Shown here: positions 1 to 64,000 of the stretch, piece after piece
Layout of the letters: each line of letters begins with the position of its first letter
How positions within the stretch are numbered: the first letter of the stretch is position 1
Notes under the pieces: generated by a model
The model's database searches: none
What the model saw: only the letters and a program-made list of their open reading frames with translations
What the model was told of the DNA's origin: nothing
Assembly: GCA_965205215.1 (NCBI GenBank)
Contig: OZ242041.1
Span: 1,632,001 to 1,696,000, forward strand
Reading direction: 5' to 3'
Source: Nitrosopumilus sp.
GTDB taxonomy: Archaea > Thermoproteota > Nitrososphaeria > Nitrososphaerales > Nitrosopumilaceae
DNA length: 64,000 nt
Program-made: the position numbers and the translations under genes

Positions 1-424
1 GCTTTGAGGAGGCGGCTCGTATTTCAGATTGCAGTTTTCGAGCAGACTTGTCGGGGTCGACAGGCAGCAGCGTTGCATGCCCCAGCCGTACGTTGCTCTC
101 GTCGATGCCGGCATTTGCGCATACCAGTCCGGAATGCGTCCGGACAATAATAATGCCGTCGCGCATGCGCACTATACCGGACGACTCGGAGAGTATCAGT
201 TCCACAAGGCGCGGATCCTTGCGGTACTGGGACGCGATTCCCTCCGCAAGCAGGGAGGGCTTGACGTCAGAGAGGCGCACGATGCGCCCCTCCCTCTTTG
301 AGGCAGCCTTTTGCGCAACCACCACGACGTCCCCGTCGCATATATCGGCAGAGCGCGCTATGATCCCCCCGAGGTTGTCGGATGTCGTTATCTCCGCGTC
401 CACAAAGACAGGTATCACCTCCAT
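1..424 (-). CDS. cofE: Coenzyme F420-0:L-glutamate ligase (partial, runs off the window edge)
   Basis: Not in the ORF track. Manual translation from ATG 424 gives MEVIPVFVDAEITTSDNLGGIIARSADICDGDVVVVAQKAASKREGRIV...VCANAGIDESNV, which carries the CofE motifs. Confidence 0.9.
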   Translation of the reverse strand, partial: MEVIPVFVDAEITTSDNLGGIIARSADICDGDVVVVAQKAASKREGRIVRLSDVKPSLLAEGIASQYRKDPRLVELILSESSGIVRMRDGIIIVRTHSGLVCANAGIDESNVRLGHATLLPVDPDKSARKLQSEIRAASSK

Positions 425-606
425 GGCTCCACGTGGGACGCGCAGGTAAAATAGTATGTCGCCGCCCCGCGCTCGGGCGGCAGAAGGGTCGGCAACCAAG
501 AAGCGTCGGAGAAGTGTAGAGAAAACAAAAAATGTGCGGCACGGCCCAACCCCCGGATTGTACAGACAACAGCCCGGCGCGTCTGCGGCGGCAAGTCTAG
601 GTTCCG

Positions 607-1257
607 TTGCAAATTCGTGGCACGTCGGTCATCACAATGAATAATAGTTCTAACGTCCCACCGCCGGCAATGCGTTACGTGATGGTTGCCGTGGCTGCAT
701 CAGTACTCCTAGTGGGTACCGGTGGCGCGGCGGCTGCCGACGCAGAGATACCAGACTGGGTGCGGATCGTGGCAGAGTTCTGGTCTCAGGGACTCATATC
801 CGACGATCAATACGCGTCCACGCTATCGTATCTGATCGAGCAGAACATAATTGTGGTGGGGATAGAGGCGAACAAAATGCCGGAACCAACCCTCGGTTTG
901 ACACCTGATGCAGTGAGCGGCACCATAACCAGAGTTATAGACGGCAATACGGTTGAAATCGACAACGTGCGAATCCGACTGCCGCTCCTCGATGTCGAGG
1001 ACAGCGGCAACGGTACCATGCCGCACGCGGCACTGGCCCGCGAGGTGTGCCCCGTGGGAACTGCCGCGCACTACGACGTGGACGACGGCCAGTCGGAAGA
1101 CAAGTACGGACGCACCATAGCAATGGTGTGGTGTGATGGTGTCTCACTGGATCGCACACTGGCGGACTCCGGACTTGGGTGGGTCAACATATACTATTGT
1201 GAACGATCCGAGTTTTCGCATTTGTGGCGTGAGTGTATGTGCCATGTTGGCGGCTGA
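607..1257 (+). CDS. Secreted thermonuclease (SNase-like) with N-terminal thaumarchaeal IPxW...W..G.I.D domain; true start probably downstream (about 637-670)
   Basis: Signal-like hydrophobic stretch; IPDWVR..WSQGLISDDQY; SNase motifs RVIDGNT, IRL, DKYGRTIA. Confidence 0.8.
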   Translation: MQIRGTSVITMNNSSNVPPPAMRYVMVAVAASVLLVGTGGAAAADAEIPDWVRIVAEFWSQGLISDDQYASTLSYLIEQNIIVVGIEANKMPEPTLGLTPDAVSGTITRVIDGNTVEIDNVRIRLPLLDVEDSGNGTMPHAALAREVCPVGTAAHYDVDDGQSEDKYGRTIAMVWCDGVSLDRTLADSGLGWVNIYYCERSEFSHLWRECMCHVGG

Positions 1258-1335
1258 TCTGCCCGAGTAGGCCACGAATCTACAACAGTACTCAAGCCCA
1301 CAGCTTTTATTATGACGCCCTGCCACTGCCGCTGT

Positions 1336-1572
1336 ATGTCAGACGCCGCCGAGAAAGTGATCGATGCAGTCGGGCTCTACTGCCCGGAGCCGGTCTTTCA
1401 AGTCAAGATAGGGATGGAGCAGATGCAAGTCGGGCAGATCCTGCAGATCTCCGCCGACGATCCAGCGGCAGAGGACGACATTACCAGGTGGGCATCCAGA
1501 AACGGGCACGAACTGCTTGGCGTTTCAAAGGACGGAAGCACGGTCACGATCAGGATAAAAAAGACAAAGTGA
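1336..1572 (+). CDS. tusA: Sulfurtransferase TusA/SirA family protein
   Basis: DAVGLYCPEP motif, DDPAAEDDI. Confidence 0.88.
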   Translation: MSDAAEKVIDAVGLYCPEPVFQVKIGMEQMQVGQILQISADDPAAEDDITRWASRNGHELLGVSKDGSTVTIRIKKTK

Positions 1573-1655
1573 ACAGACATGGCAATTGCCGAGAGTACAG
1601 CAGCATCGAGAGGTCCAGAGTTAGCGTTAAATGATGGGCTTGGAGGCGTTGCGGC

Positions 1656-1955
1656 ATGAACGAGCTTGACCACAAGTACGAGGTGGACATAATACTGAAC
1701 GACGAAAGGCAGAGGCTCAGCAAGGAGACAAAGGCAGAGCTGATGGAGTCCGGAATGATGGATGAAAAGGGCAAGCTGAAGATAAAGGGCGTCAGCCCCA
1801 AGATGCTAAAGAGAATGAAGCAGGAGTACGTCGTATGCCCCGTCATGGAAAAGGAGGTGCAGTTCATCCAGTGCTTCGTGTGCGACAATTTCCAGAGCAG
1901 GGTGACCGGTCAGGTGCTCTGCAAGGGCGACCCGCTTACGAAAAACGGATCATAA
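1656..1955 (+). CDS. Hypothetical protein with C-terminal Cys cluster
   Basis: Coding-like 99-aa ORF with CP..CFVC..C; follows tusA. Confidence 0.7.
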   Translation: MNELDHKYEVDIILNDERQRLSKETKAELMESGMMDEKGKLKIKGVSPKMLKRMKQEYVVCPVMEKEVQFIQCFVCDNFQSRVTGQVLCKGDPLTKNGS

Positions 1956-2445
1956 ACAGTTGCATACAAGCGCATCCGGCGACGGAATAATTCTTATCAC
2001 GCGTATCGTCCCACTGCCGCTGCAAAAACCGGGGGCGGCGCCTGCGTCGGCGCCATGGCGACAAGAAGGGCGCAATCCAGTGTATGTGAGGGCGGCATCC
2101 GGTGCGCGGGATTGCCTTGCGGTTGCAGGCAGCTCTTACCAAAAATGGAAGCTAGGATGCGGACGCGCACCAAGCCTTCTGCTCTAATGCGCGGACGGGA
2201 AATGCGCGGGGCAAGAGATATGCAGCAAGGTAGCGCCGCAAGCCGCCCCTCAAGGGCGCCGGGGCCGGCAGACGCAGCCCGTGACGGACATGGTCAGGAG
2301 CCGAATCGCACAAACCGATAAAACGCGGGCAGGCGGCCGGAATCACCATACCCTTCATCCCAGAATGGACGCAGAGGGGACACAGACGATGCCCAGATCA
2401 TCCCGATGCGAAGGCTAATTAGTTTATCAGCGTCACCCGTCACAA

Positions 2446-3909
2446 TTGGAGAAGCAGACAGTGGAGATCGGCATCACGGCATCAAAGGAGACGGACTTTA
2501 GCGAGTGGTACATACAGACGGTCCAAAAGGCCGAGCTTGCAGACTATGCCCCCGTCAAGGGGCTCATCGTGCTCAGGCCCGACGGGTACGCCATATGGGA
2601 GTCGCTTCAGGAGACGTTCAACCGCAGGTTTGCAAGGGAGGGGGTCAGAAACGGGTTCCTTCCCGTGCTGATACCCGAGTCGCTCCTGGGGCGTGAAAAG
2701 GAGCATTTTGCAGGGTTCAACCCAGAGGTGTTCTGGGTCACCCATTCCGGAAACAACGAGCTTGGCGACAGGCTGGCCCTGCGGCCCACGTCTGAGACCC
2801 TGGCATATACGATGTATTCCAAGTGGGTGCAGAGCTGGAGGGACCTCCCGCTAAAGATCAACTTTTGGAACACCGCGCTACGCTCCGAGATCAAGGCCAC
2901 AAAGCCGTTCCTGAGAACGTCCGAGTTTCTGTGGCAGGAGGGGCACACGGTGCACGCCACAAAGGAGGAGGCAGAGAGGCAGGTGCACACCATGCTCGAC
3001 ATCTACAGGGAGACCGTCGAGCAGGAGCTTGCAATTCCGGTCATATCGGGAGCCAAGAGCGAGCGCGAAAAGTTCGTGGGGGCGGGATACACCATGGCAA
3101 TCGAGTCCATAATGCCGGACGGCAAGGCGCTGCAGATGGGCACGTCGCACTTCTTGGCACAGAACTTTTCGAAGCCGTTTGACGTAAAGTTTGCAGACAG
3201 GGACAACGTGGAGCACTATGCGTGGCAGACGTCGTGGGGGGTGTCGTGGAGGCTCATAGGCGCCATGATAATGACGCACGGAGACGACAGGGGCATGTCG
3301 ATGCCGCCCAGGGTCGCCCCCGTGCAGGCCGTCATAGTTCCCATATACCGCAACGACAAAAGGCAGAGGGACGGCGTCATGAGCGCGGCATCAGAGGTAC
3401 GCGAAGCGCTCGAGTCGGAGGGCGTCCGGGTACACGTGGACGACAGGGACGACGCGACGCCGGGCTTCAAGTTCAACGACTGGGAGCTAAAGGGCGTGCC
3501 GCTCAGAATAGAGATAGGGCCCAGGGACGTGGAGAGCAGGAGCGTGGTGGCAGTCAGGCGCCACGACGGCCGCAAGGAGTCCATGGGCGTAAAGGATCTC
3601 GGGCCCGCCATACGCGGCGTGCTTGAGGAGATACAGGAAACAATGCTGCAGAAGGCAAGGGAGAAGGCGGCGGGGATGACGTTTGACGTGTCGGAGTATG
3701 CAGAGTTCAAGGAGAGGTGTGGAACGGGATTTGTGCGCGCAACATGGTGCGGAGATGAGAAGTGCGAGGAGTCCATAAAGGAGGAGACCGGCGCCGAGAT
3801 CAGAGTCATACCGCTTGGAGAAGAAGAGGAGAATGGCGTGCAGGGTTCGATCTGCATAAGATGCGGGGGCCAAGGTTTATCAACGCCGATCTTTGCCAAG
3901 GGATATTGA
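2446..3909 (+). CDS. proS: Proline--tRNA ligase (archaeal/eukaryotic type)
   Basis: DFSEWY, LRPTSET, FLRTSEFLWQEGHT, QTSWGVSWR, C-terminal FAKGY. Confidence 0.97.
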   Translation: MEKQTVEIGITASKETDFSEWYIQTVQKAELADYAPVKGLIVLRPDGYAIWESLQETFNRRFAREGVRNGFLPVLIPESLLGREKEHFAGFNPEVFWVTHSGNNELGDRLALRPTSETLAYTMYSKWVQSWRDLPLKINFWNTALRSEIKATKPFLRTSEFLWQEGHTVHATKEEAERQVHTMLDIYRETVEQELAIPVISGAKSEREKFVGAGYTMAIESIMPDGKALQMGTSHFLAQNFSKPFDVKFADRDNVEHYAWQTSWGVSWRLIGAMIMTHGDDRGMSMPPRVAPVQAVIVPIYRNDKRQRDGVMSAASEVREALESEGVRVHVDDRDDATPGFKFNDWELKGVPLRIEIGPRDVESRSVVAVRRHDGRKESMGVKDLGPAIRGVLEEIQETMLQKAREKAAGMTFDVSEYAEFKERCGTGFVRATWCGDEKCEESIKEETGAEIRVIPLGEEEENGVQGSICIRCGGQGLSTPIFAKGY

Positions 3910-5351
3910 GCGGCGGCAGCGATAGCGGGGATAGCAGCGGCGCGGCCGTCACGGAAGAGCCGAAGGCCGTCTCAGAGTCGCACAGGCTGATCACCCTGTT
4001 CAGGGAGACAAGATCCAGGACGCGGAACATGGTAAGCACCCTGGAGCCGGACGACTTTACGGTCCAGACGGCGTTCTTTACAAGCCCGGCGAAATGGCAC
4101 GTCGGACACGTCAGCTGGATATACGAGGCCGTAATGGGCAAGATCGACGAAGAGTACGGGTTCGAGGAAGGCGAGATATCGGCATACCTCAATTCGTACT
4201 ACCAGCAGTTCGGGGCCCCGCACGACAAGGGGCGCAGGGGGGCCGTATCGAGGCCCACGACAAGGCAGATGTTCGAGTACTTTGAGGGGGTAAGCAGCAA
4301 GGTCGAGAGGTTTGTCGCGAAGCACAGGGATGCCATAGACGGGGCAGCAGGCGGAGACAGAGCCAGCAGTGGCAGCGGCGGCATAGTGTCCGACACGGCG
4401 CGCCTCCTAGAGATGGGGATGCACCACGAGTGCCAGCACCAGGAACTGATGGTGTACGACCTGCAGCACATGCTTGCAGACAGGTACGTCCCCGCGCCGG
4501 CAATGAAGAAGCCGGTGCCGCAGCTGGACGGCCCGCGTGCACGCGATGCAGAAAGGCAGGCACTCATAGAGGGGGGCCTGTACGCCATGGGGTACGGGGG
4601 CAGCGGCTACTGTTACGACATAGAGCTTCCAGAGCACAAGACCTACCTTGAGCCCTACCTGATCGACGTATACCCCACAACCAACGGACAGTACATGGAG
4701 TTTGTGGAGGACGGGGGGTACGACACGTACAGGTACTGGCTCTCCGACGGCTGGGAGAAGGTGAGGGAGAACGGATGGGAGGCCCCCATGTACTGGGAGA
4801 GGGGCGAGAACGGCAAGTGGCACACGCGCGACTTTGCGGGATACCGACAGATGGACCCCATGGAACCCGTCTGTCACGTGAGCTACTACGAGGCCGACGC
4901 GTACGCCAAATGGGCCGGAAAGAGGCTGCCAACGGAGGCCGAGTGGGAGATGGCCGCATGCTGGGACCGCGACGCGCGGAGAAAGAACGCCTACCCGTGG
5001 GGAGACGACGCGCCGACGCCGGACAGGTGCAACCTGCTGGAGTCGGGGGTGTGGAAGTGCTCCAGAATAGGCTCGTATCCCGGGGGAGCCAGCAGCTGCG
5101 GCTGTCAGCAGATGATAGGCGACGCGTGGGAATGGACGTCGTCGGAGTTTGTCGGCTATCCGGGGTTCAAGTCCGGCTTTGACGAGTACAACGACAAGTG
5201 GTTTGCGAACCAAAAGGTGCTCAGGGGCGGCTCCTTTGGCACGCCGGCCGCGTCCATCAGGTCAAGCTACCGCAACTTTTTCAGACTCGACGAGCGCTGG
5301 ATGATTGCAGGATTCAGGTGCGCACAGGACGCAGGACGCAGCGGCAGCTGA
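3906..5351 (+). CDS. egtB: Ergothioneine biosynthesis sulfoxide synthase EgtB (start uncertain)
   Basis: DinB-like SPAKWHVGH and HECQHQEL plus FGE-sulfatase domain (RLPTEAEWE, RGGSF); convergent with egtD. Confidence 0.88.
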   Translation: MSGGSDSGDSSGAAVTEEPKAVSESHRLITLFRETRSRTRNMVSTLEPDDFTVQTAFFTSPAKWHVGHVSWIYEAVMGKIDEEYGFEEGEISAYLNSYYQQFGAPHDKGRRGAVSRPTTRQMFEYFEGVSSKVERFVAKHRDAIDGAAGGDRASSGSGGIVSDTARLLEMGMHHECQHQELMVYDLQHMLADRYVPAPAMKKPVPQLDGPRARDAERQALIEGGLYAMGYGGSGYCYDIELPEHKTYLEPYLIDVYPTTNGQYMEFVEDGGYDTYRYWLSDGWEKVRENGWEAPMYWERGENGKWHTRDFAGYRQMDPMEPVCHVSYYEADAYAKWAGKRLPTEAEWEMAACWDRDARRKNAYPWGDDAPTPDRCNLLESGVWKCSRIGSYPGGASSCGCQQMIGDAWEWTSSEFVGYPGFKSGFDEYNDKWFANQKVLRGGSFGTPAASIRSSYRNFFRLDERWMIAGFRCAQDAGRSGS

Positions 5352-5356
5352 CGCCG

Positions 5357-6502
5357 TCACGACGCGGGCGCCTCGGCAAGCACCAGCATAAAGTAGCCGT
5401 CCGAGTCGGTCCACTGACTCACCGTTCTGAATCCGGCGGAGTCAAGCATGCTGCGGACCTGTCCGGGCTCGTACTTGTACGAGTTTTCAGTGTGGATGAG
5501 CTCGCCGTGCCCGAGGCGCAGCTCAAGTCCGGGCTTTGAGACCGTCACCGTCTGCTCACACAGCGACTCCAGGTGCATCTCCACGCGCTGCTCTGACGAG
5601 TTATAGTGTGCCCGGTGGGCAAAGTTGCCAAGGTCAAAGTCCGCGTCAAGCTCCGAGTTGATTCGAGACAGTACGTTGAGGTTGAACCTGGACGTCACGC
5701 CCGCAGAGTCGTTGTATGCGGATTCCAGCACCCCGCGATCCTTTGCCATGTCGACGCCCATGAGAAAGAGGTCGCCGGGCTTCATGGCAGAGCGCACGCG
5801 GCCCAGGAACGTCGCCCCGTCCCCGGGCGCCAGGTTTCCATAGCTGGAGCCTAGGAACATTATCAGGCTTCTCCCGCCACCGTACTCCTTTAGGAACTCA
5901 AGCCCGCCCTCGTAGGTGTCTATTATCCCCGTTATCCTGAGCTTTGGATAGTCCGCGAGCAGCTGCTCGGAGCTCTGGGTCAGGATGTCTGATATGTCGA
6001 TTGGAAAGTACTCCGTGTCGCTCTGGACGCGGTGCAGTGCGTCAAGTATTATCCGGGTCTTTACGGAGGAGCCGCTGCCCAGCTCCACCAGCCTGAGGCG
6101 TCCGCTGCTTTTGCCACCACCACCACCACCACCGCCACCGGCACCGGCCCGGGGTGCGTCGTCGGCGGCACCCGTGGCAGCGCCGCCGTCATGATCAGCG
6201 CCGTCGCGGCGGATGCCCAGCTCGTCCGCGGCAACCAAGGCGCCAATCTCGTCTGCGATCCTCTCCAGGAGCGCTATCTCAGTACGGGTCAGATAATATT
6301 CGGGGACGGAGCATATCTCCTCGAAGAGCGCAGAGCCAACCTCGTCGTAAAAGAACTTCGGATCTATGAACTTGGAGCCGCTTCCTCTGTCAAGGCTGCC
6401 AGATATCTCCTCGGCAAACGTCCTCTCGACTTTTGACGCGTGCGGCTTGAAGTACCTCAGACGAGAGTCAACCTCAAACATCTTGTACTGCGGGCGGAGC
6501 AT
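5357..6502 (-). CDS. egtD: L-histidine N(alpha)-methyltransferase EgtD (start about 6502-6547)
   Basis: PKFFYDEVGSALFEEIC..PEYYLTRTE, ELGSGSSVKT, AYNDSAGVT, IHTENSYKY. Confidence 0.92.
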   Translation of the reverse strand: MLRPQYKMFEVDSRLRYFKPHASKVERTFAEEISGSLDRGSGSKFIDPKFFYDEVGSALFEEICSVPEYYLTRTEIALLERIADEIGALVAADELGIRRDGADHDGGAATGAADDAPRAGAGGGGGGGGGKSSGRLRLVELGSGSSVKTRIILDALHRVQSDTEYFPIDISDILTQSSEQLLADYPKLRITGIIDTYEGGLEFLKEYGGGRSLIMFLGSSYGNLAPGDGATFLGRVRSAMKPGDLFLMGVDMAKDRGVLESAYNDSAGVTSRFNLNVLSRINSELDADFDLGNFAHRAHYNSSEQRVEMHLESLCEQTVTVSKPGLELRLGHGELIHTENSYKYEPGQVRSMLDSAGFRTVSQWTDSDGYFMLVLAEAPAS

Positions 6503-6727
6503 GTGGAAGCTGTAGTGGTCCGCCTCCTCTTGCCGGGTTTTTGCCAATTTTAGACGAGGTCGTACGTTCTCATAAATGCCTTTTGAGGTGTAACGGCTCC
6601 GGCGGGCCCCGTACCGATTGGGCCGGCGCAGCATGTGTTCTGTTTTCAAAGGCAGATGTACCGTAACCGGGCCGGCCGCTTGTACCGGAGCGCGCCTCTT
6701 CATATAGCGCGATATGCCACCTGCGCC

Positions 6728-7807
6728 GTGGACGAGATACTGAGGGTGGAGGGCCTCAAAAAGCACTTTGCCGCAAAAAAGGGGCTGCTCGGACGCCGCC
6801 CGTCCGGCCCGTCAGTCACAAGGGCGGCAGACGGGGTGTCGTTCTCACTCGGGCGGGGCGAGACGTTCGTCCTTGCAGGCGAGTCGGGGTCAGGCAAGTC
6901 CACTATTGCAAAGATCATACTGGGGTCGGTGCAGCCCGACTCGGGACGGATATTCTTCGAGGGAGAGGAGGCCGCATACGGCCAGAAGAGCATGAACGCA
7001 GTCAGGGCGGGCTGCCAGATGATACAGCAGGATCCGTACGATTCCATAAATCCGCGCATGAGGGTGTCAGATGTAGTGGCAGAGCCGCTTGAGATACTGG
7101 GGGGCACGTACGGCAGCGGGGCGAAGCGGGCGGCCCGCGTAGCGGAGGTGCTCAGGGAGGTCAGGCTCGAACCGGCCGGCGAGATTGCATCAAAGTACCC
7201 CCACATGCTCTCGGGCGGCCAGAGGCAGCGCGTGGTGCTTGCAAGGGCCCTTTCCACGAGCCCCAGGGTCATAATCGCAGACGAGCCTGTATCCATGCTC
7301 GACGTGTCGATCAGGGCGGAGATGCTCGAGCTTATGCGCGAGGTGCAGTCAAGGCACGACATATCCTTCATATACATAACCCACGACCTGGCCACGGCCA
7401 GGAATTTTGGGCACAGGATCGGCATACTGTACCAGGGGGCGATCGTGGAGATGGGCGACATAGACGAGGTGCTGCTGTCACCGCGCCACCCATACACGCA
7501 GGCGCTGACCGACGCGATATCAGAGCCCGATCCCAGAAATCTCCACAAGAGAAAGTCCATCAGGATCGTGACAGAGTCGCACGACGGGCGGCAGGCGGCA
7601 GGCGGCAGGGACGGCTGCATCGGCCCCTCGGAGCTCAACATCAGCATAAGCGCCGGGTGCAGGTTCGCGCAGAGGTGCCCGTACGTGGCAGACGTATGCA
7701 GGTCAGAGCCCGCACTCGAGGAAAAAAGGCCCGGGCAGTGGGCCGCATGCCACGTCGAGCTCGACGGTGGCGACAGCGGCAGCGGCAGCGATAACAGCCC
7801 CAGATAA
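6728..7807 (+). CDS. Oligopeptide/dipeptide ABC transporter ATP-binding protein
   Basis: GESGSGKST, LSGGQRQR, DEPVSMLD, HPYT, GCRF..RCP. Confidence 0.93.
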   Translation: MDEILRVEGLKKHFAAKKGLLGRRPSGPSVTRAADGVSFSLGRGETFVLAGESGSGKSTIAKIILGSVQPDSGRIFFEGEEAAYGQKSMNAVRAGCQMIQQDPYDSINPRMRVSDVVAEPLEILGGTYGSGAKRAARVAEVLREVRLEPAGEIASKYPHMLSGGQRQRVVLARALSTSPRVIIADEPVSMLDVSIRAEMLELMREVQSRHDISFIYITHDLATARNFGHRIGILYQGAIVEMGDIDEVLLSPRHPYTQALTDAISEPDPRNLHKRKSIRIVTESHDGRQAAGGRDGCIGPSELNISISAGCRFAQRCPYVADVCRSEPALEEKRPGQWAACHVELDGGDSGSGSDNSPR

Positions 7808-7865
7808 AGCCGAACGGGGCGCCAGGATCGGATGCGCCTGCAGGCCGTGCATGGCGGCGGCGTCT

Positions 7866-10800
7866 TTACCGCTTCGGCTTTATCACAGGCGACATAAAGC
7901 GACGGTCCTTGTACGTTACGACGTTTGAGACGCCACCCTTGGGAAACACCCCGTACACGAGTCCCGCCTTTTCGACCACGGAGTCCTTTAGCGACACCAC
8001 CACGAACTGACTGTCGCGTGAGCGCTCGGCAAGTATGTTCGAGAGCTTCTCGGCGTTGGATGCGTCTAGGTGCGCATCGACCTCGTCAAACAGGTAGAAG
8101 GGCGCCGGCTGGAGCTTTTGCAGCCCCAGTACAAACACGACGGCGGCCAGGGTCTTCTCGCCTCCGCTGATGGACGTGGACTCGCGGGGCTGCTTGTCTG
8201 GAAACTGCACCATGTATGATATTCCAGAGCTGAAGATGTCATCCTCGTCCTGGAGTTCAAGCCAGGCGCCGCCCCCGGTCATCTTCTTGAAGACCCTGCG
8301 TATCTCTCCGTCCACTACCTCAAACGCGTCAAGGAACGTCTGCCGCTTTTCACGCTCGATCTTGTTTATGAACCGGACTATGGAGTTGCGCTCCGACTCC
8401 AGCGAGTTCTTGCGCACCGACTGCATCTTGTAACCCTGCGTGATCTCGGCATACTTTGACGGGGCGCCCGCGTCAAACTCCGCAACCGACTCGAGTTCGG
8501 CCTCAAGTTCGCTTATTATTTGCCCCACGTCGAACGTGCTGCCGCCGCCATATACGGGGGCACCGTTGCCGCCGCGCGCGGACGCCGCATGTGCAAGGGA
8601 TCTCTCCTCCTCCCCCGTCCAGGCCTCGGCTACCTGCCGCAGCTGTCCGGCCTTCATCACCAGGGCGGAGAGGTCGGACTCTAGCTTGTCTGCCTTTCTC
8701 TCAAGGCCGTTGATCTGCGTGGAGTGGGATCTCTCTTCTTTGCGCAATCCGCTTAGCTTGTCGTCATGCTCCTTTATCACGTCCATCGAGGAGCCGGAAT
8801 TCATTATCATCTCCTGCTCCTTCTGCCTGAGCTTGGTAAGATCCTCAGAGAGCGGGCCCTCCACCGCGGACGTCTCCTCTATCGTCCTCTCAAGCGAGTC
8901 CATCTCCGAACCGAGGGACTCGGCCTCCGCGCGGAGCCCGTCGTCCTGCGATGCGAGGCTGCCGGCAGTGGAGCGGGACTCTGAAAGCTCCGAGTGTATC
9001 CGGCTGTACGCGGTGGTGGCCTCGGTCCGGCGCGCCTCCAGCTCGGCCTTTTTGGAGTTTGCGGCAGTCAGGAGGCCAGCGATCTGCATCTGCTCGCTGG
9101 ACATGTGCTTGGCGCTTGCAAGGTTTATCTCGTTTTGTATGCTCTCTATCCGGGAGAGCAGGGAGGTAATCTCGGCGTCCGCCGCGTCGGACTCGGCCCG
9201 CAGTTTGTCAAGCCTGCCCGGCAGGCGCTCGGCCGCCTCCTTTGCGGAACCCAGCCTCGACTCCACATACTGAAGGCTCTGCCCCGCCGAGTCTACGCGC
9301 CCTGCGACACCTTGAGGCGCTCGGCGTGTGCGGACATGGACTCGGCCGTCTTTTTTTCAACCTGTTTTTTTCTGCGTATGTAGCGCTTGACTACCGATAT
9401 CAGCTTGAACAGCCCGTCCACGTCACTGCTCATCGAGATAAGCTTTGTTATGCGCGATATCTTGGAGCCGGTGTCAACTGTAACCGTTCCGCTGCGGGGC
9501 TCAAAGTACTCGCCGGACATGGTAACCGCCCTGTGCCCCGACCTGGAGACCGATATGGCAGAGTTCCGGTCGCGTACCAGCACCACGCCCCCGAACAGGA
9601 ACTCCCTGAGGGGCTCGTGCTCCGGGCGGCACCGCACGTGGCCTGCAAGCGTCCCAAGCGTCCTTACGCCGTCGACGGCGCGCGGGGGGCGGGCGTCGTC
9701 AGGTCCCAGGCTCGAGAGGGCCTCTAATGGGAGGATCCTGAACTTTGGCAGTTTCTGCACGCGCGCCGACTCGGATATCGCAAAGAGCGTGGCAAAGTCG
9801 TCCACCACGACGGCCTTTATCCAGTCCGTACTGGCCGCCATTATGGGCCTCTCGTACTCCGGATCCCACGACATCATCTCGTACACGAGCCCCCTTATGC
9901 CCAGTTGGCCGGCGTTCTCCAGCAGCTTTGCAGTCGAGTAGTCCTCGTGCATGAACCCCTTTACGGTCTTTATCTTTGACGCGTACTTTGTCGCCGCGCT
10001 GCTCGACCTCTCAAGCACGAACTCTAGGTCCTCCCTGTCGGATATGGCCTTCTCCCTCTTCTCCCCGAGCTCCCGCATGCGCGACTCGAGCTTGGATACC
10101 GTGTCGCGGCTGTTGTCCATTATGCGCTTCAGGTGCAGGGACTGGTCCTGCAGCCTGCCCACCAGCTCCCGCATCTCGGTCAGCTGCCTGCCGTACTGCT
10201 CCATCTTTTCAAGGCACGAGTCGCGCCTGTGCTCCAGCCCCATCTTTTCATAGACCAAACCCTCCTTCTCGGTCCCGAGTCGCTTTATCTTGTCGTCAAG
10301 CTCGCTGCGCCGGGCGGCGGCATCGGACTGCCTCTGGAGTATGCCGCGTATCTCCGCGTCGGTCCGTTCGAGTTCCTTGCGGACGGCCTCGCGCTCCGAT
10401 TCGGCCTCGGCAAGCTGCCCCTCCGCCTCCCTCACCTGCATGTCGGTGTAGTTTCGCGACTTGGAGATGTTGTCCGACTCGACCTTGATCTCCCCCAGGC
10501 GCCGCCCTATCTGGGCCTGCCGGTTCTCTGCAATCGACCTCTTGCTCTTGGCCTCCTCGTATGCCCGCAGCGAGGAGCTTATCTGGGACTCGAGGCGCGC
10601 CTTTTCCGTCCGGTAGGCATTCTCGGCCTCCATTATCTCGGAGCGCTCTTCCTCGACTGACCCAATTTCAGACAGGAGTCCGTCGCGTAGCTCCGAGAGC
10701 GCCGCGATGCCGGCCTTCGCCTCGTTCAGCTCCAAGAGCATCGAGGCGCGCTGGCCCTCGACAAGCTCGAGTTTTGCGGCGGCGTCGACTGCGCGGTACC

Positions 10801-11503
10801 TTGTCAGGTCGGCCTGTATTATGTCGCAGCGCATCTTGAGGTTGCGGTCCACCTCCAGCTCGTCTATGCGCTTCTTGACCTCGTTCATGCGGGCAAGCGA
10901 GACCTCCAGCGTGCGGTCGGCCTTGTCAAGCTCGTCCCGCGCGTTGGCCGCCTTCTCATCAAACGACGATATGCCGATCAGATCCTCGATTATGTTGCGC
11001 TTTTCAGTCGGGGTGTACTCGGATATGCGCGTTACGGTGCCCTGCTGCACCACGTTGAGCTGCTTGGGCCCCGAGCCCGCCCTGGCCACGTCTAGGATGT
11101 CCGTGATGTGAGCGCGGCTGTCCTTTTTGTTGTTGAGATAGTAGGTTTGCTCGCCGCCCTCGTCAAGCTCCCTTGTGACGACCACCGAGTCTGACGCGAC
11201 TGGTATGATCCGGTCGGAGTTGTCAAAGTGGAGCGCCACGCGGGCCATGCGCGTGCCACGCCGGGGGCCGCGGCCTCCGCTGCTGCTGCCGTCCACGTCG
11301 TGGAGCAGCTGCTGCATCTTTGGCACCCTCATCATGGTAGGGCGCGTCTCGCCCGTGGCAAATATTATGGCGTCCAGTATGTTGCTCTTGCCTGAGCCGT
11401 TGGGGCCGGAGATCGAGACCAGGCCGGGGTCGAGGTTGACCACGGTATTCCTGAATCCGAACGACTTGAAGCCAAATATCTCCACCTTTTTTATATGAAC
11501 CAT
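7866..11503 (-). CDS. smc: Chromosome segregation protein SMC, split by a frameshift near 9293 (ORFs 9293-11503 and 7866-9266)
   Basis: N-terminal GFKSF and GPNGSGKSN, coiled coil, hinge; C-terminal SGGEK and FYLFDEVDAHLD. The two frames are offset by one base. Confidence 0.9.
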
Positions 11504-11621
11504 ATGATGTACTGCTGACGGCACCTGAATAAATAACATAACGATGGATTTGCTTGACAAATTTGCACACTTTTTTTGTCCAAATGGGCTCGTTTTTAAC
11601 ACGCCACATCCGGGGGGCAGC

Positions 11622-12383
11622 ATGGCCAAGCTTGGAGTAATCCAGACCGTGCCGTACGGGAGCGACGACCAGGCGATCGCCGAGGCGTCGCGGCTGCTCG
11701 CGGAGGCGGGCAGTCAGGAGGCAGACATCGTGTGCCTGCCCGAGCAGTGGCTCTCAGACAACGTCGTAGACGACTTTGGTGCCAAGTTCGCAGAGTTTGG
11801 CCGCATCGCCAAGGAGTACTCGATGTGCGTGATTCCGGGCGCCTTTTACCACAGGACGCGTGCAGGCGCGGAGGGGGCGCGCAGGACCGCAATAGTGGCG
11901 CCCGTCATATCAGCAGACGGGGGGATTGCAGGGATGCAGGAGAAGATACACCCGTTCTCATACGAGCGCGACACCGTCAGCCCCGGGTCGGCGGCCCTCG
12001 TATTTGAGGCAAAGGGCGTCAGGTTCGGCATAATCGTGTGCCACGACATGGTCTTTGCCCCCGTCGCACGCACGCTTGCCAGAAAGGGGGCGCATGTCAT
12101 ATGCTCCCCCTCAAGGATAGTCTCCAGAGGCGTGGCGCCGTGGAGCATGTACGTGCAGGTCAGGGCGCTGGAGAACAGGATTCCCATAGTGGCTGCCAAC
12201 GTGTCCGGCGGCAGGTTCGGCGGCGGCAGCATGGCAGTGGACCTCGAGGTGGGCGACGACGTTGTAAACACCCGCGTGACGCGGCTGTCAGACGGCCAGT
12301 CGTATGCAGTCATGCAGGTGGAGCCGGGGGCATACGAGCGGCAGAGGGCGGCAAGGTATGCCGACGAGAACCCGTTTCAGTAA
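11622..12383 (+). CDS. Carbon-nitrogen hydrolase (nitrilase family)
   Basis: LPE, K and VCHD catalytic triad; RALEN. Confidence 0.88.
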   Translation: MAKLGVIQTVPYGSDDQAIAEASRLLAEAGSQEADIVCLPEQWLSDNVVDDFGAKFAEFGRIAKEYSMCVIPGAFYHRTRAGAEGARRTAIVAPVISADGGIAGMQEKIHPFSYERDTVSPGSAALVFEAKGVRFGIIVCHDMVFAPVARTLARKGAHVICSPSRIVSRGVAPWSMYVQVRALENRIPIVAANVSGGRFGGGSMAVDLEVGDDVVNTRVTRLSDGQSYAVMQVEPGAYERQRAARYADENPFQ

Positions 12384-12430
12384 ACAACGCGGCAGACCCC
12401 CGGGGGGCCGGTCCCGGTACCGCGGGCCGG

Positions 12431-13525
12431 TCAGCCTTGGGATACGAACGCCTCGCATTCGGCCTTTGCGTTGACGTCGGACATCTGCCGTATCGGGTGC
12501 TTCATCAGATACGCGCTTGCGGGTATTATTGGACCCCCCACGCCGCGGTCAAGTGCGATGCGCGCCAGCCGTATCGCGTCTATCACTATGCCGGCCGAGT
12601 TGGCCTTGTCGTCCACCTCGAGCCGGACCTCCATGTTGTACGGTATGTTGGCCCACTGCCTCCCCTCTATCCTCATGAACATCAGCTTTGTGTTGCCCAG
12701 AAACGGTATGAAGTCAGACGGCCCCACGTAGATCTGGTCGTCGTCCAGGCGCCTGTCAAGCTGGCTCTGGACGCTCTCAGTCTTTGATATCCTCTTTGAG
12801 ACCAGCCGCTCCTGCTCTTTCATGTTGAGAAAGTCGGTGTTTCCGCCCACGTTGATCTGGTACGTCTTCTCTATCTTCGTGCCGCGATCGTTGCACAGTT
12901 TTGCAAGTGTCCTGTGGACGATGGTCGCGCCCACCTGGCCCTTGATGTCGTCGCCTATGCACGGTATCCCCTTCTCCTCGAACCTCTTGGCCCACTTGGC
13001 GTCGGACGCGATGAATGAGGGTATGCAGTTTACAAACGCGACGCCGGCATCGAGGCACACCTGGGCCCAGAACTCGGTGGCCTTGTCCGAGCCGACGGGC
13101 AGGTACGACACTATTATCTCCGCGCCGGTCTCCTTTATGATGTCCTTTATCTCCGACTCCAGCTGCTCGGCGGTCTTTGCAGACTTTACGGGCTTGACGC
13201 GGTTCTCGACCCAGAGTCCCACGCCGTCAAGCGCCGGGCTCTCGTAGACCATGGCGTCCGTGTCCGGCATCTGTCCCCTCGGAACCCAGTCCACCATGTT
13301 GGGGTACTCGTATATGGCCTCGTTGATCGTCTTGCCGACCTTGTTCTCGCCCACGTCAAATCCGCACACAAAGTCTATGTCGTGTATGCCGTATCCGGCC
13401 AGCTTGTCGTGTATTATGCCTATGACCTCCTGCGACGGGTTCTGCGAATAGTACTCTATGCCCTGGAGCAGCCCCGAAAAGCAGTTGCCTATGCCTACCA
13501 GTCCCACCCTGATGCGCCCCGCCAT
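12431..13525 (-). CDS. ino1: myo-Inositol-1-phosphate synthase
   Basis: GIGNC, GDDIKGQVGAT, QINVGGNTDFLN, SKRISKT, DKANSAG. Confidence 0.95.
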   Translation of the reverse strand: MAGRIRVGLVGIGNCFSGLLQGIEYYSQNPSQEVIGIIHDKLAGYGIHDIDFVCGFDVGENKVGKTINEAIYEYPNMVDWVPRGQMPDTDAMVYESPALDGVGLWVENRVKPVKSAKTAEQLESEIKDIIKETGAEIIVSYLPVGSDKATEFWAQVCLDAGVAFVNCIPSFIASDAKWAKRFEEKGIPCIGDDIKGQVGATIVHRTLAKLCNDRGTKIEKTYQINVGGNTDFLNMKEQERLVSKRISKTESVQSQLDRRLDDDQIYVGPSDFIPFLGNTKLMFMRIEGRQWANIPYNMEVRLEVDDKANSAGIVIDAIRLARIALDRGVGGPIIPASAYLMKHPIRQMSDVNAKAECEAFVSQG

Positions 13526-13613
13526 CTGTGGATGGTGGCGGATCAGGCTTGTTTAAAGTCTTGGCATGGGGCTGCGAAGAATCATTTATAGTCACGCAGT
13601 GCACGTGGCAGTC

Positions 13614-14555
13614 ATGGCAGAGCTAGGTGGGCCGGTCAGAGACATTGCGATAGACGGCGACACCACCATAGAGGGGGTGTTTGCAGAGATGGCCCAGTCC
13701 GGGGGGTTTGAGGCAAAGAACATGCACGACGGGCTGGAGATCATGTCAGAGATGATATCGAATGGCGAATGCCTGAGGTTCTGCTCGTTTGTGGGGGCCG
13801 TAGTATCCACGGGGCTACGCGGCATAATCAAAGACATGGCAAGAAACGGCTGGTTTGACGTGATGATGACCACATGCGGCGCGCTGGACCACGACATTGC
13901 AAAGCACTTTGCAGAATACAGGGAGGGGTCGTTTACCATGGACGACTCGGAGCTTGCGCGCGAGGACATGCACAGACTCGGAAGCGTGATCGTGCCGCTT
14001 GAGAGTTACGGGCCGCTCATCGAGGAGAAGATGCAGGAGTTCCTGGCAGAGGAGTACGACAGCGGCCGGAAAACCATGACCACGTCGGACATATGCAGGA
14101 TGATAGGGCGGCACCTGGGCGAGGACTCGTTTCTTTACTGGGCCGCCAAGAACGGGACCGACGTGGTGGTTCCCGGCATAATGGACGGCGCGGTGGGCAG
14201 CCAGATCTGGATGTTTGCGCAGAGCCATCCGGACTTTAGGCTCGACGTAATAGGCGACTCGGTCCGACTCTCAGATCACATATTCAAGGCCAAAAAGTCG
14301 GGCGCCCTCATGATAGGGGGCGGGATCTCAAAGCACCACACGATGTGGTGGAATCAGTATAGGGACGGGCTGGACTATGCGCTGTACATCACCACGGCCC
14401 AGGAGTTTGACGGAAGCCTGAGCGGCGCGCTGGTCAGAGAGGCCATATCGTGGGGAAAGGTGACCCAGAACGCAAGACAGGCCACGCTCCATGCAGAGGC
14501 CACGACCGTCATGCCGTTTCTTTACGCGGCCCTGCTTGCAAGGCTGAAAAGGTAG
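13614..14555 (+). CDS. dys: Deoxyhypusine synthase
   Basis: STGLRG, GALDHD, GGGISKHH, DGSLSGA..EAISWGK. Confidence 0.95.
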   Translation: MAELGGPVRDIAIDGDTTIEGVFAEMAQSGGFEAKNMHDGLEIMSEMISNGECLRFCSFVGAVVSTGLRGIIKDMARNGWFDVMMTTCGALDHDIAKHFAEYREGSFTMDDSELAREDMHRLGSVIVPLESYGPLIEEKMQEFLAEEYDSGRKTMTTSDICRMIGRHLGEDSFLYWAAKNGTDVVVPGIMDGAVGSQIWMFAQSHPDFRLDVIGDSVRLSDHIFKAKKSGALMIGGGISKHHTMWWNQYRDGLDYALYITTAQEFDGSLSGALVREAISWGKVTQNARQATLHAEATTVMPFLYAALLARLKR

Positions 14556-14651
14556 GAACCCGCAAGCCGCGTGCGGGTGGCGCGCCCTCGCAATTGCAGG
14601 GCACGAGTTTTTGCAGGATGCCGTACATCGCACGCCGTATGCCCCCGCGCA

Positions 14652-14894
14652 TCACCCACAGTCAATAATCTCAACTGCCGGACTGCACATGTCGTTGAAC
14701 CTGTATATGTCGCTTAAAAGATCGAGACAGAATTCCGGATCCAAGGTTTCATGATACGTATCAAGCCCCCGAAGAATCTCCATATGGGACAACCCACACG
14801 AATCGACGGAAAATGCAAGTGCTACAACAACGGATGCGACAAGCACTGCAACCAGTAAGACAGCATGCCGGGCACTAACGCTTGGAAATGTCAA
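14652..14894 (-). CDS. Small membrane-anchored hypothetical protein
   Basis: N-terminal hydrophobic helix and four Cys; directly downstream of the Alba gene. Confidence 0.55.
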
Positions 14895-16188
14895 TTTCCA
14901 TTGTGGAAACGTTGCGATGCTTGCCGTCGTTTGATATGAGCGAGTCAGAAGATATCCTCACGTCGCTTATCGTATACCCCACAGTGTCCATTCGCTTGAT
15001 AATCATCTGCGAGACGTCCACTGCGTTGGTGATCTTCTTGCCCCTTGCCTTTATTGTCACCGTGTCCTGGTTTGCAAGCTGAGTAAGTGTGGCAGAGACA
15101 TATGTCATTATGGGCTTGCTGCCCACAAATATGACATCCCTCATTGAAGAGGATTCGGAGCTAGCAGCGGTCTCAGGCGATGGTTCTGGCGCGGTGGCGG
15201 TCTCAGGTGATGGTTCTGGCGATGGTTCAGGCGCGGGCTCTGGCGATGGTTCAGGCGCGGGCTCTGGCGATGGTTCAGGCGCGGGCTCTGGCGATGGTTC
15301 AGGCGCGGGCTCTGGCGATGGTTCAGGCGCGGGCTCTGGCGATGGTTCAGGCGCGGGCTCTGGCGATGGTTCAGGCGCGGGCTCTGGCGATGGTTCAGGC
15401 GCGGGCTCTGGCGATGGTTCAGGCGCGGGCTCTGGCGATGGTTCAGGCGCGGGCTCTGGCGATGGTTCAGGCGCGGGCTCTGGCGATGGTTCAGGCGCGG
15501 GCTCTGGCGATGGTTCAGGCGCGGGCTCTGGCGATGGTTCAGGCGCGGGCTCTGGCGATGGTTCAGGCGCGGGCTCTGGCGATGGTTCAGGCGCGGGCTC
15601 TGGCGATGGTTCAGGCGCGGGCTCTGGCGATGGTTCAGGCGCGGTGGCGGTCTCAGGCGATGGTTCAGGCGATGGTTCAGGCGATGGTTCTGGCGCGGTG
15701 GCGGTCTCAGGCGATGGTTCTGGCGCGGGCTCTGGCGCGGTGGCGGTCTCAGGCGATGGTTCTGGCGCGGTGGCGGTCTCAGGCGATGGTTCTGGCGATG
15801 GTTCTGGCGATGGTTCTGGCGCGGTGGCGGTCTCAGGCGATGGTTCTGGCGCGGGCTCTGGCGATGGTTCTGGCGCGGTGGCGGTCTCAGGCGATGGTTC
15901 TGGCGCGGGCTCTGGCGATGGTTCTGGCGCGGTGGCGGTCTCAGGCGCGGGTTCAGGCGATGGTTCTGGCGCGGTGGCGGTCTCAGTGTCATCGCGGTAC
16001 ACGGATGAAGCGTCGTCAGGGGTACAAGCACACCCAGAGTCGTGTCCGGCATGTGGCACATCTTCTGCAGACCCAATTCCAGAAGGTTCGTCAGGTGTGC
16101 TCGTATTGGTAGATATCTCAGACTGTGTTTTAGAGGTAAATTCGGACAATATCTCTTCGGCATCGGTTGACTTCTTCTCGCCGTACAT
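14875..16188 (-). CDS. Alba-domain nucleic-acid-binding protein with a long acidic Pro/Glu repeat N-terminus
   Basis: C-terminal [12 protein letters not shown]...[14 protein letters not shown]...RNVSTMEI is the Alba signature. Confidence 0.9.
15168..15986. repeat. Coding minisatellite: 17 perfect 24-bp units (15218-15625) plus degenerate units
   Basis: (GGCGATGGTTCAGGCGCGGGCTCT)n encoding EPAPEPSP on the minus strand. Confidence 0.97.
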
Positions 16189-16231
16189 ATTCTGCCCCCA
16201 TAATGCTCACTATTAACTTTTATTTAACAAT

Positions 16232-16471
16232 TTAGCCTTTTCCAGCCAGATAATCGTCAAAGAGGGCCTCCAATTCTCCATCATCAGAACACCTGGAGAT
16301 CTTCTCAACAAGGTCACGATCCTCTATCTCATAACAGTTCAGCACATCCTGAGAGTCCTTAAAGACCAGCATGGCCTTACCTTTAAAGATGCAGTGATAG
16401 AGCCGTTCCGGCTTCATCTCTTCAGGTCGGAATTTTATTCCAGCCTCACTGGCATAGACGGGAGATGTCAT
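16232..16471 (-). CDS. Conserved-type hypothetical protein
   Basis: Coding-like ORF (YHCIFKGKAMLVFKDSQDVLNCYEIE). Confidence 0.65.
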   Translation of the reverse strand: MTSPVYASEAGIKFRPEEMKPERLYHCIFKGKAMLVFKDSQDVLNCYEIEDRDLVEKISRCSDDGELEALFDDYLAGKG

Positions 16472-16766
16472 GTGGCGTATGAAACCTCTGCAAATTTGAA
16501 TCTCGCGGTATAACTGCATCCACATAAGCCTCACAGGAGAGACGTAACGGGCATACATACCTCCATCATCATCATCACTCGGGAGTACGATATGAATGTG
16601 AACGTTTCCAAGAAGGCCGCGACGTCATGGGAGGCCATCAGAAACGCCGCTATGAGAGTCAGACACGACTCAATCGACTGCCAGCCTGCAATGCAGGGAG
16701 TAATGTTTGGACACAATGGTCACCCAGCATGCAGAAAAATAATAACAGGCACGACATCACAGCGCC

Positions 16767-17873
16767 ATGGCAGGCCGAATAGTCATGCATGTGGACTTTG
16801 ACTACTTTTACGCCCAGTGCGAAGAAATACGAAACCCCATCATGAAGACGAGGCCTGTTTGCGTCTGCGTTTATTCTGACAGAGGAGGTGACAGCGGGGC
16901 TATCGCAACTGCAAACTACATTGCAAGAAAACACGGGGTAAAGTCAGGAATGCCCATATCCTTTGCAAAGAGAAAGCTTGCAGACGCGGACGGCGCAGAG
17001 TTCATCCCGGTCGATTTCAAGTACTACTCCCAGGTCTCCGAGGAATCCATGGAGGAGATTGCCAAGTTTGCAGACGTCTTCGAGTATGTCGGCCGCGACG
17101 AGGCATATCTTGACGTAGGCGCGAGGACGGAATTCAGCTTTGACGCAGCCGCAAGGCTGGGCCAGCAGATCAAAAATGCAGTAAGGACGAAGTCCAAGAT
17201 AGTGTGCTCCATAGGCATATCGCCGAACCGCATGATCTCAAAGATTGCGTCGGACTACAAAAAACCCGACGGCCTCACCATAGTGAGGCCCGACAGTGTG
17301 AACGCGTTCCTAGAGCCGCTTGAGATCGTGAAGATACCGGGAATCGGAAAAAAGACAGAGCAGAGGCTTTCCAGAATGGGCCTCAAAACCATAAGGGACC
17401 TGAAAAACGCCGATCTGTTCCTGCTAACAAAGGAGTTTGGCAGGAAGAGCGGCACGTACATCTACAATGCAGCAAGGGGCGTCGACGAGGAACCGGTAAA
17501 GGAGAGGGCGCCCCGCATACAGTACAGCCGCATAGTCACACTGAGTGAGGACTCCGGAAGATACGAGTTTCTAAAGGAGAACCTGGCGAGGATCTGCTCG
17601 GACGTGCACGGTACAGTAATGGAAAACAGGCAGATGTTCAAAGTGGTGGGAGTCCAGTTTGTCAAGTCCGACCTCAGCGTCATGTCAAGGTCAAGGACCC
17701 TCAAGAGTCCCACTGCAAGCGCGTACGAGCTGCAGAAAAATGCAGAGCACCTACTTGCAGAGGCGCTGAAATCCCAGGGTGCGAACATGTCGGTGCGCAG
17801 GCTCGGGGTCATGGTAACAGAGCTCTCAGACGCGCGCGGGCAGAGCGACATCACCAGCTTCTTCAAGCCGTGA
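16767..17873 (+). CDS. dinB: Y-family DNA polymerase IV (Dbh/DinB)
   Basis: HVDFDYFYAQCE, ANYIARKHGVKSGM, DEAYLD, KIASDYKKPDG. Confidence 0.95.
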   Translation: MAGRIVMHVDFDYFYAQCEEIRNPIMKTRPVCVCVYSDRGGDSGAIATANYIARKHGVKSGMPISFAKRKLADADGAEFIPVDFKYYSQVSEESMEEIAKFADVFEYVGRDEAYLDVGARTEFSFDAAARLGQQIKNAVRTKSKIVCSIGISPNRMISKIASDYKKPDGLTIVRPDSVNAFLEPLEIVKIPGIGKKTEQRLSRMGLKTIRDLKNADLFLLTKEFGRKSGTYIYNAARGVDEEPVKERAPRIQYSRIVTLSEDSGRYEFLKENLARICSDVHGTVMENRQMFKVVGVQFVKSDLSVMSRSRTLKSPTASAYELQKNAEHLLAEALKSQGANMSVRRLGVMVTELSDARGQSDITSFFKP

Positions 17874-17995
17874 TGGCAAGATGGCGGCCTGGACAGAGCT
17901 AGTTGCGCACGACATCAGCCGGTGACAGTGACAGTGCGGAGGACGCGCGACGTGCGGCGGGCAGCATGCGTTGTCTGTGGCAGATTATGCGGCCG

Positions 17996-18979
17996 CTAGT
18001 CCCCTCCGACGCCGCCCCCGCCTCCGACGCCGCGGCCCGAGGAGGTAGCCCTAGACTCGGCCGCCTCCTGCCTCCTGAGCCGCCGCGACTCTATTGCAAT
18101 CACCACAAGTATGAACCCAAAGAGCCAAGGCAGGAACATTATCTCGCCGGCAATCTTGTGGTACTCTTCCCATGCCACCGGATCAGCCGTGACCTTGAGC
18201 GCGTACCACGACAGGGAGAATATGCGTATCATGTTCACCACAATGGTGCCAGCAATGCCAATCCCAAAGTATGCCAGCTTGCGGCCCCGCGGAATGTTCA
18301 TTTTCAGCATGAACGCGCCGATTACAAGTGAGAATATGACTACACTATGCACCCCTGCCGACGGCCAGAACACGCGGAGCGCGATCGAGCCGTGGTCACC
18401 CCTCAGAAGCATCAGGTTGTCGCGTGCAATCGCGGTGCCGAGATCGAGCGCCTCGACAAGCCAGACGTTTGCTTGGACCAGATACGGCACGACGTACTGC
18501 AGCGGTCCCAGCGTGTCATACGGAAAGAACGCGTCAAGCGACAGTATTATCGCGGTGCCGGTCAGGAATATCGGGCCCGCCGGCGCGATTCTAAACCACC
18601 TCCTGCCAAATATCACATGCAGCGCGGCCACCATAAAGACGGCCATTATCACAAAGTCCCACATCCACGTCCACGAGTATACGAGCTGGACGTCAAACTG
18701 GGACGAGGCCTCGGTTATCTGATCCCGCAGTCCGTTTTCCAACAGATACAGGTATGCAATTGTTGCGGCCGCGAGAGGGGCGGCTGCGGCTAGCCGCCTT
18801 TCAGAAACTGCAAGCTTGAGGCCCGCCAACTCAGCCACCACGAATATCAGCCCGAATAGGTATCCGCCCCGCCCCTCGTTCCAGCTCCACGTTATGGATT
18901 CAGGGTATGCAACGACTGCAAAGAGTATCGGCCCCGACACGATCAATATCGCGGCCGCAAGCTTCAGATTCCAAGCCAT
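17996..18979 (-). CDS. artG: Thaumarchaeosortase (archaeosortase family)
   Basis: Multi-pass membrane protein; SWNEGRGG, VFWPSAGVHS, N..R, H.IAGE motifs. Confidence 0.85.
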   Translation of the reverse strand: MAWNLKLAAAILIVSGPILFAVVAYPESITWSWNEGRGGYLFGLIFVVAELAGLKLAVSERRLAAAAPLAAATIAYLYLLENGLRDQITEASSQFDVQLVYSWTWMWDFVIMAVFMVAALHVIFGRRWFRIAPAGPIFLTGTAIILSLDAFFPYDTLGPLQYVVPYLVQANVWLVEALDLGTAIARDNLMLLRGDHGSIALRVFWPSAGVHSVVIFSLVIGAFMLKMNIPRGRKLAYFGIGIAGTIVVNMIRIFSLSWYALKVTADPVAWEEYHKIAGEIMFLPWLFGFILVVIAIESRRLRRQEAAESRATSSGRGVGGGGGVGGD

Positions 18980-19260
18980 GTGGAATCGTCCCGTGCGGTC
19001 ACATAAATAGATCAAAAACGGGCACGTCGAGCCGGCGCCCTGCGCGTCCATGCCGACGGCAAGAGGCACACGCAGGAATATGAGCAGCTATTCCGACTCT
19101 TCTGCCGCAGATTCCTCTGACCCGTCATAGTCGGGAGCCCGGCGCCCGGGCCTGATAGGAACATAGAGATGTGTCACAACGTATCGTGCACGCAGCTACA
19201 AGATATGCATCGTGATTAGAAAAAGTTGTCAATTTGATCAAAATATAGTCACGCGGCGGG

Positions 19261-19725
19261 CTAGAGCCGGCACTCGGCCGAGAACGACCGGTGTGTGGTT
19301 ACAAGGGTCAGGGCCAGAATGCAGGCGGAGGCGATCCGAAGTGGCAGCTCGTACTCTGTAAGGAACGCCGTGGCAGTTGCTCCCACCGTCCCAAAGGTGG
19401 AGATTACGGCAAATCCTACCGGTCCGCAGCTGCAGGCTCCCGCGGCCGTGCCCAGCACGGAGCCGGCGATTCCGCCACCCATCTTCCGCCCCGGGCTGCT
19501 CAGCATGACGACGCGGTACACGTTTGCAGGGATTGCCACCGCGGACATTGCGGCAATGAGTATTATCAGCGCCAGCCCCAGCTCGCTGTCCCTTGGAACG
19601 TGCCCAACAAGATATGGCTCCAGAAAAATATACTCGGACATGAACAGCAGGGCGAATGCCAGAACGGCAAATACCGCGGCCGCCATTGCAGAAAACCTTG
19701 CGTCAGAAAACACCATGCGCAGCAT
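19261..19725 (-). CDS. Membrane protein with CSC motif
   Basis: Four hydrophobic segments and GACSCGP; co-oriented after the DsbA gene. Confidence 0.75.
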   Translation of the reverse strand: MLRMVFSDARFSAMAAAVFAVLAFALLFMSEYIFLEPYLVGHVPRDSELGLALIILIAAMSAVAIPANVYRVVMLSSPGRKMGGGIAGSVLGTAAGACSCGPVGFAVISTFGTVGATATAFLTEYELPLRIASACILALTLVTTHRSFSAECRL

Positions 19726-19734
19726 GACGGGTCA

Positions 19735-20442
19735 TCAGCTCAGCGAGTTGATCACCTGAATGAAGGTGCCGTACGGCTGCGCCCCGGGGATCATCACCGA
19801 GCCCCCGCTACTACCCACTATAAAGAATGCCGGGGTCGCATCCACGCCGTGCCCGGCCCCCGTCCGGGTGTTAAAGGAGACGCGTTCGGCGTATTTTTTA
19901 GACGACATGCACTCGTTGAAGGTGTCAATGTCAAGTCCCACCTGCACTGCAAAGCCCCTCAGGTTCGCAGGCGATGCCCATCCCCCGTCTATCCTGCTCT
20001 GCTGCGACTCGTACAGCATGTCGTGGTATTCCCAGTACATGCCCTGATCGCCGGCGCAATGAGAGGCCTGCGCCGCGCCAGGAGAGTCCTGTCCTAGAAA
20101 CGCAAAGTCCACAAACACCAGCTTGGCCTTGCCTGTCGATATGAAGTCATCCACCAGGGGCGGCAGGGTCTGGCTGTGCCATATCTCGCAAAAGTGGCAT
20201 TGGTAGTCCCCAAACTCCACTATCGTGACCGGCGCAGACGGGTCGCCCAGAATCGGCGAGCCGTTACTTGTATCGATGCCACCGTATATCCTGTCCGGAT
20301 AGGGCGCCGGGGCGTCGTCTCCTGCCATGTCCGCGGCGGGTGCCGTGTCGGATCCCATCATTGCAGAGGCGACGGCGGCAACTATCGCGACGGCAACTAT
20401 CGCGACGGCAATCACAGGAGCTTTCTTTCTTGCCACGCGCAT
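19735..20442 (-). CDS. DsbA-family thiol-disulfide oxidoreductase
   Basis: GDPSAPVTIVEFGDYQCHFC, ATP.F, GAQPY. Confidence 0.92.
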   Translation of the reverse strand: MRVARKKAPVIAVAIVAVAIVAAVASAMMGSDTAPAADMAGDDAPAPYPDRIYGGIDTSNGSPILGDPSAPVTIVEFGDYQCHFCEIWHSQTLPPLVDDFISTGKAKLVFVDFAFLGQDSPGAAQASHCAGDQGMYWEYHDMLYESQQSRIDGGWASPANLRGFAVQVGLDIDTFNECMSSKKYAERVSFNTRTGAGHGVDATPAFFIVGSSGGSVMIPGAQPYGTFIQVINSLS

Positions 20443-21094
20443 GACGCCCGCGCGTTCTTATAAAAAGACTTGCCACAAACAGTTGCAACCGCTCAGCCCT
20501 CTCCACGTCAAGTCCCAGCATGCAGCCCGCAAACCAGCCATGCGCCAGCGCACCCAGCTGCCGCAAGGGGCGCCGCCACGGGAACAAACGGCCAAAGACA
20601 GCTAAAGAAACGCCCTTTAAACAGATCAATGGCGTCATTGGGGGACGAGTCAAATCATATCGCCGTCTTGGATGGAGGCGCATCAGACATTGCCGCGGCG
20701 CAGGTGAGTCTTCTGCCCGCCGCGCCCCTCCAGCGTATTTTTTGCAGACATGGCAGTGACCGATATGAAAAAAGGGATGCAGGCAATTCTTCGGAGAGTT
20801 ACATTGTGCATTGGAAGGACCAGGCATAAAAAATACGAGCAATATGTGACATGCCATACAACCCGCCCACCCCGTCCCATTCCCCCCCCCCAATGGCGGA
20901 TCCTTTTTCATACAAACCGAACACAGGGCGCGGTTTTTACGAGTCCGGCAGGCAGGCAGAAATAATGAGGGCCGCAGGCATTACGCGCGCACTACAGTCC
21001 CGGGCCGCCCACGGCAAGACAGACATGATTCGGCCTGCCAGATTTCACAGCGTGGTGCGCGTACGGCCATGGCAAAATCGGATGCTCAGAATCC

Positions 21095-21319
21095 CTATCT
21101 ACGCCTGAAGAGTCCCAAAAGCTTTGAGATAGCGGTGTCAAGCGGGCAGGAATCGCAAGAGATGTCGCCCGTACCCGCGTCACTGCGGCTTTTGCCGCAG
21201 CGGCCTGACGTGTACGACGAGCCTCCAAAGTGCATCTCATACTGCTTGCGCGAATCAAAGACCCGATCGCATGACTCGCAGTATACCTTGGATGTCCCCC
21301 TGTTCTCCGACTCGGGCAT
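21095..21319 (-). CDS. Small C2H2-type zinc-finger protein
   Basis: YCESCDRVFDSRKQYEMH...CDSCPLD. Confidence 0.7.
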   Translation of the reverse strand: MPESENRGTSKVYCESCDRVFDSRKQYEMHFGGSSYTSGRCGKSRSDAGTGDISCDSCPLDTAISKLLGLFRRR

Positions 21320-21507
21320 GTATGATATGAGGCAGCGTCGTTTATAAAAGTCAGGCCTCCGCAGCGGCGGCGGGGACGGTGGCAGGGCGGAGCGCAACCC
21401 GGGCGCCTGCGCGGGCCAGCGCAGCCGGCTCCTGGCACCGGAGATATGCCGGATGGTCGCCGCGCAGGCCGTACCGATGCCGGCGGCGCGCCAGACCCGC
21501 GCGCGGA

Positions 21508-21915
21508 CTAAAAGTAGTGGATGCGCATATGTACGTTCAGCTCCGTCTCGTACCGCGTGACGAACCCGCAGTGGCTGCAGTTGAACATCTCCTGCGGGGA
21601 CGGGGACGCATCACGATCTATCGGCCTCCCGGTCACGGACGCGATCGTAATTACGTCGTTGTTTGCGATTACTGCAAAGTTACGGCCCTCGCCAATCGAG
21701 TCAAGAAACTCCCTGATCGAGTCGACCACCGTGCCGGCGTCGATCCTAGAGCCGCCGTCCTCGTCCTCGTCAAGCGTCGAGAGGGTGAACTGGTTGTTCT
21801 GCAGGGTCGGTATGGCGGCCACCTGATCGGAGACGTACACCAGCAGCTCGTTTCGTATGGGCAGCACGTCCTTGCAGTCAACCACGAGCATTGCGCCGCA
21901 TGCCACACAATGCAA
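21508..21915 (-). CDS. C2H2 zinc-finger protein
   Basis: C-terminal CSHCGFVT...HMRIH. Confidence 0.8.
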   Translation of the reverse strand: MHCVACGAMLVVDCKDVLPIRNELLVYVSDQVAAIPTLQNNQFTLSTLDEDEDGGSRIDAGTVVDSIREFLDSIGEGRNFAVIANNDVITIASVTGRPIDRDASPSPQEMFNCSHCGFVTRYETELNVHMRIHYF

Positions 21916-22070
21916 TTTTAGTCTTGGCGCAGTTGCTGCTACGGCCCCGGGCGGCCCAAACGGCGGGCCGGCACAACCGGCAATTCACGAACCGGTGCGG
22001 CGCCAAGCAGGTCATGTGCACCGGCACGCCGGAAAGGAATCAATATTACGGCCGCATTCAAATCGACTGC

Positions 22071-22457
22071 ATGAAGGACTCGGAGACGTTTGGCGTTGAG
22101 GAGGGAAGCGGCAGGGAGGTAGTCGACTGGCTCAATGGGCAGGCGGATGCCAGAAAGATCAAGCTCGAGGCCAGGTTGTACGGGTACAGCGTCGAGACGA
22201 AAAATTTTGGCAGGTTTGAGATGTTCTCGTGGATAGGCGACGTGCAGACGGCAAGAAGGATGATCATAAAAGCAAGCAAGCGCTTCAAGGTGAAGGTGAT
22301 CGAGGGCGGATACAAGCCGAGGGAGAGGGTGCTGAGAATGGAGCGGTTTGACTATGCAAAGGTCAGGAGGGGCGACAGGGTCATAGGACAGATAGAGTTT
22401 GTCGCGTCAAGGTTCGGCAGGGGCCAGTGGACAGTAAGGGACGAGGAGAGAAGGTGA
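22071..22457 (+). CDS. Conserved-type hypothetical protein
   Basis: Coding-like ORF whose stop overlaps the probable start of the next gene. Confidence 0.7.
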   Translation: MKDSETFGVEEGSGREVVDWLNGQADARKIKLEARLYGYSVETKNFGRFEMFSWIGDVQTARRMIIKASKRFKVKVIEGGYKPRERVLRMERFDYAKVRRGDRVIGQIEFVASRFGRGQWTVRDEERR

Positions 22458-23425
22458 CGCCTGTGGCAGACGGGAAGATGCGGGGGGAGAAGGAGGCAGG
22501 GGCGCCCGGCACCAACCCCGCAAGGCCGCGCATCGGAATAGTCGGCACGGGCATGCTCGGAAGCGCCGTCGCAGTCAGGCTCGCAGAATCTGGCGCGTAC
22601 GCGGTGTCCGCATACAACAGGACCGCCCAAAACGCTGAAGTGGCCGGGGCCGCGGGGGCCAGGGTTCTGGGGTCGCCTGCGGCGGTCGCCAAGGAGTCCG
22701 ACGTTGTAGTTACAATCGTAAAGGACGCGGACGCTGTCAGGGACGTCTCGTTCGGCCCCGGCGGGATCGTCGAAGGCTGCCACGGGGGCCTGACAGTGGC
22801 AGACATGAGCACGATCGATCCGGCAGGCTCAAAGGAGATCACCGCAGAGTGCGCGCGGTACGGCATAGGCAGGGTAGACTCCCCCGTAATGGGAGGCCCC
22901 GACGCGGCCGCGGCCGGAAGTCTGGTCGTGATGGCATCCGGCAGCCGCGTCGCGTTTGACGCGTGCAGCCAGGTCTTTGACTACATGGCAGAGAGCGTAT
23001 TCTATCTCGGCGACAGGCCCGGCACGGCCCACACCATCAAGCTTGCAATGAACATGCAGATAACCATGCTTGCACTCTCGCTTGCGGAGGGAATCACGCT
23101 GGTGGACAGGTCCGGGGCCGATCCCAAGGCATTCCTTGACGTGCTGAACTCCACCTATTTCTCCACGGGGATGAGCCGCAAAAAGGCCTACAACATGATA
23201 AGCGGCCGGCAGAACCCGACGTTTACGCTTGCAAACCTGAGAAAGGACATAGGCATAATGACGTCCGCGGCAGGCCTGCTAGGCGTGGATCTGCCTATGA
23301 CAAAGGCGGCAGAAAAAGTATACGACGAGGCGCTCAGTGAAGGGCACGGGGAGCTCGACTATACGTGCATAATCAGGCACATAAGGGAGCGGCACGACAA
23401 AGAGCAGCAGCAGCAGGCGCAGTGA
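22427..23425 (+). CDS. NAD(P)-dependent oxidoreductase, 3-hydroxyisobutyrate/6-phosphogluconate dehydrogenase family
   Basis: GTGMLG, DMSTI, DSPVMGG, KLAMN. Confidence 0.9.
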   Translation: MDSKGRGEKVTPVADGKMRGEKEAGAPGTNPARPRIGIVGTGMLGSAVAVRLAESGAYAVSAYNRTAQNAEVAGAAGARVLGSPAAVAKESDVVVTIVKDADAVRDVSFGPGGIVEGCHGGLTVADMSTIDPAGSKEITAECARYGIGRVDSPVMGGPDAAAAGSLVVMASGSRVAFDACSQVFDYMAESVFYLGDRPGTAHTIKLAMNMQITMLALSLAEGITLVDRSGADPKAFLDVLNSTYFSTGMSRKKAYNMISGRQNPTFTLANLRKDIGIMTSAAGLLGVDLPMTKAAEKVYDEALSEGHGELDYTCIIRHIRERHDKEQQQQAQ

Positions 23426-23466
23426 CGCGGCACGCCGCACGCAGCCAGGATGCAGGCAGGCACCAG

Positions 23467-23592
23467 TCACGCAGGTGCAATCCCCTTGCGGCTCCGTCCG
23501 GCATACGCCTTGTAGCACAGCGCGGACACGACCAGCACCATTCCCGTGATTGCCGACCACAGCACAAAGGAGAGCGCCTGCGCATCTTCCAT
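23467..23592 (-). CDS. Putative 41-aa single-TM micro-protein MEDAQALSFVLWSAITGMVLVVSALCYKAYAGRSRKGIAPA
   Basis: Manual translation; hydrophobic helix followed by a basic tail; upstream TTTAA; a second copy lies at 37639. Confidence 0.45.
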   Translation of the reverse strand: MEDAQALSFVLWSAITGMVLVVSALCYKAYAGRSRKGIAPA

Positions 23593-23638
23593 GAACCGCG
23601 CTGCGCGGGGCAACTAATACGTCTGCCGTTAAATCACG
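23494..23638. repeat. About 143-bp dispersed repeat, copy 1 (inverted relative to 37593-37736)
   Basis: Near-identical to the reverse complement of copy 2. Confidence 0.9.
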
Positions 23639-23726
23639 GGCCACGGCAGGGCCGACCAGGCCACGGCCCGAGGTTTCAAGGCCCGGGGCGCCCGGTCAGA
23701 TCCGGAGCCGGCCCGAGGATGCACGA

Positions 23727-25377
23727 GTATAGACTCAGGTCGCCACGTCTCATGATTCGAGCATATGTGAAGGACCGTCTCAGCATGTGGCGGCGACAGA
23801 GGGCACCGCCGTTGTAGCCTGTACCAGCCGTTCGACGCGCTCCGGGCAGTCGGGCGGTTTGAATATGCGCCAGTCAGGATCCTCGATCATGCGCTCCACC
23901 GCCATACGCGGGAACACACCCATCTTCTGGCACGTGCGCGCGACGGACACCAGCACGGAGAACACGTGGCGCCCGTCGGGTTCTGACAGCTGGTGGCGCA
24001 CGTTGCGGTGCAGCACGACGGTATCGCGTATTTCCAGCTCGGCGGCGTTGTTATGGGGCGGCATGCCCGGACATCTGAGGAACGTGAACAGGTGCGGGGC
24101 GGCGTTCTCCAGCGTCTCGCGGAACCCGTGACCCTTTTTGTAGCCCGACGCTATGCGCAGCACGGCCCTCTCCAGGTTTAGGCACTCGGCGCCGTCCGCC
24201 GACTCGCGGCTTTTGATCCTCCGGTACATGGAGAGCAGCCTGCGGTAGCACGACAGGTCGTCCCCGCCGTTTCTCACGGCGTATTTCTCGGCCTCGCGCA
24301 GTATGTGGGCCCAGCAGCGCTGCCTGACCGGGAGCATGCCGTACGCGACATATCCGTCCGTGACGGCCGGCATGCCCAGCAGGCCGCCAAAGTGCAGCTC
24401 CAGTACGGCCGCGGCCCTGCTCGGGGCCGCCACGATATACGTGGCGTCCCCTGTAGTCGCCAGCCATACGTACCCCCTCTTGCCGTTCATCCTGATAACC
24501 GACTCGTCGAACTGGACGAACGCGGCGCGCGAGATCCTCTCTAGGATGCCGTCGTACGCGGCCCCGAGCAGGTTCCTTATCGCCCTGCGCGCGTTCCAGA
24601 CCGCGTTTGCGGACACCGAAAAGCCGTAGAGCGCCCGGAAATAGTACGATATGGTCGAGTCAGTCGACCTCTTGGCGTAGTATTCGAGTATGAACCCTAG
24701 GGCCCTCGGGCCGAACGACGTGCCGGGCGGCAGGGGAGCCGGGGCGGTGCTGACCGCGCTGCACCTCCTGCAGAATCCGCGCTCGAGCACGTACGCGACC
24801 GTCTCGATGCACCTGCTGCTTTCATCCGGAAAGTCGTTTACGATTCTCGTGACGGGGGCCGCGTACGCGAGGTGGCCACGCCCACAGTTCCGGCACCGGT
24901 ACAGGCGCATGCGCTCCCTCCTCGAGGGCCTGTTACCGTGGGACGCGCCCTCGTGCCCCTCCGGAGGCCCGCTGCGCCTGCCCGCCGCGCTTTCTTTCGG
25001 TTCAGGTCCGCCCCCGTCCCCCTCCTCTTCTGCCAGCCTCTTCCGGAACGCGTCGCGCTCCGCGTTGTATATGGAACCCGTGGAGGACGGCGCGTTCGGG
25101 CTCTCGTATTTGGCCAGCCTCCTGTCCTGCTCTGCAATAGTCTCCATAAGCAGGTCTATCTGCTCCTCAAGGCCGGCCCTTATCCTGTCACGCTCGGCCT
25201 CCACCCGGGCGACTGCATCCTGCAGCCTCTTGATCTCCGCCATCATCTTGGCCATCTCCCGACGCAGCAGTGCCGTCTCGGAATCGCCCATGGACAATTT
25301 GCAGAATATATGATCTATAAGCTTGTCGGCCTGCCAGAGTTGCCAACAGGGTCACAGGCATGGACGTGAGTCCATAC
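23727..25377 (-). mobile_element. IS66-family insertion sequence, single-ORF (ISBst12-like), 1651 bp
   Basis: Imperfect TIRs GTATAGACTCAGGTC and GTATGGACTCACGTC; perfect 8-bp TSD ATGCACGA at 23719-23726 and 25378-25385. Confidence 0.93.
23780..25297 (-). CDS. IS66-family DDE transposase
   Basis: Coiled coil, CRNCG/CRRC zinc ribbon, FDES, TDGY..Y, QRCWAHILR, NNAAE..IR. Confidence 0.93.
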   Translation of the reverse strand: MSMGDSETALLRREMAKMMAEIKRLQDAVARVEAERDRIRAGLEEQIDLLMETIAEQDRRLAKYESPNAPSSTGSIYNAERDAFRKRLAEEEGDGGGPEPKESAAGRRSGPPEGHEGASHGNRPSRRERMRLYRCRNCGRGHLAYAAPVTRIVNDFPDESSRCIETVAYVLERGFCRRCSAVSTAPAPLPPGTSFGPRALGFILEYYAKRSTDSTISYYFRALYGFSVSANAVWNARRAIRNLLGAAYDGILERISRAAFVQFDESVIRMNGKRGYVWLATTGDATYIVAAPSRAAAVLELHFGGLLGMPAVTDGYVAYGMLPVRQRCWAHILREAEKYAVRNGGDDLSCYRRLLSMYRRIKSRESADGAECLNLERAVLRIASGYKKGHGFRETLENAAPHLFTFLRCPGMPPHNNAAELEIRDTVVLHRNVRHQLSEPDGRHVFSVLVSVARTCQKMGVFPRMAVERMIEDPDWRIFKPPDCPERVERLVQATTAVPSVAATC

Positions 25378-25424
25378 ATGCACGACCGTGAAACATCTAA
25401 ATAGATTCGGCGCAGACTCAGTGC

Positions 25425-25634
25425 ATGCCGGAACTGGTGTGCACCGACTGCGGCAAGCGCCTGTACCACGACAACGAGACCACGCTAAAGATACAGGAGA
25501 CCATCCACTCAAAGTTTTGCCGCAAGGAGATGGGCAAGACGCACAGCTACATGCACAGGAACGAGGCGCACATGGAAACCTTTGACGTCGAAAGGGAGAA
25601 CGACACTGCGGGCAACCCCGTCCTCAAAAAGTAG
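25425..25634 (+). CDS. Small zinc-binding hypothetical protein
   Basis: CTDC...H..FC; TATA-like TAAATA about 25 bp upstream. Confidence 0.7.
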   Translation: MPELVCTDCGKRLYHDNETTLKIQETIHSKFCRKEMGKTHSYMHRNEAHMETFDVERENDTAGNPVLKK

Positions 25635-25715
25635 GCGCCAGTCGTGGCGCGCAAGCGTATCGCGCATGTTTAGAATATAACGGGGCCGCGCCCACGCGCC
25701 ATATTGCCTGCAGGC

Positions 25716-26951
25716 ATGTCAGATGACAGCGGCCGGAATCAGGGCCGGACAGACGTGATAGTGGTGGGGGGCGGCCCTGCCGGCTCGTCCGCGGCGTACG
25801 CGGCGGCGTCGGGAGGGGCCAGCGTCGTGCTGTTTGAAAAGGAAGATTCTATTGCGCAGACGGTCAGGACAAGCGGCGTCACCTGGATAGACGAGGTCAG
25901 GGAGTTTGGCATCCCGCAGGAATGCTACAACCCAGTCAGCGGGTTTTCATTCTGCTCCCCGAACAACACGGTCAGCATCGGGGGCGGGGACGAGCCCACG
26001 GCGGCCGTCCTCGACGTGAGGGCCACGTACAGGTGGCTCGCGTCACAGGCGGACAGGGCGGGCGCCCGCATCGTCACGGGCGCTGCAGTAACCGGCGTCA
26101 CGAGGGATTCGAGCGGCAGGATCAGCGGCGTGACGGTGGCAAGGGACGGGCAAAACACCGTGCACAAGGCGGACGTCATCATCGATGCAAGCGGCTTTGC
26201 CTCCATAGTATCCAGGTCCGCAGGCATGCAGTGGCAGTGGGACAGATTCGGGGCCGGAGCAGAATACGAGGCAGAGGCAGAGAACGTGGATCCCGACACG
26301 TGGTGGCTCATGGTCGGACAAAAGTACTCGCCCGCCGGATACGCGTGGATATTCCCAGTCGGCGGCAAGACCGTCAGGATCGGGGTGGGGGTGGGCAAGC
26401 CCGAGAGTGGCGCGGACCCGACCCACATACTAAAACGGCTTGTCGCAGACAGGGAGGGTCCGATAGCGGACCTGGGGGACATCAAGGTCACGGAGTTCCA
26501 CTATGGACTGATTCCAAACGACGGCCTCGCGCGAAGGACGATATACGACGGCCTGATGCTTGTCGGCGACTCGGCAGGGCAGGCAAACCCGCTGGTGCTG
26601 GAGGGCATCAGGTACGCGATCCGATTTGGGCGGCTGGCCGGCTCCACCGCCGCATCGGCGGTCCTAGCGGGTGACACGTCGTCCAGAATGCTGCTCCCGT
26701 ACGAGAAGGGATGGCGAAGCGCAATCGAGTCGCGCGTCAGGTCGGCGGGCAGGGTACAGGACAGGTGGCTCGGGCTCTCAGACGAGCAGTGGGACAGGGA
26801 GCTTGACATCATAAGGGGCATGACCCCCGACGAGTTCGTCTCGTTTGTAAAGGCGGAGTTTGGGGTGCTCGACATGGCAAGAATGGCCGCGCGCAGGCCC
26901 GGTACGGCGGCAAGGCACCTGTTCAGGCTTGTCGGGGACAGGCTGAGGTAG
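25716..26951 (+). CDS. Geranylgeranyl reductase-family FAD oxidoreductase
   Basis: GGGPAG, GYAWIFP, GDSAGQANPLVLEGI. Confidence 0.9.
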   Translation: MSDDSGRNQGRTDVIVVGGGPAGSSAAYAAASGGASVVLFEKEDSIAQTVRTSGVTWIDEVREFGIPQECYNPVSGFSFCSPNNTVSIGGGDEPTAAVLDVRATYRWLASQADRAGARIVTGAAVTGVTRDSSGRISGVTVARDGQNTVHKADVIIDASGFASIVSRSAGMQWQWDRFGAGAEYEAEAENVDPDTWWLMVGQKYSPAGYAWIFPVGGKTVRIGVGVGKPESGADPTHILKRLVADREGPIADLGDIKVTEFHYGLIPNDGLARRTIYDGLMLVGDSAGQANPLVLEGIRYAIRFGRLAGSTAASAVLAGDTSSRMLLPYEKGWRSAIESRVRSAGRVQDRWLGLSDEQWDRELDIIRGMTPDEFVSFVKAEFGVLDMARMAARRPGTAARHLFRLVGDRLR

Positions 26952-27213
26952 CCGCGGCGCGCTGCAGCAGCGCGCGTCGGCTCGCAGAAAGAGGCGGTGC
27001 CGGAGAACATCAAGCCGCTGCCGGACTTAAGATCGGCCAAGGCGCAGGGCAGGGCCGCGGGCACGACTCTGGGACGCGGCAGACCCGCCTGCCCTCTGAG
27101 GCGCCTGCCGCGCGCGGGTGCAGTCAGGGCGGCCTCCGGCCCACCATCCAGAAGGATGCATAAGATGATTTTGAACTATATATGGCATGCCGCAACGCGC
27201 CGGTGATCACAGC

Positions 27214-27855
27214 ATGCCTGACGCGACAGCGCAAAAGTTCGACTCGTGGGCCCTCAACGGCAAGGCCGAAGACATGCAGAGGGGCCACTACAAGAGCGTG
27301 TCTGCAATGCTAAGATCCGCAAAATTCGGAGGCGAGTTTACGTTTCTTGACATCGGGTGCGGAAACGGGTGGGTCGTCAGGTTGGTGACGTCCAGGCATC
27401 CCGGCTGCAGGCTCAGCGTGGGGATAGACAAGAGCGCCAACATGATCAGCCGCGCGGAATCAGATCCGGGCAACACGGGAAGGGAGAGGTACCTTTGCGC
27501 CGACATAGAGGAGTGGAAGTACAGGGGCCGGAAATTCGACTATGTGTTTGCAATGGAGTCGATATATTATGCGGATTCCGTTAGTGCCGCCCTTGCAAAG
27601 ATATACAAGCTCCTAAGGCCGGGGGGCGTCTTTTTGTGCGGGACGGACTTTTACGCGGAGAACACATCCACAAAGAGGTGGGCGGCGGCCATGGGGATTA
27701 CGATGCACCTGCACACCGAGGGCGAGTGGAAGGACATGCTGGCCAGGGCGGGGTTCGAGGTGAGGGCCAGGCGCCTCAAGGACCCGGCCGCCAAGGACGC
27801 ATGGAAGAGGAATACCGGAACGCTGTTTCTGAGGGGAAGAAAGCCCGCAGGGTGA
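27214..27855 (+). CDS. Class I SAM-dependent methyltransferase
   Basis: LDIGCGNG, LLRPGG. Confidence 0.9.
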   Translation: MPDATAQKFDSWALNGKAEDMQRGHYKSVSAMLRSAKFGGEFTFLDIGCGNGWVVRLVTSRHPGCRLSVGIDKSANMISRAESDPGNTGRERYLCADIEEWKYRGRKFDYVFAMESIYYADSVSAALAKIYKLLRPGGVFLCGTDFYAENTSTKRWAAAMGITMHLHTEGEWKDMLARAGFEVRARRLKDPAAKDAWKRNTGTLFLRGRKPAG

Positions 27856-28007
27856 CATGCTGGCCGGAGCAGCCATCCGGGCGCGGGGCAGGGCTCTGCG
27901 GCACCGCATGGCTGCCATAGCAGCGGCGGCAGCGGCGGCAGCCATCTCCGCCACCGCCAAAAAGATCCAGCGAAACACAGATTATAGGCCCATGCGCCGG
28001 ACACACC

Positions 28008-28288
28008 GTGTGAGCTGAAGCGCGAACGCTGCCACGGCAGAGGAAACTCCTCCCTCCATACAGGGGTGCGATCCGGAGATGGATAGTCGGAGACGGCTGG
28101 CAACGGAGCAGAAAATGATCCAACATGGGGCACTGTGATGGCAGACCCTGAGGTTCCCATGAACGGAATGAAAGAAGCCGACCCGCACGGAGAAAGGCCA
28201 AACAGAGCTGCAGGACCTGTACCAGGCTCAGGTGGGCCGCAAAGCGAAATGTCGCGAGAACAGAAGGAGGGTTACTCTCAGCACACAC
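28008..28288 (+). ncRNA. rnpB: RNase P RNA (archaeal)
   Basis: Conserved P4 halves GAGGAAACTCCTCCC and AACAGAAGGAGGGTTAC; terminal P1 pairing GTGTGAGCTGA/TCAGCACACAC; TATA-like ATTATA at about 27981. Confidence 0.9.
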
Positions 28289-28394
28289 CAACAAGACGTC
28301 CGCCAGGCGCCGTCGCTGCCAAACCCGCGCCCCAAGCGGCGGCGAAAAAGGCCGGCTTTGTACACAACCGCGGGGCAACAGGCCGGCCGCAGTA

Positions 28395-29771
28395 TCATCT
28401 CATGCTCTCGGACATCTCTTTGCAGAGAACGGCACCGCACGGGCACGTGTGGTCGCAGATGCACGAGTCCTGCATCTGGCAGTCGCACTCGGAGCTCATC
28501 TCGACTGACGCGGCGCATCCGCACGTGGCATCCTCCGCCGCTATCGCGGGGGGTGCCGAGCTGGGCTCACTCTGCTGCTGCTGCTGCGGCTGTTCCTGCT
28601 CGTAATGGCTGCGCGTCATTTGATAGTCCACGTCACCCTTTAGCTGGGCCTCGCCCCTGTTTGTCTGGTATCCCCCGGACGCCGAGCTGGTCTGGTATCC
28701 CACGAGATGGGTAGGGTCTATCCCCTGCTGGCCCTGCTTTTCGTTCTTTAGTGCGCGATTACTGACAAAAAAGAACGCAATGCCCGCGACGGCGGCCATT
28801 CCGGCCATGCCATATATGATCATTATTGGAAAGTCGCCCGTGGCCGTAGTGCTAGGTGCAGTAGACGTCACGCCTGCAATTTCAACTCCTTCAAGGATGT
28901 CAATGACACCGTACCCGATTATGTTCAGGTTGCCCTGGTCGGGGGACTGTATGCTCTTTACCACATATTCTTGATCAACCATTATGATCTCTTCCTCGAT
29001 TCGTTCGACCTGCCTTCCCTGCTGAAGGTTGCTCTCGCCCATGGTCCAGCTCGACTTTACAAAGCCCGATATCTCATCGCCTAGTCCGAAGGTTCCAGCG
29101 TCGACGTTGATTCCAGTCGGGTCGAACAGAAAGTGCCAGTTCTCAAGCGGCTGTTCCAAGACAAAGTCGGCATTAATCAGATACTCGTCGAATATGCGCT
29201 CGCCGGCGGTTCCGGATATCGTGTCCCGCGTCACTGGCAGGTTGTCCGCTACAAACGTAAACGGATCGTTGATCTCCTGGCCGTCAATCATGACGCTGCC
29301 GTCGACTGAGAGCCCCCTCCAGCCCAGATCAACGAGTGTCTTCTGGGAGTCCTGCGTAATTACATAGTTCACAAGCTCCCCAACCAGAATAATCTTGTAG
29401 TCTAACGACGCGCGCTCATCACCGCCGTAGAGTGCGAACGTATAGTCCACCTCCATGTCGGATATGCTGACCTGGCTGCCGCTCTGAAGTATGGCCGTGT
29501 TGAGCCTATCGATTAGAGACTGCACATCAGGATGGCTGGAATCATACTGGCCCGATATGGTAATGTCGTTTCCTCGCAGCTCGTCGACCAGCACTCCGCC
29601 ATCCTCGTACCATATGTGAATGGTTTTCAGATAGCTCATCTTAAAGGGCGAGGTATCTGCAGTCGGGATTATGGTAGCGTCAAGTTGGGCGGCCCACGAG
29701 TCGGAGGCGCCTCCTCCAAGAGCGAGCAGGCCGGCGGCGGCAAGACCCGCCACAAGAAATACTCTATTCAT
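28395..29771 (-). CDS. Single-pass cell-surface protein with acidic ectodomain and cytoplasmic metallothionein-like Cys-rich tail
   Basis: Signal peptide; TM IMIIYGMAGMAAVAGIAFFFV followed by basic residues; tail CGC-x9-CDC-x5-CIC-x3-CPC-x4-C. Confidence 0.85.
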   Translation of the reverse strand: MNRVFLVAGLAAAGLLALGGGASDSWAAQLDATIIPTADTSPFKMSYLKTIHIWYEDGGVLVDELRGNDITISGQYDSSHPDVQSLIDRLNTAILQSGSQVSISDMEVDYTFALYGGDERASLDYKIILVGELVNYVITQDSQKTLVDLGWRGLSVDGSVMIDGQEINDPFTFVADNLPVTRDTISGTAGERIFDEYLINADFVLEQPLENWHFLFDPTGINVDAGTFGLGDEISGFVKSSWTMGESNLQQGRQVERIEEEIIMVDQEYVVKSIQSPDQGNLNIIGYGVIDILEGVEIAGVTSTAPSTTATGDFPIMIIYGMAGMAAVAGIAFFFVSNRALKNEKQGQQGIDPTHLVGYQTSSASGGYQTNRGEAQLKGDVDYQMTRSHYEQEQPQQQQQSEPSSAPPAIAAEDATCGCAASVEMSSECDCQMQDSCICDHTCPCGAVLCKEMSESMR

Positions 29772-30778
29772 ATGATACGATTGGCATAAATAGAGTAATA
29801 AATCTATCTTGCAAAATAAAGCCCGGGCTCAGGCCCCTTGAAAATTCGTGCCTGCCGGCTTCCGTCTTATTCAGATTTCACGGGGTGGGTGCGCGGGCCC
29901 ATACAAGGCAAAGACGACGGTATCGTCCCGCAGTTTCGACGAGCAGGCATCCAACGAGACAGGCGGGATCCCACCGCGCGAGATGGATTTGCCGACAGGT
30001 TTTGGATTTACGCGAGTCGGACAGGCAGGCAGCCCCGCCAAGCACCCTCCGAGACGGCCGGTGCGTGACGGCCCCGCATAGATGCGGGGGACACATTATC
30101 TCGCCGCGACGCCGCATGTCAGGAATGTGGAGAGTCCGGCTGCGGCAGGGATCCGCGAACGGCCGCGGCCAAGCCGGCTTCCAGAAAACGGCGGGGGTGT
30201 TTTGGACGGGCCGGAGTATGGTGCGAGGTCCGCGGCCCATGCCCGCCAAGCTGCCGGCGGACCGGGGAACCTGAAGGGAGAGGGAGCGAATATCGGCAGG
30301 CGGCCAACATGAAAAGGAGGGGAGCGCGGTCGCGCAAGGCCGGCCAAGGCGGGCGCGCGCCGCGGCAAAGAAACGTCTGTCGCCGGCCGCGCAAACTCAA
30401 TCCTGCAGCACGCTGTCAGGCTTTGCGAATTGCAGCCCCTCCGTGTCCGGTCCCCGGGCCAGACGCGACATGAGGTAGTGTGTTTTTTGTCCCGCTGTTT
30501 TTCGCGCGCACGCGCGAAAATGGAGGGAGTCGCGGCACGTACGTCGACTTGATCCTCCCACGTCTTTTGCGTTCTTTGCTGCGTCTCTTTTGGAGATGTG
30601 TTGGCGCAACGGCCCACACGATCAAGGCGGCTTGCAATCATGACGCGTCGTGATCTTTAAACCTCCACGACATCGGAAAGGCGACGGGCGGCTCCGTTCT
30701 TGCGCGTGTCTTGTGCATGCAATTTCCAAAACTAAATATGGAGCAGAGCCGACGTAGCCTGCATAGTTTTGGAGGAAG

Positions 30779-31708
30779 ATGGCTGACGTGATAACGGTAC
30801 TTGCGGGCGGTACGGGCTCTGTGAAGATGGTCAGGGGGCTGGCAGCTCAGGAATCCAAGGTCAACGTGATAAGTAACGTCGGCGACAACTACTGGTTGTA
30901 CGGGCTGTATGTCTGCCCCGACATTGACACCATAATGTACGGCCTGGCAGACCTGCTCGACCAAGAGAAGGGATGGGGGGTCAAAAAGGACACGTTTAAC
31001 TTTCTGCGACAGATGGAGGTGTTCGGCGAGGAGACGTGGTTTAGGATGGGCGACAGGGACGCGGCAACCCATCTGATCAGAACCAACATGCTCAAGAACG
31101 GAAAGAACCTAACGGACATTACAAAGTGGATGTGCGAAAGGTTTGCAGTGGGCGTCAACATAATTCCCGTCACGGACAACACCATAGAGACCAGGATAAG
31201 TACGAGCAAGGGCGAGATGCACCTCCAGGAATACTGGGTCAAGTACAGGGGGCGCGACGAGGTCGAGGGCATACAGTATATCGGCGCAGAAAAGGCGCGT
31301 CCAAACCCAGAGGCAGTCAACGCGATACAGAATTCAAAGCTCGTGATACTCGCCCCCGGAAACCCGCTCACGTCAATAGGCCCCATGTTGCAGATAAAGG
31401 GGATAAAAAAGGAGCTCGCAAGGGCAAAGAAAAAGGTGGTCGCCATAAGCCCGCTGATTGGCGACAGCTCCATAACCGGACCGGCCGCAAAGTACATGAA
31501 GGCGGCAGGAATCGAGTCCAACGCGTACGGGCTTGCAAAGATGTACTCGGACGTATGCTCCAACATTGTAATAGACACAAAGGACAGGGCGCTTGCAAAA
31601 AAGATACGCAGCCTGGACATGAGCGTATACGAGACGAAGATCACCATGAAGAACAAGGCCGCAGAGGAGGCGCTAGCCAGCTTTGTCACAAAGCAGGTAC
31701 ACGCGTGA
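30779..31708 (+). CDS. cofD: 2-phospho-L-lactate transferase
   Basis: LAGGTGSVK, NVGDN, CPDIDT, WFRMGDRD, HLQEYWV. Confidence 0.95.
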   Translation: MADVITVLAGGTGSVKMVRGLAAQESKVNVISNVGDNYWLYGLYVCPDIDTIMYGLADLLDQEKGWGVKKDTFNFLRQMEVFGEETWFRMGDRDAATHLIRTNMLKNGKNLTDITKWMCERFAVGVNIIPVTDNTIETRISTSKGEMHLQEYWVKYRGRDEVEGIQYIGAEKARPNPEAVNAIQNSKLVILAPGNPLTSIGPMLQIKGIKKELARAKKKVVAISPLIGDSSITGPAAKYMKAAGIESNAYGLAKMYSDVCSNIVIDTKDRALAKKIRSLDMSVYETKITMKNKAAEEALASFVTKQVHA

Positions 31709-31772
31709 CGTCTTGTCGCGGCAAGGCGCGTACGACCCAAGTATAATTACACCAATGCAGTGGTGACCTCAG

Positions 31773-32444
31773 TTGAGGACAGCGGCAATAATACCAGTCA
31801 AGAGATTCGAGGGGGCAAAGACGCGCCTCGGGCTTGGCGCTTCAGAGGTGGCAGAACTGTGCGGGGTGATGCTAAGGGAGATCATAGGCGTTGTATCCAC
31901 ATCCAGCCACATAGACCACACGTTTGTAGTGACCAGGGATCCAGAGGCCGAGAGGATGGTCGCAGAGTTCGGGAGCAGGTCAGGGAAAGGAGGCGGCCCA
32001 GTCATAACGGCCATACGCGACGAGCACGAGAGGGGCGTCAACGAGGCAGTAGCACTGGCAGACAGGCGCATCATGCAAGACGGATACGACGCGTCCATAG
32101 TCATGCCGCAGGACATACCATACATCAAGGCGCAGGACATTGACTTTATGATGAGGTTTGCAGCGCCGCCCAACTTTGCAGTCGTCGTACCGTCGAGGAA
32201 GTTTGACGGCACCAACGCCCTCGTAAGGATGCCAGCCGATCTGATGGGAACGCACTACGACAACAACAGCTACAGGGAGCACGTCAGGATGGCAGGCGAG
32301 TGCACGAGAAATGTGGCCCCTGTGTTCGTGAGGAGGATAATGATGGACATAGATACAATGGACGACCTGAGGTTCCTGCTTGCAAACAGCGGCGAAAAAC
32401 CGCACGTCGCAGTCCAGATAGAGCGCATAGCAGGCAGGGGATAG
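31773..32444 (+). CDS. cofC: 2-phospho-L-lactate guanylyltransferase
   Basis: IIPVK...AKTRL, DIP, GTNAL, DIDT.DDL. Confidence 0.92.
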   Translation: MRTAAIIPVKRFEGAKTRLGLGASEVAELCGVMLREIIGVVSTSSHIDHTFVVTRDPEAERMVAEFGSRSGKGGGPVITAIRDEHERGVNEAVALADRRIMQDGYDASIVMPQDIPYIKAQDIDFMMRFAAPPNFAVVVPSRKFDGTNALVRMPADLMGTHYDNNSYREHVRMAGECTRNVAPVFVRRIMMDIDTMDDLRFLLANSGEKPHVAVQIERIAGRG

Positions 32445-32547
32445 GAGACGGCCCGCAGCGGCGTGCAGTGTACGACGCCAGAACGAAGCCTGAGGCGGGC
32501 ATCGGATCCAAGAAATACTAATTTAGCCAAATGTTACACCGTCGCAT

Positions 32548-33396
32548 ATGAGGCAGAGGAGGTTCAAGTCCCCCATATCATACAGGCTACGCGAGATCCC
32601 AGTAAGGCAGATCAAGGTGTGGAAGGACGCCCAGGCACGCGGCCTTGATCGCAAGGGGATAACCGAACTTGCAAGATCGATAAGGAACGAGGGGCTCCAG
32701 AACCCCCCCATGGTGCAAAAACAAGGCAGGGAGTACCTGCTCATGTCGGGCCAGCGCAGGTTGGCGGCCTTGAAGCGGCTGCGGGCAAAGAAGATCCCCG
32801 CCCTAGTACTGACCGCGTCCACAAGATACGACCTTGACGATGCAAGGGCGGCGTCAGTGGTAGAGAACCTGCACCGCAACAAGATGAACCCCCGGGACAT
32901 GACGCGTGCGTGCGTAGATATTGCGGGGTCGATGGGGAAGACAAAGGCCGCCCAGCTGCTCGGCATAGCACCCCAGACGCTCAGGAGTTTTCTCGGATTC
33001 GCTGCGGTGCCGGAAAAGCTCAAGGCATGCGTGCCGGAAAAGATCACGCGCAACGACGCGACCAGGCTGTACCAGGCAGTGCCGAACGTCTCAAAGGCCC
33101 TGAAGATAGTCGACAGGGTGGAGCCACTGGAACCCAGGCTTAGGGGAAGATACCTGCGCGCGCTCGCGGCAAGCCCGAGGTCCGCCCACAAGACGCTGCT
33201 TGAGCGTGCGAGGCGCGGGCTTTTGAGGCAAAAGATTACGGTCACGCTCAGCAAGACGAACGCCAAAAAGCTGCAAAAGATGGCCGCAAACGAGGACAGG
33301 GACGTCTCAAAAATGGCGGACGCCATCATCAGGAACCACCTAAACAGTCCAAAGGGTGGAAAGAGGCGAGCCGGCAGGCGCAAGCAGACGCATTGA
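32548..33396 (+). CDS. ParB/Spo0J-type protein (ParB N-terminal CTPase domain, central helical region, C-terminal RHH-like segment)
   Basis: LARSIRNEGLQNPP, GQRRLAA, ENLHR; C-terminal KITVTLS...VSKMADAII. Confidence 0.82.
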   Translation: MRQRRFKSPISYRLREIPVRQIKVWKDAQARGLDRKGITELARSIRNEGLQNPPMVQKQGREYLLMSGQRRLAALKRLRAKKIPALVLTASTRYDLDDARAASVVENLHRNKMNPRDMTRACVDIAGSMGKTKAAQLLGIAPQTLRSFLGFAAVPEKLKACVPEKITRNDATRLYQAVPNVSKALKIVDRVEPLEPRLRGRYLRALAASPRSAHKTLLERARRGLLRQKITVTLSKTNAKKLQKMAANEDRDVSKMADAIIRNHLNSPKGGKRRAGRRKQTH

Positions 33397-33447
33397 ACAT
33401 ACTGCCGCGCAATTACACGACATGTAGGATCGAGTCAGCCCTGCAGG

Positions 33448-33837
33448 TTATGATTCTGCCGGAATCAGAATGGCGTTGACAACCCCGGTCTGCCCAGGCT
33501 TTGAGAGTACGCGGCATTTGCCGTCCTCGGTTTCCAGTACGGCCCCCTTTGTTATGATTCCGCGCCTCTTGTAGTCGTTGTTGGTGGCGTTGTCGAGCAC
33601 CTTTACTATCTTTGATTTTTTGACTTTCGCCCCACCCGTCGCCAGATTGACAAAGTCGATTGATTTCAGCGCCGTCTTGCGGTTGCGCCCCCTGACGTGG
33701 CGCGTTATCGTCTCCTGGGCCCCGTTGACCGCCTCGTTCGGGTACCTGTCAGTCTCGTACTTGCGGCGTATGCGCAAAGGGTGCCTCCTTCCGCCGGTGG
33801 TCTTACTGGTTGCCAGATTCTCTACTGACTTTCGCAT
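33448..33837 (-). CDS. rps8e: 30S ribosomal protein S8e
   Basis: KTTGGR, IITKGAV, SKPGQTGVVNA. Confidence 0.95.
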   Translation of the reverse strand: MRKSVENLATSKTTGGRRHPLRIRRKYETDRYPNEAVNGAQETITRHVRGRNRKTALKSIDFVNLATGGAKVKKSKIVKVLDNATNNDYKRRGIITKGAVLETEDGKCRVLSKPGQTGVVNAILIPAES

Positions 33838-34007
33838 GGCATGCGGATGGACCGCTCTAATTTATACAAACCGAGTGAGCCTCCGGGCATCCGGGCGTGG
33901 GTGGGGGGGGGATCCGGCAGGGCCGCCCCAGTCACGCAGGGGCGCCAGACGGGGCGCGGCGCGGGGCGACTAACACGCTCAGGGCAGGCAGGTGAGGCAG
34001 GCACGGG

Positions 34008-34526
34008 CTAGGCCCCGGCGGTCTTTCTCCTCTTTGAAAAGAGCCGCTCCTTTAGATCCTCGGCGTCCCCTTTGATCCCAAAGTATTTCTGGAACTTTTC
34101 CGTTGTGGAGTAGATTTTGATGCGGCCCGCGCTCTCATACCTGATGTAGTCAAGCTGTACCAGTTCCTTCAGATGCGAGTAAACCCCCGTCCCACGCGTC
34201 TCGACCAGCTGCCTAGAGGCTATTGGTTGCGCCCACGCGATGTATGAGAGGGTCTTGAGGGTGGCCTTGGGAAGTATCGGCTTTGACGCGTAGCGCTTTA
34301 TGGTGGAGCTGTACTCGGGCTTTAGCTGCATCACGTACGAGCCGTCAGGCAGCTGTACCACCTCGATTGCCTTGAACACAGAGCACGTCTTTTTCACGAT
34401 GTTGTTGATTATGGACTGGGTCTTGATGCGCGATTCGGTCCCTGACGCGCGCAAAAGAGCGTCCTCACTGAGTGGCCTGCCGGCAGAATACAGGGCGGCC
34501 TCCACCCGCGCGGTCGCCTCGTTCAT
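34008..34526 (-). CDS. scpB: Segregation/condensation protein ScpB
   Basis: VEAALYSAGRPL, LKTLSYIAWAQPI, RG, YSTTEKF.KYFG. Confidence 0.92.
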   Translation of the reverse strand: MNEATARVEAALYSAGRPLSEDALLRASGTESRIKTQSIINNIVKKTCSVFKAIEVVQLPDGSYVMQLKPEYSSTIKRYASKPILPKATLKTLSYIAWAQPIASRQLVETRGTGVYSHLKELVQLDYIRYESAGRIKIYSTTEKFQKYFGIKGDAEDLKERLFSKRRKTAGA

Positions 34527-34686
34527 GTCGGTTACCTTTGCCGTTGCGCGCTCACCCCTACATTGCACCACAGTGTGACATACGTCCCCGGCAGTAACGG
34601 TGCGCGGCCGCTGCGGCCACAACGGTAGCGGCAGCGTTGGCGCCCATCCCGGGCCCCAGATTCGTGCACGACGCCAATGCCCACAC

Positions 34687-35580
34687 TCACGCCCCACCGC
34701 CGCCGCCGCCATTCTCAGCGGCACTGCCACTACCGGCGCCATTATCATCATCTTCAGCACCATCATTCGCATCAGCAACGGCGATGACACTGCCGTCCGA
34801 GTCGGCGCCTCCGTCTGACATGCCCTCCGTGTGCGGTATCGCCGTTATGCGTATGTCATCCCCGGCCTGCTCGAGGTCGACCATCCGGTCCCGGGCAAGG
34901 AACAGGGCCGCAAAAAAGCACTTTATCGAGTCAATGGCGTTAAGGTTTGCAGTTATGTCCTGCAGTATGCCCCGCCCCGTCTCGGCAATCTTTGCCATTA
35001 TCATGTCACGGTACGCGTCTATCTCGCTCTCAAGGGACAGCATATAGTTCTCAAAGGCCGGCGGTTCTGCAGGCTCCAGCATGCTCCTCCGCCGGGGGCG
35101 GGAGCGCGGGTTCGCCATCGTTCCTATCAGATTCTGGAGCATTGCAAGCAGGTCGTCGAGTGACACGGGATAGGTCGACTCGTGCCGGTATGGGATTCCA
35201 ATCATCTCTATGTCCGGCGGATCCCTCCTCACCGGCGCGGTCCCGCGCTCCATGGCGGCCTTGTGAAGGGCCGAGATGCTCTCCACCTTCATCCGGTATA
35301 TGAGCGACGAGGAGAGCGCCGCCATTCCGGCAACCCTCAGGTCCTTTTTGTCCGACTTTTCCAGTATGCGGACCAGCATGTCGAGTATCTGAATCAGGTC
35401 GATCTCCCACACGTCGCGCTTTGCCACCGACGAGTGGGATGCAAACAGGACGTTGATCGGCTCCTGCGATATGCTCTCGGGGGCGCCTGCCGCAGCAGGG
35501 GCGTCATCGGCAGCGGCTCCGCCGTCCGACGCATCATCGTATGCAGCGTTGCTCCCCCCGCCGTCTGCATGTGCGGCCAT
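34687..35580 (-). CDS. scpA: Segregation/condensation protein ScpA (kleisin)
   Basis: DVWEIDL, DLRVAG.A, F.A.LFLA...VDLEQ; adjacent to scpB. Confidence 0.88.
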   Translation of the reverse strand: MAAHADGGGSNAAYDDASDGGAAADDAPAAAGAPESISQEPINVLFASHSSVAKRDVWEIDLIQILDMLVRILEKSDKKDLRVAGMAALSSSLIYRMKVESISALHKAAMERGTAPVRRDPPDIEMIGIPYRHESTYPVSLDDLLAMLQNLIGTMANPRSRPRRRSMLEPAEPPAFENYMLSLESEIDAYRDMIMAKIAETGRGILQDITANLNAIDSIKCFFAALFLARDRMVDLEQAGDDIRITAIPHTEGMSDGGADSDGSVIAVADANDGAEDDDNGAGSGSAAENGGGGGGA

Positions 35581-35674
35581 GCGCAGTATGGCAGTCCCAT
35601 GCAGAAATAGATATCTGTTTATTTTTCTTTAGTTTTCAGTCAACTCTTATATTGTAACCCTAGGGAGGCAGTCC

Positions 35675-36727
35675 ATGAACTCGGCCAAGATAGTGGGCCC
35701 CGGCAAACCCCTAGAAGCAGTCAGTACCGAGACGCCGCGCCCGTCAGGCGAGCAGGTGCTGGTAAAGGTCGACGCCGTCGGCGTCTGCCACAGCGATCTC
35801 CACCTGTGGGAGGGCGGATACGACCTTGGCGATGGCAAGTTCATGAAGGTTACCGACAGGGGCGTAAAGTATCCCGTAACCCCCGGACACGAGATAGCCG
35901 GCACCGTCGAGGAGGTGGGAGACGGAGCATCCGGTTTCTCAAAGGGCGACAGGGTCTTGGTATACCCCTGGATAGGGTGCACCGAATGTCCCGCATGCGC
36001 GGCGGGAAACGAGAACCTCTGCGACACCCCGAGGTCGATGGGCATATTCCAGGACGGGGGGTACGCGGACTATGTAATGATACCAAGCCACAGATATTTG
36101 GCAAGGCTGGACGGCGTCGGAGCCGATACGGCCACGTCGCTTGCGTGCTCGGGCCTCACGGCATACACGGCGATAAAAAAGGCAAACGCCAACTCCCCCG
36201 AATACATGGTGATCATAGGGGCAGGCGGGCTCGGGTTGATGGGCATACAGGTGGCAAAGGCGATTACAAAAGCAAAGGTAATCTGCGTTGATCTGGACGA
36301 TGAAAAGCTGAGGACGGCGTCGGAGATGGGCGCGGACTACACCGTAAACTCAAAGGAGCCGGGTGCGGATAAGGCGATAATGTCGATATGCAACCAAAAG
36401 GGGGCCGACAGCGTGGTGGACTTTGTAAACGCCCCGCCCACCGCAAGGCTCGGGCTCGACATATTGCGCAAGAGGGGCAACATGGTAATGGTAGGGCTCT
36501 TCGGGGGCTCGATTGAGATGTCACTCGTTACGATACCGCTAAAGTCAATAGTCATACAGGGGGCATACACGGGCAACTACACCGACATGACGGAGCTGAT
36601 AAAGCTCGCAAAGGACGGCGTCATCAACCCCATCATATCAAAAAAGTATACGCTCGCCGAGGCAAACGACGCGCTTACCGCGTTAAAGGAGCGCAAGATA
36701 ATCGGCAGGGCGGTCATAAACCCCTAG
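35675..36727 (+). CDS. Zinc-dependent alcohol dehydrogenase
   Basis: GVCHSD, GHE, C..C..C..C, GAGGLG. Confidence 0.93.
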   Translation: MNSAKIVGPGKPLEAVSTETPRPSGEQVLVKVDAVGVCHSDLHLWEGGYDLGDGKFMKVTDRGVKYPVTPGHEIAGTVEEVGDGASGFSKGDRVLVYPWIGCTECPACAAGNENLCDTPRSMGIFQDGGYADYVMIPSHRYLARLDGVGADTATSLACSGLTAYTAIKKANANSPEYMVIIGAGGLGLMGIQVAKAITKAKVICVDLDDEKLRTASEMGADYTVNSKEPGADKAIMSICNQKGADSVVDFVNAPPTARLGLDILRKRGNMVMVGLFGGSIEMSLVTIPLKSIVIQGAYTGNYTDMTELIKLAKDGVINPIISKKYTLAEANDALTALKERKIIGRAVINP

Positions 36728-36840
36728 GCGTGCAGGGTACTGTTTGCGCGGCGCGCAGAGTCGCAGGCGCCGCTGCTGCTGCCCCTGCCGCCGCTTGGCG
36801 GCCGCAGGCCGGAGACCGCCGCGGGTACGACTACCGGCAA

Positions 36841-37461
36841 TCAGCAGTCGCGCACCCAGCCGGGCTCAAGAAAATGCGCGCGGTCCGCCTCCTCCCCGAT
36901 CCCGGTCGCGAATCGCCAGACCGCAGGCAGGTCGGATGCAACGCTACGCTCTATCTTCAACAGGGCCTGCTCCTCGGACTCGAGGTTGCCGTCTGCCGAC
37001 GGGCCGCATTCCCTGCAGTACCTGCACTTTGGATCCAGCACCGATGGGTTGCGTCCGCTCAGCGGATATGCAGAGCAAGCAAGTGGCCTCTGCCCGTATA
37101 CGCGGCACGGGTGACCCCCGTGCGGCGACTTTGAGACTCCAGACGTATCAAGAAACGGGCACGTGTCGCCGTTGGCGTCCCTGCCCATCATCTGGTATGC
37201 GACTATCCGGGACGGCCCCGCGCCTCCCGTCTCCGAGACCCCGACTCTCGGAAGTATGTGCACCCGTACCCCCTGGTCAGAGGCCAGCTTTGCAATCCTG
37301 TCGCGCTCCTCAGGGAGTATCAGGACGCCCACCTTGCCGAACCTCTTGTCAGGATAGTACTCGCGGTAGGTGCAGCAGTCAGAGCACTCAGGGATGCAGT
37401 GAAAGTCGGCCACGGGGGAGCTGTCCCCTCCAGATAAAAATCTCTTTTGCATTGGCGGCAA
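36841..37461 (-). CDS. YkgJ-family zinc/iron-chelating (Fe-S) protein
   Basis: C...CSDCC, CPFL, C.VY..RP.AC..YP. Confidence 0.85.
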   Translation of the reverse strand: MPPMQKRFLSGGDSSPVADFHCIPECSDCCTYREYYPDKRFGKVGVLILPEERDRIAKLASDQGVRVHILPRVGVSETGGAGPSRIVAYQMMGRDANGDTCPFLDTSGVSKSPHGGHPCRVYGQRPLACSAYPLSGRNPSVLDPKCRYCRECGPSADGNLESEEQALLKIERSVASDLPAVWRFATGIGEEADRAHFLEPGWVRDC

Positions 37462-37592
37462 CCGCGCATGCCGCCGCCATCCACGCGGCGGCGCGTCACG
37501 CTCCGGTACATCCTCAGACCGGTCCCGGGTTAGCGCCCGGGTGCCACGGGTCCTGAGGCCGGGCAGCTACTCAATCAGCCCAAGCACGCACT

Positions 37593-37736
37593 CATGGTTT
37601 AACGGCAGACGTATTAGGCGCCCCACGCAGCGCGGTTCATGGAAGGTGAGCAGGCGCTCTCCTTTGTGCTGTGGTCGACAATCACTGGAACGGTGCTGGT
37701 CGTATCCGCGCTGTGCTACAAGGCGTATGCCGGACG
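37593..37736. repeat. About 143-bp dispersed repeat, copy 2; contains the micro-ORF in frame with aIF1A
   Basis: Reverse complement of 23494-23638 with few substitutions. Confidence 0.9.
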
Positions 37737-37785
37737 GCGCGCTCCAAAAGTCATGAGTTATATGCAGAGCGAGGACGTACATGCC

Positions 37786-38097
37786 ATGGGCAAGCGTCAG
37801 GTAAAGAGCGAGAGCGCGCTAAAGGAGATACGTCTTCCAGAAGAGGGCGAGATGTTCGGCAGGGTACTCAAGATACTCGGAGGCGAGAACGTGCTTGTAA
37901 AGTGCACCGACAACATCACGCGCAGGGGGCGCATCAGGGGCAAGCTCAAGCGCAGGGTCTGGATAAGGGACAACGACATTGTGATTATAGCTCCCTGGGA
38001 CTTTAACGAGGCCGAAAAGGGGGACATCGTGTGGCGGTTCACACTGCCGCAAGTCGAGTGGCTAAAGGCCAACGACCACATACCAAAGGACTTTTGA
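37786..38097 (+). CDS. eif1a: Translation initiation factor aIF-1A
   Basis: GRVLKILG, RIRGKLKRRVWI, PWDF...KGDI.WR. Confidence 0.95.
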   Translation: MGKRQVKSESALKEIRLPEEGEMFGRVLKILGGENVLVKCTDNITRRGRIRGKLKRRVWIRDNDIVIIAPWDFNEAEKGDIVWRFTLPQVEWLKANDHIPKDF

Positions 38098-38243
38098 CCA
38101 TACGCGGCCGCGTAGTGCGGCACGCCTCCGCGCCGATCGCTGACGCCACCGCAGAGCAGGCAGACGCCCAAGAGGTACAGCAGGCCACGTTCTGCCTGCA
38201 CAAATAACGTAGTTAATATAGAGAGCGCCACACGCAAAATCAA

Positions 38244-38432
38244 ATGGAGCAAGGCACCGTAAAGTGGTTTAACCGCGTAAAGGGCTACGGCTTTATCGAG
38301 CGTGAATCAGGGGATGATCTGTTTGTTCACAAGACGGACGTTGACGGATTTATCAACGAAGGCGACAAGGTAGAGTTCGAAGTTGGCGAGGGTAAAAAGG
38401 GCCCCGCCGCTCAAAAAGTCAAAAAATTCTAG
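38244..38432 (+). CDS. csp: Cold-shock protein
   Basis: GTVKWFN..KGYGFI, LFVH, GKKGPAA. Confidence 0.95.
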
Positions 38433-38557
38433 GCACGACAGCGTCTGTTTTTTGCACATCATCCATTTTTGTTCATTTCATGCACACCACGCCAGTCACT
38501 GCGCCCCAAGTGCCACCACCAGGAGGCGGCGACGGTGGACAGCAGGTTGTTTTGTAG

Positions 38558-38678
38558 TCCCAAGCGAAGGAGTTGAACCTTCGACGGCCCGGTTTCTGTA
38601 TGCCTGATATGCTGTTATTCGGTCAGCCATAAGCCGACAACTACAGCCGGAAGCTCTACCAGGCTGAGCTAGCTTGGG
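38558..38678 (-). tRNA. tRNA-Tyr(GTA) with about 47-nt intron at position 37/38
   Basis: Acceptor CCCAAGC/GCTTGGG-A (C1-G72), D-arm, CTGTAG anticodon loop, intron, T-loop GGTTCAACTCC. Confidence 0.92.
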
Positions 38679-38837
38679 ACAAATGTGCTGGGAAACAGCC
38701 ATTAAAAAACCATCCCTGATCGGCACTGGTTCACGCACAGCCAAGGCCGGGGACGGGTTTTGTGCGGGGCAAAATTTCCGCGGGTAGGCGCCCGGCCGCG
38801 ATCAAAAGCATAAATATTATCGCACAATCACAGATGC

Positions 38838-39443
38838 GTGTCAGAGCTCGAGCTGATCCGCCCAGGATACGTATGCGCGCCGTACATGCACACCCACGAG
38901 TCCATAGAATTAAAGGAGTCATGGAAGGACTCTGAAAACATAGAGAGCATGTTCTTTGTCACGGGCACGTTCTCTGCAGACAGCAAGCCATACTTTACCG
39001 ACACTGCAAACCACTACCTGCTTGCAAAATTCAAGAACGGTCAGGAGATAGAAAAGGACATCGAGAGCATGCACAGCGATCCGAAGAGGACGTTCGTATT
39101 CGACATAAGGGACGATCTCTTCGAGCGCGAAGTCGAGGGCGAGACCAACTTTGTCTCCATATACTATTGGGAGTACAAGGATGATGCCAGCGAGATAGCG
39201 TCGTTGTTGCTGCGCCGGGAGAAGATTGCAAGGGCGGGCATCGGTAGTATGAAGACGTTCAGCCCGCAGCCGCCGAGGTTCGACTTCCCGTACTCGAACA
39301 ACATAGTGGTGATAGAGGTTGCAAGCGAGAAGAGCTATCAGAGCGTCAACAAGTACTGCGACCAGACGCGGCGCGAGATCAACAGGCGCGGATTCAGCAT
39401 AACCAACATGATGAGCCTGTCCATACTGGACCGCCTAAAGTAG
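38838..39443 (+). CDS. Conserved-type hypothetical protein
   Basis: Coding-like 201-aa ORF with upstream TATA-like sequence. Confidence 0.75.
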   Translation: MSELELIRPGYVCAPYMHTHESIELKESWKDSENIESMFFVTGTFSADSKPYFTDTANHYLLAKFKNGQEIEKDIESMHSDPKRTFVFDIRDDLFEREVEGETNFVSIYYWEYKDDASEIASLLLRREKIARAGIGSMKTFSPQPPRFDFPYSNNIVVIEVASEKSYQSVNKYCDQTRREINRRGFSITNMMSLSILDRLK

Positions 39444-39516
39444 GCACTGGGGATGCCGCGAAATCAGGCACAATTGCAAACAAGGGTTAAAATATTCGGG
39501 ACGGTCGGTTTTTTGC

Positions 39517-39930
39517 ATGAGCAAGCCGTCAGATCTTGGATCACTCAAGATTGGCTCGTACATACTTTTGCCGCACTCCGACCAGCCGAGCGGGGAACCC
39601 TGCCGTATAGTGGAGTACGACACCTCAAAGCCCGGAAAGCACGGGGCAGCAAAGGCCAGAATCGTAGGCGAGGGAATATTCGACGGCCAGAAGAGGCCTC
39701 ACGTCGGCCCCGTCAGCATGCAGATCCACGTGCCCATGATAAACAAAAAGCTGGGGCAGATCATATCCATCATAGGCGACACCGTGCAGGTCATGGACAA
39801 CGAGACGTTTGAGACCCTCGACGTCACGATGATCGACGACGAGGTAGCGGGCAAGCTGGAGAACGGGCAGAACGTGGAATACTGGGTCGTGATGGACAAG
39901 ACCAAGATCATGCGCATAAAGTCGTCATGA
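39517..39930 (+). CDS. eif5a: Translation factor aIF-5A
   Basis: SKPGKHGAAKA hypusine motif. Confidence 0.97.
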   Translation: MSKPSDLGSLKIGSYILLPHSDQPSGEPCRIVEYDTSKPGKHGAAKARIVGEGIFDGQKRPHVGPVSMQIHVPMINKKLGQIISIIGDTVQVMDNETFETLDVTMIDDEVAGKLENGQNVEYWVVMDKTKIMRIKSS

Positions 39931-40011
39931 CCCGGCGACAGAGCATGCGCCAGCACGTCACGTACGGAACACCACAAGAATGATTTTATTTGGAAGCGCC
40001 GTACGGGTCCC

Positions 40012-40416
40012 ATGGCAGGCGGAAGATTTGCAACGTCCATCAGCTGCATGGACGGCCGGATACAGACGGTCCTAAACGACTGGATAAGGGAGAACTACGG
40101 GGTGGACTACGTGGACACCATAACCGCGCCCGGAGTGGACGGCAGGGTGGCCCGCAACGACGACCTCGAAAAGATAATACAGATGGCGCGCATCTCAGTC
40201 GAGAAGCACGGATCGAGGCTCATAGTAGTGTCCGGACACCACGACTGCGCCGGAAACCCGGTCTCAGAGGAGGAGCACAAGGACCACATCAGATCAGCGG
40301 TAAGCGTCATAGGAGCGTGGGAAGAGGAGCACGGCCTGGCGGGGGGCGCAGGCGGCCGCATAGAGGTGGCCGGCGTCTGGGTAGGAGAAACATGGTCGGC
40401 CCAGAGGATCTCATGA
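40012..40416 (+). CDS. Putative minimal beta-class-like carbonic anhydrase
   Basis: Zinc ligands CMDGR and GHHDCAGN. Confidence 0.75.
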   Translation: MAGGRFATSISCMDGRIQTVLNDWIRENYGVDYVDTITAPGVDGRVARNDDLEKIIQMARISVEKHGSRLIVVSGHHDCAGNPVSEEEHKDHIRSAVSVIGAWEEEHGLAGGAGGRIEVAGVWVGETWSAQRIS

Positions 40417-40802
40417 TGGACAGCGTGGATAAAAAGATAATCGGAGGAATCGCAATCACCGCCGCAATAGCGGCCTCGCTTTACGCGTTTGTGTCGATCT
40501 CAGAGGGCGGCCAGGGCAGATCCTTGGACAAAGAGGCCATAGAGAAGTGCAGAGGCCTGGTGAGGGAGGGCGCCGACATACTCGTCCAGATAGCCCGCGA
40601 CAGACTTGACGCGGCCGATCCAGCGGATGCGGGGCGCCTGGCAGAGTTCGAGGCGCGGATATCCGCAATAGAAGAGGAGATGACAAGGTATGACTGCCAC
40701 TCGACGCAGCAGGAATGGGCGTACGGCTCGTTCAGGCAGGAGATGTCCGAGTACGAGTCGTACATTGCAGACCTCGTGCGCCAGAACAACGCCGAACAGT
40801 GA
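40413..40802 (+). CDS. Membrane-anchored hypothetical protein
   Basis: ATGA overlap with the preceding gene; N-terminal TM helix. Confidence 0.7.
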   Translation: MMDSVDKKIIGGIAITAAIAASLYAFVSISEGGQGRSLDKEAIEKCRGLVREGADILVQIARDRLDAADPADAGRLAEFEARISAIEEEMTRYDCHSTQQEWAYGSFRQEMSEYESYIADLVRQNNAEQ

Positions 40803-41650
40803 CGCGGGCGCGACAAACCCGCCCGTGCACCATGTCGCGCGGGCAGGGCCTGCGTTAGACCCAATCCGCACAGCATAACCGTCTGCAAATCCGGGATCGG
40901 GCCGGCGAGGCGCCCCCTGCTCCGCCCTGCCGCATACCACGAACTCGTCGTCGAGCAGTGCTTGAGCGTTCGAGTGGGCGTTTTTCCCACACGGCCATCA
41001 GAGGGTTTGGATTCTCGGCTTGTTGTGGGGCCGGCGTGTACACGTATTGCAATACAAGCACAGAAGGGCGCGGCGGCGACGACCACAATTGCAGCGGCGG
41101 TTTTGCCGTCTATCGCTCAGTGCATGGAGCCGGTTGTTGCAAACGTCAGCCAGCAGTGAGGCGACCGGAGCCCAGATCCCCAGGCACGTCTGCAGATCGT
41201 CCTTTACGGCGAGGCACTACTTTGTCAGCTCGAACTCTGCCGTGACGGTGGCCCCGACCTTCCACGTGTCCGCGTACCTCCACGAATCAGCGCTGTACAG
41301 ATTGCCATAAAACACCCTCCGCTGCTCGATCGGCTATGTTACGCTCTCAATGCTTTGGGCGCCCCCCGATCCCGAGTCCGGCCATTCCGGCAACCACCCG
41401 GCCTTGTATGTTTTTGACACAAAAGTTGCACGCCCAGACAAGACGGCCGTGCCAGGCGCAGACGCCGGCGGCACGGCCTGCGGGGCAGGGCCGCCGTCCG
41501 GACTGCCACGGGAAAAAGATTCAGGGCGCAACGCGCGCCTTCAACTTTCAGGATGTTGATATAAAACAGCCCCATATGAATAACAATTAATTAAAAATTA
41601 ACTATTGCATAATACAAAAACCAGAACGCGGCAAGTATATTTTTAAGGCC

Positions 41651-41992
41651 ATGCGCATGCCAAAGGCCATGTCAACTATGGCAGCAACGGCCGACGTGTG
41701 CGAGTGCGGACACAGCGAAGCTCATCACCACGCCGGTTCGATGGCCGACGGCGCGTGCACGCACGGCTCTAGCAGTGACAACTGCGGGCAAGCCACCACA
41801 AGCGAGTGTGAGTGCTCTACCTTTACCAAGGGCGACAGCACTGACGACTGTGGTGACTGTGGACATACCGAGTCGCACCACCACGAGTCAGCGGCATACG
41901 AAACAGGAGCGTGCACGCACGGCTCCGCTGATGACGTATGCGGGGCGTACAGTGCGCCTGCATGCGACTGCAACGAATACAAGGCTTCCTAA
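41651..41992 (+). CDS. Cys/His-rich metal-binding protein with two tandem CxCGH...HHH...CTHG...C...CxC domains (start possibly 41669)
   Basis: 12 Cys and 10 His; internal duplication; TATA TTTTTAA upstream and T-tract downstream. Confidence 0.8.
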   Translation: MRMPKAMSTMAATADVCECGHSEAHHHAGSMADGACTHGSSSDNCGQATTSECECSTFTKGDSTDDCGDCGHTESHHHESAAYETGACTHGSADDVCGAYSAPACDCNEYKAS

Positions 41993-41995
41993 ACC

Positions 41996-42022
41996 TTTTC
42001 TTCGACCTTTCTTTTTTTTATT
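41996..42022 (+). terminator. Oligo-T archaeal terminator
   Basis: TTTTC..TTTCTTTTTTT immediately after the stop codon. Confidence 0.6.
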
Positions 42023-42188
42023 AGGCTGCGGAATACCTGGGGCTCATAGCTAAGGTCAAAGGCTCTCGAATATTGGCACGGCCCATGTCATGGTACACGC
42101 ACATGTCAAGATCGAGCTTCGATGTATGAAAGTATGCGGACACAATCCTTCTCATATCGGTAAACGCGGGACAGTATTCTGACACCAA

Positions 42189-42401
42189 CAGGAGGTGCGC
42201 AATACGTTTGCAAGATTCGAAGAGCTCCCTGGCCTTGAGAGCATGGCGGCAGACAAAGATTACGTACCGGAGCAGAAACAAGATATGAGCCACATGACAC
42301 ACAGGGCGGCGCCAAAGCAAACGGGCCCAGTGCTAGGGGTGCTACGCACCATACAGAGCGCCGGCAATATGACAGGCCTGATGTACGCACTCAGCAGCTA
42401 G
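42189..42401 (+). pseudogene. Degraded second copy of the integrase C-terminal end
   Basis: Co-linear with 44531-44752 (FARFEELPGLE...QSAGNMTGL versus FARSEEFLGLE...QGAGNMTGL). Confidence 0.7.
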
Positions 42402-42933
42402 TCACATCCGGCGGTGAGAACGAGGAGATGCGCGCAGTTGCAGACTCGTAGATGCGCTGACGGATAGGCGCATCATCAGAGGACGTCACGCAGGGCCCGA
42501 GCCCAGGATGGAGGCGAACACGAACGGCTCCACCGCACGCTTGAAGATAAACTGCACCGCTTTGGTGGCCTGTCGGAGTTTGTCGCATACTATAACGAGA
42601 AGTGGTTGCACTGGTTCCTTGACATAGACAGAGGCGAGGTCCCGCTGCAGGCGTTTGACAACAAAAAGGCATCGAATACGATCAGGGATAGCAATACGAA
42701 ATGGGTTGAAGAGGACGCCAACGACTAGACAAAATCATTTTAATACAATACACTTTAGAAACCCGGTCAAATGTTTTTATATATGCAGATACTTGGGCTC
42801 CACAACGGCGCACGCCGCATGTACGGCCAGTCCATTCGTACGCGTGTAGCAAGCAAGGCAGACCGCCGATATGCTCATTTCGCGCTCAGGATCACTTCAG
42901 AAAGTCGGCATGTTGCCATTTTTGCTATTTTGA

Positions 42934-43404
42934 TCAAGAAGAGGCGGCGCCGTCAAAGTCGTCTAGGATCTGGCTTGCATGTCCCGTCGGCTTTACCTTT
43001 GTATATGCTTTGAATATGATCCCGTCCTCTCCTACGAGAAACGAGCTCCTTATCACCCCTTCGCGCTCTTTGTCCCCGACCTTTTTCATGCCCCACACCC
43101 CGAACATTTTGGCCACCGCATGCTGCGTATCTGCCATCAGAACGTATTGGATTTTCTTCCTTTCACGGAAATTTTCATGCGACTCGACGCTGTCTGGACT
43201 GATCCCGATAACCTCTATGTCGCGGCGCCGGTATTCATCATATAGATTTCCAAACTCGTCGGCCTGGATGGTGCAACCCGGCGTAAAGTCCTTTGGGTAA
43301 AAATAGATCACATGCTTCTTGCCTGCAAAATCCTTGGAGCTTTTGAGCGTCCCCGGAGAATCCGGGAGTTCAAAGGACGGTACCGCGTCCCCTTCACTTA
43401 TCAT
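42934..43404 (-). CDS. bcp: Peroxiredoxin, BCP/PrxQ family (island copy)
   Basis: YFYPKDFTPGCT, GISPDS, RSSFLV. Confidence 0.92.
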   Translation of the reverse strand: MISEGDAVPSFELPDSPGTLKSSKDFAGKKHVIYFYPKDFTPGCTIQADEFGNLYDEYRRRDIEVIGISPDSVESHENFRERKKIQYVLMADTQHAVAKMFGVWGMKKVGDKEREGVIRSSFLVGEDGIIFKAYTKVKPTGHASQILDDFDGAASS

Positions 43405-43525
43405 GTTGGCGCATACTTCCGCTTCACATTTTATACCTTTGCATCAGATGTTATGTTACAAATTCTGGAACTGATATAGATAATCTAATAAATACCATTA
43501 AGATTGGTACCTAAATAAACCCAAG

Positions 43526-43648
43526 TATTATTAATATTGACCCTATGATAGACTTTTATTATCAATATTGGCTCCCATGATAAATTCTATTACTAATATT
43601 GGTTTCTATGATAAATCCTATTATTAATATTGGTACATATAACAAATG
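43526..43648. repeat. Four imperfect 31-bp AT-rich tandem repeats, plus a degenerate fifth at about 43493
   Basis: Units at 43526, 43557, 43588 and 43619 with consensus TATTAYYAATATTGGNNCYATGATAAATNC. Confidence 0.85.
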
Positions 43649-43744
43649 TACAATAATATGCCAAGACATATTATCATAATATATGTGCGATAATACAGTT
43701 CCGTCGTTTTTGACAGATCCCGAATTCGCAAGAGCCAGCGTCCA

Positions 43745-43756
43745 AAACTTTTAAAA
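43745..43756 (+). promoter_or_regulatory. BRE/TATA core AAACTTTTAAAA
   Basis: 22 nt upstream of ATG 43779; same motif and spacing as at 57990-58001. Confidence 0.7.
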
Positions 43757-43778
43757 CATGCCAAATGCAAACACATGC

Positions 43779-43907
43779 ATGGCAGACTCATGTGCCGAAC
43801 AAATCGCGGCTAACAGCGAATGTAACTGCGCACCAAAGACCGAATGCGGTTGTGACTCGACAGCGTGTGAATGCGCTACAGAAATCTGCGTGACTGCAAG
43901 AGGATAG
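43779..43907 (+). CDS. Metallothionein-like protein, 42 aa (MADSCAEQIAANSECNCAPKTECGCDSTACECATEICVTARG)
   Basis: Manual translation; 8 Cys including three CxC pairs; promoter and poly-T terminator; two homologs in the window. Confidence 0.8.
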   Translation: MADSCAEQIAANSECNCAPKTECGCDSTACECATEICVTARG

Positions 43908-43920
43908 AAAGTCCAACCAC

Positions 43921-43935
43921 TTTTTTTTATTTTAA
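43921..43935 (+). terminator. Oligo-T terminator
   Basis: T8-A-T4 located 13 nt after the stop codon. Confidence 0.65.
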
Positions 43936-44199
43936 TTCTGTCATACTAGGCCTTGCGCGCCGCCGCTTATCTGCATGAGTCGCCATTCCGGATCACGCTT
44001 GCGGGCCTAGCAGTGTACCCGCGGCGCAACCGCAGTGTGGAGATGCGGGAACAGGAAGCCGCACGATCCGGGTTGGTCCGCGGCGCCGCGGCCGCGTTGC
44101 AATCCGGCGCCCGTGTAACACATGCCCGCCACACTGCAACCGCGCGCCTCGTCGTCGCTGGCGCCGTCCTGATCGGGCTCCTCTTGCCGCACGCGACAC

Positions 44200-44752
44200 C
44201 CTACCGGAAGGCAGGTGCGCGCCGGGCGCACCTGAACAAGTAAACTTGCAGTGATTGCGCCGGGCCACAGATACAAAACCGACAGGAAGTGCAAACAGCG
44301 GCAAGTCGTTCCTGCCCACGTAACACATCAGCAAGGAGGTACGAAGGGCATTCCACCCCAGCTTTTCGTGGAGGCCGTACATCCTGCGCGCCTACTTTGA
44401 TACAGAGCTGCTGATGGAGGAATCCAAGGGCAAGATGGCACACGACTTTCGCGTGTTCTTTAGGGGACGCAGGAGGTCGATGGAGTCAAAATACACCACA
44501 AACAAGGGCATGCTGCCAGAGGTCCTGCTGCAGGAGATGCAAGAGTCCTTTGCAAGATCCGAAGAGTTCCTCGGCCTCGAGAACACGGCCGCAGGCAAGG
44601 ACCACGTATTGGAGCAGAAAGAGGAGATGCACCACATGATACACAAGGCAACGCCAGAGCAGCTAGACCTGATGCTAGAGGCGCTCCGCGTCGTGCAGGG
44701 CGCTGGCAACATGACAGGTCTGGCGGCAACGGCAGCAGTGCTCGGCAACTAG
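44200..44752 (+). pseudogene. Tyrosine recombinase/integrase remnant (C-terminal part)
   Basis: AVIAP...FLPT*...WRPYILRAYFDTELL..SKGKMAHDFRVFFRGR...SKYTTNKG resembles archaeal integrase boxes as recalled (RPY.LR.YF, MGH, catalytic Y). It has a stop, a frameshift and a lost His, and abuts the tRNA-Arg 3' end. Confidence 0.72.
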
Positions 44753-44875
44753 CCGTACCCTGCGAAGCAATAGACGCAATGCTTGCTCGGGACTATCAAT
44801 TTGTAGCCTCGCTGCCCGACGGGCGCATAATCGTGGAAGTACCACCACGCGCAGGGTCCGAACCCAGAGTGGAAG

Positions 44876-44950
44876 CGGACCCGACCGGATTCGAACCGGC
44901 GACCTAACGCTCCGCAAGCGTTCGCACTATCCATGCTATGCAACGAGTCC
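44876..44950 (-). tRNA. tRNA-Arg(GCG)
   Basis: GGACTCG/CGGGTCC acceptor, AACGC-TTGCGGA-GCGTT anticodon arm, GGTTCGAATCC. Confidence 0.95.
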
Positions 44951-45204
44951 GTTAGGGGGCCATAAGACGCGCTTAATGTAAATTGCTGATCAGGCGTACG
45001 GGCACAGATCGACACTGTCATCGTGGCGCACGCCGGTACCGACCCCCGTTCTCAAATCGAGAAGACGAGGCCGGATTCAACGAATCGGATTCGCCCAGAT
45101 CAATAACAGGAGCGCGGCCAATACGTAAATGACGCGCTCCGAGCGGGCAGACCCAATAATATCACTAACTAGAATCAACCATGATAATTCCAAGATGCCC
45201 GCCG

Positions 45205-46071
45205 TTACGGCTTCGAGGCAAAAACATACTGCGTGTCGTCTGTCTGGTTAAACGTCCAGGCAGACGGCAATGCCACGGTTCCGGCATGTCGCAGCCCAGC
45301 GCGCCTCATAGTCTTCCCCCACCCGTGCATCCCCTCCGGATCGGAGGCGTACTTGGGAGACATTGTTCCGGCAAACACCCACCCCGGCATCTTGCGCCCG
45401 GCTGCTGCAAGCCTGTCCATTATTCCAGATGCCATAATATCACCGCCCATCTGAGCGAGGCCGCCCACAAAGACCACTGCAGGGGGGCCACAACCCATCA
45501 TCACATAGTCAAATTCTGTTGCGTCGGCGCAGTGGGCCTCGAAGCTGGACAGGTGTGAGAGCCGCTCTTGGAGCCCCACCAACTCCGCGTCGATCTCGAT
45601 GCCATGGGCATCCATGCCAAGCACGGATGCACAGAATGCAATCCTCCCATCCCCAGAACCCACATCTATGACCTGGCGGTATCCAAGGCCCTTGACGAGC
45701 CGCGCCAGCACGTATGCGGACGCGATCCACGTGGGAGAAAACGGCGCGCGGCTCGCCTCGTGCAGTATGCTCCCAAGCCAGTATTTGTTGGCGTCACCCT
45801 CGTATACAATGCACCGTATGCCGTGTAGTACGGACTCATGCGAGTCACGATAGATCGGATTCTCAGATGCAAATCTGTGCAACAGTTGGAGATCATCCCG
45901 GGGGATCAGGAATTCGTCTGAAGGCATGGCAGGTATTGCCTCCGCAATCTGGGCAGTGGGTCGTGACAATGCCAAGTCCCGCTTTATGCGACAGAGAGTC
46001 TTGGCAAGCATGTCGGCAGGATTTGGGGGTATCGTAGATTCCAGAACGGGTTCATTCAAGGTCATCACCAT
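45205..46071 (-). CDS. Class I SAM-dependent methyltransferase-like protein
   Basis: IDVGSGDGRI, GIEID, CADA. Confidence 0.8.
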   Translation of the reverse strand: MVMTLNEPVLESTIPPNPADMLAKTLCRIKRDLALSRPTAQIAEAIPAMPSDEFLIPRDDLQLLHRFASENPIYRDSHESVLHGIRCIVYEGDANKYWLGSILHEASRAPFSPTWIASAYVLARLVKGLGYRQVIDVGSGDGRIAFCASVLGMDAHGIEIDAELVGLQERLSHLSSFEAHCADATEFDYVMMGCGPPAVVFVGGLAQMGGDIMASGIMDRLAAAGRKMPGWVFAGTMSPKYASDPEGMHGWGKTMRRAGLRHAGTVALPSAWTFNQTDDTQYVFASKP

Positions 46072-46212
46072 TTACGCAGTCACGGGCCCGCATTGGATCT
46101 GTCCAAGTTGCGACATGTGCTTTCGTCAGAGGCGGCAGCGCCGTTGTCAGCATGATTACCGCTGTTGACGTTGTCGCCATCGCCATAACCGCCACCATCA
46201 TCGGCATCACCA

Positions 46213-46731
46213 TTAGAGGCCAGCACGATCGCTCACCATTGCATCGTACTGCCCCACAAACTCGCGCACGCTCATGAGTTTTCTGAGCTGGGCATACCTT
46301 TCGGATTCGGCGGCCTCGTTTGCGGGTGCGGCCCCGCCCTGCAATGACGACAGCTGTGAGGAGGGCGTCAGCTCGCCTACGATGTCCCGTATCATGCCGT
46401 TTATCACGCGTTTTGCATCCCTGTGCAGTGCGTCATCAAAGCGCTTGGAGATAAAGGACTCTGCGTCGGATATCAGCCCAGATAGGCCGTCATCACAGGC
46501 CGTATCTTTTAGCGTCCCTGCGAGCGTCATGACGTTTGACACGGCATAGTACGCCTTTATGAGATCATCCAGGCCGTCGCGCTCCGGCCGCTTCCCGCTG
46601 CTCCACCCCTCTGCAGACTCTACAATCCTCTTCATCTCTGAGCACTGCGCGGCAAGCACCCCGGCGGCGGCTCCCGCACCGGCATTGTGTCTGCTGCCGG
46701 CACCCTTGACCATGGGGACACGGCGTGCCAA
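46213..46731 (-). CDS. Hypothetical protein
   Basis: Helical coding-like ORF downstream of the aquaporin gene. Confidence 0.65.
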   Translation of the reverse strand: MARRVPMVKGAGSRHNAGAGAAAGVLAAQCSEMKRIVESAEGWSSGKRPERDGLDDLIKAYYAVSNVMTLAGTLKDTACDDGLSGLISDAESFISKRFDDALHRDAKRVINGMIRDIVGELTPSSQLSSLQGGAAPANEAAESERYAQLRKLMSVREFVGQYDAMVSDRAGL

Positions 46732-46747
46732 ATTTTTTTAAAGGTTT

Positions 46748-47461
46748 TCAGGCTTCGGCCGCCTCTGCGTCGGCCTTTTTGACGAATACGTAGTTCATTA
46801 TCAGGCCCGCTATGATGCCGCCCAGGATAGGCGCGGCCCAGTACAGCCAGTGAAATTCCCAAAAGCCGGATATGAGCGCGGGTCCAAACGTCCTTGCCGG
46901 GTTTACGGACGCGCCCGTCAGCGGCACCGCAATCAGATGGATCAGGAAGACCATCCCGCCTATTGCAAAGCCGTGCCATCCCGGCGATGCCCTCTTGTGG
47001 ACGGCTGTCATGAATATGACCGTAACCAGAAAGAACGTCAGGATTGCCTCTATTGCAAAGCCAGATCCGACGCTGTTGTTTATGAGGTCGCTGGGTCCCC
47101 CCTGCGTGCCAAAGTTAACCTTTGCACCCAGCTCCGGAAGTATGGCCTTTAGCGTAGCGGCCGCGGCCACGGCCCCTACCAGCTGCGACGCTATATACGC
47201 AATGCCGTCGCTGACACCAATCTTCTTTGTAATCATCATCGGTATGGTGACTGCAGGGTTGATGTGGGCCCCGGAAACGTGTCCGAACGCGTATATCATA
47301 AGAGCAATTGCGCCGCCGTGTCCGAGCGATATGAAGAGGACAGACTGAGTGGTCAGCTCTTCACCAAATGACGCGATTGCCAATATTACGGAGAGTGGTC
47401 CAAAAAAGACAAGTCCGTATGTTGCAATGGCTTCAGCAAGATACGCCCGGGGGTTGGCCAT
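46748..47461 (-). CDS. Aquaporin (MIP family)
   Basis: SGAHINPAVT and SVNPART; six TM helices. Confidence 0.96.
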   Translation of the reverse strand: MANPRAYLAEAIATYGLVFFGPLSVILAIASFGEELTTQSVLFISLGHGGAIALMIYAFGHVSGAHINPAVTIPMMITKKIGVSDGIAYIASQLVGAVAAAATLKAILPELGAKVNFGTQGGPSDLINNSVGSGFAIEAILTFFLVTVIFMTAVHKRASPGWHGFAIGGMVFLIHLIAVPLTGASVNPARTFGPALISGFWEFHWLYWAAPILGGIIAGLIMNYVFVKKADAEAAEA

Positions 47462-47687
47462 GCGGCAACACCCGTAATTTTACATATAAAAGATTCGCAA
47501 CGCGTGGGGGTAACCGTCCAACGCCCCCCCCCCCGTCAAATATCCGAACACGCCGCACACTAGACCATACACGGGGCCACATATCTAGCCGTCACGGGGG
47601 CAGTATCGCGGCGGGTATCGGGCGGTTACCGCTCGCGGCGCCTGTCCCGCGCTCAAGGTATAAAACAACCATCAGGTGCGGACAACC

Positions 47688-48158
47688 ATGCTGACGGACG
47701 GCGACAAGGTGCCGGCATTTGAGCTCATGGATGCGTTCGGGAACACCACGGGCTCTGGCGCCCTCAGGGGCAGAAAGTACGTGGTCTACTTTTACCCAAA
47801 GGACTTTACGTCGGGATGCACAATCGAGGCAGACGAATTCTCAAAGGCGTACGACGAGTTTAGGAAGAGAGGCATAGAGGTGGTCGGCATCAGTCCGGAC
47901 AGCGTCGAGTCGCACGGCAAGTTCTGCAAAAAGATGGGCATACCGTACGTGCTTTTGGCCGACACCGACAAGAAGGTAGCAGAGGCGTTTGGTGTCTGGG
48001 GCAAGAAAAAGTTCATGGGACGCGAATACATGGGAGTCAACAGGAGTACGTTTCTTGTGGACGAAGGGGGGACGGTGTTCAAGGTGTACAGCAAGGTAAG
48101 GCCCGCAGGACACGCCAAGGACGTGCTTGAAGAGTTTGAGCGCAGCGGTCCAGCGTAG
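47688..48158 (+). CDS. bcp: Peroxiredoxin, BCP/PrxQ family
   Basis: YFYPKDFTSGCT.EA, RSTFLVD. Confidence 0.94.
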   Translation: MLTDGDKVPAFELMDAFGNTTGSGALRGRKYVVYFYPKDFTSGCTIEADEFSKAYDEFRKRGIEVVGISPDSVESHGKFCKKMGIPYVLLADTDKKVAEAFGVWGKKKFMGREYMGVNRSTFLVDEGGTVFKVYSKVRPAGHAKDVLEEFERSGPA

Positions 48159-48205
48159 GCATGGCGAAACAATAAAGAAGAAAATAGGCGGGACGCGTCA
48201 AACGG

Positions 48206-49258
48206 CTAAAAGCCTTTTGGCAATGTCCCTCGGGGTTTCTTTGGCGGTTCAGGCTTTGGTTCAAATCCCTTTGGAAGCGCCCCGCGCTTTCCAGAGCTGG
48301 ATGCAGATGCTGCCTCGGCTGCCTCGGCTGCCGCTTGCTCTGCCATGGCCTTGGCTGCCTCTTGCCTCTGCTCCTCCAGCCGATTTAGATAGTCTGCCTC
48401 ATAGTCGGCAAGCTTCTGCGACCTGTTGCGGTCGTCGGGGGGTGGCGGTGGCGGTGACTGCTGCCGGGCCTCTGCGGGGGGTGGCGGTGGCGGTGACTGC
48501 TTTTCGGTCTGCGCACTGCTGCTACTGCCGGACGCCGAAACGCCCTCCACCTTCATAGCCGTCCCGCTGAAGCTTCCAAACCTCTTGTCCGGAGGATGGT
48601 ACGCAAGCCGGGCCCGCGTCGCAAAGTATTGGTCCGAGGGCTGCGTGTACCCCGTAACCTTTGCCTTCTGCTCGTTCCAGTTTGTGGTTGGAACCGTGCC
48701 CACGGGGGCCGTCAGTCTGACATAGTACCGGTTTGGCGCAGGCGAATAGCCCGTGACGTTGGTGCGGTACTTGTGAAAGTCAGTCTGCGGGGCGTCATAG
48801 TACGCGTCCTCCAGGGCGGCCGCAATTGTGGCCGCGGGTGGCTTGGCAGACTCGGCCGGTTTTGGCTTTTCTGCCGCCGCCGGCTTGGGGGCCGCCTTGT
48901 CAAATCCCTTTGGAAGCGTGCCCTTGGACTTCCTGGGCTCCGCCGCCGCCTCGGCCTTTTTGGGCTCGGGCTTGGGGGCGGGCTTGGGGGCCGCCTTGTC
49001 AAATCCCTTTGGAAGCGTGCCCTTGGGCTTCTTGGGCTCCGCCGCCGCCTCGGCCTTTTTGGGCTCGGGCTTGGAGGCCGCCTCGGCCTTTTTGGGCTCG
49101 GGCTTTGGCTCCTTCTTTGGCTTGGGAGCCGGCTTTGGCCCCAGCTGCTCAGACAGGCTTGCCAGTTTCGCCTCTAGTTCCGCAATCTTTGACTCGAGGT
49201 CCTTTTTAGTAGCGCGGGATGTCCTTGTAGACTTTGATGTACTGCGTGTGGTTGCCAT
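48206..49258 (-). CDS. Low-complexity Pro/Lys/Ala protein with coiled coil, four G(T/A)LPKGF motifs and a conserved core (paralog A)
   Basis: TKKDLESKIAELE N-terminus; ends in GTLPKGF; paralog at 49663. Confidence 0.82.
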   Translation of the reverse strand: MATTRSTSKSTRTSRATKKDLESKIAELEAKLASLSEQLGPKPAPKPKKEPKPEPKKAEAASKPEPKKAEAAAEPKKPKGTLPKGFDKAAPKPAPKPEPKKAEAAAEPRKSKGTLPKGFDKAAPKPAAAEKPKPAESAKPPAATIAAALEDAYYDAPQTDFHKYRTNVTGYSPAPNRYYVRLTAPVGTVPTTNWNEQKAKVTGYTQPSDQYFATRARLAYHPPDKRFGSFSGTAMKVEGVSASGSSSSAQTEKQSPPPPPPAEARQQSPPPPPPDDRNRSQKLADYEADYLNRLEEQRQEAAKAMAEQAAAEAAEAASASSSGKRGALPKGFEPKPEPPKKPRGTLPKGF

Positions 49259-49422
49259 TTAATGTACGAACAGACGTGATGCTTATTTACATTTTGTTTG
49301 GAGTGCGATCATGCCTGCCAATTTTACAGGAAAATGCCCAAAAAGATACAAAATGTGGCGTCCGCGTACGGCCCGGGCAGCCGCAGCCGAGGCGGTGGCG
49401 GTGGCCATACGCCTGAAACATC

Positions 49423-49623
49423 CTAGTCCGGCTCCCAGAACGTCATTACGAACATACAGTTGTTGCAGCGCCAAACCCTGAGGTGCACGCCGTTGTTGGT
49501 GTCTGCCATGTACCTGCCTTCCGGATCCTTCTCAAGCCGGGGAATGTACCCCAGTTCCGGGCTCTCAAGCCATTCCTTTTGGCCGCAGTTGTGACAGCTA
49601 GTCAGCGGAGGCACGTACGGCAT
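49423..49623 (-). CDS. Small zinc-ribbon protein
   Basis: CHNC...CNNC. Confidence 0.75.
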   Translation of the reverse strand: MPYVPPLTSCHNCGQKEWLESPELGYIPRLEKDPEGRYMADTNNGVHLRVWRCNNCMFVMTFWEPD

Positions 49624-49662
49624 ACGCCCCAGTCGCTATTAAAAATTAAAAAAGTCAGGTGC

Positions 49663-50571
49663 TCAGAAACCCTTTGGGAGCGTTCCCTTGGATTTTGATG
49701 CTGCTGTTGTCGATTCTGGCTTTGGAGTCTGCTGCTCCTGTCCCGCGGCTGCAACCTCGACGCTCATAGCCGTCCCGCTGAAGCTTCCAAACCTCTTGTC
49801 CGGAGGATGGTACGCAAGCCGGGCCCGCGTCGCAAAGTATTGGTCCGAGGGCTGCGTGTACCCCGTAACCTTTGCCTTCTGCTCGTTCCAGTTTGTGGTT
49901 GGAACCGTGCCCACGGGGGCCGTCAGTCTGACATAGTACCGGTTTGGCGCAGGCGAATAGCCCGTGACGTTGGTGCGGTACTTGTGAAAGTCAGTCTGCG
50001 GGGCGTCATAGTACGCGTCCTCCAGGGCGGCCGCAACTGTGGCCGCGGGTGGCTTGGCAGACTCGGCCGGTTTTGGCTTTTCTGCCGCCGCCGGCTTGGG
50101 GGCCGCCTTGTCAAATCCCTTTGGAAGCGTGCCCTTGGGCTTCTTGGGCTCCGCCGCCGCCTCGGCCTTTTTGGGCTCGGGCTTGGGGGCCGCCTTGTCA
50201 AATCCCTTTGGAAGCGTGCCCTTGGGCTTCTTGGGCTCCGCCGCCGCCTCGGCCTTTTTGGGCTCGGGCTTCGGGGCAGGCTTGGGGGCCGCCTTGTCAA
50301 ATCCCTTTGGAAGCGTGCCCTTGGGCTTCTTGGGCTCCGCCGCCGCCTCGGCCTTTTTGGGCTCGGGCTTCGGGGCAGGCTTGGGGGCCGCCTTGTCAAA
50401 TCCCTTTGGAAGCGTGCCCTTGGACGATGCCTTGGACGCGGCGTTGGCACTCCCGTCAGACTTGGCCGCCGCGTTATTCTGCAGTTCGGCCACAAGCGCG
50501 TCTATCTTTGACTCCAGCTCGACAATCTTGGACTCTAGGTCCTTTTTGGTCGCTCTTTTTGAAGCTGCCAC
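49663..50571 (-). CDS. Paralog B with five GTLPKGF motifs
   Basis: Same architecture as paralog A; core nearly identical at DNA level; 99/87-bp tandem units. Confidence 0.82.
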   Translation of the reverse strand: MAASKRATKKDLESKIVELESKIDALVAELQNNAAAKSDGSANAASKASSKGTLPKGFDKAAPKPAPKPEPKKAEAAAEPKKPKGTLPKGFDKAAPKPAPKPEPKKAEAAAEPKKPKGTLPKGFDKAAPKPEPKKAEAAAEPKKPKGTLPKGFDKAAPKPAAAEKPKPAESAKPPAATVAAALEDAYYDAPQTDFHKYRTNVTGYSPAPNRYYVRLTAPVGTVPTTNWNEQKAKVTGYTQPSDQYFATRARLAYHPPDKRFGSFSGTAMSVEVAAAGQEQQTPKPESTTAASKSKGTLPKGF

Positions 50572-50757
50572 GGACAGGATGGACGGAGTGGGGTTTATCT
50601 ATATTTTGATCAGCGGGCGGCCGCCGGTGCCAGAATCGGCCCGTCAGAACGCCCATCCGCCAAATCCAGGCGGACGGAACCTGCCCCACCACGGATCGCC
50701 CGCCCCCTGATCAAGTTTTATATTCTCTGGTAGACTAGACATCTCCGGAGACCACGC

Positions 50758-51141
50758 ATGGACGACTTTGAGGACGACTATCCGGAATTCGACTGGAAGA
50801 ACATACCGGCATACAAGCACCCGGGCGGCAAGGACTGCCCGTGTCCAAAGCACGAGTACATACGCGAGCAGGTCAACTACACAAAGCAGATCAACGAGGC
50901 AAACAAGGGCGGCGGCGAGCCGGCCCGAATGAAGCTCAGGTTCTGCCCCGACCACTACCGCGTGTACTATGACGAGGTCATACCAGGCATGCCACTAAAG
51001 TACAAGATGCTGACAAAGATTGCGCTCAAGATCGGGGCGATCAAGATAGAGAAGCTAAAGTACATGGAGTCGGAGCTCTGCTTTTACTGCAAGTTCGGCT
51101 CCGGCGGGTACGACAAAAAGACCGAGCTTCCGCCGCTCTGA
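50758..51141 (+). CDS. Hypothetical protein with Cys/His motifs
   Basis: CPCPKH, CPDH, CFYC. Confidence 0.72.
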   Translation: MDDFEDDYPEFDWKNIPAYKHPGGKDCPCPKHEYIREQVNYTKQINEANKGGGEPARMKLRFCPDHYRVYYDEVIPGMPLKYKMLTKIALKIGAIKIEKLKYMESELCFYCKFGSGGYDKKTELPPL

Positions 51142-51160
51142 GGATGCGAGTGCGCGCGGC

Positions 51161-51400
51161 TCATCCCGGACTGAGCAGTATTTTTGGCCTGTTCGGCGTG
51201 TCGTGGTGGCACGGCTTGCCACACAGGGGGCATTTCTTTCGGTCGAGAAAAACGCACTGGCATATGTGCGACTTGATGTAGGACGCGGCAGTCCTGCTGG
51301 GCTCGCCGGTTCCGTTGCAGAACGGGCACTGCTGGTCGAGCAGCTCTATCGTGCCGGAGCCCTTGCACACGGCGCATCCGTCACTGTCGCTTTCCGGCAT
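51161..51400 (-). CDS. Small DnaJ-type CxxCxGxG zinc-finger protein
   Basis: CAVCKGSG, CPFCNGTG, CQC, CPLC..CHH. Confidence 0.75.
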   Translation of the reverse strand: MPESDSDGCAVCKGSGTIELLDQQCPFCNGTGEPSRTAASYIKSHICQCVFLDRKKCPLCGKPCHHDTPNRPKILLSPG

Positions 51401-51590
51401 TCAATCCCACCCGGCGGGACGGTTAAAAATAGCTAAGCCGCCCGCATCTTCTACGAGGCCCAGAACTCCGCGGCCAGGTGGAAGGCCTACACGCGGCGGC
51501 AGCGGTGCCCCACCCCCGGCCGCAAACAGCCCGCAATGGCGATCAGGGAAAAAGCAACATATCCTTATACCGCGTCGCCGCAGGCGTTAC

Positions 51591-53063
51591 ATGCCAATAG
51601 ACGGGCTCGGCGAGCTTGTAGACGTACTGGAGGAGGAGGGCGAGCTGAGGCGGGTCTCAGCAGAGGTCGATGCCGACCTGGAGGTGGCCGAGATACTGCG
51701 GCGGATCTCATACGGCCCCGAAGGCGGGGACAGGGACGGAGGCCCCGCCATACTCTTTGAGAATGTCAAGGGGCACGAGATGCCGATACTGGGCAACGCG
51801 TTTGGTTCCGCAAGGAGGATGGAGATTGCCCTGGGTACTGCAGACTATACCGAGATCGGCAGGCGCATTGCAGACATGTCCAAGATCAGAATTCCATCAG
51901 GACTGCTCGGCAAGATAAAGAGCCTGCCGGAGCTCTCAAAGATGGCGGGCGCGTTTCCAAAGGAGCCTGTAGAGTCGGGGCCCGTGTCAGAGACCGCGCC
52001 CAAGGGCGCCGGGTTCGACTCCATGCCGATACTGCGCTCGTGGCCGCACGACGCCGGCAGGTTCATTACGTTTGGCATGGTGGCGACACGCCATCCGGAG
52101 ACCGGCGTGCGAAACCTCGGCGTATACCGTATGCAGATAATCGACGGCTCGCGCTGCATCATACACTGGCAAAAGCACAAGCGGGGGGCCGCGCACGGCG
52201 ACATCTCAAGAGAGGCGGGCCAGAAGATACCGGCCGCAATCATAATCGGAGGCGAGCCGGCCACCATATTCTCGGCAGTCGCCCCGGTGCCGGAGGGAAT
52301 GGACAAGTACCTGTTTGCAGGAATAGCGCGCGGAGGCGAGGGGATAAGGACCGTGAAGTGCCGCACGATAGACCTCGACGTGCCGGCAAACGCGGAGATC
52401 GTAATAGAGGGGCACGTGGATCCGTCGGAGCTGGAAGACGAGGGCCCCTTCGGGGATCACACCGGATACTATACCCCTGTCGAGAAGTACCCCGTGTTTA
52501 CCATGACAGGCATGATGGTGCGCAAGAACCCGATATACCTTGCCACCGTGGTGGGCAGGCCCGTGCTGGAGGACGCCTACATCGGAAAGGCCATAGAGAG
52601 ATCATTCCTGCCACTCATACAGATGTTCCACCCCGAGGTGGTCGACTTTGCCATGCCGCCGGCCGGGTGGTTCCAAGGGCTTGCCATCGCATCCATCGCA
52701 AAGCGGTACCCCGGGCAGGCAAAAAAGGTGATGATGGGCCTGTGGAGCATGGGGCAGCTTGCCCTCACGAAGATGATCATAGTGGTCGACGCCGACATCG
52801 ACGTGCACGACATGGAACAGGTGATATGGGCGGTCACCACGAGGGCGGACGCGGCCCACGACACCACCATAATCAGGGACGCCCCCACCGACACGCTAGA
52901 CCCGGCCGCGAGGATAGTGAACCTGGGCTCAAAGCTGGGGATAGACGCGACCCAGAAGACCGCCGCGGAAGGGTACCTGAGGGAGGTGCAGAGGCCAGTG
53001 GAGACGGACGACGCCACCAAAAGGACCGTCGAGAAAAGGTGGAAAGAGTACGGGCTGCCGTGA
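51591..53063 (+). CDS. ubiD: UbiD-family (menaquinone biosynthesis) decarboxylase
   Basis: RNLGVYRMQ, EGPFGDHTGYY, VVD.DIDVHD, DTLDP. Confidence 0.92.
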   Translation: MPIDGLGELVDVLEEEGELRRVSAEVDADLEVAEILRRISYGPEGGDRDGGPAILFENVKGHEMPILGNAFGSARRMEIALGTADYTEIGRRIADMSKIRIPSGLLGKIKSLPELSKMAGAFPKEPVESGPVSETAPKGAGFDSMPILRSWPHDAGRFITFGMVATRHPETGVRNLGVYRMQIIDGSRCIIHWQKHKRGAAHGDISREAGQKIPAAIIIGGEPATIFSAVAPVPEGMDKYLFAGIARGGEGIRTVKCRTIDLDVPANAEIVIEGHVDPSELEDEGPFGDHTGYYTPVEKYPVFTMTGMMVRKNPIYLATVVGRPVLEDAYIGKAIERSFLPLIQMFHPEVVDFAMPPAGWFQGLAIASIAKRYPGQAKKVMMGLWSMGQLALTKMIIVVDADIDVHDMEQVIWAVTTRADAAHDTTIIRDAPTDTLDPAARIVNLGSKLGIDATQKTAAEGYLREVQRPVETDDATKRTVEKRWKEYGLP

Positions 53064-53084
53064 CGCCGCATGCGCCGCGACGCG

Positions 53085-54212
53085 TCACACTGTCCTGTAA
53101 AAGTTGTCGCGCTCTGACGCCTCGTACCCCATCTGGGATATCGCGTTCCGGATTATGTCGCCGGTCAGCTCCGTCGACCGGGCGCCCGTGCAGGACACCA
53201 CCTCCTCGCCTATCAGCGTGCCGCCAAAGTCGTCGGCCCCGTACTGCAGCGCAAGCTGCGCCATGCCGACCCCGTTTGTAAGCCAGGACGACTGTATGTG
53301 GGGTATGGACGCGTCGTATACGAGCCTGGATATCGCAATCATCTTGAGCAGCTGGATGCCGCCTGAGCCGAACTCGGACGTCACAATCTTGTCGACCAGC
53401 CCGTCCCTCTGCATCGGGGTGTTGCCGGGCTCAAAGTTCCACGGTATGAACGCCATAAACCCGCCCGTCTCCTCCTGCAGCTTGGCAATCTCGAAGAAGT
53501 GGTCCGCGATGTCAGACGTGGTCTCCGCATGCCCGTACATCATAGTGGCCGACGACGGCAGTCCAAGCGAGTGCGCCTCCCTCATTATGCGCAGCCAGTC
53601 GGAGCTTGAGATCTTTTTGGGGCTTATGGCGTCCTTGACGTCGTCACTCAGTATCTCGGCGCCGGCCCCTGGCACGGACTGCAGTCCGGCCTCCTTGAGG
53701 CGCGAGAGCACCTCCGCGGTAGACGACCGCTCCACCCGGGCAACCATGTCTATCTCCGACGGGGAGAGCGCGTGCACGCCCACGCCCGGGTAACTGTCGC
53801 GAATCATGCGGAACGCCTCCTCAAAGTACTCGATGCCCAGCTTGGGGTTGTGCCCTCCTTGGAAGAGGACCTGGCGTATGCCGAACATCTCGTGCGCGGT
53901 CTTCACCCTGGCCCTGATCTGCGAGATGTCAAGTGTATAGGACTCGTCGTGCCCGGGCGGCCTGTAAAAGGCGCAAAACGTGCAGTCCGTTATACAGACG
54001 TTGGTGTAATTGAGTATGATGTTGTTCACGTACGTGGCCCTGCGCCCAAAGCGCCTCTGCACGAGGTGCCGGGCCGCCATTCCCATCAGGTGGACGTCGT
54101 CGGACTTCAAGAGCCGCATGCAGTCATGCCTGTCAGGGGCGTGCCCCGCAACTACCCTCTCAAGTATGTCCCCAATCTCGCTCTGGTGCAGCTGCGCAGT
54201 GACCAATCCCAT
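53085..54212 (-). CDS. mqnC: Radical SAM dehypoxanthine futalosine cyclase (CofH/MqnC family)
   Basis: NYTNVCITDCTFCAF, QGGHNP, PGAGAEIL, ATMMYGH, QSSW. Confidence 0.82.
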   Translation of the reverse strand: MGLVTAQLHQSEIGDILERVVAGHAPDRHDCMRLLKSDDVHLMGMAARHLVQRRFGRRATYVNNIILNYTNVCITDCTFCAFYRPPGHDESYTLDISQIRARVKTAHEMFGIRQVLFQGGHNPKLGIEYFEEAFRMIRDSYPGVGVHALSPSEIDMVARVERSSTAEVLSRLKEAGLQSVPGAGAEILSDDVKDAISPKKISSSDWLRIMREAHSLGLPSSATMMYGHAETTSDIADHFFEIAKLQEETGGFMAFIPWNFEPGNTPMQRDGLVDKIVTSEFGSGGIQLLKMIAISRLVYDASIPHIQSSWLTNGVGMAQLALQYGADDFGGTLIGEEVVSCTGARSTELTGDIIRNAISQMGYEASERDNFYRTV

Positions 54213-54532
54213 GCACCGGATGTACGGAATTTTCTATTTAATTCTTGACGATGGCGCGCTCCAGCATACCAAGTGGCCACGTGCGCGGCAAGCCGCGAGA
54301 GACGCCCCTTGTCCCCTCTCGTACCGCCGGCTTTGATGCGGGCAGATCCGAGGACTTGCGTCTCGGGGGATTCCCCGAGATGCCTGCCGCATGCGGCGCA
54401 TACGTTACGCGATGCCAAGAACAGAAGGCGCCTGGTCGTAAAGTGGGATCTGGAGGGAGGAGGGCGGGGGCGGAAGGGGGAGGGCGGGGGGAACCTATAT
54501 TGTTTTTAAGTGGGAAGCCCGGAGCCGGTGTG

Positions 54533-55321
54533 ATGGTGACAGGCGTCCAGCTCCGAATGGCCAGGATAATGCGCCGCGGCCGCATGCTCTGCATACCCAT
54601 GGATCATGGGATATCAAACGGGCCGATAGAGGGGCTTGAGGATCCCGCCTCAGTCATATACAGGTGCCAGAACAGGGGTATAACCAGCGTCATAGTCAAC
54701 AAGGGAGTCATAAAGGCGCTTCCAGAGCCCGTGCCACGCATAGGGGTGCTGGTGCACTTTTCAAGCAGCACGTCGCTCTCCACGTCCCCGAATCGCAAGA
54801 TGCTGACTGGGACGGTCAAGGAGGCAGTCGCGCTGGGCGCAGACGGCGTGTCGCTGCACATCAACGTGGGCGGCAAGGAGGAGCCGGAGATGCTAGAGCA
54901 GCTCGGGATGACTGCGGCCGCATGCCACAGGTGGAACATGCCGCTGCTTGCAATGATGTATCCGAGGGGCGAGAACATCAGCGATCCGCACGACCCGGCC
55001 GTGGTGGCCCACGCGGCCCGCATCGGGGCCGAGTGCGGGGCGGACATCGTAAAGACCGTATACACGGGGGATGCCGCGTCCTTTGCAAAGATAGTAAAGA
55101 GCACGCCGGTGCCCATAGTGATAGCCGGAGGTCCAAAGGCGGAGACGGACATGGATCTGCTCCAGATGACGGAGGATGCCATGAGGGCGGGCGCCGCCGG
55201 GGTCACGTACGGCAGGAACATATTTGCGCACGGCGCGCCCGAGAGAATGGTCGACGCGCTTGCCGCGGTCATATTCAAGGGGGCAAAGGCGACGGAGGCG
55301 GCAAAAAAGCTTGGCCAGTGA
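54533..55321 (+). CDS. aroA': 2-amino-3,7-dideoxy-D-threo-hept-6-ulosonate synthase
   Basis: PMDHG, PLLAMMYPRG, GADIVKT, AGGPK, GRNIF; upstream of DHQ synthase II. Confidence 0.9.
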   Translation: MVTGVQLRMARIMRRGRMLCIPMDHGISNGPIEGLEDPASVIYRCQNRGITSVIVNKGVIKALPEPVPRIGVLVHFSSSTSLSTSPNRKMLTGTVKEAVALGADGVSLHINVGGKEEPEMLEQLGMTAAACHRWNMPLLAMMYPRGENISDPHDPAVVAHAARIGAECGADIVKTVYTGDAASFAKIVKSTPVPIVIAGGPKAETDMDLLQMTEDAMRAGAAGVTYGRNIFAHGAPERMVDALAAVIFKGAKATEAAKKLGQ

Positions 55322-56435
55322 CGGTTCGGCGACGGCGTCCGGAAAGGAGCTGATAGTACAGCCCAAGCAGAAGAGCAGAAAACAGCGGGGGGAGTTCCTA
55401 GCACAGCTGCAGGCAGAGGGCCTGCAGACGGCATATGCCGACCCGAGCATTGCCGCAGGCGGGGGAGGAAAAAAGAAGAGCGGCCTCAAGACGATGTTTG
55501 CGGACGCGGGCGCCGACTACGTGGTGCTTGCCGGAGGCCGCGGCCCGAAAAGGCCGGCCTCGCCGCCAAGGAGAAGGGGCGGCAAGAGGTACGGCATGCG
55601 CTTTAAGATTACGTCGAACGCGGACATCGAGGACGTGCTGAGTGTCGCGGCAAGCAAGAGGCTCGACTTTGTCATAGTGGACGTAAAGGACTGGAAGATC
55701 ATACCGCTTGAGAACATCATAGCAAAGCTGCACAAGATGAGCACGAGGATAATCGCGCTTGCCCGCACGCCGGCCGAGGTTCGCAAGATGTTCTCCATAC
55801 TTGACGTAGGGGTGGACGGAGTGATATTCGCCGCGTCGTCCATATCCCAGGTGCGGGAGGTCATGCTTTACATGGGCGGCAGAAGCTTCGGGATGGAGGC
55901 GGCCGCCATAACCGAGATAAAGGAGGTGGGCGACGGCGAGCGCGTCTGCGTGGATACGGCCTCGATGCTCAAGAAGGGCGAGGGCATGCTTATCGGGAGC
56001 CGGTCAAACTTTATGTTCCTAGTCCACAACGAGTCGGTCGGCTCGTCGTTTACGTCGCCGAGGCCGTTCCGCGTGAACGCCGGGGCGGTCCACTGCTATA
56101 CCCCGTCGCCGGACGGCACCACAAAGTACCTCTCGGAGATAGAGACGGGTTCAGAGGTGCTCATACTCACGCCGGAGGGCCACGCGAGGAGGGCAGCGGT
56201 GGGAAGGTCAAAGATAGAGCGCAGGCCCATGCTCATGATAAAGGCCGAGGCGGCCGGCGAGATCGGCGGCATCATAGCGCAGGACGCGGAGACGATCAGG
56301 TTTGTAAAGCCGGGCGGGAGGCTGGTCTCCGTCACGCACCTCAAGGTGGGCGACAAGGTGATGGTGCACGCCCGCAGGGCTGCGGGCAGGCACTTTGGCA
56401 TGGAGGTCGCCGACGAGTACATTTTAGAAAAGTGA
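55311..56435 (+). CDS. aroB': 3-dehydroquinate synthase II
   Basis: WKIIPLEN, GERVCVDT, RPFRVNAGAVH, GRHFGM...ILEK. Confidence 0.93.
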   Translation: MASDGSATASGKELIVQPKQKSRKQRGEFLAQLQAEGLQTAYADPSIAAGGGGKKKSGLKTMFADAGADYVVLAGGRGPKRPASPPRRRGGKRYGMRFKITSNADIEDVLSVAASKRLDFVIVDVKDWKIIPLENIIAKLHKMSTRIIALARTPAEVRKMFSILDVGVDGVIFAASSISQVREVMLYMGGRSFGMEAAAITEIKEVGDGERVCVDTASMLKKGEGMLIGSRSNFMFLVHNESVGSSFTSPRPFRVNAGAVHCYTPSPDGTTKYLSEIETGSEVLILTPEGHARRAAVGRSKIERRPMLMIKAEAAGEIGGIIAQDAETIRFVKPGGRLVSVTHLKVGDKVMVHARRAAGRHFGMEVADEYILEK

Positions 56436-57148
56436 TGGCTTCAAAAAAGAACAGGTACAGCACGTGCGTCTCAGTGGCAAAGGGCGGCCCCGCGGCGATG
56501 CGCAGGGCGCTCTTGGAGGCGCTCAGGAGATCAGAGTACGCGGAGGCGCGGCTCGACTATATGAGGCCCGACGACATGCAGGGACTGCTCGACTCGCTGC
56601 CGCCGGACCTTTTGAGGAGGCGCATAGTCTGCACCATACGAAACAGGCGGGACGGCGGCAGGTACGAGGGGCGAGAGGGGGCCAGGTACGACATGCTCGG
56701 CAGGGTAGCCGCGTACAGGCCGTTTATGCTAGACGTCGAGTACGACGCGCTCAAGAGGAGCAGGAGGCTGGCAGGCGCGCTGCATGCGAGCGGCGCCCGC
56801 CTGTTGGTCTCGTGGCACAGCTTTGCGCGCACCCCGTCGCCTGACGCGCTGCACAGAAGAATGCAGGGGATGTTTAGATACTCGGACCACGTCAAACTCG
56901 CATGCATGGCAAGGAATGCAGATGAGTCAATACGCATGCTCGAGCTGTACAGGCAGATTGGCAGCGGTGGCTCGGGCGGAGGCAGTAGAACCCTCATATC
57001 GTTTGCAATGGGCGACGCGGGCAGGCTGACACGCGTGCTCTGCATGCAGCTGGGAAGCCCTTACGCGTACGTGTCGCTCGGCAGGGCCGTGGCCCCGGGG
57101 CAGCTCTCGCTTGAGGAGTTCAGGCGGCTGGGCAGCATGCTCAAGTGA
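56432..57148 (+). CDS. aroD: Type I 3-dehydroquinate dehydratase
   Basis: E.RLD, TIR..DGG, SWH.F..TP, KLA, AMG..G, APGQ. Confidence 0.9.
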   Translation: MMASKKNRYSTCVSVAKGGPAAMRRALLEALRRSEYAEARLDYMRPDDMQGLLDSLPPDLLRRRIVCTIRNRRDGGRYEGREGARYDMLGRVAAYRPFMLDVEYDALKRSRRLAGALHASGARLLVSWHSFARTPSPDALHRRMQGMFRYSDHVKLACMARNADESIRMLELYRQIGSGGSGGGSRTLISFAMGDAGRLTRVLCMQLGSPYAYVSLGRAVAPGQLSLEEFRRLGSMLK

Positions 57149-57657
57149 CGTGCCACTGGGAGCGGATGGCTCGATCACGCCGCGGCGCAGGGTGCCGGAC
57201 GCGGCGGCTCCACGCGCACAAAAAATCTATTAGTTCCAAGGACGGATACACATCATTGGAGTCGGAACCCCGCACGGTCATCATATACGACAACCTGTGC
57301 TCCCTCTGCACCGCGTTTGCACGGTGCGCATGCGCGCTGTCAAGGGGCAGGCTCAGGCCCGTCGGACACTACTCGCAGGAGGGCGAGGGGGCGTACAGGG
57401 ACGCGCTGGGCGTCGACGCGCTCAAGATGTTCTGGATTGTAAGCGGGGACATGGCCTTTGGCGGGAGGGCGGCCCTGCGTCCGCTGCTCTCCGAGATTGC
57501 AAGGGGGGTGTACCGCGCGCCGCGCGACAGGGACGCAGTCGCGCCACCGGACTCAGGCTGCGGCAGGTCAGACTGCAGCGGCCCAAAAAAGGCCATTGCG
57601 AGGTCGGCAAGCCTGATCCTCAACAGCAAAAGGATCTGCATTCGGAACCCAGAATGA
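57145..57657 (+). CDS. DCC1-like thiol-disulfide oxidoreductase family protein (start likely about 57256)
   Basis: IIYDNLCSLC motif. Confidence 0.65.
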   Translation: MTCHWERMARSRRGAGCRTRRLHAHKKSISSKDGYTSLESEPRTVIIYDNLCSLCTAFARCACALSRGRLRPVGHYSQEGEGAYRDALGVDALKMFWIVSGDMAFGGRAALRPLLSEIARGVYRAPRDRDAVAPPDSGCGRSDCSGPKKAIARSASLILNSKRICIRNPE

Positions 57658-57811
57658 CTGGCAGCCGCAGAACCTGGATCCGCTCCAAAGGTTTCTGGAA
57701 ATGAGCCGCGGGTGCGGCATCAGTGCCGCATACCGGCAGAGCGCCGCGCAGCGTGGGCGCCGCGACACGCGCAGGCGTCCCAGTTGGGTGACTGCACCGC
57801 CGTACGGCACA

Positions 57812-57827
57812 GAAAAAATAAAAAAAT
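57812..57827 (-). terminator. Oligo-T terminator of the metallothionein-like gene
   Basis: A-tracts on the plus strand just beyond the stop codon. Confidence 0.65.
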
Positions 57828-57832
57828 CAGTT

Positions 57833-57967
57833 CTAGTGCTCTGTGCTCTTGCAGGGATCACCACTGCAATCACATGTTGAATCACAGTAGCATTCGCTCT
57901 GCATCGAGCAGTCACATTCTGTGTTGTTTTCCGCTTGCGCGGCACAACCGCATGCTGCATCCGACAT
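57833..57967 (-). CDS. Metallothionein-like protein, 44 aa (MSDAACGCAAQAENNTECDCSMQSECYCDSTCDCSGDPCKSTEH)
   Basis: Manual translation; 9 Cys with four CxC pairs; TATA and terminator; Cys spacing identical to the tail of 28395-29771. Confidence 0.85.
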   Translation of the reverse strand: MSDAACGCAAQAENNTECDCSMQSECYCDSTCDCSGDPCKSTEH

Positions 57968-57989
57968 GACGTGCAGATATCTTAATACA

Positions 57990-58001
57990 TTTTAAAAGTT
58001 T
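57990..58001 (-). promoter_or_regulatory. BRE/TATA core AAACTTTTAAAA
   Basis: 22 nt upstream of ATG 57967, as for the gene at 43779. Confidence 0.7.
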
Positions 58002-58111
58002 AGTTTATTAACTTGGACTCAAAAATTAATAATTATCTCGACCGCGGGGAATAAAACAAGCTAACACAACCAGACGGATGCAGCCGGGCTTTCAGCCCAT
58101 GCAAGGCAGGA

Positions 58112-59302
<1,191 letters not shown>

Positions 59303-59417
59303 ATGCATCACATGCCCCCATGCGTGTATAAAGAGATCAGCAGATACGCATCCACATCCGTGCGCGTCGCAACCGAAAGCATTTCCTTTAAATTGAGACA
59401 TTCCAGTTTTCAATCTA

Positions 59418-59495
59418 GCTCCCATAGTGTAGTCCGGTTAAGCATACTGCCCTCTCAAGGCAGTGACTCGGGTTCAAATCCCGATGGGAGCACCA
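59418..59495 (+). tRNA. tRNA-Glu(CTC) with encoded CCA
   Basis: GCTCCCA/TGGGAGC acceptor, CTGCC-CTCTCAA-GGCAG, GGTTCAAATCC. Confidence 0.95.
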
Positions 59496-59626
59496 ATCGT
59501 ACCAGAACGCGGGAACGGTTCCTGCCCGGCCATCATTCCAGACTACAGGTGCAGTGCGACTCCCCTATCGCCGCAAACTCCGCGGCACGCATTACGTTTT
59601 AAATAACAACATTTCTTCTGCATATC

Positions 59627-60283
59627 GTGGCTACATTTCTTGACATAGGACTGAAAGAAGAGTACCGCTCAGACGAAGACGACCTCGTCAAGGATTTTTT
59701 CATACCGTGCTTTAGCAAGTGCGTCGAATACGACAGATGCATAGAATACCTGTCAATCGACATGCTCAAGACGGTATTTGACGTATATGACAATTTCAGG
59801 CAAGGCGCCGCAAAGATGAGGCTGATGGCGGGGCACAGGTTCAGGCCGACTGACCTGGATCTTCTCACAGTGCTGCTCTCAAAGTCGAGAAACCCGTTTG
59901 AGAAGAGGAACATAAAAGACGAAAAGCTACGGCTCGTGCGCAGGGCCTTTGAAAGGGGCCAGATAGAGCTCAAGATCGGCATCTCAAACGACATAAAGAT
60001 CAGCGACAAGTTCTCTGAAAAGCTCGGCATATACAGGGACAGTCACGGCCACGTGATAGCTTACGTAAGCACGGCAAAGAGCTCCTTTGACATAAATAAG
60101 AAGGAGTTTGAGTCGATAGAGGTCTTTACATCGTGGGGCGATGCCACAAGGGTAAAGCGCAAGATGCAGATATTTGAGAGGCTTTGGCGCAACAGGGTCA
60201 AGCACATAGACGTGCACGGCTTTGAGTACGCGGCGAAAAATGGCTACCTGAAATACTGGAAAGAATGGCTCATGCATGAGTGA
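59627..60283 (+). CDS. Stand-alone PLD-like domain resembling the N-terminus of SF2 restriction/repair helicases
   Basis: YRS..DDLV.DFFIP, YDR, FSEKLGI..D, FESIEVF.SW, FERLW.N. Confidence 0.75.
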   Translation: MATFLDIGLKEEYRSDEDDLVKDFFIPCFSKCVEYDRCIEYLSIDMLKTVFDVYDNFRQGAAKMRLMAGHRFRPTDLDLLTVLLSKSRNPFEKRNIKDEKLRLVRRAFERGQIELKIGISNDIKISDKFSEKLGIYRDSHGHVIAYVSTAKSSFDINKKEFESIEVFTSWGDATRVKRKMQIFERLWRNRVKHIDVHGFEYAAKNGYLKYWKEWLMHE

Positions 60284-60303
60284 GTGAGTGAGTGAGTGAG
60301 TGA
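60277..60303. repeat. (TGAG)6 microsatellite over the stop codon
   Basis: Direct reading. Confidence 0.9.
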
Positions 60304-60313
60304 CACAGGCGCG

Positions 60314-60961
60314 TCAGCGCAGCAAGTCTTGTAAAACGCGGCCTTTGTTCTCCCTAAACTCGACTGTGCCGATGCGATAATATATGATCTCGCCGTGCCT
60401 GTCCACGACTGCCATTATGGGCTCCTTTCCCATCTGGGTTATCTCGCGTATCTTTTTTTGCAAATGCACCATCTTTTCCGGCCTGCCCTCGACAAGTCCG
60501 AAAATGAGAATCTTGGAGCCCTTTTGTCCGAAATGCCCCCGCTCATACACGCGAAAATCTGCGCCGAATCCGAACCCGTCCTTTGCCACGTAGCCGCGGG
60601 AGCGCAGATCCCGGTATATGAGAAAGCGCGTCAGTATGTCCGGGTCATGCCTGCGGCACATGCTCAGAAACGCCTCGAATGTCAGGAGCCTCTTTGAGCG
60701 GAAGAGCGTCAGCCGGCCCGTGTGCATCAGATACAGGGCCTCAAAGGATTCGAGAAACAGTCGGGCGTCCACGTCGTCGCCACCGCCATCATCATCATCA
60801 CCGTCCTGCCCGTCAGTCCAGCCGAACCCCTTCTCAACCAGCTCGCGCGCTGCCTGCGCATCCGTAATGCACGGGCGCGGCATCGGCGACGCGGAGGACG
60901 GGGTTGGCGACATCACAACCGTTCCCCGAATATTTCCCCCCACATCGATCTCGTCGTTCAC
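60314..60961 (-). CDS. endA: tRNA-intron endonuclease
   Basis: EALYL, YRDLRSRGY, G.GFGADFRVY, AVVD..GEI.YY. Confidence 0.88.
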   Translation of the reverse strand: MNDEIDVGGNIRGTVVMSPTPSSASPMPRPCITDAQAARELVEKGFGWTDGQDGDDDDGGGDDVDARLFLESFEALYLMHTGRLTLFRSKRLLTFEAFLSMCRRHDPDILTRFLIYRDLRSRGYVAKDGFGFGADFRVYERGHFGQKGSKILIFGLVEGRPEKMVHLQKKIREITQMGKEPIMAVVDRHGEIIYYRIGTVEFRENKGRVLQDLLR

Positions 60962-61133
60962 TAGGACAGCATTTGAGCAGATTCCATATTAAGTGTGGCA
61001 GCACGTGCGGGTTTGCAGGGCCGTGCCGCGGGCGCGGACGGACCAATGCGGCAGGAAAGGACCGGCCGCAAGCGTCCGCACGCACGCAGCAAACAAGCTT
61101 AAAATATCTCGCGGGATGCCTCGGACACATAGC

Positions 61134-61604
61134 ATGAGCGCAGAGGCAACCCCGACATCAAGCCACGCGTACGGAGTGGGAGTGATTGCGTTGATAATCG
61201 CGCTGTCGGCCACCACGGTCTTTTACACCTCGTACTACCTGCCCGAATCGCTTGCAAAACCGTCCGTATCAGAACATATACTCCATCCCGAGGAGACTCT
61301 TGTAATCGACATTGTAGAGGGCGCCCTTATAGAAGGCAACGACAACTACATACCAAACAGCCCCACCGCGTACCTGACCATCAACAACCTGGTCAAGTGG
61401 ACAAACAGCGACGGGACGGCGCACACGGTCACGCCGGACCACAGGCACGCGGACTCCTACAGCGGCGACTTTGGCTCAGACGGCGTGATGATGCCGGGCG
61501 ACGAGTACGAGTTCCTGTTCACCGAGCCGCAGGTGGTGACCTACCACTGCACCCCCCACCCGTGGATGAAGGGCACCATAACCGTGGAGAAGAGCAGGTT
61601 CTAG
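61134..61604 (+). CDS. Membrane-anchored cupredoxin (plastocyanin/azurin family)
   Basis: W.N.D..AHTVT, YHCTPHPWMKG. Confidence 0.92.
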   Translation: MSAEATPTSSHAYGVGVIALIIALSATTVFYTSYYLPESLAKPSVSEHILHPEETLVIDIVEGALIEGNDNYIPNSPTAYLTINNLVKWTNSDGTAHTVTPDHRHADSYSGDFGSDGVMMPGDEYEFLFTEPQVVTYHCTPHPWMKGTITVEKSRF

Positions 61605-61705
61605 CCCGCGCACAGCGGATCGCGCCGCCAGGTGCCGTTCTGGCGCAGGCACCAGAATCCGGCTCTTCCTTAACCGTTAAAATAAGGGGATCAGACGGCC
61701 AGTGC

Positions 61706-62215
61706 ATGCACGGGGCCAATTACCGCAACGGCACAGGACAGCCGTTTACGCGCAAGGAGTACATAAAGGGAAAGCCGCAGATAAAGATAGCAAAGTTCCA
61801 GGGAGGCAAAAGGGGCACGTACCAATACTGCGTGCAGCTGCTCATAAACGAGACCATGCAGATCAGGCACATGGCAATAGAATCGACCCGACTGGCCGCA
61901 AACAAGACGCTTGAAAAGACGACCGGCGAGACCGGATACTATTCGCGCCTGAGGATATATCCGCACAACCTCCTGCGCGAGAACAAGATGATAGCCGCGG
62001 CGGGAGCAGACAGGCTCCAAGAGGGCATGCGCAGGGCCTGGGGCAAGGCGACTAGCCTGGGCGCAAGGGTCAAGCAGGGACAGTGCATAATGGAACTGTA
62101 CGTCAACGGGGACGACCACCGCGAGGCGGCAAAGAAGGCGCTAAAAGCCGCATGCGTAAAGCTTCCCGGTACCCCAGCAATACAGGTGGTCAGCTGGAAC
62201 AAGCCGTCGCCCTAG
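61706..62215 (+). CDS. rpl10e: 50S ribosomal protein L16/L10e
   Basis: TRKEYIKG.P, QIRH.AIE..R, GADRLQEGMR.AWGK. Confidence 0.95.
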   Translation: MHGANYRNGTGQPFTRKEYIKGKPQIKIAKFQGGKRGTYQYCVQLLINETMQIRHMAIESTRLAANKTLEKTTGETGYYSRLRIYPHNLLRENKMIAAAGADRLQEGMRRAWGKATSLGARVKQGQCIMELYVNGDDHREAAKKALKAACVKLPGTPAIQVVSWNKPSP

Positions 62216-62538
62216 CAGAGGGCTGACGCGTCGCGCCACCAACCGTGCTTCTGCATGAGATCTGCAAACTCCTCAAACTCTTTTGGGGTCGGATCCCTGC
62301 GCAGCTGGCGCCGGGTCTGATAATAAAACGCATTGTACAACCTTCCTGCCGCAATGCCTGCCGCAACGTAGCGAATGCGGTCCGCGTCGGCCGCGGCAGC
62401 GGTGCCACCGTAACCACTACCAGCGCCTTCATCCCCCAGCCCCGCGGCAACCAGCCGTGCAAGCCTGCACACCTCGTCACGGTTTGACTCTGTTTCGGCC
62501 GCCTTTTCACGTAGTTTTTTCATAATCGCGTCATTCAT
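62212..62538 (-). CDS. Hypothetical protein
   Basis: GI..GRLYNAFYYQTRR.L.R.PT..EF.EF. Confidence 0.7.
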   Translation of the reverse strand: MNDAIMKKLREKAAETESNRDEVCRLARLVAAGLGDEGAGSGYGGTAAAADADRIRYVAAGIAAGRLYNAFYYQTRRQLRRDPTPKEFEEFADLMQKHGWWRDASALC

Positions 62539-62638
62539 GCGCGTACAGCAAGCGCGCCACTAAAAAGCATGATCGTCAGACGCGCGGCAACCCACGCGGG
62601 CATCCCAATTCTCAAGCTATAAATCACCTGCGCGGGTA

Positions 62639-62992
62639 ATGCGGCCTGTGAACAAGGCGCTAGAAAAGTCCCTAAAGGACGCCTCCAAGGAGGGAAACCT
62701 CACGCTGGGCGTAAAGCAGGTGCGCGGGGCACTCAAGGACTCCAAGCTTGTGGTGGTGTCTAGGTCCGCGGATTCCGCGGCATCAGCGTCAGGCGACACC
62801 GACGCCAGCAGCATAATACAAGAGGCAGAGAAGAACAGCATACCGGCAGTCATCTTTGAGGGCACGTCGGTGGCCCTAGGCAGGTTGTGCGGCCTGCAGT
62901 TCCGCACGTCGGCAGTCGCATTCTCCCCACTTGCAGAGATCAACGTCAACGAGATAACAAAGGACGAGGGGCATGACGCGGAAGGATCCTAG
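62639..62992 (+). CDS. rpl30e: Ribosomal protein L30e (L7Ae family)
   Basis: LG.KQV, F.GTSVALGRLCG.QFR; upstream of nusA-rps12. Confidence 0.88.
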   Translation: MRPVNKALEKSLKDASKEGNLTLGVKQVRGALKDSKLVVVSRSADSAASASGDTDASSIIQEAEKNSIPAVIFEGTSVALGRLCGLQFRTSAVAFSPLAEINVNEITKDEGHDAEGS

Positions 62993-63087
62993 TGCGGGGC
63001 GTACGAATATGACGACTATGGCGGCCAATCAAGCTTTAAATAATATTGCCAAATCGCGTTATCATCAGAGGTAGACAGGTATTTTTC

Positions 63088-63552
63088 ATGGCACAATCAA
63101 TAAAGTTATCCACCGAACAGATGCGCCTCATGTCACTCTTTCAGAACGTGACCGGCGCGACTGCAAAGGACTGCATCGAGGAAGAGAACCAGAACCGCGT
63201 CATATTCATAGTCAGCACCGGCAAGATGGGACTGGCCATCGGAAAGGGCGGGATGCACATAAAGTCGCTGCAGAATATGATAAAAAAGAGCGTCGAGCTC
63301 GTCGAGTTTGACGCGGATCCCGCAAAATTCCTTTCAAACCTGCTCAATCCAAAGCTGGTAATGGACGTAAAAATGACAAGCCGCAACGACGGTACAAAGC
63401 AAGCGGTAGTTACGGTCGACCCCCAGAAGAAAGGCATCGTGGTGGGCAGGGAGGGCAGAAACGCCCAAAAGGCAAGAATGCTTGCAAAGAGGTACTTTGG
63501 CATCACCCATGTGTTAATAAACGGCCCCGAAAGGGCGGCCATGGAGCTGTAG
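63088..63552 (+). CDS. nusA: Archaeal NusA (KH domain)
   Basis: MGLAIGKGG, KGIVVGREGRN..KAR.LAKRYF. Confidence 0.93.
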   Translation: MAQSIKLSTEQMRLMSLFQNVTGATAKDCIEEENQNRVIFIVSTGKMGLAIGKGGMHIKSLQNMIKKSVELVEFDADPAKFLSNLLNPKLVMDVKMTSRNDGTKQAVVTVDPQKKGIVVGREGRNAQKARMLAKRYFGITHVLINGPERAAMEL

Positions 63553-63555
63553 GCA

Positions 63556-63993
63556 ATGAGAAAATCACCGCTTGGTCTGTTTGCAGGAAGGGTTCTGACT
63601 GCCAAGAAGAAGGGACAGAGATGGTCCATATCCACGTACAAGCGCCGAGAGCTTGGCATAGACAAAAAGGCCGACCCGCTGGGGGGCTCCCCGCAGGCGC
63701 GCGGAATAGTCCTTGAAAAGGTAGGCATAGCTGCAAAGCAGCCCAACTCGGCGGTGAGAAAGTGCATCAGGGTACAGCTCATAAAGAACGGCAAGACCGT
63801 GACGGCGTTCCTGCCCCGTGACGGCGCGATGAACTTTATAGACGAGCACGACGAGGTTCACATACACGGAATGGGGGCCACCCAAGGCGGTGCCATGGGC
63901 GACCTGCCGGGCGTGAGGTTCAAGGTATTCAAGGTAAACGGCACATCACTGCACGAGCTTGTGATAGGCAAAAAGGAAAAGCCCAGGCGCTAG
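63556..63993 (+). CDS. rps12: 30S ribosomal protein S12
   Basis: [30 protein letters not shown]. Confidence 0.97.
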
Positions 63994-64000
63994 GACGTGG

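Follow-up and report, generated by a model that had tools for sequence, protein, structure and literature searches.

The beta-domain of the vertebrate metallothioneins (MT) contains nine cysteines and forms an M3S9 cluster, and classical metallothioneins are not acidic. Zn3Cys9 domains are represented by the pre-SET domain of SUV39-type methyltransferases and by the CXC domains of MSL2, EZH2 and Tesmin. These domains are eukaryotic and nuclear and serve as structural or docking modules. At the cell membrane, the C-terminus of the yeast copper transporter Ctr1 forms a cysteine-rich cytosolic tail. Furthermore, the methanotrophs possess the copper storage proteins Csp1 and Csp3, both of which are four-helix bundles.

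The ammonia-oxidizing archaea of the family Nitrosopumilaceae are among the most abundant microbes of the ocean and are strongly dependent on copper proteins. To our knowledge, intracellular copper and zinc handling in these archaea is still poorly known. The gene described here is located in a stretch of 64,000 nucleotides from a Nitrosopumilus sp. (contig OZ242041.1), called the window in the following. An earlier sequence-only reading of this window had reported a metallothionein-like domain fused as the cytoplasmic tail of a cell-surface protein. A limited literature search (Nitrosopumilus/Thaumarchaeota, cysteine-rich, metallothionein, copper) retrieved no paper on the domain or the protein. 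The matching passage of one candidate, PMC12153309, turned out to be an unrelated reference.

Architecture and membrane topology of the fused protein

The open reading frame (ORF) of the fused gene is uninterrupted in the window (Table 1). A signal peptide, an acidic ectodomain of about 290 residues, one TM helix followed by basic residues, a Q/P-rich linker and a nine-Cys domain had been recognised before, and all of them were confirmed by hydropathy and composition; the interval 28395-28535 assigned to the domain corresponds to aa 413-458 plus the stop codon. Just two hydrophobic segments exist in the 458-aa protein (aa 1-23 and 314-337), and W26 A27 A28 Q29 L30 around the end of the signal peptide are invariant in 21 aligned homologues. 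The protein is single-pass and possesses no channel or transport domain.

Table 1 Features of the fused gene and of related loci in the window
Feature	Position	Strand	Remarks
Whole ORF	28395..29771	-	458 aa (P0001); predicted type I membrane protein with nine-Cys cytoplasmic tail
Signal peptide	29691..29771	-	aa 1-27; hydropathy peak aa 1-23, then SWA|AQL
Acidic ectodomain	28836..29690	-	aa 28-312, 285 aa; no Cys
Single TM helix	28761..28832	-	aa 314-337, FPIMIIYGMAGMAAVAGIAFFFVS, then NRALKNEK; Kyte-Doolittle maximum 2.14
Conserved cytoplasmic linker	28599..28760	-	aa 338-391; NRALKNEKQGQQGIDP..LVGYQTS..GGYQTNRGEAQL..DYQ.TRS.YE; many invariant columns among homologues
Q/P-rich low-complexity spacer	28536..28598	-	aa 392-412; length differs between homologues
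Nine-Cys tail domain	28398..28535	-	aa 413-458; C-G-C-x10-C-D-C-x2-Q-x2-C-x-C-x3-C-x-C-x4-C
Stop codon of fused ORF	28395..28397	-	
Divergent free copy, 49 aa	43758..43907	+	nine Cys; first pair C-x4-C, not CGC
AhpC/TSA peroxiredoxin gene	42934..43404	-	adjoins the divergent free copy
Free paralogue, 44 aa	57833..57967	-	family-wide syntenic orthologue
Homologue of the conserved ~294-aa neighbour	~58127-58930	-	free 44-aa gene just downstream
Soluble coiled-coil protein	48206..49258	-	PKGF motif repeated and terminal
Soluble coiled-coil protein	49663..50571	-	PKGF motif repeated and terminal

The nine cysteines at positions 417, 419, 429, 431, 437, 439, 443, 445 and 450 are the only ones of the protein. 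They lie within 34 residues (aa 417-450), arranged as four CxC pairs and one further Cys, and give a cysteine content of 23%. The binomial probability of at least nine Cys in 39 residues is 1.6e-10 at a background of 1% Cys and 6e-8 at 2%. Like the ectodomain, which contains 46 D+E versus 14 K+R, the tail is acidic (9 D+E versus 2 K+R); it has one His and neither F, Y nor W (aa 413-458).

A helix was modelled by AF2 at aa 316-343, and the pLDDT of the ectodomain exceeds 90 over most of aa 30-210 and 260-300. In the full-length model the entire cytoplasmic part has a pLDDT below 50, with values of 29-39 for the tail, and modelling of the tail alone with 30 sequences gave a mean pLDDT of 60.8. 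AF2 finds no confident autonomous fold of the tail, which would be expected if folding needs metal but is no proof of it.

Hydropathy, charge counts and the ends of the orthologues were used to derive the topology. They point to a type I (N-out, C-in) protein with a cytoplasmic tail, because a signal peptide is combined with one TM helix that has K/R on its C-terminal side, and because the orthologues of two other families of the order (f2 and f3) stop right behind this helix in ..LLKARKK or ..RANRK. In addition, the free paralogues of the domain have a Met four or five residues ahead of the first Cys and no signal peptide, and the ectodomain contains no Cys; together with the K/R ends of the f2 and f3 orthologues, both observations argue for a reducing compartment. 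The cytoplasmic location proposed for the cysteine cluster is thus supported.

Conservation of the nine-Cys tail

Of 8000 candidates scored in a homology search with the whole protein, 2456 matched at E<=1e-3; the identity of the best 120 matches is 57-97%. Wherever the source gives a name, it is just 'hypothetical'. Many orthologues do keep the tail, a point which the earlier reading had set out to be checked: all nine Cys are present in 17 of 21 aligned homologues. With P0013 as query, 80 loci representing species were fetched, of which 70 show the full pattern and two more break off within the domain because the contig ends there. When 30 domains, fused and free, are aligned, the nine Cys as well as a G, a D and a Q prove to be invariant, with a single 1-residue indel, leading to the signature C-G-C-x10/11-C-D-C-x2-Q-x2-C-x-C-x3-C-x-C-x4-C. 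Many of the free copies in this alignment carry one Tyr or Phe between the cysteines.

For 64 species loci of equal domain length, dN/dS of the domain is 0.16 for all codons and 0.245 for the non-Cys codons; the linker has a value of 0.20 (55 codons around the GGYQT motif). The pairs are not independent, and the figures are therefore descriptive. They indicate that the tail is under purifying selection, the non-Cys codons included.

Searches against known families and folds

The only Pfam hit of the whole protein was DUF7412 at E 0.17, NCBIfam gave no match, and among the PDB sequences just low-complexity polyQ matches and MT-1A at E 5.9 were obtained. For the tail and the two free copies of the window no Pfam family was found at E<=10, and NCBIfam likewise gave no match for them. 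None of 30 domain members reached a Pfam cut-off; PF00131 (metallothionein) appeared below threshold in four of the 30, with a best E of 0.018. A profile of these 30 members had no match to PDB sequences at E<=10. The CXC and pre-SET models gave no Pfam match at E<=10 either, and the Fe-S families of Pfam did not match the domain. As judged from these comparisons, the domain represents a new Cys9 module that is restricted to the Nitrosopumilaceae and shows no detectable relation to the metal-binding families known so far. The term metallothionein-like is therefore justified by composition (23% Cys, CxC pairs) but not by membership, since no Pfam threshold was reached and no Pfam or PDB family matched.

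A structure prediction and fold search had also been proposed for the ectodomain. The AF2 model is confident, but no convincing fold match emerged: Foldseek found nothing at E<=1e-3, the best Z score in a VIA-wide search was 5.0, which is under the usual noise level, and the ESM Atlas gave only unnamed Nitrososphaerota clusters at 0.80-0.81. The model of the tail alone had no Foldseek match, a result that says little at its mean pLDDT.

Distribution of free and fused copies

Profile searches were carried out in 150 genomes spread over the class and in the window's own genome. The domain is present in all 80 genomes and all 17 genera of the Nitrosopumilaceae (79 of 79 genomes without G132 of genus g14, which is flagged as unpublished) and was not detected in 70 genomes of 11 other families of the class. 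Each of the 80 family genomes contains a free copy, encoded by a short open frame of 44-97 aa. A fused copy, located at the end of a frame of 455-527 aa, occurs in 52 of the 80 genomes and in nine of the 17 genera, namely g1 (31/33 genomes), g4 (7/8), g6 (3/3), g7 (2/2), g11 (2/2), g12 (3/3), g13 (2/2), g15 (1/1) and g10 (1/4). It is absent from g2 (nine genomes), g14 (seven) and g3, g5, g8, g9, g16 and g17 (one genome each); the deepest-branching genera lack the fused form. As judged by record titles, cultured Nitrosopumilus or Nitrosarchaeum strains carry the fused gene (e.g. loci L093, L095 and L115).

The host protein has a wider distribution. With the ectodomain and TM helix as query (aa 1-384), it was found in 80 of 80 family genomes and in all genomes searched from two further families of the order (3/3 each); the 64 genomes from elsewhere in the class gave no match. 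This order holds the ammonia-oxidizing archaea, and as the host protein is confined to it, it looks specific to ammonia oxidizers.

Stand-alone genes for the domain had been mentioned before, and two of them do exist in the window (Table 1). The product of the free gene comprises 44-56 aa. A common arrangement, consisting of a ~294-aa gene, the free gene, a gene for a ~490-aa secreted protein and one for a TPR protein, is present at 13 of 17 loci drawn from 16 genus codes; synteny was scored on ORF size and orientation, and homology was checked for one 490-aa pair and for the window's genome. The 44-aa gene of the window still follows the 294-aa homologue and is therefore regarded as the family-wide orthologue. 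No Pfam or PDB match was obtained for the ~294-aa neighbour, and the Atlas offered leads only, to DUF4037 and nucleotidyltransferase-like clusters. A plastocyanin domain is present in the downstream neighbour at two of eight loci tested, which is too weak to count as a link of this neighbourhood to copper.

The window's genome contains four matches to the domain, and five other genomes contain three. The divergent 49-aa copy stands on a very long branch of the domain tree, and the fourth copy forms the N-terminus of a 236-aa ORF outside the window (locus L002). Both are extra, lineage-specific copies. Searching the domain HMM against 1.84 billion representative proteins gave 24 matches at E<=1e-3, comprising free forms, fragments of fused proteins and two other proteins: P0135 (129 aa) is hydrophobic in its N-terminal part and ends in the domain, and P0147 (103 aa) starts with it.

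Origin of the fusion

In an unrooted tree of 55 domains and 47 columns, all 22 fused tails fall on one side of a branch with support of 92/81, recovered in 93% of the bootstrap trees and below the star threshold. A single capture from the free gene is the most likely origin of the tail: the free gene is more widespread and syntenic, the deep genera are without the fusion, and the fused tails group together. The sequence-only reading had considered the fused gene as the possible ancestral source of the stand-alone genes. This idea finds no support in the distribution (80/80 genomes for the free versus 52/80 for the fused form), and the phylogeny of fused versus free domains, which the same reading had named as a check, likewise does not support a fused-first origin.

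In a tree built by quick search from 40 rows of the ectodomain part, the tail states are intermixed; the presence of Cys9 needs seven changes on the best tree, and at least four changes are forced by well-supported branches. The tails of L014 (genus g10) and P0134 nest inside the Nitrosopumilus-type tails with 98/93 support, and their ectodomains branch elsewhere than their tails. There are thus hints, from a thin signal, of an exchange of the 3' end by recombination.

An exchangeable C-terminal end

Across the order the host protein frequently ends at the TM helix. The conserved cytoplasmic linker is absent from the f2 and f3 orthologues, and it is different in genera g14 and g8, whose orthologues end in ..YEDRKHWADKFD... 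The orthologues of g2, g5, g9, g10, g17 and g3 as well as one of g4 finish in RGS[LM]PKG[WF], sometimes twice, and the same end is present in three of the 80 species loci. Furthermore, a C-terminal domain of ~85 aa (..KMINV.I.V.NID...SCN), which is unrelated to Cys9 and has no Pfam match, is encoded in two genomes that belong to the window's genus and also at two of the 80 loci. The C-terminal end behaves as an exchangeable slot that holds Cys9, a peptide motif, the ~85-aa domain or nothing. A likeness between the ...SM[SR] end of the tail and the start of the SMPKGW motif is considered a coincidence, because free type-B copies also finish in ..SQM/SQL.

Genomic context and RNA-library cover

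In the window, the fused gene and the cofD-cofC genes of F420 biosynthesis are neighbours in divergent orientation, and Pfam confirmed this adjacency in loci of three families (L015, L005, L008 and L009; cofD only in L010). An archaeal RNase P RNA is located just downstream of the fused gene. No functional link is implied by either neighbour. The gap of 1007 bp between the fused gene and cofD has no Rfam or Pfam match and is not repeated elsewhere in the genome, save for one 50-bp match at 86% identity.

The ORF of a close relative is covered by contigs of sponge metatranscriptomes, which derive from two libraries of two different studies (X1 and X2). One contig of 388 bases reaches from the stop codon through the complete tail into the linker. 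The occurrence of contigs in such libraries is no proof of transcription, and they are therefore weak evidence of expression. Seven differences are listed in the tail region of the RNA contigs, and every Cys codon is unchanged; one contig has an in-frame insertion of three bases within the Q/P spacer. The flanks 28255-28325 and 29817-30000 are left bare by the RNA contigs, and missing cover proves nothing.

Possible function of the nine-Cys tail

The tail probably binds metal as a metal-thiolate cluster, as its cysteine pattern suggests. We give an even chance to a more specific proposal, based on analogy, that it serves, tethered to the inner face of the membrane, as a metal-dependent module for docking or hand-off and not as a bulk store. 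The tail would fold around a metal-thiolate cluster held by its nine invariant cysteines, which fit one M3Cys9-type Zn(II) cluster or a Cu(I) cluster. It would represent a tethered paralogue of the soluble 44-56-aa protein found throughout the family, a copy of the free gene having been captured, probably once, at the extreme C-terminus of an order-wide type I membrane protein. A slot that can hold a motif, another domain or Cys9 may then provide metal-dependent docking or hand-off at the membrane. The docking role is proposed by analogy from the slot: an end that takes a short motif, a domain or Cys9 has the look of a docking end, for which reason docking or hand-off is preferred to bulk storage.

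If the tail and the free protein were true metallothioneins, they would serve as bulk buffers or stores of Cu(I) or Zn(II), and part of this capacity would be placed at the membrane by the fusion. The composition of the tail agrees with this (23% Cys, four CxC pairs plus one Cys, no aromatic residue), as do the sub-threshold PF00131 matches in four of 30 members. The Nitrosopumilaceae depend heavily on copper enzymes, and a free form that is universal in such a family, with extra copies in some genomes (four here, three in five others), would suit a buffer. However, one nine-Cys domain per single-pass protein is a very small store, and no sequence homology to any MT family was detected in Pfam or among the PDB sequences. 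Moreover, the spacing and the G, D and Q are invariant over 17 genera, which indicates one defined structure and not a flexible chelator, and elsewhere the same slot is occupied by a peptide motif or another domain. Taken together, we consider bulk storage unlikely, although it deserves to be kept in mind.

Somewhat more doubtful is a purely structural zinc-cluster domain whose nine Cys hold three Zn and whose only task is to bind a partner, either protein or nucleic acid. The rigid spacing of the nine invariant Cys, the further invariant residues besides cysteine, purifying selection on the non-Cys codons, and the exchange of the slot with a linear motif that also ends two soluble coiled-coil proteins of the window would all be in line with such a domain. 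However, neither the CXC nor the pre-SET family matched in Pfam at E<=10, and AF2 did not arrive at a confident fold even with 30 sequences. This explanation overlaps with the docking or hand-off module and differs only in whether the metal is exchanged or not.

It is quite improbable that the cysteines form a redox-active thiol switch or an Fe-S cluster site by which oxidative or nitrosative stress is sensed at the membrane. Their density in the cytoplasm would suit such a sensor, and two free copies adjoin redox genes, the divergent copy of the window an AhpC/TSA peroxiredoxin gene and one in another genome an ArsC/glutaredoxin-like gene. But these neighbourhoods are lineage-specific, and the conserved neighbourhood of the free gene contains no redox gene. 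CxC spacing, as found in this domain, is unusual for Fe-S ligation, and there is no match to any Fe-S family in Pfam.

The tail is dispensable in some lineages. The four close relatives P0013, P0014, P0015 and P0084 end ahead of it, so that four of ten homologues in the clade of the window protein are without a tail, and at the DNA level the gene of P0013 (locus L039) ends cleanly, without any trace of the domain. Two further loci, L041 and L042, which are ~91% identical to the window in this region, carry an in-frame TGA after the spacer; the tail beyond it retains its nine Cys, and either a very recent truncation or read-through would account for this. On these grounds the tail could be regarded as a neutral or decaying appendage that has no separate function in this sponge-associated lineage. 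There is little to recommend this explanation in view of a dN/dS of 0.16 across 64 species loci, the retention of every Cys even behind the TGA, the uninterrupted ORF of the window and the presence of the tail in several genera. Finally, an extracellular, disulfide-bonded tail, the case named as refuting the sequence-only reading, can practically be dismissed: no evidence for it was found, and against it stand the signal peptide with K/R behind the one TM helix, orthologues ending in K/R immediately past this helix, signal-less free paralogues and a Cys-free ectodomain.

Implications

The free Cys9 protein, universal in the family, and its tethered copy, present in most Nitrosopumilus- and Nitrosarchaeum-type genomes, are concrete candidates for intracellular copper and zinc handling. 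An order-wide surface protein without a recognised fold is newly defined as well, and its swappable end is a hint of a so far undescribed system of interactions at the inner membrane face. More tentatively, and with a rather modest chance of being right, the domain may be the first metallothionein-like metal-thiolate family of Archaea, universal in and specific to marine and freshwater Nitrosopumilaceae, with the fused form coupling a surface protein to cytoplasmic Cu/Zn handling. If so, the free protein and the tail would be the missing cytosolic copper/zinc chaperone or buffer of these copper-dependent ammonia oxidizers, and the TGA ahead of an intact tail could mark conditional read-through leading to isoforms with and without the tail.

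Comparison with known systems

The resemblance to the copper proteins is one of concept. Like the tail of Ctr1, the Cys9 tail would be a cysteine-rich, Cu(I)-binding element at the cytosolic side of a membrane protein; however, its host is single-pass without a channel or transport domain, and no sequence relation was found among the PDB sequences. Csp1 and Csp3 offer the parallel of a cytosolic copper store in an organism that runs a copper monooxygenase, but they are four-helix bundles, and the PDB searches revealed no sequence relation to the Cys9 domain.

With the metallothioneins (vertebrate MT beta-domain PF00131, bacterial SmtA/BmtA) the domain shares its small size, a cysteine content of ~20-23% and the CxC pairs, and with the MT beta-domain also the number of nine Cys as in the M3S9 cluster. 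The lack of aromatic residues in the fused tail (many free copies have one Tyr or Phe) and of a confident metal-free AF2 fold are further common traits. In contrast to metallothioneins, the tail is acidic, has an invariant G, D and Q, is restricted to one archaeal family and is fused to a membrane protein, and neither Pfam nor the PDB profile search detected homology between them and Cys9. The Zn3Cys9 pre-SET and CXC domains differ in that they are eukaryotic and nuclear and gave no Pfam match, the cluster type of the tail being deduced from its number of cysteines. However, they have the same nine conserved Cys in a CxC-rich stretch of ~35 residues, and their docking role fits an exchangeable slot.

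Variation at the C-terminal end of the membrane protein

The C-terminal end of the membrane protein with the nine-cysteine (Cys9) tail differs among relatives. In two separate assemblies (loci L041 and L042), which share about 91 % nucleotide identity with positions 28395-28755 of the window, the reading frame is interrupted by a TGA codon after the Q/P spacer, and the Cys9 domain behind it is wholly intact. This arrangement reflects either a recent truncation or a read-through of the stop codon. In four further loci (L019, L020, L067 and L092) the Cys9 tail is replaced by an alternative domain of about 85 aa (..KMINV.I.V.NID...SCN), which is found in some genomes from the same genus as the window and gave no match in a Pfam search.

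Genomic surroundings

The membrane-protein gene is flanked downstream by the convergent gene for RNase P RNA, with about 110 bp separating the RNA from the stop codon; the depth over this RNA is very high in two RNA libraries (sponge metatranscriptomes). On the other side lie the F420 biosynthesis genes cofD and cofC, an arrangement conserved in three families of the order. The spacing to cofD amounts to 1007 bp in the window but only to roughly 80-180 bp in relatives. Apart from one 50-bp match with 86 % identity, this gap is not repeated elsewhere in the genome; neither an Rfam search of it nor a Pfam search with a 181-aa ORF inside it gave a match.

Features in the window and elsewhere in the same genome (C1)
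Feature	Position	Strand	Remarks
IS66-family transposase ORF	23780..25297	-	505 aa; PF03050, E 3e-21
Archaeal RNase P RNA	28010..28286	+	RF00373, 173 bits, E 5.5e-51
Gap before cofD	29772..30778		1007 bp
cofD	30779..31708	+	divergent neighbour of membrane-protein gene
cofC	31773..32444	+	next to cofD
AhpC/TSA peroxiredoxin gene	42934..43404	-	adjoins divergent Cys9 copy
Divergent extra Cys9 copy	43758..43907	+	
Soluble protein	48206..49258	-	350 aa; tandem paralogue of 49663..50571
Soluble protein	49663..50571	-	302 aa; tandem paralogue of 48206..49258
ORF with N-terminal Cys9 domain	C1:664184.. (locus L002 1501..2211)	+	236 aa

Further Cys9 genes and PKGF proteins

The surroundings of the divergent Cys9 copy and its peroxiredoxin neighbour (42934..43907) are gene-poor and AT-richer. 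The 236-aa ORF, which has no match in Pfam, carries four further cysteines and one histidine shortly after its Cys9 domain as well as a Q/E/R-rich region, and it appears to be specific to the window's genome among the 151 genomes searched.

Downstream of the free Cys9 gene, a secreted protein of about 490 aa is encoded in relatives (L022-L037). Its C-terminal end is a plastocyanin-like domain in the genera g14 and g16, and in Nitrosopumilus-type genomes it consists of repeated ..WIKNNAGWWA.G.I.D..F..GIQFLI..GI.. units instead; units of this type are also present at many sites across the window's genome.

Both soluble tandem paralogues, for which a Pfam search found no family, possess a coiled-coil-like N-terminus followed by AP/K-rich repeats containing KGTLPKGF three to five times, and both end exactly with ..GTLPKGF. 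Their PKGF motif is the one that stands in for the Cys9 tail of the membrane protein in other lineages.

Follow-up and report, generated by a model that had tools for sequence, protein, structure and literature searches.

In the beta-domain of animal metallothioneins (MTs), nine thiolates hold an M(II)3Cys9 or a Cu(I)6 cluster. SmtA has His ligands and a zinc-finger-like fold, whereas Csp proteins, with more than 100 amino acids, form four-helix bundles, and HMA domains have a ferredoxin-like fold with one CxxC site. In yeast, the cytosolic Cys-rich tail of Ctr1 and the Cu-cluster domains of Ace1 and Mac1 take several Cu(I) ions and pass on the metal or a signal. According to published accounts, MymT was formerly a small open reading frame (ORF) without annotation and has a predicted capacity of up to six Cu(I) (PMC7558416), and Csp- and CopZ-type proteins bind Cu(I) through thiolates in the cytosol of hosts with a high copper demand (PMC7558416, PMC11755726, PMC7785015). 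In the passages that we draw on, two of these papers refer to metallothioneins only in connection with eukaryotes and some bacteria (PMC11755726, PMC7558416).

The Nitrosopumilaceae are among the most abundant archaea of the ocean, and their energy metabolism is described as dependent on copper enzymes (PMC7785015). Here we analyse a stretch of 64,000 nucleotides (the window; bases 1,632,001–1,696,000) of a single-contig Nitrosopumilus genome (2,098,239 bases). The window contains a 44-amino-acid ORF with nine Cys residues that is a real, selected, family-specific and modular gene.

A short gene with nine cysteines

The gene and its flanking signals lie on the minus strand:

57833..57967, minus strand: gene for the free 44-amino-acid nine-Cys protein, stop codon included (ORF list, domain profile and synteny)
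57990..57998, minus strand: TATA-like box CTTTTAAAA, with the ATG 22 nt downstream (read from the sequence)
57813..57827, minus strand: oligo-T run, T7-A-T6, just 3′ of the stop codon, an archaeal-type terminator (read from the sequence)

A first-pass annotation, made from the letters of the window, had described this ORF and its Cys spacing, CxC-x9-CxC-x5-CxC-x3-CxC-x4-C, and both are as it stated: four CxC pairs are followed by one further Cys. The first Cys is residue 6. The nine Cys make up 20.5% of the 44 residues, the sole aromatic residue is one Tyr, and nine Asp or Glu residues against one Lys make the protein very acidic; the 44-amino-acid protein is without a signal peptide.

The TATA-like box and oligo-T terminator that had been assigned to the gene recur across relatives. 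A TATA-like hexamer ends 18–28 nt 5′ of the ATG at 33 of 34 orthologous or paralogous loci, and a run of at least five T occurs within 60 nt past the stop codon at all 34. With what is generally known of archaeal promoters, the spacing of about 22 nt from box to ATG suggests a leaderless or near-leaderless transcript. A scan for bacterial-type terminators gave nothing, as expected for an archaeal host. A search of sequencing runs for the locus listed no RNA run that contains it.

Pairwise comparison of 17 orthologous 44-codon genes, whose loci range in G+C content from 0.34 to 0.74, gave 718, 554 and 2,869 differences at codon positions one, two and three; this third-position excess indicates purifying selection on the nine-Cys protein. 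Orthologues are about 44–49 amino acids in length. Across 35 aligned nine-Cys sequences, eight of the Cys residues never vary and the ninth is present in at least 90%, and several non-Cys positions of the domain are also strongly conserved (the G in CGC, the D in CDC, and MQ), within a fixed length.

Copies of the domain in the genome

The domain recurs twice elsewhere in the window, once at the end of a membrane protein (hereafter the carrier) and once as a second small gene:

28395..29771, minus strand: carrier, a 458-amino-acid single-pass membrane protein (ORF list, hydropathy and regional conservation)
28416..28535, minus strand: nine-Cys domain of the carrier, residues 413–452, predicted to be cytoplasmic (alignments and topology inference)
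28764..28835, minus strand: transmembrane helix of the carrier, residues 313–336 (hydrophobic windows at 314–337)
43779..43907, plus strand: divergent 42-amino-acid paralogue with eight Cys and its own box and terminator (in-frame ATG inside the ORF 43758..43907, plus strand)
43748..43756, plus strand: TATA-like box CTTTTAAAA, 22 nt 5′ of the ATG at 43779 (read from the sequence)
43921..43933, plus strand: oligo-T run, T8-A-T4 (T8 at 43921–43928), past the stop codon of the 43779 gene (read from the sequence)

Both recurrences had been seen in the first-pass annotation, the one as exact and the other as nearly so, and both hold. The last 46 residues of the carrier have a spacing identical to that of the 44-amino-acid protein. 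The 43779 paralogue has the spacing C-x9-CxC-x5-CxC-x4-CxC-x4-C, in which one spacer is a residue longer; it has eight Cys because the first pair is without its first Cys. The earlier ATG at 43758 is an unlikely start for this gene, as it begins 2 nt past the box. Alignment of the three copies in the window gave 13 invariant columns, in agreement with the non-Cys residues that had been listed as shared.

The three copies counted in 30 kb are all real, but they are not the full set. A search of the genome itself returned a fourth copy, outside the window, at the N terminus of a 236-amino-acid ORF that extends from about base 664,184 of the contig onward. A six-frame scan of the 2.1-Mb genome for the nine-Cys pattern found three homologous places and one TGC-repeat artefact, and five shuffled genomes gave no match; with the pattern relaxed to eight Cys, the same genome scan also picked up the 43779 copy, along with more repeat artefacts. 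The near confinement of the nine-Cys pattern to homologous copies, with none in the shuffled genomes, shows that its recurrence is not due to chance.

The 43779 copy matches the domain profile at E = 1.9 × 10−15 and lies in a low-GC stretch (0.474); an AhpC/TSA peroxiredoxin gene (42934–43404, minus strand) divergently adjoins it. No counterpart was found at E ≤ 1 × 10−6 in 60 other genomes of the genus. It is therefore a divergent paralogue that is species-specific among the genomes searched, and not a conserved third member as its first description implied. Both this copy and the 236-amino-acid fusion look like local duplications.

Taxonomic range

The first-pass annotation had proposed a profile search of relatives, and had named missing conservation of the ORF as an argument against its own reading. 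We built a profile from the four copies, which matched 148 of the 151 genomes of the family, the Nitrosopumilaceae, including all 27 genera and 114 of 115 high-quality genomes; the ORF is conserved. The three family genomes that gave no match have completeness values of 71, 86 and 91%. This tally takes in three unpublished genomes, without which it stands at 145 of 148.

Outside the family the domain was scarcely seen. Across a phylum-level sample, all 43 family genomes matched at E ≤ 0.01, as against none of the 257 genomes in 47 other families. In a sample of the order, searched with the nine-Cys profile at E ≤ 1, all 40 family genomes matched, whereas 12 of the 160 genomes from other families had short partial matches, the best of which reached E = 0.0026 over 15 residues; an unpublished genome from another family in this sample gave a weak match at E = 0.24. 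When the profile was run against 1.84 billion representative proteins, 25 matches were obtained at E ≤ 0.001, each of which is a small free protein or a C-terminal tail of this type. Genera with related loci include Nitrosopumilus, Cenarchaeum, Nitrosarchaeum, Nitrosopelagicus, Nitrosotalea and Nitrosomaritimum. Given matches throughout the family and none elsewhere in the phylum sample, the range of the domain is the Nitrosopumilaceae rather than ammonia-oxidizing archaea at large, and is narrower than the thaumarchaeal range that had been suggested.

Free and membrane-tethered forms

The window had been read as holding a free and a membrane-tethered form of the same domain, and both prove to be conserved. 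In a hand count within the phylum sample, the free form (a short frame of 45–79 amino acids) was present in 44 of 44 family genomes and the fused form, in which the domain ends a frame of 376–527 amino acids, in 31 of 44. From its N terminus, the carrier has a signal peptide, then an ectodomain of about 285 amino acids and one transmembrane helix; a juxtamembrane segment, which is conserved, and a Q/P-rich spacer separate the helix from the C-terminal nine-Cys domain. Mean identities to the protein of the window, across 38 sequences, are as follows:

Ectodomain, residues 28–312: 0.62
Transmembrane helix, residues 313–336: 0.85
Juxtamembrane segment, residues 337–390: 0.80
Q/P-rich spacer, residues 391–412: 0.25
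Cys domain, residues 413–452: 0.71

The transmembrane helix, the best-conserved segment, is rich in small-xxx-small motifs. It is followed by the basic residues R, K and K, which by the positive-inside rule would place the Cys domain in the cytoplasm. In five genomes from five genera that are without the fused form, the carrier is present in each case but lacks the Cys domain at its end, where four of the five have a short conserved motif instead. The domain thus behaves as a swappable module on the carrier and, by the logic of gene fusion, its attachment there probably links the free protein to the carrier.

Homologues of the carrier are numerous (2,456 at E ≤ 1 × 10−5 among 8,000 scored candidates) and, among the 120 matches listed, none has a Pfam domain or any name other than ‘hypothetical’. 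Pfam and NCBIfam scans of the carrier itself gave only a sub-threshold match to DUF7412 (E = 0.17). In a predicted structure of the carrier, pLDDT values are near 90 at residues ~30–210; in searches with this model, which effectively cover residues ~21–301, Foldseek gave no match at E ≤ 0.001 and the best VIA-align match had a Z of 4.7. A conserved ‘100-amino-acid ORF’ beside the 458-amino-acid gene is the RNase P RNA gene.

Gene neighbourhood

In relatives, a gene of about 294 amino acids is followed by the small nine-Cys gene and then by a gene for a secreted protein of about 480 amino acids. The upstream gene is common to 16 of 20 and 13 of 14 of the relatives’ loci, and the downstream gene to 15 of 20 and 13 of 14. 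A 47-amino-acid variant that is common in Nitrosopumilus-like genera occurs at this same locus, which makes it the orthologue of the 44-amino-acid gene of the window. In the genome of the window the downstream gene has been relocated elsewhere, and the upstream neighbour is retained:

58112..59425, minus strand: same-strand upstream neighbour, 437 amino acids (same family beside the small gene in relatives’ loci)

Its greater length here, compared with about 294 amino acids in relatives, is due to an Asp/Gly-rich insertion. The upstream neighbour looks like a nucleotidyltransferase-like protein: a homologue has an Atlas lead to PF01909 with a score of 0.92–0.93. Scans of the neighbour against Pfam and NCBIfam gave no match, and its profile gave only chance-level matches against the Protein Data Bank (PDB). 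The downstream secreted protein is unrelated to the ectodomain of the carrier, and no metal transporter or metal regulator is found among the conserved neighbours of the free gene. We set synteny aside as a functional clue, as it offers no more than a hypothetical protein of nucleotidyltransferase-like character upstream and, downstream, a secreted protein without an assigned function.

Family, structure and literature searches

The comparison with Pfam metallothionein families that had been suggested for the domain produced no match. Neither of the two small proteins, the 44-amino-acid protein and the 43779 copy, matched any Pfam family at E ≤ 10, the metallothionein families included, and the profiles PF00131, PF01439, PF02067, PF02068 and PF02069 did not match the 44-amino-acid protein. 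An NCBIfam scan of the three proteins of the window gave no family match for the nine-Cys domain, and the domain profile had no match among PDB sequences at E ≤ 10. In the whole genome, no SmtA-type (PF02069) match exceeded the cut-off; the best, at another locus, scored 17.5 bits against a cut-off of 33.

Weaker leads do point towards metallothioneins. In a HMMER search with a full-length carrier profile, the tail was aligned to the beta-domain of human metallothionein-1A (9q7p_A) in the register CxC-x5-CxC-x3-CxC, at a non-significant E of 0.12, an alignment that we read as convergence in pattern and not as homology. In a language-model search, the nearest named families after the family’s own clusters were PF02067 (0.87), PF02068 (0.80) and PF00131 (0.78), all to be taken as leads only. 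AlphaFold2, run without metal on the 44-amino-acid protein with 35 aligned sequences, gave a mean pLDDT of 56.8 and no confident fold; such low confidence is compatible with metal-dependent folding but is no evidence for it.

Operationally, metallothioneins are recognized by a low mass (less than about 10 kDa), a Cys content of about 15–35% in CxC, CxxC or CC motifs, and few or no aromatic residues. The 44-amino-acid protein is small enough, and the fused form is a domain of a 458-amino-acid protein; Cys content, motifs and aromatic residues are within these bounds. The metallothionein-like composition of the first-pass annotation therefore stands. Its description of the domain as unannotated is correct in that no Pfam or NCBIfam model matches it, and needs qualification in that homologues have been deposited, as ‘hypothetical protein’ in public records save for one that carries the automatic JGI label ‘metallothionein 4’. 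A literature search, mainly outside subscription journals and in main texts rather than supplements, found no description of the nine-Cys family or of any archaeal metallothionein.

Copper context

The genome of the window has no match to the HMA domain, and none to DUF326/Csp3 (PF03860) at E ≤ 0.01. HMA matches occur in 9 of 40 genomes of the family compared with 88 of 160 genomes from other families of the order. Those listed for the family are all in frames of 808–829 amino acids, the size of an ATPase, whereas those listed for the other families include frames of 70–100 amino acids, the size of a chaperone. For Nitrososphaera viennensis, which belongs to another family, CopA1 and CopA2, CopZ and a Csp are reported (PMC7785015). 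These contrasts in HMA and Csp represent roughly one evolutionary event rather than independent observations, and are thus weak evidence. In a family whose genomes mostly lack HMA domains, this universal, family-specific and strongly selected protein is therefore a concrete candidate for a cytosolic metal carrier that is otherwise missing.

Interpretation

We tentatively read the nine-Cys domain, with slightly less than even confidence, as a metallothionein-like metal–thiolate cluster domain for cytosolic Cu(I) or Zn(II) handling that is tethered to the carrier in many lineages. A cytoplasmic, acidic protein of about 40 residues would wrap its nine Cys around a small metal–thiolate cluster, in the manner of a single metallothionein domain, and this would most probably be either an M3Cys9 cluster of the Zn/Cd type, with three divalent ions, or one built from four to six Cu(I). 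The free form may be a cytosolic buffer or hand-over protein for soft metals (Cu(I)/Zn(II)) in the Nitrosopumilaceae, and the fused form would put the same cluster at the inner face of a single-pass membrane protein, with which, if gene-fusion logic applies, the free protein may cooperate. We infer metal binding by the nine-Cys protein, the identity of the metal, its stoichiometry and the buffering or hand-over role.

Several observations fit a metallothionein of the detoxifying kind poorly. The non-Cys conservation and fixed length of the domain are more in keeping with a module for a specific structural or interaction role than with a bulk chelator, and the same conservation, together with the fixed size of a single domain, the fusion to a membrane protein and the lack of an adjacent metal transporter or regulator, would be unusual for a metallothionein that detoxifies. 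The acidic charge is also unlike that of many metallothioneins. That even family members with small genomes carry the protein suggests housekeeping, and not detoxification, as its role.

Most of these points would suit at least as well the main rival reading, a structural zinc-cluster module (a small Zn-ribbon or a Zn3Cys9-type knot) that works by binding one particular partner, a protein or a nucleic acid; in that case the free form would be a regulator or adaptor, the fused form a membrane anchor for the same partner in signalling or assembly, and the metal would be structural only. The strong non-Cys conservation and fixed domain size suit such a module, as do its position behind a very conserved transmembrane helix (0.85) and juxtamembrane segment (0.80), its swappability (all five tail-less genomes examined have carriers that end without it), a gene that is universal even in small genomes under a constitutive-looking promoter, the lack of a metal-homeostasis gene in synteny, and the strongly acidic charge. 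However, the domain resembles no zinc-finger or other Pfam family and its profile matches nothing in the PDB, AlphaFold2 gives it no confident fold even with 35 aligned sequences, and the domain has no CxxC knuckles, which are the usual mark of structural zinc sites; we consider this reading somewhat unlikely, although a serious one. Quite improbable, in our estimate, is a redox-active or Fe–S/NO-reactive thiol protein that senses or scavenges peroxide or NO, or that holds an Fe–S cluster. Hosts of this type produce NO and are peroxide-sensitive, and the main support comes from the peroxiredoxin gene divergently beside the 43779 copy, along with a small, acidic character that recalls ferredoxins, which are likewise small and acidic. 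Yet that gene adjoins only the copy that has no orthologue in 60 congeneric genomes, whereas the conserved free gene has other neighbours; no ferredoxin or other Fe–S family was matched in Pfam, and CxC pairs are not a usual Fe–S motif.

Some precursors of ribosomally made, Cys-rich RiPPs (ranthipeptide/SCIFF-like or chalkophore-like) have a similar size and Cys content, and the window does contain a radical-SAM gene (53085–54212, minus strand). The protein that it encodes, however, is CofH/MqnC-like, and the gene is 3.6 kb away and not a conserved neighbour; nor is there a maturase or exporter in synteny. With Cys from residue 6 onward the small protein has no leader peptide, and the same domain forms the cytoplasmic end of a 458-amino-acid membrane protein, all of which makes a RiPP precursor very improbable. 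That the ORF is no gene at all, but a chance frame or a translation of something else, might be entertained for so short an ORF in a window with a high G+C content that yields many spurious ORFs. We reject it, with a residual probability close to nil, on the basis of conservation in 148 of 151 family genomes, the third-position excess of differences, the conserved box and terminator, and the absence of the pattern from five shuffled genomes.

A bolder extension of the metallothionein-like reading would make this the first archaeal metallothionein family and, with the carrier, a lineage-specific copper (or zinc) system of marine ammonia oxidizers that stands in for the CopZ/CopA and Csp proteins of other ammonia-oxidizing archaea, with the membrane protein and the cytosol linked by a tethered cluster that passes on Cu(I) or a metal signal; we regard this as unlikely. 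If metal clusters are bound, an archaeal family would be added to the metallothioneins, and its tethered form would be a rare example of a domain of this kind attached to a membrane protein. If none is bound, the domain is still an undescribed conserved module linked to the carrier, itself an equally undescribed and abundant membrane protein with more than 2,400 homologues. Intracellular copper handling in the Nitrosopumilaceae is poorly known, and a protein of 44 amino acids is small enough for quick expression and measurement.

Comparison with known systems

Among the closest described systems is the beta-domain of vertebrate metallothioneins (PF00131; MT-1A, PDB 9q7p). Both domains have nine Cys arranged as four CxC pairs and one further Cys, both space three central pairs as CxC-x5-CxC-x3-CxC, and both are cytosolic, about 30–40 residues in length and almost free of aromatic residues. 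They differ in that the additional archaeal pair stands nine residues before the shared triplet and not after it, in charge (the archaeal domain is acidic, the vertebrate one Lys-rich), and in that the archaeal form is single-domain and also occurs fused to a membrane protein; there is no significant sequence similarity between them (E = 0.12, and no PF00131 match).

SmtA/BmtA (PF02069) and MymT resemble the 44-amino-acid protein as small, Cys-rich cytosolic proteins of prokaryotes. MymT, which we liken to it by description and not by sequence, likewise came from a small ORF that had not been annotated, whereas SmtA/BmtA are set apart by the absence of a PF02069 match. Csp1 and Csp3 and the CopZ-type HMA chaperones are possible functional analogues through cytosolic Cu(I) thiolate binding, although at only 44 amino acids the archaeal protein is unlike Csp3 (DUF326, PF03860). 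For the fused form, the Ctr1 tail and the domains of Ace1 and Mac1 provide a possible parallel, in that a membrane protein or a regulator bears a Cys-rich, cluster-forming segment in the cytosol; the archaeal carrier differs from Ctr1 in having a single transmembrane helix and a large ectodomain without a clear fold match.

Carrier forms with and without the Cys domain

In relatives, loci L132–L136 encode orthologues of the 458-aa single-pass membrane carrier that lack the nine-Cys domain. Four of these five Cys-less proteins end in a short conserved motif, G/R-S-M-P-K-G/D-W, and the Cys-bearing forms terminate in S-M-R/S. The domain therefore looks to have been inserted or lost just ahead of a C-terminal end common to both forms. 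A fourth copy of the nine-Cys domain occurs outside the window, at the N terminus of a 236-aa ORF (G000:C1:664184 onward; locus L002:1501–2211), with a partial second Cys motif after it and then a repeated, charged, coiled-coil-like segment. This fusion is so far known only from G000, the genome that contains the window.

Genomic surroundings

Features flanking the Cys-domain genes (window coordinates, strand)
23780–25297, minus: IS66-family transposase ORF of 505 aa; distance to the 458-aa gene, 3 kb
28010–28286, plus: archaeal RNase P RNA gene (RF00373, 173 bits)
42934–43404, minus: AhpC/TSA peroxiredoxin gene, divergently adjoining the species-specific 8-Cys paralogue
58112–59425, minus: conserved upstream neighbour of the small gene, 437 aa here versus about 294 aa in relatives
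60314–60961, minus: tRNA-intron endonuclease gene
60993–61604, plus: blue copper protein of the plastocyanin/azurin type (PF00127, E = 2e-7); distance to the small gene, 3 kb

The upstream neighbour of the small gene owes its extra length to a long Asp/Gly-rich low-complexity insertion. Pfam gave no match for its family; Atlas, a language-model search of protein clusters, placed it near nucleotidyltransferase (PF01909) clusters (0.92–0.93) and a ‘DUF4037’ label. Around the 8-Cys paralogue (42001–44000), G+C content falls to 0.474, compared with about 0.6 in the flanks.

The RNase P RNA gene has the 458-aa gene on one side and, on the other, a convergent methyltransferase gene (27187–27855). 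The conserved ‘100–170-aa ORFs’ opposite it are spurious, being translations of its other strand.

Elsewhere in the window, 53085–57148 and 30779–32444 hold archaeal shikimate-pathway genes (a row of DeoC-type aldolase, 3-dehydroquinate synthase II and type I dehydroquinase) and F420 biosynthesis genes (CofH/MqnC-like radical SAM, CofD and CofC).

Comparison with known copper proteins

Neither the CopZ/CopA-type HMA domain (PF00403) nor the DUF326/Csp3 copper storage proteins had a match in the whole of G000. Among the 40 Nitrosopumilaceae genomes sampled, HMA was commoner where the fused Cys tail is absent (by manual count, 6 of 13 genomes, versus 3 of 27 with the tail), a contrast that is only a lead, since one genus supplies five of those six genomes. 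In the order sample as a whole, 9 of the 40 genomes of the family had an HMA match, compared with 88 of the 160 from other families.
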